A stretch of 64,000 nucleotides of DNA from Marsupella aquatica (taxonomy: Eukaryota > Plantae > Marchantiophyta), in contig OZ316898.1 in the NCBI GenBank assembly GCA_973895155.1, forward strand, positions 6,869,079 to 6,933,078. The letters are read 5' to 3'. This document shows, one piece after another, positions 1 through 64,000 of this stretch. The notes below the pieces were generated by a model that saw nothing but the letters and a program-made list of their open reading frames with translations, was not told the DNA's origin and searched no databases. Each line of letters begins with the position of its first letter. Position 1 is the first letter of the stretch. Both the position numbers and the translations under genes were made by a program.

Positions 1-39
1 TGGACCTCGGCAGCTCACAAATTTTGCTCAGCAGCGATG

Positions 40-1300
40 TCACCTAGACCCTAAACACGCAATGCATACATCTCCTAGACAACTATACTTGCAGCCACGA
101 GGTGAGTCCGCGTCGATAGGGGATTGCAGCCTTACCTGTGCCGATGTAGCACCAAGCCGCCCTAACTGAAGCTGTGTAGCAATCCGCAGCAATCGCTCAA
201 TGCAAAACAAGTCCCCGGTTGGCCTTGCAGCCCGATCATCCACCTTCAACCCTGCCACCAAGCAATGAGCTCTCCGCTATTGCTCACCCTAAACCTTCAA
301 CACTCCCGCAAAGTTGTGTCTTCCCGCAAGATTGGGTGCGTGATTGATTCGGCGATTGTAACAGCAGGCAGCCGCAATCGGTCGCAGGTCATGGATACAC
401 AAGCTCCAATGTGCTCCCTTTAGCTCAAACAATACCAGTTGTCGCTCACCACCAACACTTTCAGCAACAACACATATTTGTTGTAGTCCGCAACTTAAAC
501 CTTAGCCATGGGGTGGTCAATCAAGTTCCGCAATGCCTAAAACACCGACCACCTGACTTACATGAAATGTGCACACAGCTAAGCTCACCTGCAGCTCACG
601 CCAACCACATTGGGACAACTGAAGTGAATACTGCCATAGCTGAACTCAACTCCTCGCGACTCTTTCGCGCCTCTGTAGACTGCCTTACTCATAGTGCCCA
701 ACGCAAAAAAAGGCCCGGTCAATGTTGCAGCCACGATGATCCACCTCACGCTAGATAGTTGGCCTTCAAGATCACTCCCCACTTTCTTGCAGCTCCCGGC
801 CCTCCACAACTCCTCGTCCATGGCAGTGCTGCAAATCAATAAGCTCTTGGTTGTAGCTCCTCAGTTGTCGGTCACAGCTGCAACAACAGAAGCTCGTAAC
901 CTTACGATGGAAACCCGAAAAAAGCACCTTCCCGCTTGCCAAAGAGCGACACTGTCAACACTCAACGAACGACACTTTGACTCAGTTTCTCCGAATAGTT
1001 TTGGAAACAATTCGTAGACTGAGAACGAGGAATAGGGTTGTGGTATGCATTGGACAAGAAGTCAGTGAGTGAGGTAGTCGACTCTCGGCCACAAAGAGCA
1101 GAAGACAAATCAGACGAGCATGAAGACCCCGACAACAATGACATATCCAGACGACGAGCAGGGACTTACGCAATAAAGTCTAGCCTTGATCAAGCACTGC
1201 TGCTGCACCTGCCTGCCATCACCATCTCTCAAGCGGGAGTGAAGTCCGTAAAGCTCCTCGCACAAAACCCTTCACAAAACCTTCAGGCACGATGAATGTC
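40..1300 (-). pseudogene. Degenerate coding-like region of unknown product, probably TE-borne
   Basis: Minus-strand ORF pieces (40-261, 585-839) are joined by protein-like reading frames interrupted by stops (VADYNKYVLLLKVLVVSDNWYCLS*REHIG...). No family motif recognised. Confidence 0.25.
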
Positions 1301-2346
1301 CCTGGCCGTAAGCACAATGGACAAGCTAGTTTTTCCCTAAACCGAGTTCCCGCGCACATTCAACTCAAGTTTGCACTCTGCTGCCGTGTTAAACAAAACC
1401 CGCGCACCCTAAACTTGTGTCCAAAGGCACACTCACGCACATTTAAGTGGAGACACTAGTTCACAAAAGAGACACAAAAGTCTATGATTTGCCTAATTAG
1501 TTTTTTTCCTTTGAAACCAAAGGACTTACGCAATAGTTATATGTGGGGTGAGTGGTTAGTCACAACTTTGAACCACCCCCTTTGGTGAAAATGTGGCCAA
1601 ATAGTCAGGTATATATGACCCCACATTACCATTATGATAAGTACACTTTTTTAGGGTTGGGGTAGTGAAGAGCTGATCATATATATTTAAGTTTGACATT
1701 TAAGTTGGACTTATATTGAACATGAACCATGCATTGGTTGTCATATATGAAGGGGGCATGGGAAACATGAAGGTTTATGGGGCATGGCAATAAGTAAACC
1801 CAACCTAATAGTAATTGGGTGATAATTAAGCACGCCTTTGGCACGACCAGAAGACGGCGATAGAAAAATTAGAGATTGACTACAAAAAGCATTAAGTTAG
1901 GTTAGCAAGCTTTGACAAATCCTTTTTGCAGTTGAATGGGGCTGGGGCGCGCTTCATGGTGTCTAAATGGGGGCAGGAATAATGATGGAATACTCAGTAA
2001 TGGTTTCAAATGGTATGACCTGACTATAATAAAATCTATGTTGGATGACATATGGTGTATCCAAAATCATATGTATTGGGTTAGATCCCATACTTTAAGG
2101 TTGAAGGGCTCAAATGTTGTGCTCTCATAAGTTGTACTCTAATGTAGAGTCACTTGTATGACTTCAACCTAATTGCCTTAACTGAGTTATAGTTACAACT
2201 TCCCTAAAAGTTGTAAACATGACTCCTCAAAACTTCACCAAAACTCAGTCAAGAAGGTGTGACTAACATGACACCAACAACTTTGGAGTTGCTGTTTCAT
2301 GAAGGTCTCGGACAAGTCACATTCTTTGTGGTCTCAGAAAGGGTGG

Positions 2347-2359
2347 GTTTCTTCTAGTG
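2347..2359. mobile_element. Possible right terminus of a CACTA/EnSpm element (left end outside window)
   Basis: GTTTCTTCTAGTG is the reverse complement of CACTAGAAGAAAC, a typical CACTA TIR start. No partner TIR or TSD can be checked here. Confidence 0.25.
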
Positions 2360-2369
2360 CCTTTGCACT

Positions 2370-3020
2370 CATTACATGATTGGTCCACATTTATTCTCAG
2401 AGGGGATATAAGAGGACAACGCGGCCAAATGTCTTGACCCTAAGTGGATGGTTGTTGTCCACCTAGGAATCTACAGTTCTTAGGGCTTACAGTTTCCAGA
2501 TTGGTGTTATTGTATGCATTTATGAAGTGTAAGACGTAGAGTAAATAACTTCAGTAGTAAGTTAAGAATGATTCTTGTGCTACCAATGCCCTAGGCCAGG
2601 CTACAGCCAAGGCAGCTCTGCTCAAGGAGGAGACATCTTGTGCTCTTTCCCTTGGGGATCTTTTCTACTAGTTAGCTATGGAGGTCTTTGATGCTCACAA
2701 CCCTATCTTTGACTGTTTCCTTTGAGCTTGTGCAGTGTTTTTTGTAGAATAAAGGACTTAACCCCAACCTCAATCCTCATTGGCTTCTTAGTTTGGAGAG
2801 CAGACTTTGGTTGTTCTACATTGAGCCACACATTCTCTATTCTCTGTTTGGCCAAGATAATGAGTTCTAGGGCTTAATATACTCTTTGTGACACTTCTAT
2901 GCTATTCACTAGGGAGCTCTACCAGACTTTTCAGTTGTAGCTGAGCAGGGCTTTAGTTCTTGTGTCATTCTTGGGGACTTTTGGGGTTGTTGTGTTGTGG
3001 ACCCGTCTTTGCAACTATTC
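2370..3020 (+). mobile_element. Degenerate 3' fragment of a CRE-like non-LTR retrotransposon (endonuclease C-terminus plus T-rich tail)
   Basis: Translates to TAKAALLKEE...AMEVFDAHNPIFDCFL*ACA, which parallels ASRAAQTKEAKY...PLALEIFGRLHPQFDGLLRQAA in the 44939-45673 ORF. Confidence 0.5.
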
Positions 3021-4914
3021 TCTAGCAAAGGAAACTAAGGCATGGAAGTACCATCTCAGGAACTTGGTCGGAAGTCAGACCCAAGAACCTAGAGATGAGC
3101 ACCTAGTTGGCCCAATCATAATACCTTGAGACATGCCCGCAACAGGCGTAGGGATCTCACCTTGTTGCTAAGTGAAGTCAAGAATTACTTATATATTAGG
3201 CACTGCACTGGATTCATTTGTAGTTACTTGTCTGGACTCAAGAGCTGCAACACACCTATACTCATTGGCCATGGCCAAGGGGGTAGCGGGTAGCGCATGT
3301 AGGCCGCATCTGGACCAAGAAACCATCGCGCATTGACTCGCATCACAACCACCCCTGGACTGCTTGGCGTCTGAGTACTGGTTAAAGGGACTCTTGGCCG
3401 GACCACTAGCCCCGGGCATTTAAAAGGGGCATAACTTTTGGCCCCAAACTCTGTTACTTTGAGGACTGTGAGACCTAGTTGTGATCAATGTTTTGGCACC
3501 AACGTGTATATAAAAGTCATACTAACATTTATAAGTCCTCCAATTGAGGCCCCAAAGATGGCAGACCAAAGTCCCGACCAAAGTTGGTCTGAGGGTAGCA
3601 CATCTCCTGAAACATATATGAGGGGGTACCCTCGCCTAGCCATCAAAGAGCTTGCAATCAAGTTGTCTATCCCCTTCAAGTAGCTACCTGGGCTAGTGAG
3701 CCGGCCACTTGGTGGGAAAGCCATAAGTTGGCAAACTAAGTGCAAGCATGGAGAGGTTGGTTGGCTTCCAAAGCTCAAGTCACCCTAAGGGCAGGCCTAA
3801 GGGGTGGTGATCTTGCGGGGGGCTAGCTAGTTATCCTATGCACTAAGACCCATATATAGTCAATAGCTAAGCCTTTGGACCCGTATGTGTGCAGCCCATT
3901 GTGAAGCTTGAGACATAGCATATAAGGTGAAAGGGATGCTTGGGAAGGGAATGGTGCACAACATGTTGGCTCTTTGGTGTTCTAGGGTTTTTCCATTGTT
4001 TTCCTCCTTTATTGGGTTTCTTGTCTTGTCTCCAGGTCTGGATTGTTTTCCTTCTTTTGCAACATTTCATATAAGTAGCCATGTTGAATTCATTGAGTAA
4101 AGCATCTATTCAAAATAAAATAGAATGAAAGGTATCAGCATATAATAGTCGTCTAGTGTTGAGCAAAAGACTATACTCCCTACAACATGCACATGTGACC
4201 ATCCAAGACAAGAGATAGGCCTTCATCTTCAATGAGACTGTGTCCTCTTGAATACTCAAAAGATTTATTCTACTCTAGGTCCATAGGCCATACCAAGTCT
4301 CCCTAGGACAAGAAAGCTCTCCAATGAAGGGAATAGATCAGTCAAGCCCTAGATTGAGTATATTCGAAATTGACTTTGGGAGACCAACCATGAGTCGAGG
4401 ACAGAGGGGTATACTCGATTTCTTTTGCAAGGTCCCGCGCACTAGATTGAAATTCACAGACCTCGACTCTTGTGAAAGGCGTTCTTGTGAGACATTGTCA
4501 AGGATGGCAATTCCCAGCCAGGAATTTAATAGTGGACAACGAGGGCGTGGAAGAGTAGCCATTTGGAGAATACCTAACTGTTGTGCACGAATTAAGGAAG
4601 CTGCACCGAGCATGAGCTCAAAGTTGTAGCCTCTTAAATCTGTAATGCATGGGTCAGGCAACAGTTAACTGATAGGAACTTAGTCGATGTTGTGTCTCGC
4701 TCTGTTGCTTCTCTGATGTTGAAATCCACAATCTAATACTCGGACGGGAATCTCACTGCACCTCTTCCCTTTTATAGTGCCCGTGGTAGTTTAAGTAGAA
4801 CTCTAGACATTTCTTGCTCGAAGTTTCTTTGATTTCTCCCTCAGCGAAATTCCTCTTTTGCCCCTATGATGATGGTGGAAGGATTCATTGTCTGTAGTAA
4901 CCACATTTTTTATT

Positions 4915-5222
4915 GCTCGAGATGAGAGTATCGGGATGGCAGCGGTGTATGAACTTCAAGCTCAAGGACTGGTAAATGTGTTGTTCCAAACACTCGATGT
5001 TACTGATGCAACCTCGTCCGCGAAGCTAGCAAGCTGGATTAATGCGCAAGTGCTCTTGTTCCGGTTCTCCGTACGTGCCTTCCATATATGCAATTGGAGC
5101 TTGAGGTGCAACACACATACTTAGCCTCAATTGAACTATGGGAAAACTAGGGATCAATCGGAAATTTTGCGAACCATATGTATGGAAAAGTAAGAGATTC
5201 CCACAGCAGGCTTGAACTATGA
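4915..5222 (+). pseudogene. Fragment of a short-chain dehydrogenase/reductase (carbonyl reductase / neomenthol dehydrogenase-like)
   Basis: ARDESIGMAAVYELQAQGLVNVLFQTLDVTDATSSAKLASWI matches the plant SDR segment TARDxxRGxxAVxxLxxxG...FHQLDVTDxxSxxxLAxxI. The TGxxKGIG N-terminus and the YxxxK motif are absent. Confidence 0.6.
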
Positions 5223-7189
5223 GGTCTGCCTGTCTGTACAAAATTATGACATACCGGCAGCTTGATCACGCAATCGAGCGCTCTCTACATGTTTTGTGTT
5301 TTGCAAATTTTAGCTTGCTGTATAGGACAGAGGCCTGAGCAACGGAGATAATTGACCGGACGGATCAAGTTCCGGCATCGATACAAACGGAGAAGAAGTG
5401 TTGGGTTGGAGAATGGCTGGGAGTAGCTGCTGTTTGGGTCGAGTGATTTCACCAGACGGTCATGTGAGTGCAAGTCGTCTCCGAGAAGAATGTTGGGACT
5501 TGATGGCACGGTGGACGATCGGCGTCCCCGTCGGCATCGGGTATTCAAATTTGTCACGAACTCCGTCATGAGCAAATGTCAGTTTTCATGTCGGGGAAAG
5601 TCTTGACAAAAGTTAAGTGCCATTTTTTCAGCACTTAACTTTCTAGTTAAGTACGCACGAAACGACCATGCTAACTGCGTGTCGTTAAGACGCTGATAAT
5701 TCATTTTAAACCTCGGGACGTTAATTGCACTTCGGGAACCCAGGGGTGGTTATTTTTGTAGTTTAACAAGAAATGCTTAAAACATAACTTTTGATGGGAG
5801 CCCACCCTTTAGGTAGGGTCATACAATTAGCTGTTTTGAGTTGACGAGAGACTGAGAGAGACGGGGCTCACAAAAATCCGAACTAAATTAAATACTCTCA
5901 GTAATCAGTTCAGCTTTGGTGTTTGGCACAGTGGTTGGTTGGAAGGGTAGGTTGGAGGTTGTTGGTTCGAAGCTCTTCGGATTGAAGCTCCGTGAGTTTG
6001 TGGAGTTTTGCCGTACTAGATCGTGTGCAGATCATGGCAAGATGTCGACTGAATTTCATATTTCATTCTGTAATATTAATTACACAAGCGAATGAGACGT
6101 ACATACGAGACATGATCGACTCAACAGAGTACTAACAGGACAAAGACTATTAAAGTTGTACCTCAACCTCTCTTCTCTGGATGATCATGTTTAGACTAAG
6201 TTTTCAGCTGTTGCTAGGAACACCTTGATAGCCTTGAGTTCCGCACAACGGTCAGATGTTCGAAAGATTATAAGAATATATTTACATGAATGTTTGTACA
6301 CGCGTGTGCCCAGTGCTAAGAAAATGGAAAGGGTTCAATAGATGGTCTGAATGGCATTGCAACGAAAGTATCACTACATGACGCAACTTCTTGGCCTTCG
6401 AAGAGTTTTTCTTGATTGTTCTCATGATCTTCAATCAAAGCCTTTCGATGTCAGTGACAAAATTCTGATTAGTTCAACGCGCAAAGCTGGGCTCTGAAAG
6501 AATCATGATTGGAAACTACATGACACACTAATCCCGGGTCTAGTTGAATGCTTTCAATTTCTGTATAAGACATGCAATTGACAGCTTGGTAATCTTGACA
6601 AGCTATCAACCAACAACACGCAGCAGGTATGTCTGTGTTGCACAAATTTTTATTAAAACACTTGATTAGGTGAGCGAATTGCAAACGGATTAGACCAGTC
6701 TAGACGAATCAGACCACGACATCGTGGTCTCTGCTGGGTGTTACGTCCTGTTCTATACTTGTTGCAGTGTTGCACACTGAAGACGTGCTCGGAGACTACA
6801 TACCCATGACGTTTCATCAATGATGAGTCTAGCACGCATACATTTAGACTTCAAGGTCTAACAACTCTCTCTGTGTCAATAGGATTCTTTGAATTTTGTA
6901 TAAAAATCTACTGTGAGTCGTTGAATTATCTGTACGTCCAATGGTATAACATACAGGAGTGTTTTATTGCTGTGTTTACTAAACTGACGTCCAAGTTGTG
7001 TGAAATACAGGCGCATCTTGGTGTATAGAGTCTCATAAGAATCTTACGCGAGAGCATCTCCAACCCATACAATATGGCTTAGAATATTCAAGCTTTAAAA
7101 TTAGTAACCTGAGTTATTCTTTCTGTGTTGCACTATAGAGTACTCATACATTCCCTGTCCTTAGAGGGCAGGTAGCTGCTGTTTATTTT

Positions 7190-7432
7190 AGGGTGTCTGA
7201 ACAAATTCCTCTTCCTGACTCATATGCTATTTATTTTTGAGTTTTATCAGACTTTTCAGTTTGCTCTGTTATCTAAACAAGTTCGTCTTCCTGACTTGTA
7301 TATAAAATATGCTATTTCTTCCTGAGCGACTTTTATCAGGCTTTTCAGTTTACTGATGATTTCAGGGGTGCCTAAACAAATTTCTCTTAGTGACTCTTAT
7401 GCTTTTGATTCCCGAGTTTTACTGAACTTTTC
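7190..7432. repeat. Degenerate tandem repeat, about 3 units of ~80-110 bp
   Basis: Recurrent aacaaattcctcttcctgactcatatgctattt...ttttatcagacttttcagttt motif. Confidence 0.6.
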
Positions 7433-7825
7433 AGGTTGGTCCCCGTAGGGTTTTAGTTCCTTTGCTACAGGGGACTCTCAGACTTTTTGGCCCTTTGGTA
7501 CTCTTGGCGTTTGTTCTTTGTGTTGTCCCCTATCTCTGACCTCTGGGAACCCTGTGTCCTGGTTTGAAGTGTCTCCTGCTTTAAAGCTTTTTGCTCTTTG
7601 GCAGTGATATATTATTTAGATCAGATGTGGAAATGTGACAGTTCAGATCTGAATATTAGAATCCAATGCTGATTAAACAGGATATTCAGGTCCATAAAAT
7701 TCAGAGACCTGAACAATTGGATCTAGTCGAGGATCTAGTGAAAGGAAATGATAAATTATTCAGGTCCACCTGAATAAAAGGTGATGTATTCAGTGAGATC
7801 TGGAAAAGTTTCGGGTCCCACAAAA

Positions 7826-8140
7826 CTGGCCTACAGACTGAGTGACTCGGTGATCAGAACTTTGCTAGGCATCAATCTCTGTCACATGACCATCCATTTC
7901 TGAAGGGGTGGCTGAGAGATTGGATAACTTGGATACTAACATGCATATGCTGTTGATTTTCTGACTGTCAGTTCGTTGGGTTTGTCTGGCCTACAGACTG
8001 AGTGACTCGGTGATCAGAAGTTGCTAGGCATCAATCTCTGTCACATGACCATCCATTTCTGAAGGAGCGGCCTGACAGATTGCATAACTTGGAAACTAAT
8101 ATATGCTGTTGATTTTCTGACTGTCAGTTCGTTGGGTTTT
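7826..8140. repeat. Tandem duplication, 2 x ~160 bp
   Basis: ctggcctacagactgagtgactcggtgatcagaa...gactgtcagttcgttgggttt occurs twice (7826 and 7986). Confidence 0.9.
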
Positions 8141-8149
8141 GGGAAACCT

Positions 8150-9010
8150 CTAAGGCGTTGAGGACATTCTTTCTCGCATGGACCCTTTGCTGATCACTCA
8201 CGGAACATAGAAAAAGGAGTAACAATCACAGGTGGGAACCAAGGTCGGCAGAATTGTCAAGGAAGCCTTGGGAAAATGAATCCCGAGTCAGAATTATCTA
8301 CTCATCTATGCAAAGTCAACGAGAATCCAAAGGTTCATCATATATTGCCTATCAGGAAACCAGGTCACGTACTCTTGGTGATCTTGGCGCTCTTGGCTTG
8401 TTTGATCTTTCACTGAGCGAGGATCACATTTTTTCTATATTCGAGTGGCTATGTGGTTAGTGCCAGTCGAAGGAGGACTTATCGCGGTCCATAGAGCTTC
8501 TGGTGGCAAAATCGTGATTCTAGTGGCCAACCTTGGTTCACTTCCGGTTAGCTTGGTTAAAAGAGTTACATAATAGTCATTAAACTGCTGGTTTGGCATT
8601 CGAGTAACTTGACAAAAAGTGTGGCAATGTAACGAATCTTAATTGTGAAGTACGCCTCCTCAATCGAAGGATGGTCAGCCTCCAAACTTGTGTAAAGATG
8701 ATGAGTCTCACAGTTCTTTTATATCTGTGAAGGAACGCCGGTCAATCGAAGGATATGGTCAGCCTCCAAACTTGTGTATTGTTGGTGGTGAAGCCTGAAT
8801 CACCAGAACCCGGTATAGATTCCTTCAGTCATGGCGATCTTCACTTTTCAGAGATCGCATTTCCCTCCATGATCTCCGATTTGCTGTTAGAATTGTTGCA
8901 CAATTTACAGACATATTCATCTTCTGCGTACTGTACCTCGAAGGGGTCTCTTATGCTATGGATTCAAAAGTTATTCGCTCTAACTGATCTCGTACGCTCG
9001 GAAAATTAAC
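8150..9010 (+). pseudogene. Possible degenerate F-box protein pseudogene
   Basis: VEDILSRM (F-box-like) is followed downstream by MWLVPVEGGLIAV...ILVANL..LP, resembling the GGL...VxNP..LP segment of plant F-box proteins. Many stops and frameshifts. Confidence 0.3.
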
Positions 9011-9931
9011 TGTTAACAGCAGGCTGGAATGGTCCGTATAAACTTTTCCGCCTTGAGGATCAAGGAATGGAGGATCATCCCCAATTTCTAGAGCTTTCTG
9101 ACGTGTTTGTTTCCTTCATCCTACTATATATTCTGGACGTCAAGAAGCTGATTTCACGTTCAACGCGAAAGTCCGACTAAGCCTTTCTATCGTGAGCTAG
9201 ACATCGATTTCGACTCTCGAGAGAATTGCCTGGAATCCTAAGATAAGCTCTTCAGATTGATCTTACACTGGATGAAACGCTGCTGCCGTTGGTCGATTTT
9301 TCCAGTACTTTACTCGTCATCGAAACCAATGATGCATCCTTCACGAGAGAAGTCCGGGAGATGAAAAAACTTCGGGAGTCCTGTCGCAGTGTCGCAATGC
9401 GGCTGTTCGTGCAAATCAGAACAATCTCGATCCGTGCGCCCAATTGATGTTGCCATGCCATGTGCGTCATCAGGTATTGCAGGTCGGACTGTTCACTGAA
9501 TCCGTAGGTGACTTGACGTCGCAGTGCGACAATTAAAGTTAATCAAAATAAGACGAACAGTCTTCACTGGGAAACTTATTTCGAAAGGTTTTCTTTCTGG
9601 TCTGTTCTTCTGTAGCGATATAAAGCAGGAGAACCCACGTGCAATTATTCTTGTTGACATTACAGGGTGACCCAATTTCGATCATAGACGGAACCCAGGC
9701 ACATAGTTAAAGCACATAGTTACGTACACCGCTCAAATGCTCTCGACACAAATGAAACAAGCCTGTCATTGGATCGCATCGATGGAAGTTATCCACTCTG
9801 GGAATAATTTATAAATCATTTGACATTACGAAACTCAACTTACTGGAACCATGAATCTTGAGATCGCTTTGGAGAGGTTTTCGCATGTGAGAATTGAATC
9901 TTACATCAGCCAAGAGAAATTCCAATTGGAC

Positions 9932-10130
9932 TCTAGGTTTCTAGAGTGAAGTATCAAAATCTAGGACCCCACCAAATGTATGAAGAGAAGTTACAATAGG
10001 GGTCTAGGTTTCTAGAGTGAAAAGTCTCAAAATGTGGGACCCCACCAAATGTATGAAGAGAAGTTACAATTGGGGTCTAGGTTTTTGGAGTGAAGTCTCA
10101 AAATCTAGGACCCTACCAAATGTACAAGAA
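9932..10130. repeat. Tandem repeat, about 3 x ~71 bp
   Basis: tctaggtttctagagtgaag..tcaaaatctaggaccccaccaaatgtatgaagagaagttacaat repeated three times. Confidence 0.9.
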
Positions 10131-10141
10131 TATGATGAATT

Positions 10142-10636
10142 CTCGGTTTGAACTTGTCTGACAAATAGGGGCATTGGGGTCCGACATCCGACAGATGTCG
10201 CCCCGATCGATCCCGGCCGGGTAACGGGGGTCGGGTTGGGTGAGGGTCGGGTCGGCCCGGGGGGTAGGGTCGGGGGGCTCAGTCGGGTCAGGGTCGGGTT
10301 GGGGGGTTGGGGGGTCGGGTCGGATCGGGGGGTCGGTCGGGGTCGGGTCGAGTCGGGGGGTCAGTCGGGGGGTCAGTCGGGGGGGTTGGGGTGTTGGTCG
10401 GGTTGGGTCGGGAGGTCGAGTCAGGGGGTCGGGTCGGGGGGGTCAGGGGTAGGGCCGGGGGGATCGGTCGGGGGGGTCGGGGTGTTGGTCGGGTTGGGTC
10501 GGGGGGGTCGGGTCAGGGGGTCGGTCCCAACCGGGGAATATAGAGGAATATCCGACAAATTACCCATTTTTGAGCCGACAAGCTGTCATTTGTCGTGTCC
10601 GACAAGTAGACACCATGTCCGACAATAAAAACCTGG
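10142..10636. mobile_element. Non-autonomous hAT-like MITE with an extremely G-rich (GGGGTC-like) interior
   Basis: Perfect 8-bp flanking direct repeat GATGAATT (10134-10141 and 10637-10644). Imperfect TIRs: ctcggtttgaacttgtctgaca vs rc ccaggtttttattgtcggaca. Subterminal (T)CCGACA motifs at both ends. Confidence 0.65.
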
Positions 10637-10774
10637 GATGAATTGGAAGTCAAGATAATAATGCAGACTAATTTTTGTCATCATTACTATTGTCATAGGG
10701 AGAGAATAGGATGTACTGTATGTCAAGATCATAATGCATGCTGATTGTCATCATCACTCAAAAAATGGGCATAG

Positions 10775-11034
10775 TTCAATCCCCCCTCCGGGTGTGGAGG
10801 GTATATGTATGTGGATGGGATGGGTTTTGTGGGTAGTGGATTGGAGTTCTGATTATCTGTTCGGCCCCTGGTTGCCCACTTTGAGGCCCTGATGTAATCC
10901 TCTCTCCTTCCTGGTGCGGGTCCCTGTCAGATCCGTTGGGGCTCACCCTTGTCTGGGTTCCCTACAGAAAAATTGTCACATTGGGGTGGGGGGAGTCTAA
11001 TTGTATTTGCTCCCCATTTCCGTTCAAGACAAAA
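10775..11034 (+). mobile_element. Short retroposed insert (SINE or 5'-truncated LINE 3' end)
   Basis: Poly-A end at 11031-11040 and a 15-bp direct repeat AAAAAATGGGCATAG at 10760-10774 and 11035-11049, the signature of target-primed reverse transcription. Confidence 0.75.
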
Positions 11035-11605
11035 AAAAAATGGGCATAGGCTTTGTTAATATATTGTTGAGAGTACTGGATGACTCGCACTTCACGAGTC
11101 GTACTTCTATGACCTACCTCTGCACTGTAGCAGTATTTGATAGAAAGAGGATTTCATTACGGACTAAATGGACAAGTTATTAACAATAGATTTCCCGAAA
11201 TGAACGCACAAAGTCATCCAGAAGACGGAATCGTGAATGATCGATGGGCTATATGCGTGAAGCAACGGAAGCTGCAGTGGCCTACGAGTGAACAGCAGCA
11301 CGTCGTCCCTAATTTGGCCTGAGTTCGGACATCTTCACGATGAAGTGCTTTGAGATAAGTTCTCAGAGAACTCCCATGCCTCCTGGTGATATTCGGGCTA
11401 GTGATCGAATGGAGCAGCTGGGTTGAGGCTGAAACAAATTTGACAAAACTCGAGAAGAAGGTAAAATTTGAAGGGTTTAGTGCTGTGTTTGTTCCTGCTC
11501 ATGTCTCCCTGCTGTTGTTTCTATCACCCCTCCCAATCATGAGAGTGTTGGCATAATTGGCTAGTGTCCTTCCACAGCAATGTTTCCCGTAGTCACCCTC
11601 TCCTC

Positions 11606-11685
11606 ACATAACTGTGTACCAGGTAGCAATGTGTCTTTGGATCCACATAACTGTGTACCAGGTAGCAATGTGTCTTTGGATCCAT
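11606..11685. repeat. Perfect tandem duplication, 2 x 39 bp
   Basis: cacataactgtgtaccaggtagcaatgtgtctttggatc occurs twice. Confidence 0.95.
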
Positions 11686-12086
11686 GGAGGGCTTCAAGCT
11701 TCAACTCCCCTGCACGAGAATTACTTCACATTTGTAAGTTAGAAGTGAGTTCATCCTTTAGTTCAACTGCTACCTACATGCCATATTTTCCTTGCGTATT
11801 CTTAGCTTATAGGCTTTAATTCTAACTTGCCAAGTACTAGTTTAGCTGCTTCTTATGTCATGGACCTATTTTTTCTTCTCTTGCTTATTCTTCTTATAGA
11901 AAATGGTTCAAACTTGGCAAATCTTCTCATATATAGACACCCTTGACTTGTAGTCACCCTCTCCTCATGGACGGATCTGACTGCTGACCACTACAAAACA
12001 TACCTAGGGTGGGCAAGAGATCGCCACCCCTCCCCAAAGCATGGATCCATGATGTCTCCATATCTTCTTAGAGCTTCCCGGGGTCC

Positions 12087-12380
12087 TCACTTCTTTGCTT
12101 TAGACCCATCACTTGCAAATAAATATAGGGTTTCTTATTGGGTTCAGTGAAAGTCTTTTAAATTTTGTTGAAGAATATTTAGTGTTTTTGTAAATCCAGT
12201 CTTTAGAATTATAAGAATCAAATAAAATTTAAACCAAATCCATGAATATTCCAAAAAATATACCATTAAATTAAGGGTAACCAAATTACTTTAAAATATT
12301 TATGTATTTATTTAAATTTTAGGGTTTTTATCCCCAAAAAGTTAGCTCGTGATATGGAACACCCCTGGATTTAGGCCCCC
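12087..12380. repeat. Left arm of a ~290-bp diverged inverted repeat (partner at 15781-16047)
   Basis: ccatcacttgcaaataaatatagggtttcttattgggttcagtgaaa...gtgatatggaacacccctggatttaggccccc is a diverged reverse complement of 15781-16047. Confidence 0.8.
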
Positions 12381-13780
12381 AAGATAATGAGTTATTGCCT
12401 GTGACCTTAAAAACAGGGAGATAAAATAATAAAAAAGCCAAGTGAGCACTTTCCAATACATATCAAATGCCCAAGGGCAAAAAAAAGCTGAACCGGGAGA
12501 CATGAATGCCCACCCAGAGTCCCTAAATGTTCGTTTTTAATGGGGAAGCACAAGGTAGCATGTCGCATTGTCGCCAGACATTAAAAGCTTAAATATAGAA
12601 GTACTCGTGGCTGCATCGATATCTATGGTTATAGTTACTTAAAGCTCGGAAACTCAAAAGGGGATATCTCGCCAAAGTGCACCAGCACTGGAAAAGTGGA
12701 TGCGTTCAGACGGTCCTCATGTTCTCCAGATCTTGGCCTCGAGATTCGTACCATGATTTGCACAGTATCTTTACCGAACAAAGGAAAACCCTTTTAAAAT
12801 AAGAAAAGGCTCTTACACAAGAAAGTGCAGAAGGGGGCTGTGAGCACTTTATTGCCAAAAATTGGTTACCGTAAACTTTTTTTCTCTTCTATTAGCTAAG
12901 TTCACTATTTTTGGCGAAATTAATCAGGTTGAATTTTGTACACTAGCCAGTTTGTCACCTAACCACAGAATCTAATTGATATCTCAGGTCTGGGGAGATC
13001 TCATGGTCAGAAAGTAGTCTGGGAAAATTAGATTAAAACAATTTCTTGCGTCTTTTCCATAGCATTCGATGCCATTAGCCACCCTGACAAAACACAAAAA
13101 GCTTTAAAAATTACTGGCCACAAACCCAACTTTGGGCATGGGGAATTTATTTATTTATTTTCCCAAATAAATAAACAACTTTATTCATAGGCGAAAGCAA
13201 GGACAATAGTATATGTGCTATCCCCCAAAACCCATCCACGAAACCAGAGCCCAGCCTAGGGGAAGGAAGAAGCAAAACCAATGACTGCTAGAAGAAGGAG
13301 AGCTCAAAAGATAGAAAAAAAAGGGGGCGGGGGGAGGGGGGGATCACAGCCCTTCTATGGATCTAATGACACACACACTAAGTGCAAAATCAAACCGTCA
13401 AATTGAAGGGGTTGCCTGATGACGTGAACCGTTGGGCAACCACGAAGCACATTGCTGTACTTCTGAAGTGCAACAAACAGCTCCATTATGATTGAAGCTG
13501 CAAAACTCGGATCTGCAAACGGCTTTTACGAAAATCAGACTATTATGGTCCTTATCGAGTCACTATGATTATTGAATTTAATATTTTGTTATCAATAGTA
13601 TGAAGTGTTCAATCAAAATAGTTTATGTATACTAAAATGTAGGAACTATTATAATACAAACACCACGTAAAGCGAGATATATAGATTTTTAAAAGAAAAC
13701 GTTTTAATCATATGTATCATTTATCTTTGGCCAAAGTTCACTTTACAGAAGACAAGACCTGGCACGAGGCCACTTGAGCA

Positions 13781-13912
13781 CTTGGGGTGTGAAAGTTTAC
13801 AAGTCATAGTTGGACTGAAGTGGGTCCCTAGACTTTAGTCCTCGTGCCTCTTGGGGTGTGAAAGTTTACAAGTCTTAGGTGGACTGAACTTGTGGGTCCC
13901 TAGACTTTAGTC
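13781..13912. repeat. Tandem duplication, 2 x ~68 bp
   Basis: cttggggtgtgaaagtttacaagtc...gtgggtccctagactttagtc occurs twice. Confidence 0.9.
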
Positions 13913-15165
13913 TGCTTGAGTGTACTGTACCCTTATCTATTTTTAAATCACCTAGAGATGGTTTAAAAATATGATCAAGAGTACATACTAGTTGTTAGCT
14001 TGCATATTTAGTCAATTATTAAATTCATTATTATTTATCAAATTTCCAAATTATTCCCAGTGAAGCCTACTGATGGGGAGAACAAGGAGGCCAGAGAGGC
14101 CTTTAAGGAAAAAAGACGAACAAGGCCACCAAGAGAAACAGCAGCAGGGGCTCAGTTACCACTGGAAAACAGTGCACCATTCCAACTCTAACCAGTACCA
14201 AAACCTGCCTCTCATCACTCGCACAGCATACATGGTTGTAATTGTTGAATGATCTTCTTACATTGCCTTTGAATAGTCTTTCCTTACAGTGTTTCCAACC
14301 GTTACTGGGTTGGTCTATTGTAACACTGTGTTGACTAAACCCAATAAAGTTCAACAAAAAAAAGTAACCCCATGGGTTAATGTAACTTACTCTATATTTG
14401 TGGCCTTACTGGGTTTTTGGGTATTGGATCTGTATATGAATTGTTGTAGAGGGCACTGGCTAAATAGAGGATTCATCCCTTGCATTCCTAGGTTCTCCAA
14501 GATCTAATGATTAGTATTTGACTGTGCCTGTGTCAGGAGGTACTGATATCATCCTTGCTATACATTGGACACTAAGAAAAGACTACTCTTTAAGATGTAT
14601 CAAATGTATACAGGAAGCAAATAGTGTGCACCCTTGGAGATGCTCTTAGCCATTGATTTCTTTCTGATGTTTTGGCTTTGGTATCCAGTGGATTATTATG
14701 GGAAAAGAGTACTAGTACAAGTGCACGTTTTTTCTTGTAAAGTGATCCAAAGAGAGCTGGGTATCCGTCATGGCCAAATCTCTACCATGTCGCCACACAG
14801 GTTGGGGGGATCCTTTTACATGATTGGGTGGTGGGCCTCATTGAAAAGGCCCATAAAATAAATGGTGGAGTAATTAATGAAAAATATGTGGTAGGGAGCA
14901 GTTTTGAGAGGAGGGATATGAGTGCTTTATTAAAATATTAAAGGGACAAAATGAAATCCAAAGTCACTGAAAATATTACAGAGTACACCCTAATGGGGCA
15001 TATGTGAAGTTTATTAAGTGTGATATAAAAACCATCAGTTGTCTCGAGCATGATCTACCATGATCTAGCAATACCTTAGCAACAAGCTAGGTTTATGGTT
15101 CCCACCATTGATTAAGCACCCCAATGACCTACAAACAGATTTTTCGGCAAATGAAGCTTAAAAAT

Positions 15166-15297
15166 GCCCAGAGAGACATGACTTTGTGGTAGCTCACTTG
15201 AGTAGAGGCTGATGGGTCTTGGGTTCAACTATTGTGGTTGACTCTTCCCTTTCTGTGGGGTTCACAGATTTCCCCTTTAAAAAATAAAAAATAAAAA
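15166..15297 (+). mobile_element. tRNA-derived SINE, copy 1
   Basis: A-box-like TAGCTCACTTGAGTAGAG, B-box-like GGGTTCAACT and an A-rich tail. Homologous copies at 27852, 41274 and 54592. Confidence 0.7.
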
Positions 15298-15780
15298 TGC
15301 CAAGAGGAAACTAGTACTGATAGAAAGTTTTTCAATGAAAAGCACACATCTAAACAATATACCTTCGAAACCAAATTTAAAGGAAAGGTTTGTTTTGAAC
15401 TGAGGCTGAAAGCTATTCTTCCCAGGCCAAAGCATAATAACCGCTGTCCCACCAATACTTCACTTACCCAAATTTGGAATTTAGACTTTGGGTGTTAACT
15501 TTCCCCTTGATTGGTAATCAACTTGCTTGGTTATACAATATATTGTGGTTGAGAGGTTTCCTTGTGAATGACCTTAAGAATAGCAAGTGAGCTGGACAAC
15601 AATCACAGACACTATTGGCAATAGGGTGGGAAATTTATTAAAGAAAAATTACCATAAGTAACAGGGGGAACTCAGGTAGTCCTTGAGGAACCTAAAAATC
15701 AGGCAGTTAGTAGACTCACTTTACATGGGCAAAGAATGAGAGGGCACATTTCAATACCTGAATGGTCCAAAGGCCCACTC

Positions 15781-16047
15781 GGGGGCCTCAATCCAAGGGG
15801 TGTCCCATATCACGCGTGAAGTTTTGGGGGAACAAACACCCTAAAACTTAAGTCAATAAATTTTTTTAAGAAATTTTTTACCCCTAACTTAATGGAATAT
15901 TCCAAAATTTTATTTTAAAAACCCTATGATTCTTATAATTCTCAAAATTAGATAATGTTCTTCAACAAAAATTTAAAGTATTTCACTGAACCCAATAAAA
16001 ACCCTATACTTATTCGCTAGTGATGGGTTGGAAGAAAAGAAGTGAGG
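15781..16047. repeat. Right arm of the ~290-bp inverted repeat (partner at 12087-12380)
   Basis: gggggcctcaatccaaggggtgtcccatatcac...tttcactgaacccaataaaaaccctata...agtgatggg...aaagaagtgagga. Confidence 0.8.
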
Positions 16048-17444
16048 AAGAAAGAAAGTGATTTGCAACCAAAAGCCGTCGAGTATGCAGTTTATTACTG
16101 TCCTGAAAGAATTAAAGTGGATCAAGAGAACACTGTCTTTAAAAGACAACCTCAGAGGTGGTCTAATCTTTGGCAAAAACTATGCTGCCAGCACATCAGC
16201 ATATTTGGGGACCCATTGTAGTCCATGTAGGATTGGGAGAAGAACATTACAAGTGTCCTCTCAACTTCATGTAAAACCAACAGGCACTTTGATATGAACA
16301 GTTGTATGACATCTGAAAGAAAAAATTTGGAAGTGTTCTCTCTATTGTTTTCAGCTTGTTCTAACTTGTAAACTTGCCTTAGTACGGAGACTGTGAATCA
16401 TGAGCAGGACATCTTTGGGAAAATTAGAGAGACAGTTGATGGCATCTTAGCTTGGTCAACTTGGTGAAGAGTTCAAACTTGAGGCACGGGGGGCATCAAA
16501 CCAATGCATAATCAAAGACGCCTCCAAGATAAGGTATTTGTGTGCAGCAAACCATGAGTTAGAACATATTTGTTTGTGTTCTGCCAATAAGGTAGGTGTT
16601 CATTGAGCATAACTTGCAGCTAGAGAACCAATTCAAGCACACAAAGGGGAGTTAGATGAATTGCTGGTCAGCATAATTGCAAGCTTTGAAAGATACAAGG
16701 TTCAAGAGTATTCATGATGAATGATGGATTTGTTTGATGGTAATGACAAGTGAGGGTGCTTAGAATGGGATCTTGTGGATGTCAAGCTAGTCTTTTTTGG
16801 ACTTTCTTGCGGGCTTTCTTGTAGTTGGTGATTTAGTAGGAGCTTGAATCTAGTTATTCTATTTTCTCCGACACCATCATACTTTTATCACACCCCGTTT
16901 CCCTAAATTACCACCTTCTTGTCAAATATGATCACTTGCCACCTTTTCTAGATTAATTAGTTGGGGAATGCTACACTGCCATTTGTCAGTCATGGTTTAA
17001 GTGACTTAGCCCTGGTTACTGCAAAAGACAGTCCTACAACCTGACCTGAGATAACCACATCAGATAATCTGACAGATTCCAACTTCTTTCTGTAACCCAT
17101 ACAGAGGGCAAAGCCATGCCCTAGCATACCTCTAGTGAGGGTGTGTGAATCGGACCCAACTAGACTGGAAACCAGATAACCATTGGTAATCCATGTAGCT
17201 CATAAAAAAAAGCGATGTTGAAATAACACATCCAAAAAGGATAGAGAATAGTGGTATTTTACTAAAAAGATGTGGCAATTTAGTAAAACCCAGGGTATAG
17301 CTGTGGGGGCAGGCGCGGTTACAGGGTGCATGCTTTTTTCCCCTCCGTCGTGGCCTCCCGGCCGTCCCGTCCTGTCCCATCCTTTCCAGTACTATCCCCT
17401 CCCTCTCCTTTCTCTCCTCCGTCTCCCGCTCACCCTCCCTCGCG

Positions 17445-18270
17445 TTATCATTGCCAAAAAGTGTGTCACTCATTGAGAAAATGTTGCCACTATAGAAATT
17501 CGTACTATCAAACAATGTAGAAGTCAACAAAGAAATAGGGGATGGAACACACAAAAGGGTACGCAGAGAGTCAAAGTTAGAAAAAGGGTTAGGCAAGCCC
17601 TAAGGTGAGAGCTAGGGCGGGATAATATAGACATATGACATGTAGAGTGTTGGGCAACAAAGAAACCAAGCAAGCCCCCTAATGGCTTCTCTCTCCCATT
17701 GGTCCGATAATCTTCTCCCCTTAGTTTGGGGAATCCAACATTTGGTCACCAAAAATGTCACACAAATTAGATGACCTTTATTTTATCACATCCTTAATTT
17801 TCTCCCTTACCCATTTTTTCTTTGTCTTTTTCATTCCTCCTTGATTTTTCCTTTTCCTTCCCCACCCCCCACATGACTTGGAGAGGGCTTACGGTGTTGG
17901 ACAGGCCTGTGGAGTAGTTGGGCATCAAGAGTTGAGGAGTCAGGGTCGGCAGAAGGAGAGCAGAAGGGTGGAAGAAAAGGGGAACATATGTAGGGTGGGG
18001 TCAGATGACTATGGAGTGAGTTGTGGGGGGAGGCATGGGCAGTTGGATTTGCCTTACATTTGGCCAGTGTGGAGAGGGCCGCAAATGGAAGGCAAGAGGC
18101 GGGAAGGACATGAAAGGAATCCAAACCCAAATTTAATAGGATAATTAATAAATTGAGAGGTGTATCCAATCCTGATGGGAGATTGGCAAGTCTCAAAGGG
18201 GCCCTGATAAATAATGGCCTTGCACCCATACATGCCACCACCAACCCAACAGTACTCACACCTACTCAAA
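17445..18270 (-). mobile_element. Highly degenerate CRE-like retrotransposon remnant
   Basis: Minus-strand VGGGMYGCKAIIYQG resembles QFAVGVPGGCETVIAG of the intact RT. The T-rich tail ends in TTTGGCAATGATA, similar to tails at ~7600 and ~27710. Confidence 0.3.
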
Positions 18271-21257
18271 CACCTTAATTGACTTTCCTATTTAAAAAAA
18301 CGTTGCCCCTCCCTTCCACCAAAAAATTAAAATTAAAAGAAATAAAAACCTTCTAAAGAAAGAGAAAAACTATCAATAAATGAGAAACTATTTTCTGGCT
18401 CTTGGTTCCCTCTCCCTGGGGTTCTCCCAATAATGATTGAGTGGAGGTTGTAACTTGTACCTCTTTATAAGTGTACTCATGTCAGTTAAATTAGATGCAA
18501 TGCAGATATCATAGATTCTTTATTCATGTATCTATGCGCATGGTTTATAGGTTATCCTAACTTTAGATAATCTCATGGTTCTCAAAAGTGAGAGAATAAA
18601 TTTAAAGGTGGGCACGAGTTCTCACCAAAAGCTAATTTGTAAGAGAGGATGACTTCTTTTGGCAAGATTCTATATTATAGATGTAGATGCTAAGAATAAA
18701 ACTTCAAAAAAAAAAAGTATAACACATTTGAAAATTTGCAGTCAAAGTGCAGCACCGTTTGGAAATTTCCCTTTGGGACAAATTGAAACTAAATCCCTCC
18801 GGTGGGGGCCCTTTTTCCTCTAAAGAATTAAAACGCCAATGTTAACTTTTAGAGTGTTTTACAGCACCTTGGGGCCACTTGTGACTGTTTTTCACAAAAG
18901 CAAATTGAGTGTCTTCGTTCTAACATTAAAAAAATTCATCTTCAGCATTTCCTTGGCCCCATTGTTTGCCATGTAGGACCCACACAACATACCCAATGGG
19001 CCCTAGTTCTTGCAAAGTCAACTTCTTATTAAAGCGTGAATATAAAGAAAAACTCACCAGCTATGTTTTTAATGACAAGCAATAGCTAGATGCCTACATT
19101 ACACTTTGGAGAAAATTTGGTTGTTTTTCCTTCTATTAGTCAATTTTCAATTTCTCACTAAGCCACACGCCCACCAGCCAAAATTTAAGTATTAATTCTA
19201 GAAATATATATCTTAAATCTAGGGAGATCTAAAGGTCCAAAATTAATCTAATAGAATCAGATAAAAAATATTAACATATTCTTCTTTACACATGTGATAT
19301 ATCCTTCTTGACACTTTTATCTTTTTATTGGTCATTTCTTAGGTTTATAGTTGCTTTTCTTTTGTTAGGTTAGGTGTTTATAGGGTTTGGAATGTTTTTT
19401 CTTTCTTTCAATGTACTTTGTTTTTTCCTGATTTATAAATTCGGATGCGACTTTTCATTAAAACATTAAAAATTGAGGTGGCGCGAAAGTCGGGTTAGTT
19501 GGCTCTTTTGTTGCTTCCGCTTGAGTGGGCCTAGTGGGATCATGTATCCCGCTCAAGGCCCCCGTATTTTTTACCGTTTGATATATTTATATAGTGTTTT
19601 TTGAAGACACCCTTAAAATTCATTTTCAATACAAAAATGTTCGGACGTCAATCGAGGACCGACAAAGGGACGCGTGCACAAGTACCATTCCTGCACCATT
19701 CGGCTGATCTCCAGTCGCACGATGCCGTAGGCCCGTCAGCTCATGCGCCATCTGCGGCGGTGAGGCGGTCCTCGTGAGACCGATTCCGGCGTCCTACGTC
19801 TGGGCAACTCAACTTTAACGATCAGTGTCGATTTCTCATCGACGGCTAGAACTTTCTCCCAGGGCTACGCGCGCGACTGACGACGTTGGATCAACGGGAC
19901 CTGCTTTCCGCCGGGTCTGGCGCCGGTCCTCCGGGTGGTGATAATAATGGTGACGGACGAGATTAGACTTCCAGTCTGCTCTGATTCACAATTCATGAAG
20001 AGTATGAAAGTGGTGAACAAAAGGCGAAGAGTATGAAATCCAATTGACAATGCTGCATGCCTGCATAGGATTTCTCACTTCGAAGAGACTCATTGACAAA
20101 GCTGCGAAGATTTTCTGCTCGCCTTCAATGCACTGACGGACGACAGACTCTCGTAGCTCTGAGATGAGCTCTGCGGAGCAATCAGGGGCTGGCGTCTGCG
20201 TCCGGCCCCCACCCTGAGGAGATGCCTGTGCAGTGAATCTGCTCATTATGGTGCCAAGTTTACAGCTCACACTTCACGAAATTGGATTTAAGTGGAGTGA
20301 TCTGAACACTGAAGAATTTCGAATTGTGTGCAGAATCGCCATCTACAGCGGTCTGGCATCATCATTCTCCTGCTGGACCTGAAGATTGCTTTGCTGCAAA
20401 TTACAACTATCCTGGGGTGTCGGGTTCTTCACCACAGTACTTTATAACGGCTGCGCCAATTGGGATCCACCCAGCCTTACATTGCCAGAACATGAGCGGG
20501 ATCATCCTAGAACTGTGTCCTACATTCTGCAGGACTACTGCGGAGGACAAATTTTTGCCAGATCTGACTCCAATTTCATGGGTGACGCCCTAGCCATGCT
20601 CATCTGTTCCTGCCAAAGCGGCAATGGAATCCACCACAAGTGGAGGTATCATGATTGCAATTATGCAGTCAGAATTATGTAATCTAACTTGAATTGGATT
20701 TCATGAACCTCGCCAAGTGGCCGTGTTCACTCAATGATATTGGAGAAATTGATGAATCCAAAAAGCCGGAAGCGGACCCAACAGGTGTATTCTGTTGACC
20801 TTTTAGATGAGCTGAAATGTCTGGAGCGCAGGTTTCACGGCACGTTGTGAGGAGCCACAGGTAAACGGCGCCGAATTGTCCACCTACTTGATATGTCTGG
20901 GTCCCCAGGCTCTGCAAGCTACTCGTGTAGCTGATGAGCTGCAAAGCCTGCTACCTCCGGGTCCGTTCACTCCCGGATTGCTTGTCCGGACGCTGAGGTT
21001 GGCATTGGGCCTCGGCTGGCTGTGTGACGATGACAAGCATACTTATTCATCGGTGTGCGGGTCAATGCGATGGCAATGGATGCTGGCCAAGGTTGGCGGA
21101 TGAGGCCGTGGGAGATAACGACTTCCATCAATCTCCAACAGCCACAGCTAGCCCCGCGCGGCGGCATCTACCCGAGCAGATTGCATCAGATCGTCCACCC
21201 CTCGGTCTCCTGCATTCAATTTGGCATATCCGAAGCCGCGGAATCGTTAACTTCGTG

Positions 21258-22184
21258 ATGATCGATGGGGCGTTTGTGGCGCGCTTGTGGAAGAGCATCC
21301 AATCCGCGGTGCAAGAATTCAAAATCTCGAGGATGCAAAAGAGGAGCGACGCGAGGTTTCGGGTAGTTGAGGTGATTAAGTGTGAGCGCCGCCATTTCTC
21401 GCCTTCGGGTTCTCGAGATCCACTCGCCGCACGCTCTAATCTTTTAAAGCGGTCCGTTCGCCGGAGAGCTGAACAAGCTGCTGCTATCGTTGCGTGTCCC
21501 TTATGGGCCAAGATTGCAAATGCGAGCTGCGGACTCAATTCATCACGACGAGCTGAAGAAGCCAACGACGACGACGAGACAGGAGAAGATAGTGTGACCT
21601 CTGAAAGTGCACCGATTAACTGGACCAATTGGAAGGACATAGAAATCGAGAATTTCTCTCCGCGAGCTGAAATTGCGGCCTTCTCGTCGTCGAAGAGTAT
21701 GGAGGAATTCGGGAGTCTGAAATGGGAGGAGGGCTTTCTCACCACCAGCGCCAGCACCAAACCTGCACTTACACCTGCAGAAAGCAGCTCTGAAACGAGT
21801 CGGCGGTGGGAGAATCGGTACCGAGTAAGCAACAAGTCTCCGCAGCTTCTGCAGCCCGTGCGAGGGAAGCTCACGACGCTCTCCTGTCTTTTGAGGACGA
21901 TGAGCTCCCGGTATGCTCGGAGGACTGGGAAGCTGACGTCGGTGAATGACAAGTTCAACGACTGTAGCAGCAACAGGAGGCCTGTGCTCACGCAATCGCA
22001 ATCTGCTGCACCATGGCCAATGCAGTCTCAGCAGTTGCAGCATCAGCACAGGTCAAATTCGATCTCTAGAATTGGCGACAACGTCCCTGCGAAGCGATAT
22101 GATAACCCGTTCCAAGATTTCCTGAGGCAGTCGTTGGCAGAGAAGCATCCGAGATCCGTGCATGGAACCGATTATCAACGGTAG
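21258..22184 (+). CDS. Hypothetical protein (308 aa from ATG 21258; frame open from 21024), Ser-rich, no recognised domain
   Basis: Uninterrupted 386-codon GC-rich ORF in an AT-rich background. A possible splice donor (G/GTAGG) overlaps the stop, so further exons are possible. Confidence 0.5.
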   Translation: MIDGAFVARLWKSIQSAVQEFKISRMQKRSDARFRVVEVIKCERRHFSPSGSRDPLAARSNLLKRSVRRRAEQAAAIVACPLWAKIANASCGLNSSRRAEEANDDDETGEDSVTSESAPINWTNWKDIEIENFSPRAEIAAFSSSKSMEEFGSLKWEEGFLTTSASTKPALTPAESSSETSRRWENRYRVSNKSPQLLQPVRGKLTTLSCLLRTMSSRYARRTGKLTSVNDKFNDCSSNRRPVLTQSQSAAPWPMQSQQLQHQHRSNSISRIGDNVPAKRYDNPFQDFLRQSLAEKHPRSVHGTDYQR

Positions 22185-25100
22185 GACGAATCGACGAATT
22201 CTTGAGGTTTATGCTGCCCTTGAGAGCTATAGTACATTGCATGGGCACCATGATAAGATTTTATTGACAGATCTATTGACAGTAGTAAAGCCCAACTCAG
22301 CTTGCAAGCATTAAGAAGCTGGAATAAGAGGTACCTGATGGATGTGCGCTCACTCGTAGAGCTATGTGCAATCCAATGCTGGGCTACAGTCAGTTTGTGA
22401 CTCGGATTAGTGGACCGTTAGGCCTATGAAATTCTCCATATGCGAGCATGTGGGCCAGTACCAGGAGAATCTGAAGACAGGCGGCACGGGATGATCGTTC
22501 TTGGTCTGTGGCTGGGAGGGGCGAGCTGATTTCGAAGGCGTCAGCTTGTGTGATAACGGTGAGTGTTTCGCCATTCCTGTTGCGTGCTTGCCTTCGGCCA
22601 AGTAGAGAGGTTGTAGGGCGTGAATCTCGTCTCCGTTCCGTTTCCATGAGATCGAAGAACGGCGTCGAGCCCCGGTCCCTGGCTTGCTGAACGTGCTTGT
22701 TGCGAGAGTAACGCAACTTTTGATTTACTGCTTCACTGCATGAATGCGGTTTCTTGAGCATTAGTAAGGAACGACTTGGGAATATCAGAAAAGTATGGTC
22801 TATCTTGAGGGTTAGCTCCCTGGCTAGGAGTGAGGTTATGAGTGCCCTGGAGAGTCTGGATATTGGCAATTCGATTGTCAGAGCGTTCTCCTTCTCTGGC
22901 CTTCAAGACTTAGATCGAGCGGATTTCGAAAATGAAGAGTCCATCATCATTATTTGGGATAGTCAACTCGTTTTGGAGGAATGGATACAGAGAAATTTGA
23001 GTATCTGTAGCCCGTATTCGTGATTTTCTTTCAAACAGGCTTTCGAGATAGGAAAGAGGGTTAGAAATATCGTAGACGCGCTGTAGCATTCTGTTCCTGC
23101 AGTTTTAGTTGACTACTGTAGCATATAGTCTAATCCCGAGTGAGTTAAGATTTTTGGGGCTGCGATGAAGAGGATCGAAAGTTTGACTTATACAATTGTT
23201 GAATTAATGTGGCAGGTGGTGCTCCTCTACATAGTTGTCACGACTTATCAGAGGCGTAGAGAGGAATCCTCGTCGAACACATTCTTGATCGTAGTTATTC
23301 TATCGCGACAGGATGTCTTGATGGGAATAAAAGCTCGGAAATGATCGATGTAGCGAATGTTCAGTAGCAGGTGGGCAACCATTGGATCCAATCTCCAGGA
23401 TGCGAGCACATTGCTTGGTCCGAATTGTCTGTGCTAAAGCGCTATGTGTTCCATCATCCACCAAAGCTTTGCACCCGCCTATGCTTATTCCCGAACCTCA
23501 ATTCAGAGGATACCTCTGTATTCTGCACCATGTAATTACAACCGTCACAACGAGGGACGACGACATCAACTTAACCACCGTATTTCAGGTTAAATGGTGG
23601 CAAAGCATTAGTCTCGTAACTAGCAGCGTAGCTGTATGGTAGAGTTGAGGAGAGCAGAGTATCTGTTCCTTCCTAGTGTGATGCGTTCCCAAATGTGCAA
23701 TGATTGGACGTGTGTGATCGCTGGCCTATATCATAGGCTGAAGTCTCCCCTGCCCATTCCAATTGTGGGCAGGCTGCAGTTGCAGTAAGTCGGGATTATG
23801 ATAATATTTTTCCTTTTCCTCTTTTAAGTTGGTTCCGTTTCCCCTTGGTCAGTTGTTTTGGATGGATTCAACCTGGCTTACTTTTCCCGATGTATTGGCA
23901 TTCGTGCTCAAGATTTTAACCGAGGTTGATTGTTTCTTCCAACAGTAGTCGGGAGGACCATAGATAATTCCGCGCCATCGATCCGAGGGAAGAAAGAACG
24001 AGAAACTACAGAGAATCCAACGTTCGCAACATCTGACTGAAGTGCTTCTCCACCATTTCTTTGATAGAGACTGACATCATTCACGACATGGCATGACTGA
24101 AGAAAAATGGCTCTGGTGTAAATTCCTTTGTGATTCGACTTTCCAGTTCTGAAGATCAAGGAATTTGTTTAAATTTTATTTTTTTTCTTGCGGGCTTTTC
24201 CTTTTTTTCTTGCAGGCTTTTCCTTTTTTTCTTGCTGGCTTTTCCTTCATATTTTGTCGAAGCCCTGAGAGCGGTGTTAGCGTTTCTTTCAGCCTGATAG
24301 AAGCATTTTCCATGCTGATTACTGTCCATCCCTGGAGTGCGGATGGACAGGGTCCAAAACAAATCAAGGTTTCTCTCGATAGCCGACTTGGTATAACAAT
24401 ATTCCTGACACGAAGGACACGTATGACGCGAAATAGTTTTTCCTTCGTCATGCTATGAAACGAATCTTCCTGCTGTCCGCAGGCTAAGCTCTGTTGGGAA
24501 CTACCGGTTGTCTGTTAAATTCGGACGGAGTACAGTTTCTACGGATCTGTCCCTGCTCTCGACCGGACATCGCCGAACATGAGCATAGTTATCCGCTCGC
24601 TAGCGGTATTCGTACCAATATGACCTCAGCAGTCTTTTGCTGAATCGCTTGGAGGTGGACCCATGACTGACTAACTGAAGGCCTCTACAAAGCAATCCGT
24701 AGGAGTGGAGAAAAGTTGACTAGAGGTATTTTATTTCGTACTGGAGTAGTTTATGTGACGACAGCTTTGAACTAGTTTAAATGTGGGGTCACCAGGAGAA
24801 CTGCAGGGAAAGCCACTGAACTGTCTTGTGGAAGATCGGATGTAGTATGGAAATTGTGACACTTAACACAAGACTGGATTAACGGCAAGTACACATTCTT
24901 AAACAAATGAACTTGATTGAAGAAATTCTGGTGAGGAGTTGTGATCCCAACATTTCTCACATCACAATCGAACATAAAACAAACATTGCATTACTCTCGA
25001 ATGAACATCCAAAACAGTAGCGTTACATTCGACCTCCATAGTTTTTCACTTACCAGTTTACGGGGTGTGATGCAAGGTACCGGAAAGTTGTGTAGGGCAG

Positions 25101-27539
25101 ACAGATGTACGCAGGCTACTGATTCATTTGCTAGAAACGAGAATTGTGTCGCATACGGTCGAGGAAAAATGGTCCCTACCAGTAGACGAAATTATCGAAC
25201 ATAACGTCGGATGTGACAAACCATAATTTTGAGTAGTTTCCATCGGTATCAAATGTGACCACTTTACAACAAAACATTCAGACCTGGAATCAAAGATATA
25301 GTAAACCGATAATTGCCCCTGCGGTGTAGCCTGTGGCGGCTGTCTTTAGGTTTGGCAAAATGGAACTAGTGTGAAACGCGATGCCAAGCACCAGATCTAT
25401 AATTTGGTAGTGGCTACATATGTAAATGTAGATCGAGAATGCAACCTAGGGGTGGACACGCTATTTTACATCGGTCCTTTAAGGACTCGAACGAGTACCA
25501 AATTTTGTTACAAATTGTGAGTACAAGTTGTTACAGCAATTCTATCGACTTTTATGATTTGGCCAGGTGTTTAACTCGCACTAGAGAGTCAAACTCGAAA
25601 GCTATTTCATTATCAGCTTGGAAGTTCCTAAATGCGTTTAGTAGGGAAAATGAGGGATTCCGTGTATTTCACCGTGTAATCTATCAATACAACCTTCATC
25701 GTTGTTTTTGTCCTGAACGGTATGCTTTACTGAGAAATAAATGAAACTAGCGCAAAAGGTTCATCTTGGGTATCCGAAAGAAGAGCTAGGACCGAAAAGG
25801 TACCCCAGTGATAAAATTCACTGCCAGATCTTGTGCTGTCCTGCTAGATTACAGGGCGTTACAGCTCGCATTCTGTTAGGAGGAAGAGCAGAAGCTACAT
25901 CTGCAACAAAAAAGACAGATGTATAATTAATAATTCGTACTCCTTTTTAAGTATCTCGCAAACACACAAAAGTCGCCCGAAAATTGAAATGTTCCGACCC
26001 TGATGGTAAAATGACGGGGAAAAGACAATCAGAGTATGGAAACATCCAGATTCGGGGCTCAGTCAGGCAAGCTAAAAAGTAGAATCAGAAGCGCATTGCT
26101 AATCTCGAAAAGCCTTGGAATCCACATTGTAGCATATCAGTCGTCTGAACACCAGCAAAGCATGTCAGTCGTCCATTACATCGGGAAAAGTCGCATTACT
26201 GGGAGTTTAAAAACTTACAAACATTAGACGCGACGAATGTATTACAGGATGTTGCTAAACAAAGAACTTTTACTGACTCTGGATACTCATAAAGACTGTA
26301 GATACGTCTTCCCCTCCACGAAGAAGGCACAGGAATGGGCAACGGGCTAATTCGAGAAGGAAATTAAAACGTTTTAGAATAACAGCACCCACTAATAGAA
26401 GAATGAACCACCCCTTGAGTATCTCGTGATAACATGACCGCGATTGCCGTCTCAAAAAGAACAAAAGACAGCAGAGCAACTTTTTCGAAATGGATAATAT
26501 ACACAACGAAAACTCGACAGCCACGAGAAATTGAGGACTACCGTGCCTCAATTCTAAATTAAGGTACTTTTACGAAAAGATCACATGCCCAATCACAAAT
26601 CAAAATTGAACTTCCACGGTGCATATATAGCCCAGCAATGGAAGTACAGTACCATACTCCTGAATCAACAGACTTGATTGATTAAAAGACAAGCACGTCA
26701 CAAAGATACCCTGAGCTTCCCCAGTCCCCACTTCGACGAAAAGCATGAAAAGCGAACGAAAGAAGCTTAAAAGATAGCATCGGCCCCATCAGGGACAGTA
26801 TAGAAGGCTACTTAATAAAGACGATCCTCCCTAAAAAACTGAAGCTCCTCATCGAATGACTTCATGCCGAGGCAAGCATCCTCTCATTGTAGGCGCAGAA
26901 AATTCCTTTCCGTGCGTAAAAGTTGCAGAACATCATCCTGTTGGCGTGGACGTCCCATCCCAAGTGAAGAAACCTTCCCTGCACCTCACCAGATTGCTGC
27001 TAATCTGGGACCTTGCCATTAAATGCATCAGGATTACTTCCCTGTGGGTGCGCGGGTTCATGGGGACACCATTGACTCTAGATCCCCAATCCCCCTATTC
27101 CCCAAAATTGGAGATAGTAGCTTACGACTACTGCAATGTCTTTTTGAAATCCATGCATCTCTATCCTATTCGTTGCTTCAGGACGATTGATTGCAGACCT
27201 CATTGACCTTCTTCAATGTCTCTTCTTTTCGCCCCTATCATTCTAGCAACTTGCTCTTAGACAGAATTTCACACGTGGGATGTTGGAGTGTCGAGAGTAC
27301 TGCTCATAGACCTCTGCAGGGTTCTTACAAGAATGAACTTTATGAAGCTCTCCCTGTCAAAGAACTCTGCTGCAACAGACAGGATATAAAATATTTATGA
27401 TATAGTCACATGATGGTGTTGAAGCGAAACTGTCAAAGAGATCTGTTGTAGTCGGAACTTGGTAAGTGATTCTGAATTGCAAATAGTTATTTGCTTCTTT
27501 ATTTTGGCATGAGATCATTTATGCCCAACTCACCTCTCC

Positions 27540-27728
27540 TTCATAGGTTACATTTGGGTAGGCTCTTGGTTTGGGACCCCTTGGCTTGTATTTTCTTGGG
27601 ACCCTTTTCCCTATTTTCCTCCCCTTCTTTGGGTTGCTTTGGTTTTGGTATCTTGTCTCTTGCTTTGGTTTTGGTATCTTGTCTCCTGGTTTGGCATTTT
27701 TGCACTTTGGCACTGTGATATATACTCG
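27540..27728 (+). mobile_element. T-rich 3' tail of a retroposon, probably CRE-like
   Basis: T-rich segment with an internal duplication (tgctttggttttggtatcttgtctc x2) ending TTTGGCACTGTGATATA, as at ~7600. Same character as the 3' UTR at 44700-44938. Confidence 0.35.
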
Positions 27729-27851
27729 AATGTGACAACCCTCAAAAAAGAGTACCTTAGCACTCACAAAATATTCCACAAAAAGTACATCTGGGTTGAC
27801 AACCATCCATAGTCTACTTTGTTTTCATTGACGTCAATGGTCAGGATCTCA

Positions 27852-27980
27852 GCCCATAGAGGCATGACTTTGTGGTAGTTCACTTGACTTGTGGTAGCTC
27901 ACTTAAATAGAGACCCGTACAGACCCATAGATCTTAGGTTCAACCATTATGTGTGGTTTCACAGATTTTCCCTTTAAAAA
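27852..27980 (+). mobile_element. tRNA-derived SINE, copy 2
   Basis: gcccatagaggcatgactttgtggtag...tagctcacttaaatagag...ttaggttcaac...ttcacagattttccctttaaaaa is homologous to 15166-15297. Confidence 0.7.
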
Positions 27981-30900
27981 GAATTTCAATTTATTTTTTA
28001 AAGGTCAGGATTTCAAGGGCCAGAAAGTTTCCAGCCCTTGTCCTTGGGATTCCCAAAATATTGTAGTCAGGCCAGCCCTAGCACAAGAGAGGGTTTGGAC
28101 ATGTAATTCGCACTTACTCAGAAACTCGCATCTACAAATTCAGGGCCACAATCTTCAGGATGCGAGTTCTTCCCACCAAAAAGATCTCTCAGTCTGTTTT
28201 TTTTAGGTATTTTCTATTTATCTAGAAAAAATATTGTGTATATCGAGAACCAATTTCAATACATAACACCATTTTGGGGGCGTTATGTCTTGTGTAGAGC
28301 TTTTCAGGTTGTCATCTCTGAAATTTCATTTACTCTCCATTTCCCAAATTGTGGCATGACTTCTAGCCCACTGTTTTGGGAACCTCCCATTTTTGTGCTA
28401 GGTGCCAAAAGCTTTTTTATTTTATTATTCAAACCTAATTACCTCTCGTGAAGGGAAGCTTTAATTGATGAATCTTTAACATGAGCCATGAGACCGCAAG
28501 ATGAATAGTGCCCCTTCAGATTTTACATTAAAGGGATGCGTAGAACATTAAAGAAATGCATAAATGACAATCTGAAAATGAGATGCCTATCAAAACAATA
28601 CGTGAAAAATGTGATGGACCCTTGCAAACCCACATGGATAGTGTGTGGAACATTACTTTACTAGAAAGCGTCTTTCGTGTAAAAGGTGACATCCCAAGGT
28701 CAAACTTTGTGGTTCATCTATATATGAACTTTTTGGGATTATAGATTGCCGTGACAGCCTATAGAAAACATCAAAATGCAATTTAAGAATTAAAAACTTG
28801 CGTCAAATGCAAAGTATTCATTTCGGATTTGTACAATCAGGTATTAGGTTCAACCCCCTCTCTCAAGATCCCTTTACAAATTTTACGGCACCTTGCTTCT
28901 TTTATTCCACCTGACATTAAATCTGGACCATATTATGAGCGGTAACGTCTAGAGTTGGCTTTACAAGAACTCGAGGGTCCTTTCCCATATGGTGCCTGCC
29001 AATCCTACAGTACACGCCAAGCCATGGGCTCACATAAATGCTTATTTCGTCTATAACTTTAGAGCACCTCCATTTCTCTTTCTCACCCGGGGTCGGGAGG
29101 GCTGGTGGGTGTGTAGATTGGCCAAATGGCCATATACATCTCATACAAGTAAATACATGCCATGCCGTGTGATCAGCACAAAGCAATCTATTATTTCATC
29201 TTTTACTAAAGAATGAGTGAGACAATTCAATAAACAAGACACAGGACGAGAATCAAGACTATTGCAATCACAGTTTCTTGAAAGAATTGAATGAGAAACA
29301 ATAGTTAAGTCAATCAATCGCTAACCGCAAGGATGAATGAGAATTAGCTCACTCCGACTGAGAACTTCCAGGCATATTGCCTTGAGGACTAAATTGAACA
29401 GACAACTTGTGAGCACTGGAGTCTAGTTGGAGATGATGTGTTTTGAATATAACAAGCTGGTCATAATGCACCTCCATCATAGTTGGGTGATCATCAAATT
29501 GGTGTTCCTACTACAAATATTCATTCACGTCGAATGACAGTATCGAGGCTCATTAATGAGCCTCACACGCTCCTCGCCCATGGTCATCCCCGTCCGCTGC
29601 CCGAGAAAATGTATTATTGCAAAATTTTTTCGAAATGTCAAAGGATTCATCGATACTGCCAATTGCTCTAAATAAATATTCATTTCAGAATTACTCCACA
29701 ACATGCGAACTGGCTTTAACAAAAGTTATGGTCCCAAAGAAGTGGAAGGAAGATGTGGATATCAAAGAGCACCTAGCTGATATCTTAGACTTGCAGAGTG
29801 TGAGAGAAGAAGAAGCCTACGGGCCATTAGTTGACTATTAATAGAATAATTGGTGCGGTGAAGTGTATAAGGATGTTGAACGACCTGTAATTGCAAGGCA
29901 AAGTCAGAGTTTAACAGGGACCAAGGGCCATTGCTCTACTCTCCATGCTCACCAGGTTCAACATGATTTTGCTTTAGATCAGGCTGCGGTCTTAGGGGGG
30001 CTCGGGATACAAGAAGTCTACACCTCCACTAAGTACATAATATTTCACTATGTATCTTTATGTTAAGTTTTCTGCATATTGTGGGCTTCATTATTTGGCT
30101 GCATCCCTACAATGTATTTATGCTATGTCTGATGCTAGAAATCGCAACTTACATTTTGAGATTCATAACTACAACCATATTAAACTCCAGGATTTTACAT
30201 ATAGCAAGCCTAATCTAGTAATATTTCTTCAAGTAGCCCTGCTACAAATAAAACCAATAATGAAAGTTAAGCACTCAAAACTCAAGGTAATGAACATTTT
30301 CAGAAATTTTAAAACTTTTGTGGGTGAGTGATTGAAATCCCATGCATAACCTTGCTGAGCTGCTCACAAGTAGAACATTTGACAATTCTATGCATGTAAC
30401 TTGCAAGCAGCCCTAAAATGTGAACTTCCCAAGATAATGCAATGTACAAGGCTCTGCATTTTATTTGTTTCTGCTGGTCCCACAGTTAAGGCACCAAGTT
30501 TAAATTGAAACCATAGTAGAGGAAATTCTGAACACCGGATTGAAGAGTCAGATTATTACAATTCCTATTCTTTTTCACTTGGAATACGCTGCACATCAAA
30601 ACTGTTTTTCTTCTTTGTTGTCTTGAACTGAATGCTTTGCGAGATGAAGTAAACTTTACTACACGAAATGAAAGGGCGTATAATTTATTCTCTAATATTT
30701 ATCCTGAAGTAGACTCTTACACCCTTAATCAGCTAACACGTTGTCAAAGACAACCTGCTTAATTTTTGCATAGAGTCTAAGAAAAAATATTGATGGCCAG
30801 TCCCCAAATCCAGAAAGAATGAGAGGGGCCATTTTCAGATTTCGTTTTGAATTTGAATTGTATCAGCATCTTATGTGATCTTTGTTTTCGATCTCCATTT

Positions 30901-33339
30901 ATCCAAAGTTGCATAGTCCAACATTATAAACCCATCCCATTCAGAGAAACCGTAGCTCCAGGCTAGACTAATCAGGACTTCTTTTGTGATATTCCGAATA
31001 TAATGCAGTCCATCCGGGGTGCAAGGATCCATGGGAGCACTTTGGAAAACCTAGAGGTCTATCCAGGTTTGTTCTTGTTGTAAGAGAATGTTTTTCATGG
31101 TGAAGAGGATATACGTTACTGAGGATAAGGTACAGGATAAAGAGGGTTAAAGTTTTCTGCAGTCGAGGACCGCAGATATTTCCCAAATCCATCATGACCT
31201 GCCGGTCCATCGAAGTCAATGGGACCGTAGGTCCACGTGCGTCCTAAATAATAGATCCCTTAATCACATGAATAAAAAGCGAGACGGTAAGGATGAAATA
31301 TTCCAAACAGCTTTTTGTAGCAGAGCAGACACTTTTTCATTGGCCTAAAATGCGTACCATCGGAAAAGCATACCGGCGACCTGGACGGTGCATTACCGTC
31401 CGGGACAAGAGACTCCGTGCATCACTACACGGGAGTACTTTAGTGCCATCCCCGTTTGCGAAATTTACTCTCGAAAATAACTTCAGGACTGTAGATTTTC
31501 GAAGGACTTCCAACTTATTTTTAGTTGGTTTGAAATTTGAATAGAATTATTTATTCACTCATTCATTGTGTCAAGCAGAATGGTCCCTAGATTGCGGTTC
31601 TCTAGTTACAATAAATTGCCAAAACTCAGCTCAACTTTGGCAAAATCTAGCTACTACGGTGTCTCAAACGTTGGATGGTCTTTGCGGTTACAGGAATCCT
31701 CTTTTGCCTAGCATGGTCTTCCTTTACTCAAGCAATGGCAGGACGGGACTAATGTGGCTGCACAACCCTGGCTGAAGAAATTGTTCTCTAGACATCGTTT
31801 GGAAGACCCTTTGTGTGCAAATCGCAGGTATGCTGGTTCTTGATCAGACCTCTAGCAAAGAATGACTACTATGTGCCACCAACCTCACAAGTGATTTGTA
31901 CTACTGTTTTTTTTCTTATCAATCCTCATATCCGTTCCAACACTATTCACACTAACGGAGATGAGAAATGGTCAATTCCCGCAGCCAAAAGTTAAGGAAC
32001 ACAAAATGGGCATATCATATGAGTTACCGGAGAGTCATCCACCGGAGGGTTAATGAGAGGCATTCAGTCATCAAGACCCAGGTTTGAGTAGGTTTTTTGT
32101 CTTGAAATTAACCAGTCTTACACCTAGTCAAGGACCCCATTAGCAAGGAACCGACCATATTGTTGTAAAGTAGTTATAGGGATCTAAGGGTCAGAAAGTC
32201 GTCTAGAATAATTCGATGAGTGATATTTTTTATATTTTCTCGGGCACAGCAAGCAAGGCGAAAACGAAAACACCTTGAACAGTATCCTGGCTACGGTGTT
32301 TGAAATGTTGCGGGGAGAAAATCTGCTAAAAAGTTGAACCGAGAGAAAATATCTGCGGAAAAGAGTCTGAAAAGAGAGGATTCGGAACTGGAAAGATAAA
32401 GGGAGAAAAACAGAATTACATAACTAGTAATGCGTAAAAATAATCAAATGGGTCACTACATAGTGTAATTATAATTTTTCTTCTCAAACACAACATTGGA
32501 AAAAATTGGAAATAACATAAGGTGAGAAATATTTGAAGCATTCAATAAAGAGTAAAAAAACTCAAAATATTCTACAGAGAAAATTCATTTTGAGATATTG
32601 GAGAAAGTAAAAGGTTTTACTCCAAATGATAGTTAGGGGAATAACAAAAATGGAGCATTTTGAAGGGAGAACAAATTTCACGGGAAAAATACCTTCTCCC
32701 GGAAAAGTCACCCCAAAAAACAATGCACATCCAGAAAAAATAACACACAAAATATACACCACCACCAAGGTTTTATTTTATTTTAGAGAACTAAAAAATG
32801 GTTTTCATTCTCAAGAGAGAAACATGCAATAGTTTTCAAGCGGGAGTTTTTTTTTTTTTTTGGGGGGGGGAAGTGATTCATTGAACAAACTACTGTACAC
32901 ATTGAAAAACCGATTATCCAATTTCTAAATAGGGAATAAATAGGAACTAATTAAAACTCATGCACTTAAATGCTTAACAAAATGCCCAGATGACTATATG
33001 AACTTAACTCATTTTATTAAAAAAATAACTTTTATTCTGGTAAGGATAATGTGGTCTATCGCTATCTATCTGTGTTTCTTGGAACCCCCTTCACATCAAA
33101 CCCTCATGATACTTTGTTCATACTACCCTGGTCCATTGACACTTTAATTCATAACTAATTGATAAATAAGTTAGTTTTGTAAACATTAACCTTAACCATA
33201 TTTTATGACTAACCATCACCATAGAAAAAAAGGCGTAACTAAGGCTTCAACATACTTGCTCCACAACAACAACAGTTCAAGGAAAGGTAGAACCACCAAA
33301 GTCAGGACCAATTTGCGATCACAAGGTCGGTCATGCTGT

Positions 33340-35620
33340 GTCTCTTAAAAAATACACAAAGAAACTATCAGCATTTATTATTTGGCAATTTCTTTCAAAG
33401 GGGTCCAGACTAGAGTAAATACCAACACTGTTTAGAAATACAAATAACTTGAACACATTTGGGTATCGCTCTATGGTGTAAATACACAAAAAAAATATGA
33501 CGATTTGTTTCTCAGCATTTTATTAAGACAATGGTCCACAGCTAGGGTAAATGGGAAGAGCACAACAAAAATGCAAAGGACTTGAATTGACCTGCACCAC
33601 CACACAATTGGCCAAAGAAATGTCAAACTGACAGCAAAGTGGGAACAAATTTGGAATCACCAAGGCCCACTAAATCTAGGGTGTAAAAAGTTATGTTAAT
33701 TTGCTTCTTGACATTTTTTTGAAAGAAAGATCCAAAGCTAAGGTAAATGGGAAGCTCATATTAACCAAATACAAATGACTTTCTCCCCTACACAACTGAC
33801 TTATGAAAAATGAAACCAATAAAGTGAGAGCACATTTCAAATCACAATATCAGGCTTAGCCTTAGGGGTAAATACACAAAGAAATCATGTGAATTTGTTT
33901 CTTGGCATTTTTCTTAGACAAGGCTCCAAAGTTAAGTGGGGTAAATGGAAGGATCATCATTCACCAAAATACAAAGAACGTGAACAAACTTGCTCCCTCA
34001 CATAGCTAACTAAGGAAAAATGAAATCAAGAACTGATTTTGATTCACATTATGAGCATGAGGTGTAAATGCAAAAAAAAAAACCATGAGCATTTGTTTCT
34101 TGGCATTTTTCTATGACAAAGGCCCAAAGTCAAGTAGGGTAAATGGGAGAACCATAACACAAATACCAAGGACTTAAATAAGCGAGCTCCATCCCACAAC
34201 TGCCCAAGAAAATGTGCAACCAGCAAAATAAAAGTGGGTTTGAGATCACCAAACCAGACTCAATCAAAGGTGTAAATAAATGGAGAAATTTACTTGTCAT
34301 GGTCTTCCCATTTAACCCTAACTTTGTATACTTGTCATGGTACATAACTGGCCAAGACCATGACAAGTAAATTTCTCCATTTATTGTATACTTGTCATGG
34401 TATTGTGTATACTTGTCATGGTACATAACTGGCCAAGAAAATGCTGAACCAGCAAAGTGAGAGTGGATTTGGAATGACCCAAGCCAGGCTCAGTCTACTA
34501 AGGGTGTAAATACTCAACAAAATTATGGGGATTTGTATCTTGGGATTTTTCTCAATCAAGGTCTAAAGGTAGGGTAAATGAGAAGATCATATCCAAAATA
34601 CAAAGGATGAGAACAAACTTGATCCACCACACAACTGACCAAGAAAATGTCAAACCAGCAATGTGACAGGCAAATTATGAATGAAAATACCATGCTTAGT
34701 CCAGGGTGTGAACTTGTGACAAAATTATGAGGATTTGACGTTTGGCATTTTGATACAAGGGCCTAAAGGACAATAAACTCTCCTGGAGCAAAATATAGAA
34801 ATGACTTGAATACTCTTGCACCACTACAGAAGTGACTTAAAAAAGGTGAAACCAACAAAATGAGAGCTTGTCCAATGACAACAATCATTGTAAATGGAGG
34901 GTGTACAACATAAACAAGTTATAAGGATCTGGTTTCTTCAGACAAGCTGGGTTGGGTCTAAAGCTAGGGTCACTGCGAGTAAATAACAAAAATACAACTT
35001 AGGACAATAAAGAAAATAGCTCCACCACACAAGTGAGCAAAGAAAGATGGAACCCACAAAGTGAGAGCAAAGTTGGAATCACCAGGTCAAGCTTGGTCCT
35101 GGGCTTAGTCTAGGGTGTAAATACACATTACATTAATGAAGATTTATTTCTTGACATTGTCTAAGTCAAGGGTCCAAAGGTAGGGTAAATGGGACTACCA
35201 TGACAAAAAATACAAAGGTAGATCACAAACTTGCTCCACCACCACCATTAGGAAAGATTTAACCTTCAAAGTGTAAGTGGATTTTGAATCACAATATTAA
35301 TTGGGCTCCGTCTATGCTATAAATACACAACAAAATATTGAGGATTTGTTCTTGGCATTTTTTTGAGACAAGCTAGTTAGGGTCCAAAGTTAGGGTAAAT
35401 AGGAGGACCATTATAACAAAATACAAAGGACTTGAATCAACTTGCCCCACTACAACTGGCCAAGGAGATTTCAAACCAACAATGTGAGAGTGGATTTGGA
35501 ATCAAAATACCAGGCATGCTTAGTCTTGGATGCAAATTTATGAAAAAAAATCAAGGATTTAATTATTGGCATTTTCAGACAAGGGTCCAAAGCTAGGTTA
35601 AATACTAGGATGAGAGCAAA
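33340..35620. repeat. Diverged tandem array of about 11 units of ~195 bp inside the transposon
   Basis: Core caagggtccaaagctagggtaaatggga recurs at ~33400, 33530, 33728, 33920, 34118, 34557, 34756, 34954, 35167, 35379 and 35580, with shared flanks (ggtgtaaatacaca, ttggcatttt, aaagtgagag..tttggaatcac). Confidence 0.9.
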
Positions 35621-35875
35621 ATTATGGGCTCAAAACTTGAACAAGTATCTCTTAAGCCAATAGACTAGAAAATAATTTCTTCGAATATTGCTAAAGCCTC
35701 AAGAAGAAGTGTTTGTGTCACTGGTAAACTATTATATTACCTCACATATTGTGTCAGTCATATAATCTGTAATGTTTGTTGCAAGGATCTTAAGGCCCAT
35801 AATCTACCATCTGACAAATTAGGTAGCCCTAATTCATTTTGTACATAGTCCTCCAAGTCCAATGAAGCGTCCATA

Positions 35876-37300
35876 CTATTTTGACACTATAGAAAGAAGA
35901 AGATGCATTCGCAATTTGTCTTTTGCAGTTGTGACTGTCACTTGGTTTCTTTCATATGCAATATCACGAATGTATTGTAGATTCTGCAAAAGAAATAAAA
36001 CATGAATAAGGGCATATAAACAAAAGTATTTCTTATATCATCATTTCATAATTCACATGAACATTAATAATAATACAAAACAATGCTTACTTCATCATTC
36101 AAATCGTTTATGCGATCTTCAAAGTTTCCACGATCATTGTTGTGATTCCAATAATCAATTCCCATTGGATCGATGATGTCATCTTCTTGTTCGATATCCA
36201 CCTGAGCTTCTTCGGCATAAGGTGGAGGCTGAATAATTCTAGCTTCTCTTTCTCGTGATTGAAATGCAAGTTCTGGAATATGTGATGGTCTCAACATACC
36301 TCCAGTCCGCACAGCTCTCACAGTATATGCATTCCATGTTAAAACCACATCATTTACAGCCTCTTGCAGTAAAGGAAGAATCACAGTAACCATACAATAT
36401 CTATGAAGTGGGATATCAATTTGTAAAAATCCTTCCACACATGATAAGTCATATAAAGTCTTCTTGAAGTGATTAGTTCCTTTTTGTTTCATGTAGTTCC
36501 AAAATGCCTCAATTCTCTGCCAAAACATATGATAGGATACAAATATAAGTACCTGCACAAAATTGATTTCAAATTTACAGAATTTCCAAGCTGCAATTGA
36601 TGACATGAAATATGAAATGAACCACTCTATATGTTTTAATCAGAAACATTACCTGATTATGAACAGAAGACCCCGTGCGAAAACAATTTGTGTTTGGTCT
36701 TGCTCTTTCAAGGTTTCTTCTTACCAAAACATGCTCTGTTGCATAATCAGAACGAATCATCAATGGATGACCAAATCTAAGTATGGTTGTCTTATATCCC
36801 ACATATAGAGTCTGCGCTTTCTTGTTCAATGCCACATGCATCCATGGAACAAAGTGTGTAGCCCCATCAATTGCACCATGAATTCTGAATCCCCATTGCG
36901 TCAATTTATCATATGCTGCATTCAATTTCCAAACAATCTATTAGTATTGAGGATCTATTCTAAAGTTAACTTCAAATTAAAAGTAGGAAAAATTTAGAAG
37001 AGACATAGATGTTCTATTTACAATCCATATGCCACAGATGCATTGGCTCAATTACATCATAAAATCTTCTTATGATGCATCTTCGTGCCCTTCCTTCAAG
37101 TACACCAGGAAGTAATGTGTCCAAAGCAATTCTGACAAGTGCTAGTGAGATTTTATAACCAGCCCTTTTTAAACGTGCTCTAATGAAACGTATTCCCCAA
37201 TCTTCAGCATATCATAAATAACAATGTAAAGTTTTTAAAATATTATTCAATTGTAGTGTTCCAAACTGTTTCAGTGGTTTATATCATTGCTTCAATTTTT
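35876..37300 (-). pseudogene. Spliced IS3/integrase-core (DDE) transposase, 5'-truncated with premature stops
   Basis: Exons ~37300-37022, 36915-36653, 36516-36091 and 35983-35876 are joined by GT-AG introns in phase. They give WGIRFIRARLKRAG...IIRRFYDV..PMHLWHMDSYDKLTQWGFRIHGAIDGAT...IRSDYATE...GSSVHNQRIEAFW...WNAY, with catalytic D (WHMD), D (RSD) and E (RIE). In-frame TGA at 37214-37212. Confidence 0.9.
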
Positions 37301-37348
37301 TTAATGTTATTGATTTTAACTAGGTTTTTACTTGTCATATTCCATCAG

Positions 37349-38415
37349 GTTCAACTTGTTGGTCAACTCATGTTTCTTCTCATATTGAAAAAGAAACAAG
37401 TTCATCGTCCAATCACAATGGCCACAATTGCTCATGCCATGGGTAAATGTCCCTCCCGTGAAGATCTTTACATGCAAGTGCAACAAGAAAAAACAAAACG
37501 ATCAATTTATATAGAAGATTTTTGAGCTGTTCGACCAACATGGTATGTAAATGTACCTAGTGGGAACCGTGCACTTTTTTGTTATACATTATTTCTATGA
37601 TATTATTGTCTTCTCATTTTATACTGTGATCTTAATTTTATAGGTAATGATCAGACTTTTTATTGCAGGTATGGTTTCATGCAGTCTTTGATTAATGCTC
37701 CAGAAGAAATTTTATAGGTAATGATCAGACTTTTTATTGCAGGTATGGTTTCATGCAGTCTTTGATTAATGCTCCAGAAGAATCAAGAGAGGGTCTCATT
37801 GACAGCATGGAGGATATAATGCCTGAATATTATTGCAGGGTTGTAACACTTGACCCAAACTGGTCAACTGAAGCATTTCAGAAAGCAACTATAAAATTTT
37901 ATGCAGATATCATATATGAGACTCTATTTGGAGCTTGCAGCATGGTTGGTGCACTACTTCATGACGGATTCTTCTCATTGGCGAAGACTGTGATGGCATC
38001 TCCCTTCATTAACGAGGCTGAAAAGAAGCTTGTGTTGACAAGTACATTTAAAGACGTCTCTGTGAAAGCCATGCAAGCATTTTTCAGTGCGCAACAAGGA
38101 ATCACAAATAGAGAGTTTTTGTCAAGGGTCAGATATTCAATAGATTTTCCACCAGCATTGAAAGACTTATTTCAAGAAGCAATTGGTCAATTTTCTGGTG
38201 TTGAAACCTATAGATTATATAGGTTTATTACAGATGAGAAATACAATGCAGGTACAATATGTCATGTGAATTTTAGCCCTAGTCGACCTTCGAGCTCTTT
38301 GCCTATTGCATCCACCTGTTCTAAACAAATTGATATTCCTGCATATCCAAATGTGGAAGTGATGCACTCCAAGTTGGTCATGGCTAGTTTCAACACCGCC
38401 TACGGCAAGTTATAA
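37349..38415 (+). pseudogene. HECT-domain E3 ubiquitin ligase-like gene (C-terminal exons only) carried by the transposon
   Basis: Exons 37349-37542 (VQLVGQLMFLLIL...DL; in-frame TGA at 37523-37525) and 37743-38415 splice in phase. The C-terminus LYRFITD...LPIASTCSKQIDIPAYPNVEVMHSKLVMASFNTAYGKL matches the HECT C-lobe LPxAxTC...LP.Y...KL..A...FG, with catalytic Cys at 38317-38319. Confidence 0.8.
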
Positions 38416-39038
38416 GGATTATTATCTTCTGATAAGATTCAACAAAGGTAATTTTTCAACCGTTGCATGTGTTAATTGTATTGTGGAAACTCGTATTGTT
38501 TTTTCTCAGTATCATTAATGTGAATATATTTCATGTTGTTTTTTCAGGATTTTCAGGTTATACACTCTACAAGAGACGATAGAAATGCAATGGCTTGGAA
38601 GGATCACAGAAGAAAACATTGTTGGATACCAGACAGCCTCCAATAGTTATTTTTTATCTAGCTTGCTAATCATCAAGAATTAGTATTTAAGGCAAAAATT
38701 ACTTATCTTTGAGTTTGGAGGCAACACAATGTACTTTGATTTTAAGTAATGTGATTGAGAGTTCATTTCAAAGTTGACAGAAATTGCTATTTATTAATCT
38801 ATCTTGTGTAATGGTTGGTAAAGACTTTGGACTGTTCAAACTTCACAATAATGTCTCTATCATAGCCTGGATGGAATTGATCATTTTGAATCCCAAAACT
38901 TCTACCAAAGAGGCAGTTCAAAATATTTTTGACACATTAGTAAATATATTAACGTTCCATTGAAAGTAGTGGCACAAGAGTGTTTTTGTAGAACAAATAA
39001 ACTGTCAGCTCTTAAACCTTGAGGAGTACTTGCAGTTT

Positions 39039-39235
39039 CATCATGATTCAACAAGAAAGGCACTTCTAAGGCCAATATTGTCCAAAAGACAAGCATTGCA
39101 GGATGCACAGACATAAACATTTTCATCATGATTCAACAAGAAAGACACTTTTAAGCCCAATACTATCCTGTGCTTGGATGCCCAATATTTTCCAATCCAA
39201 AAGACAAGCATTGAAGGATGCAGAGGTATAAAGGA
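39039..39235. repeat. Tandem duplication of ~90 bp inside the transposon
   Basis: catcatgattcaacaagaaag.cactt.taag.ccaata...tccaaaagacaagcattg.aggatgca occurs twice. Confidence 0.75.
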
Positions 39236-41273
39236 CTTGTAGACCTATATAATTAGTAACTTTAAGCATGTCAACATTTGGGGGTAATTGTTTGTTCAGC
39301 ATTCAACACCAGGCCTCTAGTTGCTCCATAACATCTCTAATTTTGCCATTGAGGGATGCACGATTTGTCCTTTGAGGATCCCACCCACCTCAGAATGATA
39401 TACTCCCTATCTCAATTAGAGTGGACTAATAAATTTCATAAAAATAGAAGGCAAGAAGGAGGTGCTTGTCTGTTGTGATCAAGGCCCATGTCCCAATGAT
39501 AGACGAGTCAAATCCATTGGGAAGAGTAAATCTATCAATGGAGGAGTTGAATCAACATGCAGACTTACTTGGCCATGGTTGGAACTTGTAGATATGGAGT
39601 AACAACATTCTTCCCAGATGACTAACCTAATCTTTCAGGTTGGCCTCTTCTTTCCTTGAAACTTAAAAGTATTGGCTGAGTAAAGTACAAATTTTCTCCC
39701 CATGTCTTCGAGCCAACAAAAAGTACAGTTGGACAGTTGGACATTTCTGGTTGGCTTGTAGATAAGGGGAGAAATTTTCACTTTACGGAACCGTACAGAG
39801 AAAAAACAACTATGTAAGGAGAGAAAAAAAACATTCACACTTTTCAAGATGATTTATTTTGGTCAACTTTTTTTGCTTCTTCATTGATTTGGTATATAAA
39901 TGTGTTTTACTCTCCAACTCTCTGATTGAATGTTATGTTTTGCTCTTTGAATTTTTTTTGTTCGGTGTAGGAAATATTTTGTGAGTTTTCACTCATGAGT
40001 AGAATTCTTGTGATTTCAAGGATTGAAAAGTTTCAAAATATTGTATACAAAAATGAAGGATGAAATAGTTTTTGAATTTCAAAAAGTGGAGAAAAAATAT
40101 CAATTTTGTTAGAATATTTTAAAAACATAATTCATGTGTGAATGATATTATGTATCACATGATAATGTTCAAAATGTTTTTGTTGAATTAATGAAGTGAG
40201 TGAGAGATTATTTCAAATTACTTCAAACGCGTGCAAATTACACTTTAGGGTATCCTACAAAATAAGTTGGGGTATTTGTATTTTTCTTGTGAAATATTGA
40301 ATATTTTCTCTCTTTAGACTCTTTTTCTGGAAAAAACTCCCCACAACATTTCGAACACCGTACCTGGCACCAAGGTACCAAGGTATACGGAGTTACGGAC
40401 TGGAAGACCTTGGAAGTTCATTGCGGCACGGCACAAGTACCGAGGCCGAACGAACTTACCTTAGCCGGTCACGAGGGGGACAAGTTGGACGGGAAGCGTG
40501 GGAGTACCACGGTTACCCGGGCGAAGGGGCGGACTGACGGAGGGACAAGTTAATCGATGTGGAGCACGAGACGGACGAGCCGCTCGAACGCCTTGCCCTG
40601 AGTACTCACGCACTGTATTTGCGTGAGAACTACCGGCTCATAAGAGGCCGGCAAAACGATTCAAAGTAGTTTGCAGTCGTCGGCCACAGAACTTGAGGAC
40701 TGCAATAATAAATTGTCCGACACATTGCCGGAATCTGCAGCTAGGACATCATGTTACAACGTCAGCTGGGGGCTTGGGAAGTACTCACCAAGGTACAAGT
40801 CGTTGAGCTAATACAACCTGTCAGAGTTGAAATTCATATAAGTATGACAGGAATTCACTCACCAGTCCATACATTTTTCAAGGGGTCACCCGTTACAAAT
40901 TTAAGGGTGAGGGGAACAGGGAACAGGAGGGAGAGGGTGGCTGCAACCAAAGCTCAGGTGGACGATCTACAATAGGTGTTGGTCAAATGCAAAACGTCAA
41001 TAACTCAGAAAATAAAAAATGATGGGCATAGATCCGTGCTGACTCCTAGGTAATACCTTTCAAACTATATGATCAAAACCAACAAAAATTTGGTGCATTT
41101 AAAAGCTCATTCTCGTCCCTTGGTGGGTCGTTACATGTTCAATATTAAGAGAGAAATCAAGCTTGCAAGTTCCCCATGGGAGGCTGGCACTAAAGACACT
41201 TTACAGAATCTTGTCTCCAGAATCAAAAATCAATTAACTGTTTCTGGAATCAAAAATCAAAAAATTGTTTTAT

Positions 41274-41386
41274 AAAGGAAAATCTGTGAAACCCCACAAA
41301 AAGGGAAGATTCAATCACAATACTTGAACCCAAGACCGATAGGTCTATACTCTAGTGAACTATCCCAAAGTCATGCCACTCTGGGC
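41274..41386 (-). mobile_element. tRNA-derived SINE, copy 3
   Basis: Reverse complement reads gcccagagtggcatgactttgggatagttcactagag...gtcttgggttcaag...gtggggtttcacagattttcctt. Confidence 0.7.
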
Positions 41387-43269
41387 AACTATGCTCTTTT
41401 TAATCTATTGTGTATAGCTATAAGGCCTGCTGAAATTGAACTCCAACCAACATTGGATAATTTTCTTACACAGGAGAGATTTACAACTAGCCATTACAGA
41501 AAAGTAGAACAACAACAAATCAAGTAGAAAGTTCGTCACTAGATAATGTCTTCCGTATACAAATGAACCAAGAAACCCAGTCCCTAAAAGTACACAGCCC
41601 TAGAATGAATGGTTTGGAATTGACTTTTTACATTTTGGTAGTGTGTTTGGTCATCATCCTGGTACATGGTACATGGGTTGGAACTGACTTTTTGTGGTTG
41701 GTTTTATGGGTTTTAGTCATCATTTCGAACCAAACCCAATAAGGTTGAAAGGCACGGTAAAACACCAGTGTCCTCACTTTCTTGTCAACCCCCTAATAAG
41801 TTATATCTTGTATTGTCTTCCCCCATTGTTACACTCATTCCTTCCTAGCGGTGGGTACTTATTGCCCTACTAAAAAACTCATGCACGACAAACAAATAGG
41901 CTCGCGAACTAAGCCGAGAGGGCGAACAAACAGAGGACCTTCCTCCCTCCGTCCGTTCTGTTCATGCTCTATCGAATCCATATCGAATCCGAGGCATATA
42001 CAGTGCGGAACTCCTTCGTGCCCTGTGCTGCAGTGCAGCTATGAAGTTGAGTAAGCTCAGCACTCATCATTACTCGAGTGGCAGATTTCATTTCATTTGG
42101 TTTGCTTTCGTCGTTTCTGTATCTGCTTCGAGGAGTCGAACGGTATAGGGGCCCACCACCATCCAGACCCACGGGCCCCGCTCCCGCCATCGGCGAATCA
42201 ACGGAGCAAAGACCGTTTTGCGCTAGAGATGTGTGGTGGGCGTCGCCCGATGCTAATCGACGGAGTAGGCAGCTTTGTGCTCGTACGCTGTGCGGTTGGC
42301 GTAGATCTAGCTCTGGCCAGCGGACAGCTAGCGCAGCCTACCGGAAGGACCGGCAGTTGACAGAGATCAGGACTAAAAGGGGCCGGGCCAAGGTACTTTA
42401 AGGCTTTTTGTTTTGCGCCAAGAGTGAACCAGACTAGGGTACTTTTTTTCTCTAGGTTTTTTGTTTTTCGCCGAAGGATACTCGGCCACAGTATTTTTCA
42501 TGTTTTTATCATCCAGGATCGTCGAACGTGAAGATGCTACGAAACTTTCTACTGTAATTTCCTTGTATCAGTTTTTTGACCCTAGATAAAGGATATGTGA
42601 TTCTGGCTACTGGGTATGTGCATAGGTGAGAAATTGGCTAATCCGACTCAAAATGCCTGACTACTATAGTGGCTTTGGTGACAATGCTCTTGGAATTTCT
42701 TAGTGAGGTGTGTTATTTTTGTAGCATAACTATGGCAAGATAATTAAACTGGAATTTCAAAATATAATGAAATGGATAAATGTGGCAAAATCAAACACAA
42801 ATTTACTCTATTTGTGTGACAGTGTGAATTTGCTAGATTTATCCTAAATATTAAGTTCTATTTTGAAAATCTTGGCATAGTCTTTCCAGTCTAGACTTGT
42901 CACTCTCAATATTTGGGCAAGTGTACATCTAATTTGCATTTTGTTACCGTATTTAGTAAACAATAGGGTAATGTTTGCCGAAGGTGAGCAAACATTTTCA
43001 CCGAAATGAAATTTGGTGAATTTCGCCAATAAACAAATGGCCCGACTCGGCAGTCAAGGCTCGAGTAAGGGAATGCATCCCTGGGCAGGCCTCTTTTGGG
43101 GAAAGAATATCATGCTGCATGGCGATCGGGTGTCCTCCACGCCGCAACCTGGCGTCTAGTGCAACAAAAATAGCAAAGACTTACACGATTGACGTTAACT
43201 AAGATTTCATAAATACTTCACCACACTACTACTACTGTACTCCCCGTCTCACGAGTCCCGCCTCCTTGC

Positions 43270-43660
43270 GAAGCTGACTAGCCTAGTTTCGTGGGTTTTC
43301 TTTCTTTCTTCGTCTCGAAAGGGAATTAATGGCGATTGTAGAATTAGTCTACTAGACTAGTACAGTACTCCGCTTCTAACGAGCCGACTTTCGTCGGTTT
43401 TCTTTTGTTCTCCGTCCCGAGAGGAAATTAATGGAGATTTTAGAATTAGTGCACTACTGTACTCCCCATCTAACAAGTCGACTTTCGTGGGGTTCTTTTT
43501 TTCTTCGTCGCACAAGGGAAATTAATGGAGATTTTAGAATTCGTCTACTAGACTAACTACCCCCCGTCTAATGGGTTTGCTTCCCGTCTGGAGCTGACTA
43601 GGAAAATTTAATGTGATTCTTTTTCCGTGGGTCTGGAAAGGGAACGAAGCTTTTAGAATT
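43270..43660. repeat. Tandem array of about 4 units of ~95-100 bp; two more units at 47700-47860
   Basis: tttcgtgggttttctttc..cgtc.cg..agggaaattaatggagattttagaattagt...tactccc recurs at 43287, 43388, 43483, and in diverged form at 47714 and 47808. Confidence 0.8.
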
Positions 43661-44938
43661 AGTCCACTCGAGTAATGTAGCAATAATACGTTGGGGCAAA
43701 TAATAATTATAAAAAAATGACTCCAAGCCCAGTAAAGTAACGTTTCTAAAAAGTCGAGCTGAAATAACACTCAAGTGAATCCTTAAAAGTTGGGCTAGAA
43801 AAACATGCCCACCTCTTTGGGAAATGGGGAGGAAATGAGATTCTAGACAAGACAGTGTTCAAAAGAACATCTGAGGCCAAAGGCTCTGAAAAAAGTGTTT
43901 TTGTTGAAATAGGTCAGTAAGCACATGTGTTGGCTGGGTGTCAGCAAAATGCCAGGAAAATTCTACTCAAACAACTTTTCGTCTGGGACTTCTTTTGTTG
44001 CTCTTCATTGTATTTTTTCTGGCACTTTCTATGTAGTATATTTTTTTCTCCATTTTGGCTTGGAAAAATGAAAATAATTTGCTATCCAAGATTGCAAACT
44101 AGATTACGATTACAGTGCTACCCCTCTTCTCGCAAAGCTGGCCTGGTGATTTTCATGGGTATCCTTTTTGACTTTCAGTTCAGCTTTGTCGTGAGGGCCC
44201 TAAAATGTCTCCTAATCTTTTGTCCGCCCATATAATTTTGCGCATATGAGTTTGAAAAATATAATATACAATATTAAAAGAGAGGCATTTGTAACAGTTC
44301 AGCTTTTGTGACCAAACCTCTTGATCACTAACCTGGTTTTCTTCATCTCAAAGTAATGGAGACATGGCTGTGCAATGCGCCCCCATCACTGGACATTCTC
44401 CTGGCTTGTCTCCTAAATTGTACATCCTTGCACTAAACCTTATGCCCCTACCTCATATGTGCAAAGTTTACCAGAATTGACTTTCACTTATCATGAGTGT
44501 AAGTCAAAGCAATTGTGTGCATAACCCACATAGAGGGTTTGCATGTGATATTTGTTGTTTAGTGGAGCCCTCTATGCAATTTCCAAAACTCCAAAAAGGT
44601 GGCAAAATGCTCAGAAAATACAGGGAAGAATGGGGTCTTACAGAAACAATTTCTGTAAGATCTACTTTAACTTTGGGTCTGTCAATTGTGTTATGGAAGA
44701 GAATATACACATACTTTAAACAGAAAAAGGCCAAATAAAGTACAAAAGAATAAACAAGAGAGGTCCCAAGTGGACAAAACCAAACGCAAAAGAAGTGAGC
44801 AAAAGGAAACCTTAAAAACCAAGAAAGAGGAACCAAAAGAAGTGAGCAAAAGGTAACCCCTAAAAACCAAGAAAGAGTAACTAAAACTACCGCAAATGGA
44901 CCGAGGTCCTCATCATACCTAGCAAATGTGGCTACAAG

Positions 44939-45789
44939 CTACTGGTCTACATCAAGTGTCGAAACTAGATCGGCAAGTGGGACAGGAATGTCCTCTAGGG
45001 GGGCTAGCCGCTGCGGAGTCACACTAACACCCACTGTCAGAGATCGACGATAGACGGCCCGAGCTTGAGCACGCTGTAAGGTGACTGAAATGCGTTGGCG
45101 AAAGTGCATGGTCAAAACAGATAGCGGGGGCCCGGTGGGACCCATCCAGCCGTGAACATCCCGAGCAGCTTGGCGAAGAAGCCCGTCGAACTGAGGATGG
45201 AGACGCCCAAATATCTCAAGAGCAAGGGGCAGGAAGCTATCAGATGAAGCTCGTGCAGCATATTTGGCCTCCTTCGTTTGTGCTGCTCGTGATGCTGCTG
45301 CCCCTGCCGTTGTTGCCGCTGTCCCAATGATGTCTTGGCGCAATGGGTTTGCCACCACTACATCTGCCAAAGTACGGTGACCGTCACGGACCATGGTAAG
45401 ATCCACCCGTAACCGCTGTGATGGAGGACCAGGTAACTCGAGCACCACCTCCCGCCGCGCGCAGACCAAAGAGCCAGAGAGAACCTGAGCAGTCGCATCT
45501 CTCACAGCGTCGTGAACAAAAATGGTTTCGCCGCCCAAACTACATCGAAGAAGATGGACACCTGTGGCATCACAAGGCTTCCCACAAGTGCAAGTAGGAG
45601 GTAAACCAGCAAGAAGTGGGTGGGGCAAGCCCATACGAAGACGCATGGCTGTCGCAAACTCCGCTGAAGACATCCGCAGGTGAGGAATGACTGGATTGGC
45701 CTGAAGCCAGCCTCCTGCGCCCTTCCCTCCGGAAGAAAGAATCCGAGCTCGGTCCGTGTCAGGTGCCTCGGTGAGGATGCTGGAAGGGT
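44939..45789 (-). CDS. CCHC zinc knuckle and restriction-like endonuclease portion of the CRE-like polyprotein
   Basis: AGGWLQANP, CTCGKPCDATGVHLLRC (CCHC), HDAVRD, RVDL...LADVVV (PD..D), TKEAKY, PLALEIFG, ISVTLQRAQA. Confidence 0.9.
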
Positions 45790-47520
45790 CAAAGCGTGCA
45801 TACGCCCAGCAAGGTCTGCCTGAAGACGGATGGGGTCCAAGGATAAAAACTCCTGGAATGAAGGTAACGCAGCTCGAACAGGATCGGGTAATGATGACCG
45901 AGCCGTGCGCAAATGAACCTGAAATGGGAGGGAACCCTCCTCGACCTCCATGAGAGATGAAAGTAAAAAAGGTCGATCCTCAGTAAGGAAACGATCTGCC
46001 AACAATGAGAAGGCGGCCGCCCACGCGCCCAAGAAGACCAAAGGTGCAAGGCGCTCAGTGGAAGTAAGCCCAAAACCACCGTGAGAAATAGGAAGACTGA
46101 GCTGTCGATGAAGCCACGGAGATGAGAGTAAAGTACCTGGCCCTAAAAGAGAGGCCAAAGTCTCACGAATGGAGACATCAAACGCTCGGAGGTGTAGAGA
46201 AAGATCCTCGGTAGGGGGATGTGTCCGAGCCAAATAGGACGCACGAGGGTGGATGCATCTCAATAACAACCCAAATGCTGCCTGAGAGTCTGCTAACTTA
46301 GGGAGCATAGGAGTAGGGGCTAAGGTAGCCTGGAGAGCGTCAGCAATGAAAGATGAGCAAAAGGAGGCGGTACCGACTGGGGAGCCAAGGACCCGAAGAC
46401 CGTCGGCAGGACGTAAGAACCCAGGGGGAAGCGCAAGATCAGAGGGTAACCCAGCTGGACTCCATGCACGACTCTTCACCGGCTGTACTCGTAAACCGAG
46501 GCCCAACAAATGGGTGGAAAGGGTGGCGAGGGCAGAAGTAACAGCAAAAGGTGGACCAATGATGTGGGTGTCATCTGAAAGGGAGGGGAAGATACACTGG
46601 GGGTGGGCCGCGGAGGCTTCTCGTAAAGCAGTAAAATGGGCAATGGCAAAAAGAGGCCCACCCAAAGGGTCACCCTGACGTGTACCTTCTGCAGAAGAAA
46701 GAGTGGTATACACTCCTGTAGAGGTGTGATGACTATAGAAGAGGGGGGCCTCAAACCCATAAAAACAACGGACAAAGGGGATAAGGGACTGGATGTCTGG
46801 ATCCGCTGCCCTCAAAGCACGAAAAATTGCTGCCCGAGAAACCGTATTGAAAGCATTGGAGACATCAACCTGGAGGACAACCCAATCAGGGTGGAGGTCC
46901 AAGGTAGTACGAATACCCGCAATAACTGTCTCACAACCGCCAGGAACGCCCACTGCAAACTGATGTGGAGAGAGATGATCCGATAGTGCAGAGCGATACT
47001 GCGATGAAAGTGCGCGAGACACCAGACGAAGAAAAACCTCTCCAATAGCTATGGGCCGAACACCCGGTGAAGACTTAGCCATGGCCAATAAACGAGAAGC
47101 ACTCAAAAGCTGAGAGACGGGAGGAGGCAAACGGCCGGCAGCAATACATTGGCAAAAGGAGAAGAAAACTGGAAAACCAGACTGAGGATCCTCAGGGGGG
47201 AATAAATCACGAAAATGCTCAAAGACATAGCCAGAGGGGCCACCAGCCGCGCAACGCGGAGCATGGAGGAAAGCATAGGTGAAGTGGTCCCTACTAAACT
47301 GAAGATCATCCTCAGGCTCAAAATCCTCCACGAACAAAGGGAGCTGATCATAGGGATGCGGATGGAGATTCTAAAGGGCCGTCAAGGTGACCTCGCCAGG
47401 GGGGGCTGGTGTGGTGGGAGAAAGGGCCTGGACCGCACGACGATATTCACCAGCCTGGGCCAAACGACAAGAGCGACGAAGGCGTCTGTGCTCTGGAGGA
47501 TGAGAGTGGAAGGAGTCCTA
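45790..47520 (-). CDS. Reverse transcriptase portion of the CRE-like polyprotein (frameshifted)
   Basis: Motifs RRLRRSCRLAQAGEYRRAVQAL, AGGPSG, VRPIAIGEVFLRL, QFAVGVPGG, DVSNAFN, GTRQGDPLGG, SLSDDTHI (YADD equivalent), LRVLGSPVG, LPISHGGFG. Confidence 0.9.
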
Positions 47521-48848
47521 GGAATGGCTCCTTGCAATTGGCCGCTCTTTGCACCTACCTAGTGTGCGCAAGGAGAGACCCCTTGGTAGAGCCCTATTTG
47601 CATTTCCAAAACTAAAAGATGAGTGCGAAATGCTGGAAGAAAAGGGACGAACCTGACACGCTTGCAATTATCCAAGGTTTGCAGTTAGGGAGTCGAGAGC
47701 TAGCACTCCCGAATTTCGTGGTTTTTCTGTTTCTCCTCGTCTCGAAATGAAATGAAGTGAAATGAAGATTCTATAATCAGTCCGTCTACTGGACTACTCC
47801 GGTCTGACTTTCGGGGATTTTCTTTTCGCTCTGTGTCCACAAGGGGAGAGTTTTTAATCATTAACACCGAATAAAAGCACGTTTTTCCCGTAGAAACCTC
47901 TGCTCGTGCGACGAGTGATGAGCTGAGAGCTGCAGATGGATGGTCCGATCCTGAAGTGAGGAAGGAGAGGGAGCGGCGATGGCGAGGGCAGAAAACTAGG
48001 GGCGGTGAAGAAGGTCGCAGACTGATGACAGCGATGTCGATTAAGCCACGTGCATTACATGTTACAGTAAAACTCTGTACAGTCAACAGAGAATGAGCGA
48101 GCGAGAGAATTCGAGAGAGGGGAATTATTAGTTGCGAACCTGTTTTGCAAGAAGATTTGGATGTGCCTTGCGCCCGCCATTCCAGGGATTCCTATTCCGT
48201 CTGCTCTTCTTCTTCGTCGTTGCCCCTCCCTCCACAGCCATCCGAGCTGGCGGCCTGGATTTCGAGCCACAGAAGGCACGGGGACAATTGACGGCACTGG
48301 CCGAGAGAGCGTGCCAGGAACGTAGAGGAAAAGGCAGTCAGCGTGGATTTTAGTTTGGTTTTTGTTTCGGACTTGGGGCGTTGGGTTTGTCGAGACGTGA
48401 GGCGGCGAGGGGATGGAAGGGTCCGGGGGGTTTTGACTCACCTCTTGTTTCCTGTGTGTACACTACTGTGTGATAACGTGGATTCGATTGCCGAGGAAGC
48501 GAGGGGATCATATCTCACAATAGTGTGGTGTTATTAGGTTTAATGTGAATCTAAATTAAAATCGCCGCTGATATCGGGAGAGTGAAATCCGGTGATTCGT
48601 TGGATTGCTTTCAGTGTCGTCGGGAGAGATGGCGATTGGATTGAGAGGGGAAGGCTGAGAGGAAAGTGGGTTGATGATTGCGTTTCAAGCGAATGGACCT
48701 CTGCTGCTCCAGGGAGTCTCGTACAGTCGTCGAGTCCGGTGTCAAATCAGCTAACGGTGATGGGTGAAGGAGACGAAGGTGATGGATGAATCATGTCGGG
48801 TCTCGTATTGTTGTGGGGGCCTGCACCGTGGCAGCAAGCTGAGGAATA

Positions 48849-51800
48849 ATGTGTGCCACTGGAATGGAATCTGTAGATGAAGAGTTGAATGCAGTTCTCC
48901 AAGGACATCAGCTGAACCCTGCGCATGTTTCCCTTTTGGGTGTAGTCAGCACTGCTTCCACCGCCGCATCTTCTCTTGCAGGAGGAGGAGCAGGAGGAAG
49001 AGGCTTTGGTGAGGGCCAACAATCTTTTTCGGCAGAGTAAGTGATCAGTTGTTGCCACTTAGCAGACTGACCACAACCCCACTTCGTTGAGAGACAGAGA
49101 GGCAGGGAGAACTTCGAGATTGCGGAATGTTTTAGGCAATCCAACCTTTTTGTCGGATTCGCGTGGGACCGGCGTAGTTGAAGGAGAGCGCCGGAGTGGG
49201 TTCAGAGGGGGAGGTTCGATTATCTATGGATGCATGTGTGATATATCTTTGAGAGGCTTCTTTCCTTCACTTGCTTCATCCGCTTGGATTGGATTGTTGT
49301 CGACTGGGTGATCGTAAAGTATCTCGTGTTGTTCCTCTTCTTCTACCTTTCCACGGCTTTTCCATTCGGATTTCCACCCACACACCCCCTCCTTCCAGTC
49401 CCCTTCGTCCGGCTGTGCTTGCCCCCTGTGAGTACTATAGATGTGAGTAGACTAGATGGCACTCGTCGCCTCCCAACCACGGGTGCTTGCTTGTCAAGCG
49501 GTTTGTCTATTTTTCTAATCCTCGGAAACACACGTAGCTGGACAGTGTTCCGGACCTTGGTGATCCAGGTGTCCATTTCTTCTATTCCCTCTCTGATTTT
49601 CCGATATCTACCACTACTATGATCAAGAGAAGGTTGCGCCAGAAAGGATGGGAGTAGCGTTTGAGGTTCTAGTTTGCCCTGGGAGGATTCCTCCCATCGT
49701 ATCAGGGGACGAAGACGTGTTAGTGTCTTGCTCCACTCTTCTCCAGAACGAGCGCTTCCTTTTGCATTAGTTACCCGCAAGGAAACCAGAAGGGAAGGGA
49801 AGGGAAGGTTTACGTGCAAGGGATCTGTTGCACTGCGTTGCTGTGGTGGCGGAGGGTGTTATCGATCTGGTTTTTCCTCATAACAACGGGTATAGTACCG
49901 ACACGGGGGATTCTCCTGTGTAGAATCTATCCATTCATGATGACACTTCCTCGGGGCCTGGCTCATTGGACCTAACTCTCTGTCAAGGCTGTGCATACAT
50001 CTTGAAGTTCCTTTTGCCTGGTACATAGGTGCACGTCTGGTACTCCCTCGTGACTTGCTCGTTGAAGGAAAAGAGGGAAAGATAGACTGCAGAAGTCAAT
50101 TTTCCAGTCACTCCTGCATAGTTTTGTTTTGGCCGGTGTTCTGTTCTCGTCAGTCTTCTTTGACTGGGAGAGATGAGAGATTCGGATCCTTTCTTGTTGA
50201 AGTGCTTGAAGCTTGTCCGAGTGAGTTAGGGCAGTGTCTGCTTCGTCACTGGCAAAACTCACGTATGATTGTCTGGATGGACTGTGTATGATGCAGGCTT
50301 CCGCATGCAATGCTTGGACCTGGTGCCACGAGACCTTACAACGACTCAGGCACTAAATCAACCAGCATGTCAACCCAGACTATGAACCCGTACCAGGACC
50401 AGGGTGGGCGGAACAACTTTGGCCCCTCCACTCCGATTGCTCCCAAAAATGGAATCAGGCGTCCAGGGTTATGGTCTGGTGGGAACAGGAATTTTATGAA
50501 TGGGGGCAGGAACGGAGAGCAGGACATCGATCCTAGACTTCAAGTACCTGACTTCCCTTCCGCTATACTCGATCAAAGCACGATTCCCATGCCTGACCCT
50601 TTCCGTCCACCGGGTGGGGGGCTTTCCCGTTACCACTCTGCTCCCGGCTCCTTTCTCGCTGGTCTTGCTGCCGATTTTCACCAAGACAGCGCTCTAAGCT
50701 CTTTCTTCTCTGATGCTGATTTACCTCCACTGAACCCGCCCAGCGATACAAGTCTGGAGCATATGGACACGGAGCAGGCATCGTCCGCACTGTTCGACGA
50801 CAAGTTCTTGCTGGATACGAGGAAATATGAGAGGATAGGGACTCAAGGATTGGGAGCTAGTCCCGGGGGTGGGACAGGTTTGGTTACCCAAAAATCGCTC
50901 CAAGCGTCTTTCAAACCTTCGATGGAGGTGGTGCTTGAGAATCCTGTTGTAACGCCTCAGATGCCTACGAGCCCTCAGATGTCTCCGAGTTCGCAGATAT
51001 CATCAACTATGGCGTCAAGCTTGGGTATGCCTTCGAGCATGGGCCTCGGTCAACAACAAATTAGCAACTCCCAGGGGGGGCAACAAATGAACCCCCTTGC
51101 GAACCTGAATCTTACAGGAAACCTGAATTTCTCTACAGGATTGGGTAGTGACTTCATTAGCAATGGACCACAGGGTTCTGTAGGGGCTCATCAAAATAGC
51201 ATTAGACCGAACAACTTACTTCGACAAAGCAGCTCTCCTGCCGGGCTTTTGGCTCAATTATCCATCGACGTGAAGAACCAGATTCCGAAGAGCGAGAAGC
51301 AGAGTCTCTCTAGTCCCTTGGCTCAATCCCCTGAAGATAGTCTGTCAGGAGGTACGTCCGAGGAAAACTTAGGGACAACTGGAATGATGTCTGGCATGGA
51401 TGTAGGAGGGTGGGAGGACGCTGCTAACTCATATATGAACTCTTGGGGTGGCGACACCTTCTCAGCAAGGAAAAGGTTTCGTGACAATATGGACCTGGGT
51501 GATATCATGGTGTCAACAGAGACCTCGGTGAGCAGAAAAACTCTCCTTCCTTTTGTTGGTGCCGTCATTGCTTCGCCAGTCAGTACCCGAAGGCAACAAC
51601 ACTTTTGGATTGGGTTTGCCCACCGTTGCTGCCAAAATATCCATTAGATTTCTTAGACTCTTAACATGTAGCTATCTAGTGTAGTTATCCTGATACGCAT
51701 GGATAGGCATCTTCTAGGCGGAGAAATGTCAACCGTATCGGAAGGTATCGTCTGTGCATCAGCTGGTTATCGTCAATGATTCAGATGTGAACTCGAGGCG

Positions 51801-52669
51801 CTCATTTTCATCTCCGATAACATTCTTCAGAAAACCTGGGAGGACTAATATATGATGTTGCTGTTAGCAGGGAAGGGGGCCACCTATCGATCATGGACCT
51901 GCTCCTGGCAGTCTTACCAGGCATATGAGCTTGCCCACACCGAAATCGAAGGCTGTCTTGCCCGATGACATCTTACAGTCAGTACCTTGCCGAATTCGTG
52001 CGAAACGTGGCTGTGCGACTCACCCCCGCAGTATCGCTGAGCGGGTCAGTGCCTACTCTCGTTGGACGGAAATTTTTCAATGCCCCTACGCGGTCTCTTT
52101 CCGTCGGGTCCTTTTACCAGTTATCTGAGAGTAGTTGGTTGGAGGGAGTAGCTCTTTCCTTCCCTAGCACCTTTTGAGAGAGGGCCTAATTTGCTTCGGT
52201 ACACTATTGCAGGTTCGAAGGACTCGTATCAGTGAGAGAATGAGGAAGCTTCAAGAGCTGGTACCGAACATGGATAAAGTATGTCCCAATCGCCTGTTTG
52301 TAGCAAACCTTGCGAAGCATTTCCTATGTTCTGCGGTGTCTCGCACGATTTTAGAATCACCTCCGGCTGACATGGTCTTTTTCTCGATTTTGTTTTGAAG
52401 CAACAAACCAACACCGCAGATATGCTGGATGAAGCGGTGGAGTATGTAAAGCAACTGCAACGGCAAGTACAGGTGCTTCTCATCGCTGATCCACTGCGAC
52501 ATTGAAAAGAGATCTCTTCTTTGGTTTCTTAGGACACTCTGGCAATGACGGGCATTTGACATGATGTTAATCTCGATTTTTATCTTGTTGATTGGGACAG
52601 GAGCTCACTGAAACTCAAGCCAAATGCAATGGGTCTTGTCATCAAGATCACAAGGCCAGTGTGACTTAG
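48849..52669 (+). CDS. bHLH transcription factor, subfamily IX (FBH/AKS; bHLH80/81/122/130-like), 6 exons
   Basis: Exons 48849-49036, 50297-51527, 51868-52044, 52213-52278, 52401-52472 and 52601-52669 are all GT-AG and in phase. Motifs LSRYHSAPGSFL, LLRQSSSPAGLL, LTRHMSLP and [63 protein letters not shown]. Confidence 0.95.
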
Positions 52670-54591
52670 GGACGGTGCCTGTTCTCTGTCATCTGTTTTT
52701 AGAAGATTGGGGGCAGATTGTGCATATATACGTGAAGAAGTATACTATAGCTGCCAACGGGAATCTGTTTGAGACACTGCAACATCATGGGAATTGCAAC
52801 CAACTGGGGTAAGTTGGTGGCCTCTTCAAGTGCATATTATTTTGGGTAGCTTTAGTTCGCTCCCTTATTATAATCTCTCACAGAAATCAACTCTTCATAT
52901 GAAGCTTCCCTTGCCCTCAACTTCATCTTTGTTCACTGTATAGGCTGGAAACCATATGCTTTTGTTGGGGTGTTGCGAACCTGTGCACCACAACTGGCAC
53001 TGACAAAGGGCGTAATAAGAAAACTGATTTACAGATCATCTTCAATCTCTAGGTCTATTAGTTATCATCCTTAGAATGCAGAGTTATCACAACATATCAT
53101 AGAAGGAAAGGGGAAGCGTTTTGAGCAGAGGTCCGCTGTGGTATAGATTGTCTCCAAGACAACCTTAAACTGGGTAGCTCTCCTTCTCTGATACGTTTTG
53201 ACCAGCTTCGTTTCTATCTGTCTTGACAAGAACAAGTCCACATATTTTTGCAGAACACGAATCTGGTAAGAATGTAGGGTTAGAAAATGTACCTCTTGCC
53301 AGTGGATGGAAATCATTGGCCACCGTTGTTTCGCAAACTAAACTGGATAGCTGGGCATCTTGGTGAACCTTGTTACTTGTCAAAATAATCTGATTTTGTT
53401 GAGCCGGAATTCCTCTGGTCAGTGTTTGGTTATGTGCATACGATACCAACTCTTTACTATAACCTCACCTCTTTGCAATCCGTAATGTCCATTTTTATCC
53501 AATAATGATGGATGATTTATGACAGGGTGTTCCGGGTAACAATTTGGGAGCATTGGCCTTTTTTTATAATCTCTGCAGTCTTGTTATGAATTTGCTTTCC
53601 ACCTCAGGGGAGAAGTATGGTCATCACGTTGTGGTCGTATCTCGTCAGTGAGGTTTTTGTGAATGTCTTTGGAGATATGTTTCTCTGGCAGGAAGAAGAG
53701 ATGCATAATGCAGCGTAACCAGATTGGCTGGACTTGATTATTCTTCTGCCCAAAAAGTTAACACAGCTCTTATGATAATAGGCATCACATTATGGATTGG
53801 TGAAACAGTAATTATGAGTGTGTTCGAGTGGATAGAGGGTCCCATCCTTCCTAACGCTCCTCGTTTGTAAGCAACCCTCAAGTCTGCCTTACATTGCCTA
53901 GTGGTTGCCGATGTTGGGATCATTCAAGGATCAGGTTCGAGTGGTTCCTTGTTCGACTTACAGTCGATTGCATAACAGCAGCAGATTCAAGGATGGAATT
54001 GAAGCACTCGTGTCTTTTTCTTCGAAAATCTTCTCTCTTCGTGCAGAATGGCCAACCTGGCTTGTCATGGTTTTCAATAGAGTAGTCTTGTATTTGGAGG
54101 AACCCGCGCCCCTGTGCTCACTACTACAACTGAAGGACACGTTTATTTTGGTAGCGAAATTTTCTTTCCTTCCACAAAGGACACCTTGCTGCCTGAGTTG
54201 GTAAATAGATAGTATGGGAGATTGGAATCCTGCAACCGCTCACCACCACGGCGGGCATGTGGACCATACAATTCTAGCGTGTAGTTAGGGAATTCCCTGA
54301 ACCTCCAGTTCGTTGCATTCCTTGTAATTGGGAGTTCGTAGCTTGCTAATGTTCCAGGCTTCCCTTTGTGGCCTGAACTATGCCATAGCACTGCTGCCCG
54401 TAAATTCTCTATTTCCCTCGTAAATATAAAGCACTGAATACTGACCCTTGTCGTCACCACATTGTGTGCACATTGTGTCGTCACCACATTGCAATGGGCC
54501 CCAATTGTATAACTCTGTAATTGACTAAGAGCTTTGATGAACAAAATCATTGGTTATATAAATCATTTTTAATCTTTTTTTACCTTTTTTT

Positions 54592-54837
54592 GAAGGGAAA
54601 TCTGTGAAAGTCAACCACAATAGTTGAACCCAAGACAGGGATGCCTCTCTGGGCACATAAATCATTTTTGAATGCAGATGTCAATTGGTATTCGTCTCTA
54701 CTCAAGTGAGCTACCATGCAGATGTCAATTGGTATTCCTCTCTACTCAAGTGAGCTATCACAAAGTCATGCCTCTCTGGGCATATTGGTATTCCTCTCTA
54801 CTCAAGTGAGCTATCACAAAGTCATGCCTCTCTGGGC
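54592..54837 (-). mobile_element. tRNA-derived SINE, copy 4, rearranged with internal duplications
   Basis: gggaaatctgtgaa...ccacaatagttgaacccaagac plus repeated tctctactcaagtgagctatcacaaagtcatgcctctctgggc (rc of the SINE 5' part). Confidence 0.7.
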
Positions 54838-55041
54838 ATATAAATCATGTTTGAATGGAGATGTCAATTGGTATTAGTCCCCTAGAGGGTGCCACATGCG
54901 AAGTGTAAAAGGGAAACTTCAAGTTCCAGAACTGACCCAGCACATAAATCATTTTTGAATGGAGACGTCAATTGGTATTAGTCCCCTAGAGTGTGGCATA
55001 TGTGAAGTGTAAAAGGGAAACTTCAAGTTCCAGAACTGACC
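54838..55041. repeat. Tandem duplication, 2 x ~104 bp
   Basis: ataaatcat.tttgaatggaga.gtcaattggtattagtcccctagag...gggaaacttcaagttccagaactgacc occurs twice. Confidence 0.9.
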
Positions 55042-56906
55042 GAGAGTAAAACAAGTCATATATTTGGCGCAACCTCCACATATCTTGGTCTTTGCCAAGT
55101 GTTCCCTTCACACATAACAAGCTCGTGTTTGCCAAATGTTGCCTTCAGATTCAACAAGCTCCAACGTTGTAGTTATTGAGTACTCGTTCTGTAGGTTAGA
55201 TATAATCTGTTCCAGCACGGGGTGGAACAGTATATATGGAAGTATGTGAGAAAAGTAATCCATTCAAACCAAAGATTGGTAGTGATAGGGCACTGATTGA
55301 ATAGGCACCAACCTTACTTTGTTAACACTTTATTGCATTTTCATTGAAAAATTCAAAAATTAAGTGATTCTACTCACTTACTCCTACTGTTTTTAGGTGG
55401 AATTATTTCATCTGCAAGGGATTTGCAAGGCACTTTGGCTTAAACCTCCACACACACTTCCTCCTTCTGTTCTCTCAAACCTGAAAGTCTGTAACCACCA
55501 ATGTCATTCTTAGCTCCTGGTCCACCAGGATCATACATTATTAGTAACCCGATTAGTAATGAGAATATGAACCAGAGAAGCACATAGGGCCAACTAGCAT
55601 GTCCAAGATCCTTCAGAATGCAGCCCTAACTGCTTGCGCCAGTTTTGGAAAAAGCATCATCAACTCGATCTGTAAGGCTTATACATGTTGTGTTCGCAAA
55701 GGGGCTCATGTCCCTGCTGTGTCGTATGTGCAACATATTATACAAGGCTGTGCAAAACTATGAACCTTCAAATTTTGTTTTATTAGCCAAACAAAGGTCA
55801 GGACCTGCAAGGGGCTGAGTGTTTCTGGCCGTTGCCCTTGGGTGCCCCCATAAGACCTGCCATCATACCTGCCTCATTCATGTTGGTCTTATTCATTGCA
55901 TCCCACATAATCTGGAGCATTGCAGGATATAGGGATACCAAGATTAAATTTGGGAGTGACACTATGTACCCTGTGCATAAAATAGTAATTGGCACATTAT
56001 ATGAGGCATGCAAGTAAGATCCATTGACTACAATTTTTAAAAACAATTGTATTTCTGGTGAGTTATTGAAGTTGTAGGGTTGAAGGCCTATGAATCCTCA
56101 TAATCAAAACTGAAAAGGCAAATGAGCATATCTTTACCAAAAAATCCAACAAAACATTACAATGACGACCAAGTTGGGGACCCTTTCTGACTATTATGAA
56201 AATAAGTTTCAATTACACAATAATTATTCATTGTGAGAAAAAATACACATTTTACATTCACAATACTTGGTCACCCTTACTAGACTAACTGATTCTAATG
56301 GTGTGTAACACTAAAATGGATATAAAACCAATCGCGCGCAGTACAATTATGAGAGAAGAATTTTTCGTCACTTCCAATTGCAGACTGACTATTGTGTGCA
56401 CTTTAGTATAAAGCAAAAGCTCACTCCAAGTCCAAATGTCGACTGTCGACAGGATAGTGGACGAAAGCAAACCTCGTTTCCAAACCTACGGTGACCATTG
56501 TGTGCACTTTAGTAAAAGTCCAACTGTCTAGAGAAGATTCGAGGACGAAAGTGAGGCTGGAATAATTCCTCGAGGAGATAAGGGGAGCCAAAGGAATGAG
56601 TCACTTTTCTCACTACCCTTATAGGAAAACTCCATTAGTCAAACCTCTTAGGATAGGAGGTCTTCAGCAATGATTAGGGGGGACTCTCCATGGGACTGGA
56701 GGTACTAGCGCATAAAAAAGTAGCAGCATTAGGTTGGACTATGTGACAAGTGCCCACCCTGTGAATAGATTTTCCATAGCACAACAAACCGATTGTTATT
56801 CCTTCTATGGATCTGTCTATAGCTTTTTGATGTGCAGTTATCGACCCTCTCTCAATCCAAATACAAACTACCTGTGTAAGTGCAGGCTCCCTGCGGAATT
56901 GGAATA

Positions 56907-57329
56907 CAGTCCACTTGTCCTAGTGCAGGCTCGCTAGGAAGATGGCCCACCTTGCACTTATCCACAGTATGCAATATGCATTTCTTTGTACTTAAATGCA
57001 CAGTCTGCACTACCCAATAACTGCATGGGAAATGGGTTATGCACTTCCCCTTTGTATTGTTATGTCACACACATCTAACTCCTCATATCCCAAGCCATCA
57101 TAGTGCATCATAGTGCACGATTCAAATGACTAAGTGCATGCAACTTTATTATGTATGCATTGCAGTAACTGATAAACTCATCATTATACACAGAAATGCA
57201 TTAGTGTATTTGTCATTTAGTGACTGTCTAAGATACAGTTAAAAAAATCTGCATTTTGGGTGCAATTACAGAGAAATCTATAATATTAGGGGACCACATG
57301 GCCACCCTGCACTTAGGCATGGTGGACTG
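56907..57329. mobile_element. Tc1/mariner-type MITE
   Basis: TA|CAGTCCACTTGTCCTAGTGCAGG...CCTGCACTTAGGCATGGTGGACTG|TA: ~23-bp imperfect TIRs, CAGT termini and a TA target duplication. Confidence 0.65.
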
Positions 57330-59895
57330 TAGCCACACGATACTTCCGTGAAGCATTTTTTAGTGGACAGAATTGTACACATTCACATCATTGACAAGTC
57401 TTAGCTACAGTTCGTGGAGAAAATTAGTGGGGCTTTTTGCATGTCTTTGAATTGCCACCTAGCCATAGACTCCATTCTTCAGAATCTTAAGGTTATCCTT
57501 ATTCTATAGAGATATACTGTAATCTTCAGAATTCAATCTAGGATATTAGATAAAGAGTATTCTTAACATCATCTTTTGCTCACAAGGTGATGTTAGGTAC
57601 CGTCAGGAACCACAAGAATCCTTAAAAATTACTCTCAGGCTGTCTCTGTACACAGCCCTAGAACTTCTGGGTGACCAAACCCTGGTTGATCTTGGTCATG
57701 ATTGTTAACAAAATCCTCCCTTGCTGGGCATCCTCCCTTGTCTGCAACTCATCACCTTCACCATTGAGATCGTCCATTCCCATCAAAAACCGGATTCCCC
57801 AAAACTGAAATCCCCCAATAGATTGCCATAAGGATTGACAGCCCCAATATTTGTACCAATGCTTGTCTCACACTATCAATGTAGAGGATGCATGTTGCTT
57901 AAACCTTAAGTGCACCTATAAATAGCTATGAGTTCCCCTCAGCTCTCGTTATAAAGTTCACAAGTTAAGGAATGGGCTTGAGCTCCACAAAAGGTGGTGA
58001 GTGCTCTGCCTTTTTATTGGCAAGTGCTCCCCCTTTTATAGTGAGACATTGTTCACCATAGGACATGAATGAGGAGAAGTTAGAGAGGGAATGAGACATT
58101 TATATGAGCAGTTGCGATTCAATGCACCATTGTCCATCTCAGACTTGGATCCATCAAGTTTCACTTCTATTAGAGACAATCAAGATGCACACACATTACA
58201 TGATTAGTGAGGGCAAGGCGTGGAGGGTGAGATGACAGGCATGGAGGGAAGGGGAGGCCAGAAGTTGTTCTGGTACCATGAAATGGTCTTGAAAAGTATC
58301 AAAGAACTTGAAAACTATCAAAGAACGGGCCAGGATTTCGTTCCACCAGTATGACATTTTGCAAACAGACAATTGGCCATATTAACTCGAGCGCGGCATT
58401 ATAGTGTTTGATTTTCCTGAAAGCAGGAAATGATTGGAATGTGGGGCAAAAAAGAGGGGAAGTTCCTAACAAATTATCCCGTATTTAGGACCAGTGGTAT
58501 TTAACTGCTTACTTGTTACTGGAGGGGGAATCCTTATCTCAAAGGAATCTACCCCACCCCAGAAACGTTCCCTGATCCTCATGACATCTGACGGCCCGTT
58601 TCTAAGGCAGATCGGCGGCGTACACTGCTTTTTGTAGAATCACCAAAAACCCACTTCTCACTTTAGCCGCAGCCCTTTTCGCACCATAATAAATAACAGT
58701 TAGCTCCGTATTCTTGTCCCGTACTCAACGGGTCAAGAGGTACAGTACTACAGTCCCGTGTAGCAAAGGGCAGAGCCGCAGAGCCGTCGGGCAGCCTTTG
58801 ACGGTTGTTCAAACTTCAAACGGCACAGTCGGCCTGGTCCGTGCGTCGACACACTGTACCATACAATCATGGCCCTCTGGATTAAAAGCGGTCAAATATC
58901 GGCCGTGCATCGTACACTGGACAATATTGTAGCGATGAAACTAAATGGGATAGACATCTCTAAAGTGAACTTTTACACTCTCTCAAAATGTACGGCTGAG
59001 ATTAAATCTCTTGCAAACATGTGGGGCTAATAAGGAATGGTCTGAGGCCCTTTGTGTTGGGGGTGTTTAGAGAATAGGAGCGTCACCAGTCTCTTGTTGT
59101 AACCTCGCTTCTCTCACTGAGTTTTTTGAAGAGCTTGTCTGATTCCCAATGGATTTGTGTGCAATATTATGGTTGGCAAAGCAACTTGTTGAACCCTTGC
59201 ATAGCAATCTGAGCTCTGTTATTAATTAACAGTCTCGTTGGTTCACGTCATTGGTTTCTCATTCAAAACTCTTGCAAGGAAATCTCAACCCAATCTACCC
59301 TAGGGGGTTTAATTTAGTGAACATTTTGAGTTACCTTTTGTGATTCTAGTCTAATATAACTATTTATATATATTTTTAATATTTAATATTTATTTTAATT
59401 CATGAAAATATATATTGAAAAATATTTTATAAATTCAAATATATTTTTTATTGCTTAAGTATCTAATCTCCATTTTATCTAATCTCCATTTTGGATCTCA
59501 ACTGTTTAGTATAATTTTTGGAAGTCAACCCTCCAAGGATCTTTGTCCACTACATTAGATTTAACAAGTTAGTTGAACTGAGTACAAAAATGTTAGCTTT
59601 ACAAACATTTTGTTGCTGCATCGATGACCTACTAGCATTCAGTGATATTTAATTTAACGTTTTAAAAATTTTGCAGTGGTTGCTTCTGCATTTCACTGAA
59701 TGTCTTTGCAGAAAATTAGGCCCTTGGTTATCATGGTCTAACAAGCAACTGAAAAAATAAAGAATTCCATCTAGAGGACTTGTAGATGTTCAGTCCCTCT
59801 CCATTTTTTGTGGGCAAACCTTAGTCAATGCAGGCTACTGATACTCAGGCCGCTAATGATTCTGAGGCTGAAATTATTTATTTTTGCTGCATTGG

Positions 59896-60078
59896 CCACC
59901 ACCTAATGCACTAGGGGGAGTGGCCAGAAAATACTCTACAAATATGCAAAAATTATCGTTTAACTGAAATAAATACGCCACCACCTAATGCACTATGGGG
60001 GAGTGCCCAGAAAATACTCTACAAATATGCAAAAAGTATTGTTTAATTGAAATAAATACGCCACCACCTAATGCACTA
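59896..60078. repeat. Tandem repeat, about 2.2 x 82 bp
   Basis: ccaccacctaatgcacta.ggggagtg.ccagaaaatactctacaaatatgcaaaaa...tgaaataaatacg repeated. Confidence 0.9.
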
Positions 60079-61668
60079 ATGGAGCAGCCAGACAAGTGCT
60101 TGTCAATGGGGTAAAATAGTAATCACCTTGGCGGGCTAATGTAAGGAAACACTGGTCGGCCCCTTCCCCTGCTCTCTGCCGCTCTCCCCTTTACCTCTCC
60201 CTCTCGATCGATCTCGGAATGCGGTTCTGTTGCGGTTCTACTTTTCCTAGCTTTCTTCAGGAGTAATGAGGGGTGCCGCACTGCTGCTGTTTCTGCTGCC
60301 GGACAACGTCATACCAGGTTGCAGAAAATCAGGCTGATTGGTGTGCTGACGAAGGAGGTAAGGATGTTCGTTCCACAATGGAAGTTGATTGATTGTGTGA
60401 TCGTCTGTTTCTTCTTTCTCTTGATTTGATTTGGTTTTGTCCGTGACCTTGAATTCTGTCTGCCTTCTGCATCTGTGGATCACTCGGCCTTGATTGTCCC
60501 CTTGGCTTTGATGCTTTGCACTTGACTCGGTTTGTCCGTCGGGCTGCTTTCCTCGCGTTCGCCCTTTGGCTGTCTCGGTTGACATCGTCGTCGTCGTCGT
60601 CGCCCTGCTGAGGATTTCTTGCCGGAAGGTGTTGTTTAGCATGGGAGGTCGTCATCACGATCTATGGTCTTTCTCTATTTCTCTCTCTTTTGTCAATTCC
60701 CGATTGAGCGCATTCATAGCCCATCTTTTGTTCCGCCTCCTGTTTGCCACAATCCTCTCGTTTCTGGTCTTCTCCTGAGTCGGGGGCCGTCTCCTGAGCG
60801 TGATGCTCTCTCTTGTTGCCGAGTGCTGTTGGTCACGGCATTGTTTTAAGCGCTTGCCAATTTGAGATGGCAAGGATGAAAATTGCGATGATGATTAAAT
60901 AACAATATCGGAAAAGTTGAAAGTGGTCGTTGTGAGAGTCCTCTCAAGCAGCTTAGGAGGAAGCTCAGAACGGGAAATTACTATGAGAGCTCGAGAGCGC
61001 AGTTATCCCTCGTTGTGTACGGAACCCCTGTGGTGGTCCTTGATTTAGGGTTCGGAGCGAAAGTAAGCCAGCTGTCCCAATTGCTCATAAACCTCAGTTT
61101 AGGTCTTGCTCAACGTGAATGGCTTGCAGCTCAGTTCACGTGCGATATATTACGTATTGTAAAAACCGGTTGACAAGAGTGTTTTTCCCTCTTCAATTCA
61201 AGTACGTGGAGCGTAATGACTGATGGAAAAGTATTTTAGGCGCTGTTAATTATTACTTGATTTTCAAGTGTAAAAAACAATGCCATCAGTTCATTTATCA
61301 CTTTCATGAATCTCACGAGGGACAGAAGGTGGGACTCATGGATTTGAGATCACAGAGGAAACTTTTCTTCAATAATTTACATGTGTTCATTTAGATTGAG
61401 TGGGTTCTTTGCTCGCTTGGAACGGACTCCCATCTACGACTGCTATCATGAGCTTGTTGGAAGAGTTGGAGACTTCTTGGAAACTTTTTCTTCCTTCAGA
61501 TTTACTTCCGTCCGGTTTCTTCCTCTGTCCCCTCCGATTCGTCCCTGCGGAGAAGGACTTCTCGGACGGACGGGCAACACTTTTGTTAGCGAGAGCGCTC
61601 ACTTCACTCGGGAATGATATGTCGCTTGCAGAAAGAAACAGAGTTGGAGCTTCAGACCAATTTTGGAA

Positions 61669-64000
61669 ATGAATAAACGACTTTTGGAGGCAGAAATTTG
61701 TGCTTCCAGACCACAAATTTGGGCGAGTACCGGGGTGCTGGGTATGCATTCACAGTGCTGCTGTGCAAGCTTGCCATCGCAGCAACAATGGCTGCCCAGA
61801 TTTCGTGCAGGGTTAAGGGTTTCAGGACAGAAATGCTCCCAATTGAAGTATAGGAATTTAGAGAATCTATTTGGCTATCATGGGGATGCACATACTTTGT
61901 ATAAAAAACGAGGGACTCGTCTTCAACAAAATGCTATTAGTTCTTCGAGCCAAGAAGCAGGAGGAGATCGGGTTACTAAGTTGCGAGACTGGGTCAGGAG
62001 AAAGGTAGAGGAAAAGCAGAAAGAGCAAGTCCCACCAGGGGAGAAAGTGATGAGGTTGGTGGCAACAGCTACTTCAGCCCCGGTGGCACAATACATAGCT
62101 GAACCTGTAACAGCTTTGCACACCCTTGATCCTCGTGTGAAGCAGGTATTCTTCTCTTAATGGGTCCACAATGGCTCGTCGAAATGAGTATAAAATTTCA
62201 GATTCTTGCCTTTCACACAATTCAAATGAGTACGATTTATTTGTAGTACTGCTCTGAGATCTGTGTACCTTCACTGGTTGAATTATGTTATATCTTTCAG
62301 TAAGACCAGGGGAGGTTAAGCTGCTTTGTGGTTCAAAACACTCTGCTGATCAGCATATTTGTCTGATTTATTAGGGTGGGGTTGCAGGCCTGGCTCTTGG
62401 CACTGGTAGTGGTGCCGTCCCGGGCTCATGTCAGTATTCGTTTAGGGCTGGTGGCGTTTTTGCTGCTGGCCACTGTTTGCAGTCTTCCTCGAAGGATATG
62501 GCAGGTACAGCGGAAATGGCAAATGGAAATGCAAAGTTGTGTCTTTCTCCAATAAAATATGTGGAAGCCATGTAAGATTATTTGCCTAAGTATGTTAATC
62601 CTTCAGAACTAAAATGGTTGCTGGTTTGTCTTTCAGGATCAACTGGGTCGTATGGTATTCCTGTCTGGGCTGCTCTTTGTATTCACAGCTCTTGGAACAG
62701 ACGGAGTGCCTCCTGTAGTTCACACCCGCACGCCACCACCGTCCTTTGAAGGTTTCCCTGAAGTTCTTCCGTCTTTAACTGGGTATTCATATGTTCTCTT
62801 CAAATTGGGTCCACTACAACTCACTAGGAAAGGTCTAGCGCTGGCAATTGGAGCCTCCTGCCTCTCTTTCACCGTAAGTTCCATTGGAGCTTTAAGTATG
62901 ACTCTTCCGGACAAGATTATGGCCTTCCTGTTCTCCACGTAAATGGTGTTGACTTCTGTACTGCATTTTGAAGAGTACGGCCTTCTTCTAAACAGTATTT
63001 GAATCTGATGGCGTTGCAATCTATCTGACTACAAAACTCTAAAATTTTGTCGGTGTTATTTCTCACAACACGAACTGATTCTGGCAGGTCCTTCAAAGCG
63101 CAACACTTTGCTTGACCACTACCACTCCAGAGCAGCTAGCAGCTGGCTTACGGTGGTTCTTTGCACCCTTATTGCGTTTTGGAGCTCCAGTGGATGAAAC
63201 AATTCTCACTCTACTACTTTCACTTCGATTCATCGGCCTTGTATTTGATGAGGTAGAGTACAGTTCGCAGGTTTAGCTCTTTCTTGTCGGGACTCTTGGT
63301 CCCTGGTTGCGTTCCCAGGTTCTCTTGTTTGTTGTTGCTTTGTAGAATTCAGTGACGATACCTGTGATTTACCTGAGCATCCAGGTATTATTGAGTTAAT
63401 GGGGTCTTTCCGTGATGCCTCAGGTTCGCAATATTGCTCTAGCTGTGGTAGCTCGTGGTGTGCAGTGGAAAGCGTTGAAGCTCACAGAGACAATTGATGG
63501 TAGGTTTCAAAATTCTCAGATTCATTATACATGGCATAACTGCAACCTTTGTTGCTGCCTAGATTTGACTATTCAGATAGATGAAAAAAAAGTCAGCAGC
63601 GTCCTCAATCTACGAGCTGCTTTTTCGATCTGGGAAGTGACAGTTTTGTGTTGGACGGATGGCCATTGCAGTATTAGTTACCCTCTGTGGGAGGCTATTC
63701 AAGAATCTACTTAGTCATGCAGAGAAAATTTCGGAGGTCAGTTTTTTTTTTCCCGCGCTATCAATCACGCTTTATTTATTGCCCTGTCCATTGCAATTGC
63801 CTGCAACGAATTTATCGACGAGCAGTTAGTAGAACCTTATTCGAAATTTAACTGAAAGTATCTTTTTTCGACGGTTGAAGCTGGTTTTGTTGCATTCACA
63901 GGATAGTATGAGTTCTTAAAATGAATATCACCTTACATTGGAGAATGCTGTGGTACAGGCAATGGTTGCTCGAGGATTTAAAGGAGATCCTTCAAAACAC
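61669..64000 (+). CDS. ABCI12: Chloroplast ABCI12-like ECF transporter transmembrane (EcfT/CbiQ) component; continues past the window end
   Basis: Exons 61669-62145, 62388-62504, 62637-62873, 63088-63252, 63424-63499, 63672-63736 and 63959->64000 are in phase. Motifs ATATSAPVAQYI..PVTALHTLDPRVKQAWLLAL, LGTDGVPP, QSATLCLTTTTPEQLA.GLRWF, LLLSLRFIGLVFDEVRNIAL, AMVARGF. The start codon is uncertain. Confidence 0.92.

Follow-up and report, generated by a model that had tools for sequence, protein, structure and literature searches.

A probable internal-deletion derivative of an IS3EU/GingerRoot transposon carrying the back half of a HECT ligase gene

Termini and non-coding regions of the element

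The window, i.e. the entire 64-kb stretch of DNA that was analysed, contains an element with well-defined ends, two genes in opposite orientations, and extensive non-coding regions, including a degenerate repeat array. Its boundaries and non-coding features are as follows.

32292-40362 (8,071 bp): transposon of the IS3EU/GingerRoot kind, carrying a minus-strand transposase gene and a plus-strand HECT gene
32286..32291: left TSD, CCTGGC, read directly and matching 40363-40368
40363..40368: right TSD, CCTGGC, identical to 32286-32291
32292..32317, plus strand: left TIR, starting TACGG, 24/26 complementary to the right TIR
40337..40362, minus strand: right TIR, finishing CCGTA and pairing with 32292-32317
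32318..33269: left subterminal non-coding region; its short motifs occur again in inverted orientation close to the right end
33270..35610: decayed array, ~11 units of ~200 bp each that are 68-77% identical; the plus strand is A-rich
34275..34385: perfect hairpin with 32-nt arms (100% complementary) and a 47-nt loop, breaking up the array
38416..40336: right non-coding region; short repeats of ~85 bp lie around 39030-39230

The original prediction of complete TAC...GTA termini with 24/26-identical TIRs, flanked by a perfect 6-bp TSD, is borne out, in that the ends read TACGG...CCGTA and CCTGGC is present on both sides of the element. The complementarity of the TIR, the sequence of which is TACGGTGTTYGAAATGTTG, extends imperfectly to about 60 bp; only two such sites (≤3 mismatches) occur in the 64-kb window, with 0.00 expected from shuffles. 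The chance of a perfect TSD 6-mer match is 1/4096, as scored on one copy. TIR-like sequences were not found in the related loci, and a degenerate TIR scan of metagenomes gave no matches.

The predicted 2.2-kb internal array was also seen, in repeat families and by unit BLAST, with unit spacings of about 195-215 bp and an AT skew of 0.16-0.17; it is too decayed to be recovered by TRF, which missed it. An internal repeat, of 182 bp, is reported for an IS3EU-like element of Hydractinia (PMC11934779). The ORFs within 32318..33269 have no family matches, and the right non-coding region has neither a family match nor any likeness to the relatives past the HECT stop codon.

The transposase gene and superfamily assignment

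The transposase gene, all parts of which lie on the minus strand, is made up of three coding pieces separated by two introns.

37022..37211, minus strand: exon A remnant, ending LWHMD with the first catalytic D; frame open to the junction described below, no start codon
36916..37021, minus strand: intron 1, GTAAAT..TGCAG, splitting WHMD from S-YDKL
36653..36915, minus strand: exon B (core), with the second catalytic D in IRSDYATEH; rva_4 match at 1.2e-14
36517..36652, minus strand: intron 2, GTAATG..GGCAG, splitting SVHNQ from RIE
36064..36516, minus strand: exon C, 150 codons plus stop, beginning RIEAFW with the catalytic E, and a K seven residues on

No catalytic residue is missing: D in WHMD, D in RSD and E in QRIE are spaced by 56 and 33 residues, and a K follows at E+7. 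The exons were searched singly, being joined locally only for codon numbering. Pfam rva_4 (PF24764) matches two of the transposase ORF pieces (1.2e-14 and 2.9e-6), exon C corresponding to profile positions 102-172, and Pfam rve gives no match to the transposase ORFs at E≤1. Exon B has 555 homologues at E≤0.001, the best with 61% identity, and homologues of exon C were matched by tblastn. The transposase homologues include ones from Bemisia tabaci, Branchiostoma and Pucciniomycotina fungi; Bemisia tabaci and the Pucciniomycotina are groups with reported GingerRoot or IS3EU elements (PMC6839031, PMC12730594).

Both introns are, on sequence evidence, taken to be real, because they split conserved motifs, their positions are common to the relatives L006 and L007, and the differences between copies concentrate in them. 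The position of intron 2 is shared with L006 and L007. Intron 1, the donor of which reads GTAAGT in other copies (37017 T>C), is matched by a break following WHMD in L007. Among the listed copy-to-copy differences, the introns account for seven substitutions and both indels (after 36607 and 36635, in intron 2) in 242 nt, compared with 10 substitutions in 900 nt of exon. The proposal of an intron-containing integrase-type DDE gene is therefore upheld by the rva_4 matches and the two GT..AG introns, with the qualification that the gene is incomplete. The remnant corresponds to residues ~175-415 of the ~500-aa homologues; a profile of the N-terminal part of the transposase matches exon A at its positions 176-236 only, and its positions 1-175 have no match anywhere in the 64-kb window. 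The longer N-terminal region, which is helix-turn-helix-like with no obvious HHCC in full-length homologues, is present in the ~500-aa proteins and in L001, the nearest long-contig relative. With a transposase ORF that has neither a start codon nor the N-terminal DNA-binding region, the window copy is defective and unable to move by itself.

The 6-bp TSD, the TACGG..CCGTA ends and a DDE domain matching rva_4 rather than rve together assign the element, as far as its sequence allows, to the IS3EU/GingerRoot superfamily. The original IS3EU call is sustained by the same features (6-bp TSD, TA..TA ends, and an rve-clan DDE matching rva_4 and not rve). IS3EU and GingerRoot belong to a single lineage (bootstrap 99%), and IS3EU elements usually have a 6-bp TSD, complete families ending TA..TA (Kojima and Bao 2023, PMC10045372); the form reported in rust fungi, TAYGG..CCRTA (PMC12730594), is exactly that of the window ends. 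The accompanying claim that such elements are undescribed in plants does not stand. GingerRoot (Cerbin, Wai, VanBuren and Jiang 2019), now joined with IS3EU (PMC10045372), was described in Selaginella lepidophylla and detected in bryophytes, lycophytes and animals (PMC6839031).

It is highly improbable that the element instead belongs to Ginger1 or Ginger2/TDD or is the remnant of an LTR-retrotransposon integrase. The rve-clan fold is common to all of these and Ginger2 TSDs are also short (PMC6839031), but Pfam returns rva_4 only, with nothing for rve at the E≤1 threshold, the element is flanked by TIRs instead of LTRs, and the combination of TACGG..CCGTA ends with a 6-bp TSD is that reported for IS3EU (PMC12730594, PMC10045372). 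The resemblance to GingerRoot extends to the integrase-related DDE, the TA..TA termini, the TSD length, the lack of LTRs and the non-seed land-plant hosts, as well as to size (8.07 kb here, compared with a mean of 8.6-8.9 kb) and a propensity for carrying additional gene sequence. By contrast, GingerRoot TIRs are 100-150 bp long, compared with 26 bp (imperfect to about 60 bp) in the window copy, and neither a HECT gene nor a 200-bp array has been described for GingerRoot.

The HECT gene and the internal junction

The plus-strand gene begins close to a junction at which the two genes, both truncated, meet.

37212..37213: meeting point of the two truncated genes and probable site of an internal deletion; spanned by a TGA immediately upstream of exon A
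37349..37542, plus strand: HECT exon 1 of the window copy, with acceptor-like CAG at 37346-37348, first ATG at 37370 and in-frame TGA at 37523-37525
37543..37742, plus strand: HECT intron, GTATGT..TTGCAG, made longer by the first unit of the 74-bp duplication
37634..37781, plus strand: perfect 74-bp tandem duplication, straddling the intron/exon-2 border and making a second acceptor
37743..38415, plus strand: HECT exon 2, encoding the remaining N-lobe and the C-lobe, in which LPIASTCSK contains the catalytic cysteine

The predicted divergent, intron-containing HECT gene is supported by a match to PF00632 (4.4e-9, 37 bits, covering profile positions 162-299 of 306) and by the single intron, which is in the same place in L005; the gene is, again, incomplete. 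The remnant comprises the last 281 codons only, in the opposite orientation to the transposase, with an incomplete N-lobe and a frame interrupted by a stop codon. Other copies have C at 37523, giving CGA (Arg) where the window copy reads TGA, and the 74-bp duplication is missing from contigs of runs X3 and X5 (joint 37657>37731). Exon 1 is 67% identical to L005 and 58% to L004. Searches of 5.8 billion proteins found only six HECT relatives. The relative P0176 is a called 279-aa protein, encoded by L004, and its Cys/STC motif aligns to the catalytic site of HECTD3 (LPESSTCS). The structure model of P0176 is mediocre (pLDDT 64), and its top Foldseek matches, though weak (E ~0.02), are all HECT domains. 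The closest solved structure is the HECTD3 C-lobe (9r85), with which the window protein has in common a hydrophobic tail at the C terminus and a catalytic cysteine set within LPxxSTCS. It differs from known HECT E3 ligases in its very low similarity (the 37 bits on Pfam, and E=7.5e-5 to HECTD3) and in the absence of the first part of the N-lobe and of the whole N-terminal extension found in L008.

An exact database look-up of the window HECT ORF returned no record, a metagenome scan with the HECT alignment was empty, no second HECT copy lies within the 64-kb window, and none of the RNA runs contains the element. The dN/dS values for HECT are about 0.13 (L004 vs L008) and about 0.18 (window vs L005), these being rough since dS is near saturation; those for the transposase core are close, at 0.17-0.25. 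The HECT family is rare, divergent, fast-evolving and under purifying selection; its low Pfam score and few relatives set it apart from a core host gene.

Comparison with contigs from public runs, which covered the right 6 kb of the element, suggests that several near-identical copies are present. The element behaves as a repeated unit, since its contigs have ~4x the depth of flank contigs (66 vs 16 in X1, 267 vs 60 in X3; depth is not true copy number) and since the first position of the single-copy flank contig of X1, 40333, lies k-1 (30 nt) inward of 40362, which puts the repeat boundary exactly at the right terminus. Most of the copies carry extra sequence at 37212/37213; e.g. records 2 and 3 of run X1 follow the window as far as 37213 and 37212, respectively, before continuing off it for 195 and 149 letters. 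Because this extra sequence falls where two truncated genes abut, the window copy probably arose by internal deletion. The HECT relatives fit such truncation, in that L004 has a further upstream exon common to L005 and L008; the upstream HECT exons of all three, including the L008 exon with an IDAGG-type HECT start, have no counterpart within the window.

It is very unlikely that the window copy instead represents the normal structure of the family, i.e. a short transposase with a mini-HECT gene, and that the extra sequence in other copies reflects a later nested insertion. P0176 does start at the same MFLLILKK motif as the window copy, as would be expected of a mini-gene, but its source, L004, shares the upstream exon with L005 and L008, and the N-terminal transposase region missing here is present both in L001 and in the ~500-aa homologues. 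Moreover, the transposase has no start codon, a stop codon spans the junction, and the overlap there is of two nucleotides, TC, which is not a typical TSD.

Possible role of the HECT gene and implications

What is new here is that the back half of a HECT ligase gene under selection is carried by an IS3EU/GingerRoot copy; no link between HECT and IS3EU was present in the literature searched. The original prediction went further, proposing a two-gene mobile system of transposase plus ubiquitin ligase. In its favour, the repeated unit includes both genes and the HECT family is under purifying selection; against it, both genes are 5'-truncated in the window copy and no contig elsewhere has both. 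Contigs from outside the genome carry either HECT alone (L004, L005 and L008) or the transposase alone (L001-L003, L009 and L010-L014). A dedicated transposase and HECT system is a plausible proposal on the available sequences.

The alternative that the HECT piece was captured from a host gene by Pack-type transduplication and has no role in the transposon, the element being a non-autonomous GingerRoot that carries debris, is considered unlikely, but by no means negligible. Passenger DNA in GingerRoot is read as host-gene fragments; in Selaginella, 28.6% of GingerRoot elements have intron-bearing gene fragments, and capture is often accompanied by loss of transposase sequence (PMC6839031). The window copy retains no more than the 3' part of HECT, and longer HECT versions exist elsewhere, on contigs without a transposase. 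Against capture, the HECT family is rare and very unlike canonical HECT domains, its relatives are decaying too (L005 is frameshifted), and a single deletion accounts more simply for the truncation point shared by both genes. Nor was the lack of coding constraint expected of a captured fragment found; dN/dS is about 0.13-0.18 (rough, with dS near saturation), a level of purifying selection similar to that on the transposase. HECT is therefore most likely, from the sequences compared, an accessory gene of the transposon lineage rather than debris. Overall, the window is considered likely to hold a copy of an IS3EU/GingerRoot cut-and-paste transposon that is an internal-deletion derivative and in which HECT is an accessory gene.

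Accessory genes have precedents in related elements. The Kojima 2019 review is cited, in a passage of PMC8232023, as giving IS3EU two encoded proteins, and in rusts there are IS3EU layouts in which a second gene (alpha-kinase, TET/JBP) is also opposite to the transposase; the window element differs in that its accessory gene is a HECT ligase, its host is a bryophyte-type plant and its genes have spliceosomal introns. Styx/REP9 of Zymoseptoria is IS3EU-related (PMC8232023, PMC10853768); its TIR is 36 bp and its TSD 6 bp long, it carries several further genes in addition to the integrase, and its intact copies mobilise defective ones. By contrast with the window element, it is fungal and RIP-shaped, its activity has been shown experimentally, and its passengers are DUF3716 and proteins without known function, not HECT.

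By analogy with the family, binding of the transposase to the TACGG-ended TIRs would lead to excision of the element and its reinsertion at a staggered cut of 6 bp. Two genes lying head-to-head most likely lost their 5' parts in one deletion at 37212/37213, which took away the N-terminal ~175 residues of the transposase (the helix-turn-helix region in homologues) and the front of HECT; the HECT remnant also has the CGA>TGA nonsense change and the 74-bp duplication at its splice acceptor. Since the window copy is defective, its movement would require transposase supplied in trans by fuller copies. HECT would act as a thioester-forming E3 ligase, marking a host or element protein for ubiquitination. 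It is proposed, tentatively and as something short of an even prospect, that a bryophyte IS3EU/GingerRoot lineage keeps a fast-evolving HECT as a standing head-to-head accessory gene that ubiquitinates either a host factor, such as a protein of silencing or repair, or the transposase of the element itself.

IS3EU/GingerRoot is among the least studied DNA-transposon superfamilies, the published plant data consisting of one clubmoss genome and read-level detection in mosses. The window copy adds a precisely bounded bryophyte-type example with ends, TSD and intron positions. Were the HECT piece captured debris, the element would be an ordinary defective GingerRoot copy. If the ligase is conserved, the ubiquitin pathway would join the TET/JBP dioxygenase and alpha-kinase among the host-control tools carried by IS3EU. 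Its function is open to testing because the catalytic cysteine offers a clean loss-of-function control and, if the proposal is true, the conflict between element and host would involve an E3 ligase encoded by a transposon.

Boundaries and assignment of the element

The element at 32292-40362 is a genuine, precisely bounded member of the IS3EU/GingerRoot group, i.e. of a known kind and in a known host group. It begins with TACGG and ends with CCGTA, is bounded by 26-nt inverted repeats (24/26 matching) and has CCTGGC (6 bases) on either flank, so confirming the complete termini and perfect 6-bp target site duplication (TSD) originally noted. Beyond the 26-nt repeats weaker complementarity reaches roughly 60 bp, and the two subterminal regions share several short motifs in inverted orientation. 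A search with the left repeat, allowing ≤3 mismatches, returned just two sites in the 64-kb window, i.e. the element's own two ends, versus 0.00 expected from shuffles; neither a second copy of the element nor a paralogous empty site is present in the 64-kb window.

IS3EU has been in Repbase since 2013, and its complete families end TA..TA with a TSD that is usually 6 bp (PMC10045372); the ends of rust-fungus IS3EU elements are TAYGG..CCRTA (PMC12730594). GingerRoot, described in 2019 from Selaginella lepidophylla, has a 6-bp TSD, TA..TA ends and a mean length of 8.6-8.9 kb, and among plants has been detected in bryophytes and lycophytes (PMC6839031); together with IS3EU it makes up a single lineage (99% bootstrap; PMC10045372). 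The predicted IS3EU assignment is thus upheld by the 6-bp TSD, the TA..TA ends and the Pfam profile of the transposase, two minus-strand ORF pieces of which match rva_4 (PF24764, 'integrase core domain'; 1.2e-14 and 2.9e-6) and neither of which matches rve. The proposal of an undescribed plant lineage, by contrast, does not stand, since GingerRoot was published in 2019 from Selaginella, with bryophytes and lycophytes as hosts (PMC6839031).

The decayed ~200-bp array of the element recalls the internal 182-bp tandem repeat of a Hydractinia IS3EU-like repeat (PMC11934779). Within the array, the 32-nt inverted repeat at 34275-34385 is perfect and encloses a 47-nt loop; short direct repeats of GTATACTTGTCATGGTA come after it. 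The inverted repeat may represent a small inserted hairpin. Immediately to the right of the element, 41268-41337 has a contig depth of about 2,455 versus 16 around it in the public sequencing run X1 (about 12,275 in run X3), many different loose contig ends on either side, and an 84% identical copy at 15190-15287; it probably belongs to a MITE- or SINE-like family of very high copy number.

Two 5'-truncated genes

The transposase exons come from a codon-by-codon reading of the strand; the HECT model includes an upstream exon recognised through relatives.

Exons of the transposase and HECT genes
37208-37022, minus strand, transposase exon A
36915-36653, minus strand, transposase exon B
36516-36067, minus strand, transposase exon C
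37370-37542, plus strand, HECT exon 1, from the ATG at 37370
37743-38415, plus strand, HECT exon 2, after the intron (whole model 281 codons)

Both transposase introns have GT..AG borders and each exactly splits a conserved motif. Joining across one, which separates WHMD from S-YDKL, restores the family spacing W-H-x-D-x-x-x-K-L; across the other, between SVHNQ and RIE, joining recovers the motif of the catalytic glutamate. The same break points occur in the closest relatives, on contigs L006 (61% identity) and L007 (52%), as is consistent with the predicted intron-containing DDE gene; in a more distant relative, on L001, no intron follows HNQ. The catalytic triad D, D, E is complete, spaced by 56 and 33 residues, with a lysine at E+7; a D-D-E triad with lysine seven residues after the glutamate is the integrase/IS3 pattern. 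Searched in full with HMMER, 1.84 billion representatives yielded 555 matches to exon B at E≤0.001; those with a name belong to basidiomycete and chytrid fungi, amphioxus and the whitefly Bemisia tabaci.

Full-length homologues have about 470-540 residues, and the window encodes the equivalent of residues ~175-415 only. From a profile of the first 236 positions of 22 full-length homologues, positions 176-236 alone match (exon A), with no further match anywhere in the 64 kb; the window gene therefore lacks the N-terminal third, which in the homologues includes a helix-turn-helix-like region, and the start codon.

On the plus strand, the ORF at 37696-38412 matches Pfam HECT (4.4e-9, profile positions 162-299 of 306) and, with the intron between 37542 and 37743, bears out the predicted divergent, intron-containing HECT gene. 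Searches of 5.8 billion proteins found only six relatives. Through these an upstream exon was found at 37349-37542, with protein identities of 67% and 58% to the relatives on contigs L005 and L004, respectively; the model is interrupted by TGA at codon 52. In P0176, the 279-residue protein encoded on L004, LPRASTCS aligns with the HECTD3 catalytic-cysteine motif, and the best fold matches of its AlphaFold model, which is mediocre (pLDDT 64), are all HECT domains, though weak ones. In L008 and L005 there are additional upstream exons, among them an exon bearing an IDAGG-type HECT start, and the N-terminus is extended by about 200 residues or more; these exons have no counterpart in the window, which thus holds the 3' part of a longer HECT gene. 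The relatives (L008 1-2253, L005 1262-4119, L004 207-1410) are much longer multi-exon genes with a complete HECT start, and their N-terminal extension has a weak, sub-threshold DUF5395 match.

Other copies and the junction at 37212/37213

Six public runs, from four studies and with three coded organism labels, contain all or some of the stretch, and no run among them is recorded as RNA; contigs of four were compared with positions 36000-41999 of the window. Element contigs have about 4x the k-mer depth of flank contigs (X1, 66 versus 16; X3, 267 versus 60), a sign, contig k-mer depth not being a copy number, that the element exists in several near-identical copies. The single-copy flank contig of X1 starts at 40333, 30 nt inside the terminus, the pattern expected for a repeat ending exactly at 40362 in the Logan contig graph, for which we take k to be 31.

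Between the high-depth contigs and the window, divergence is about 1-2%. At 37523 other copies have C, so that the window TGA reads CGA (Arg), and by the difference at 37017 the window intron-1 donor GTAAAT is GTAAGT. Among the differences listed, both indels (after 36607 and 36635) are within intron 2, and the introns (242 nt) have 7 substitutions against 10 in the exons (900 nt), half of the latter silent, these counts being indicative only. A perfect 74-bp tandem duplication (37634-37781) is missing from the X3 and X5 contigs. Run X6 (organism C) has only scattered 70-180-nt pieces over 36131-39141, 96-100% identical, with unlike sequence beyond each; one crosses an exon/intron border and is therefore DNA, not spliced RNA. 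These could represent a related element or low-coverage carry-over.

Two X1 contigs reach 37212/37213 from opposite sides and then continue for 195 and 149 letters not found on the window. The transposase frame is open up to 37213, its closing TGA spanning the junction, and 37213-37348 would be the tail of a HECT intron. Both genes are 5'-truncated and meet at one point, where most other copies have extra DNA. The simplest account is that a larger element with two head-to-head genes would have lost an internal segment by a single deletion; alternatively, the extra DNA of the other copies may be a nested insertion. The window copy is defective and probably an internally deleted derivative.

The HECT gene as a possible accessory gene of the transposon

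In rust fungi, IS3EU elements have two further genes, one for TET/JBP and one for an alpha-kinase, the alpha-kinase gene being opposite to the transposase in orientation (PMC12730594). The Kojima 2019 review is said in PMC8232023 to describe a second IS3EU protein. No paper in the searchable literature mentions IS3EU together with HECT.

We lean towards the HECT being a working accessory gene of the transposon, because its family diverges widely from canonical HECTs and has very few database members, because the L005 relative is itself frameshifted and because coding divergence points to purifying selection (dN/dS about 0.13 for L004 versus L008 and about 0.18 for window versus L005, compared with 0.17-0.25 for the transposase core, all rough with dS near saturation). 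Further, a single JGI sample (3300081567) is the source of both the nearest transposase relative, on L006, and the HECT relative on L004 (41% identity), which lie on separate short contigs. GingerRoot elements frequently carry intron-bearing host-gene fragments (PMC6839031), and none of the relatives' contigs examined has both HECT and transposase, as might be expected were the HECT piece captured debris of a host gene; the divergence and rarity of the family, its dN/dS and the L005 frameshift, however, make such capture rather unlikely. The predicted two-gene transposase and ubiquitin-ligase system is partly supported: both genes lie inside the element and the HECT family shows purifying selection, but linkage on relatives' contigs is not found. 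What is new in the finding is the HECT gene that the element carries, which may be a permanent component of the transposon.
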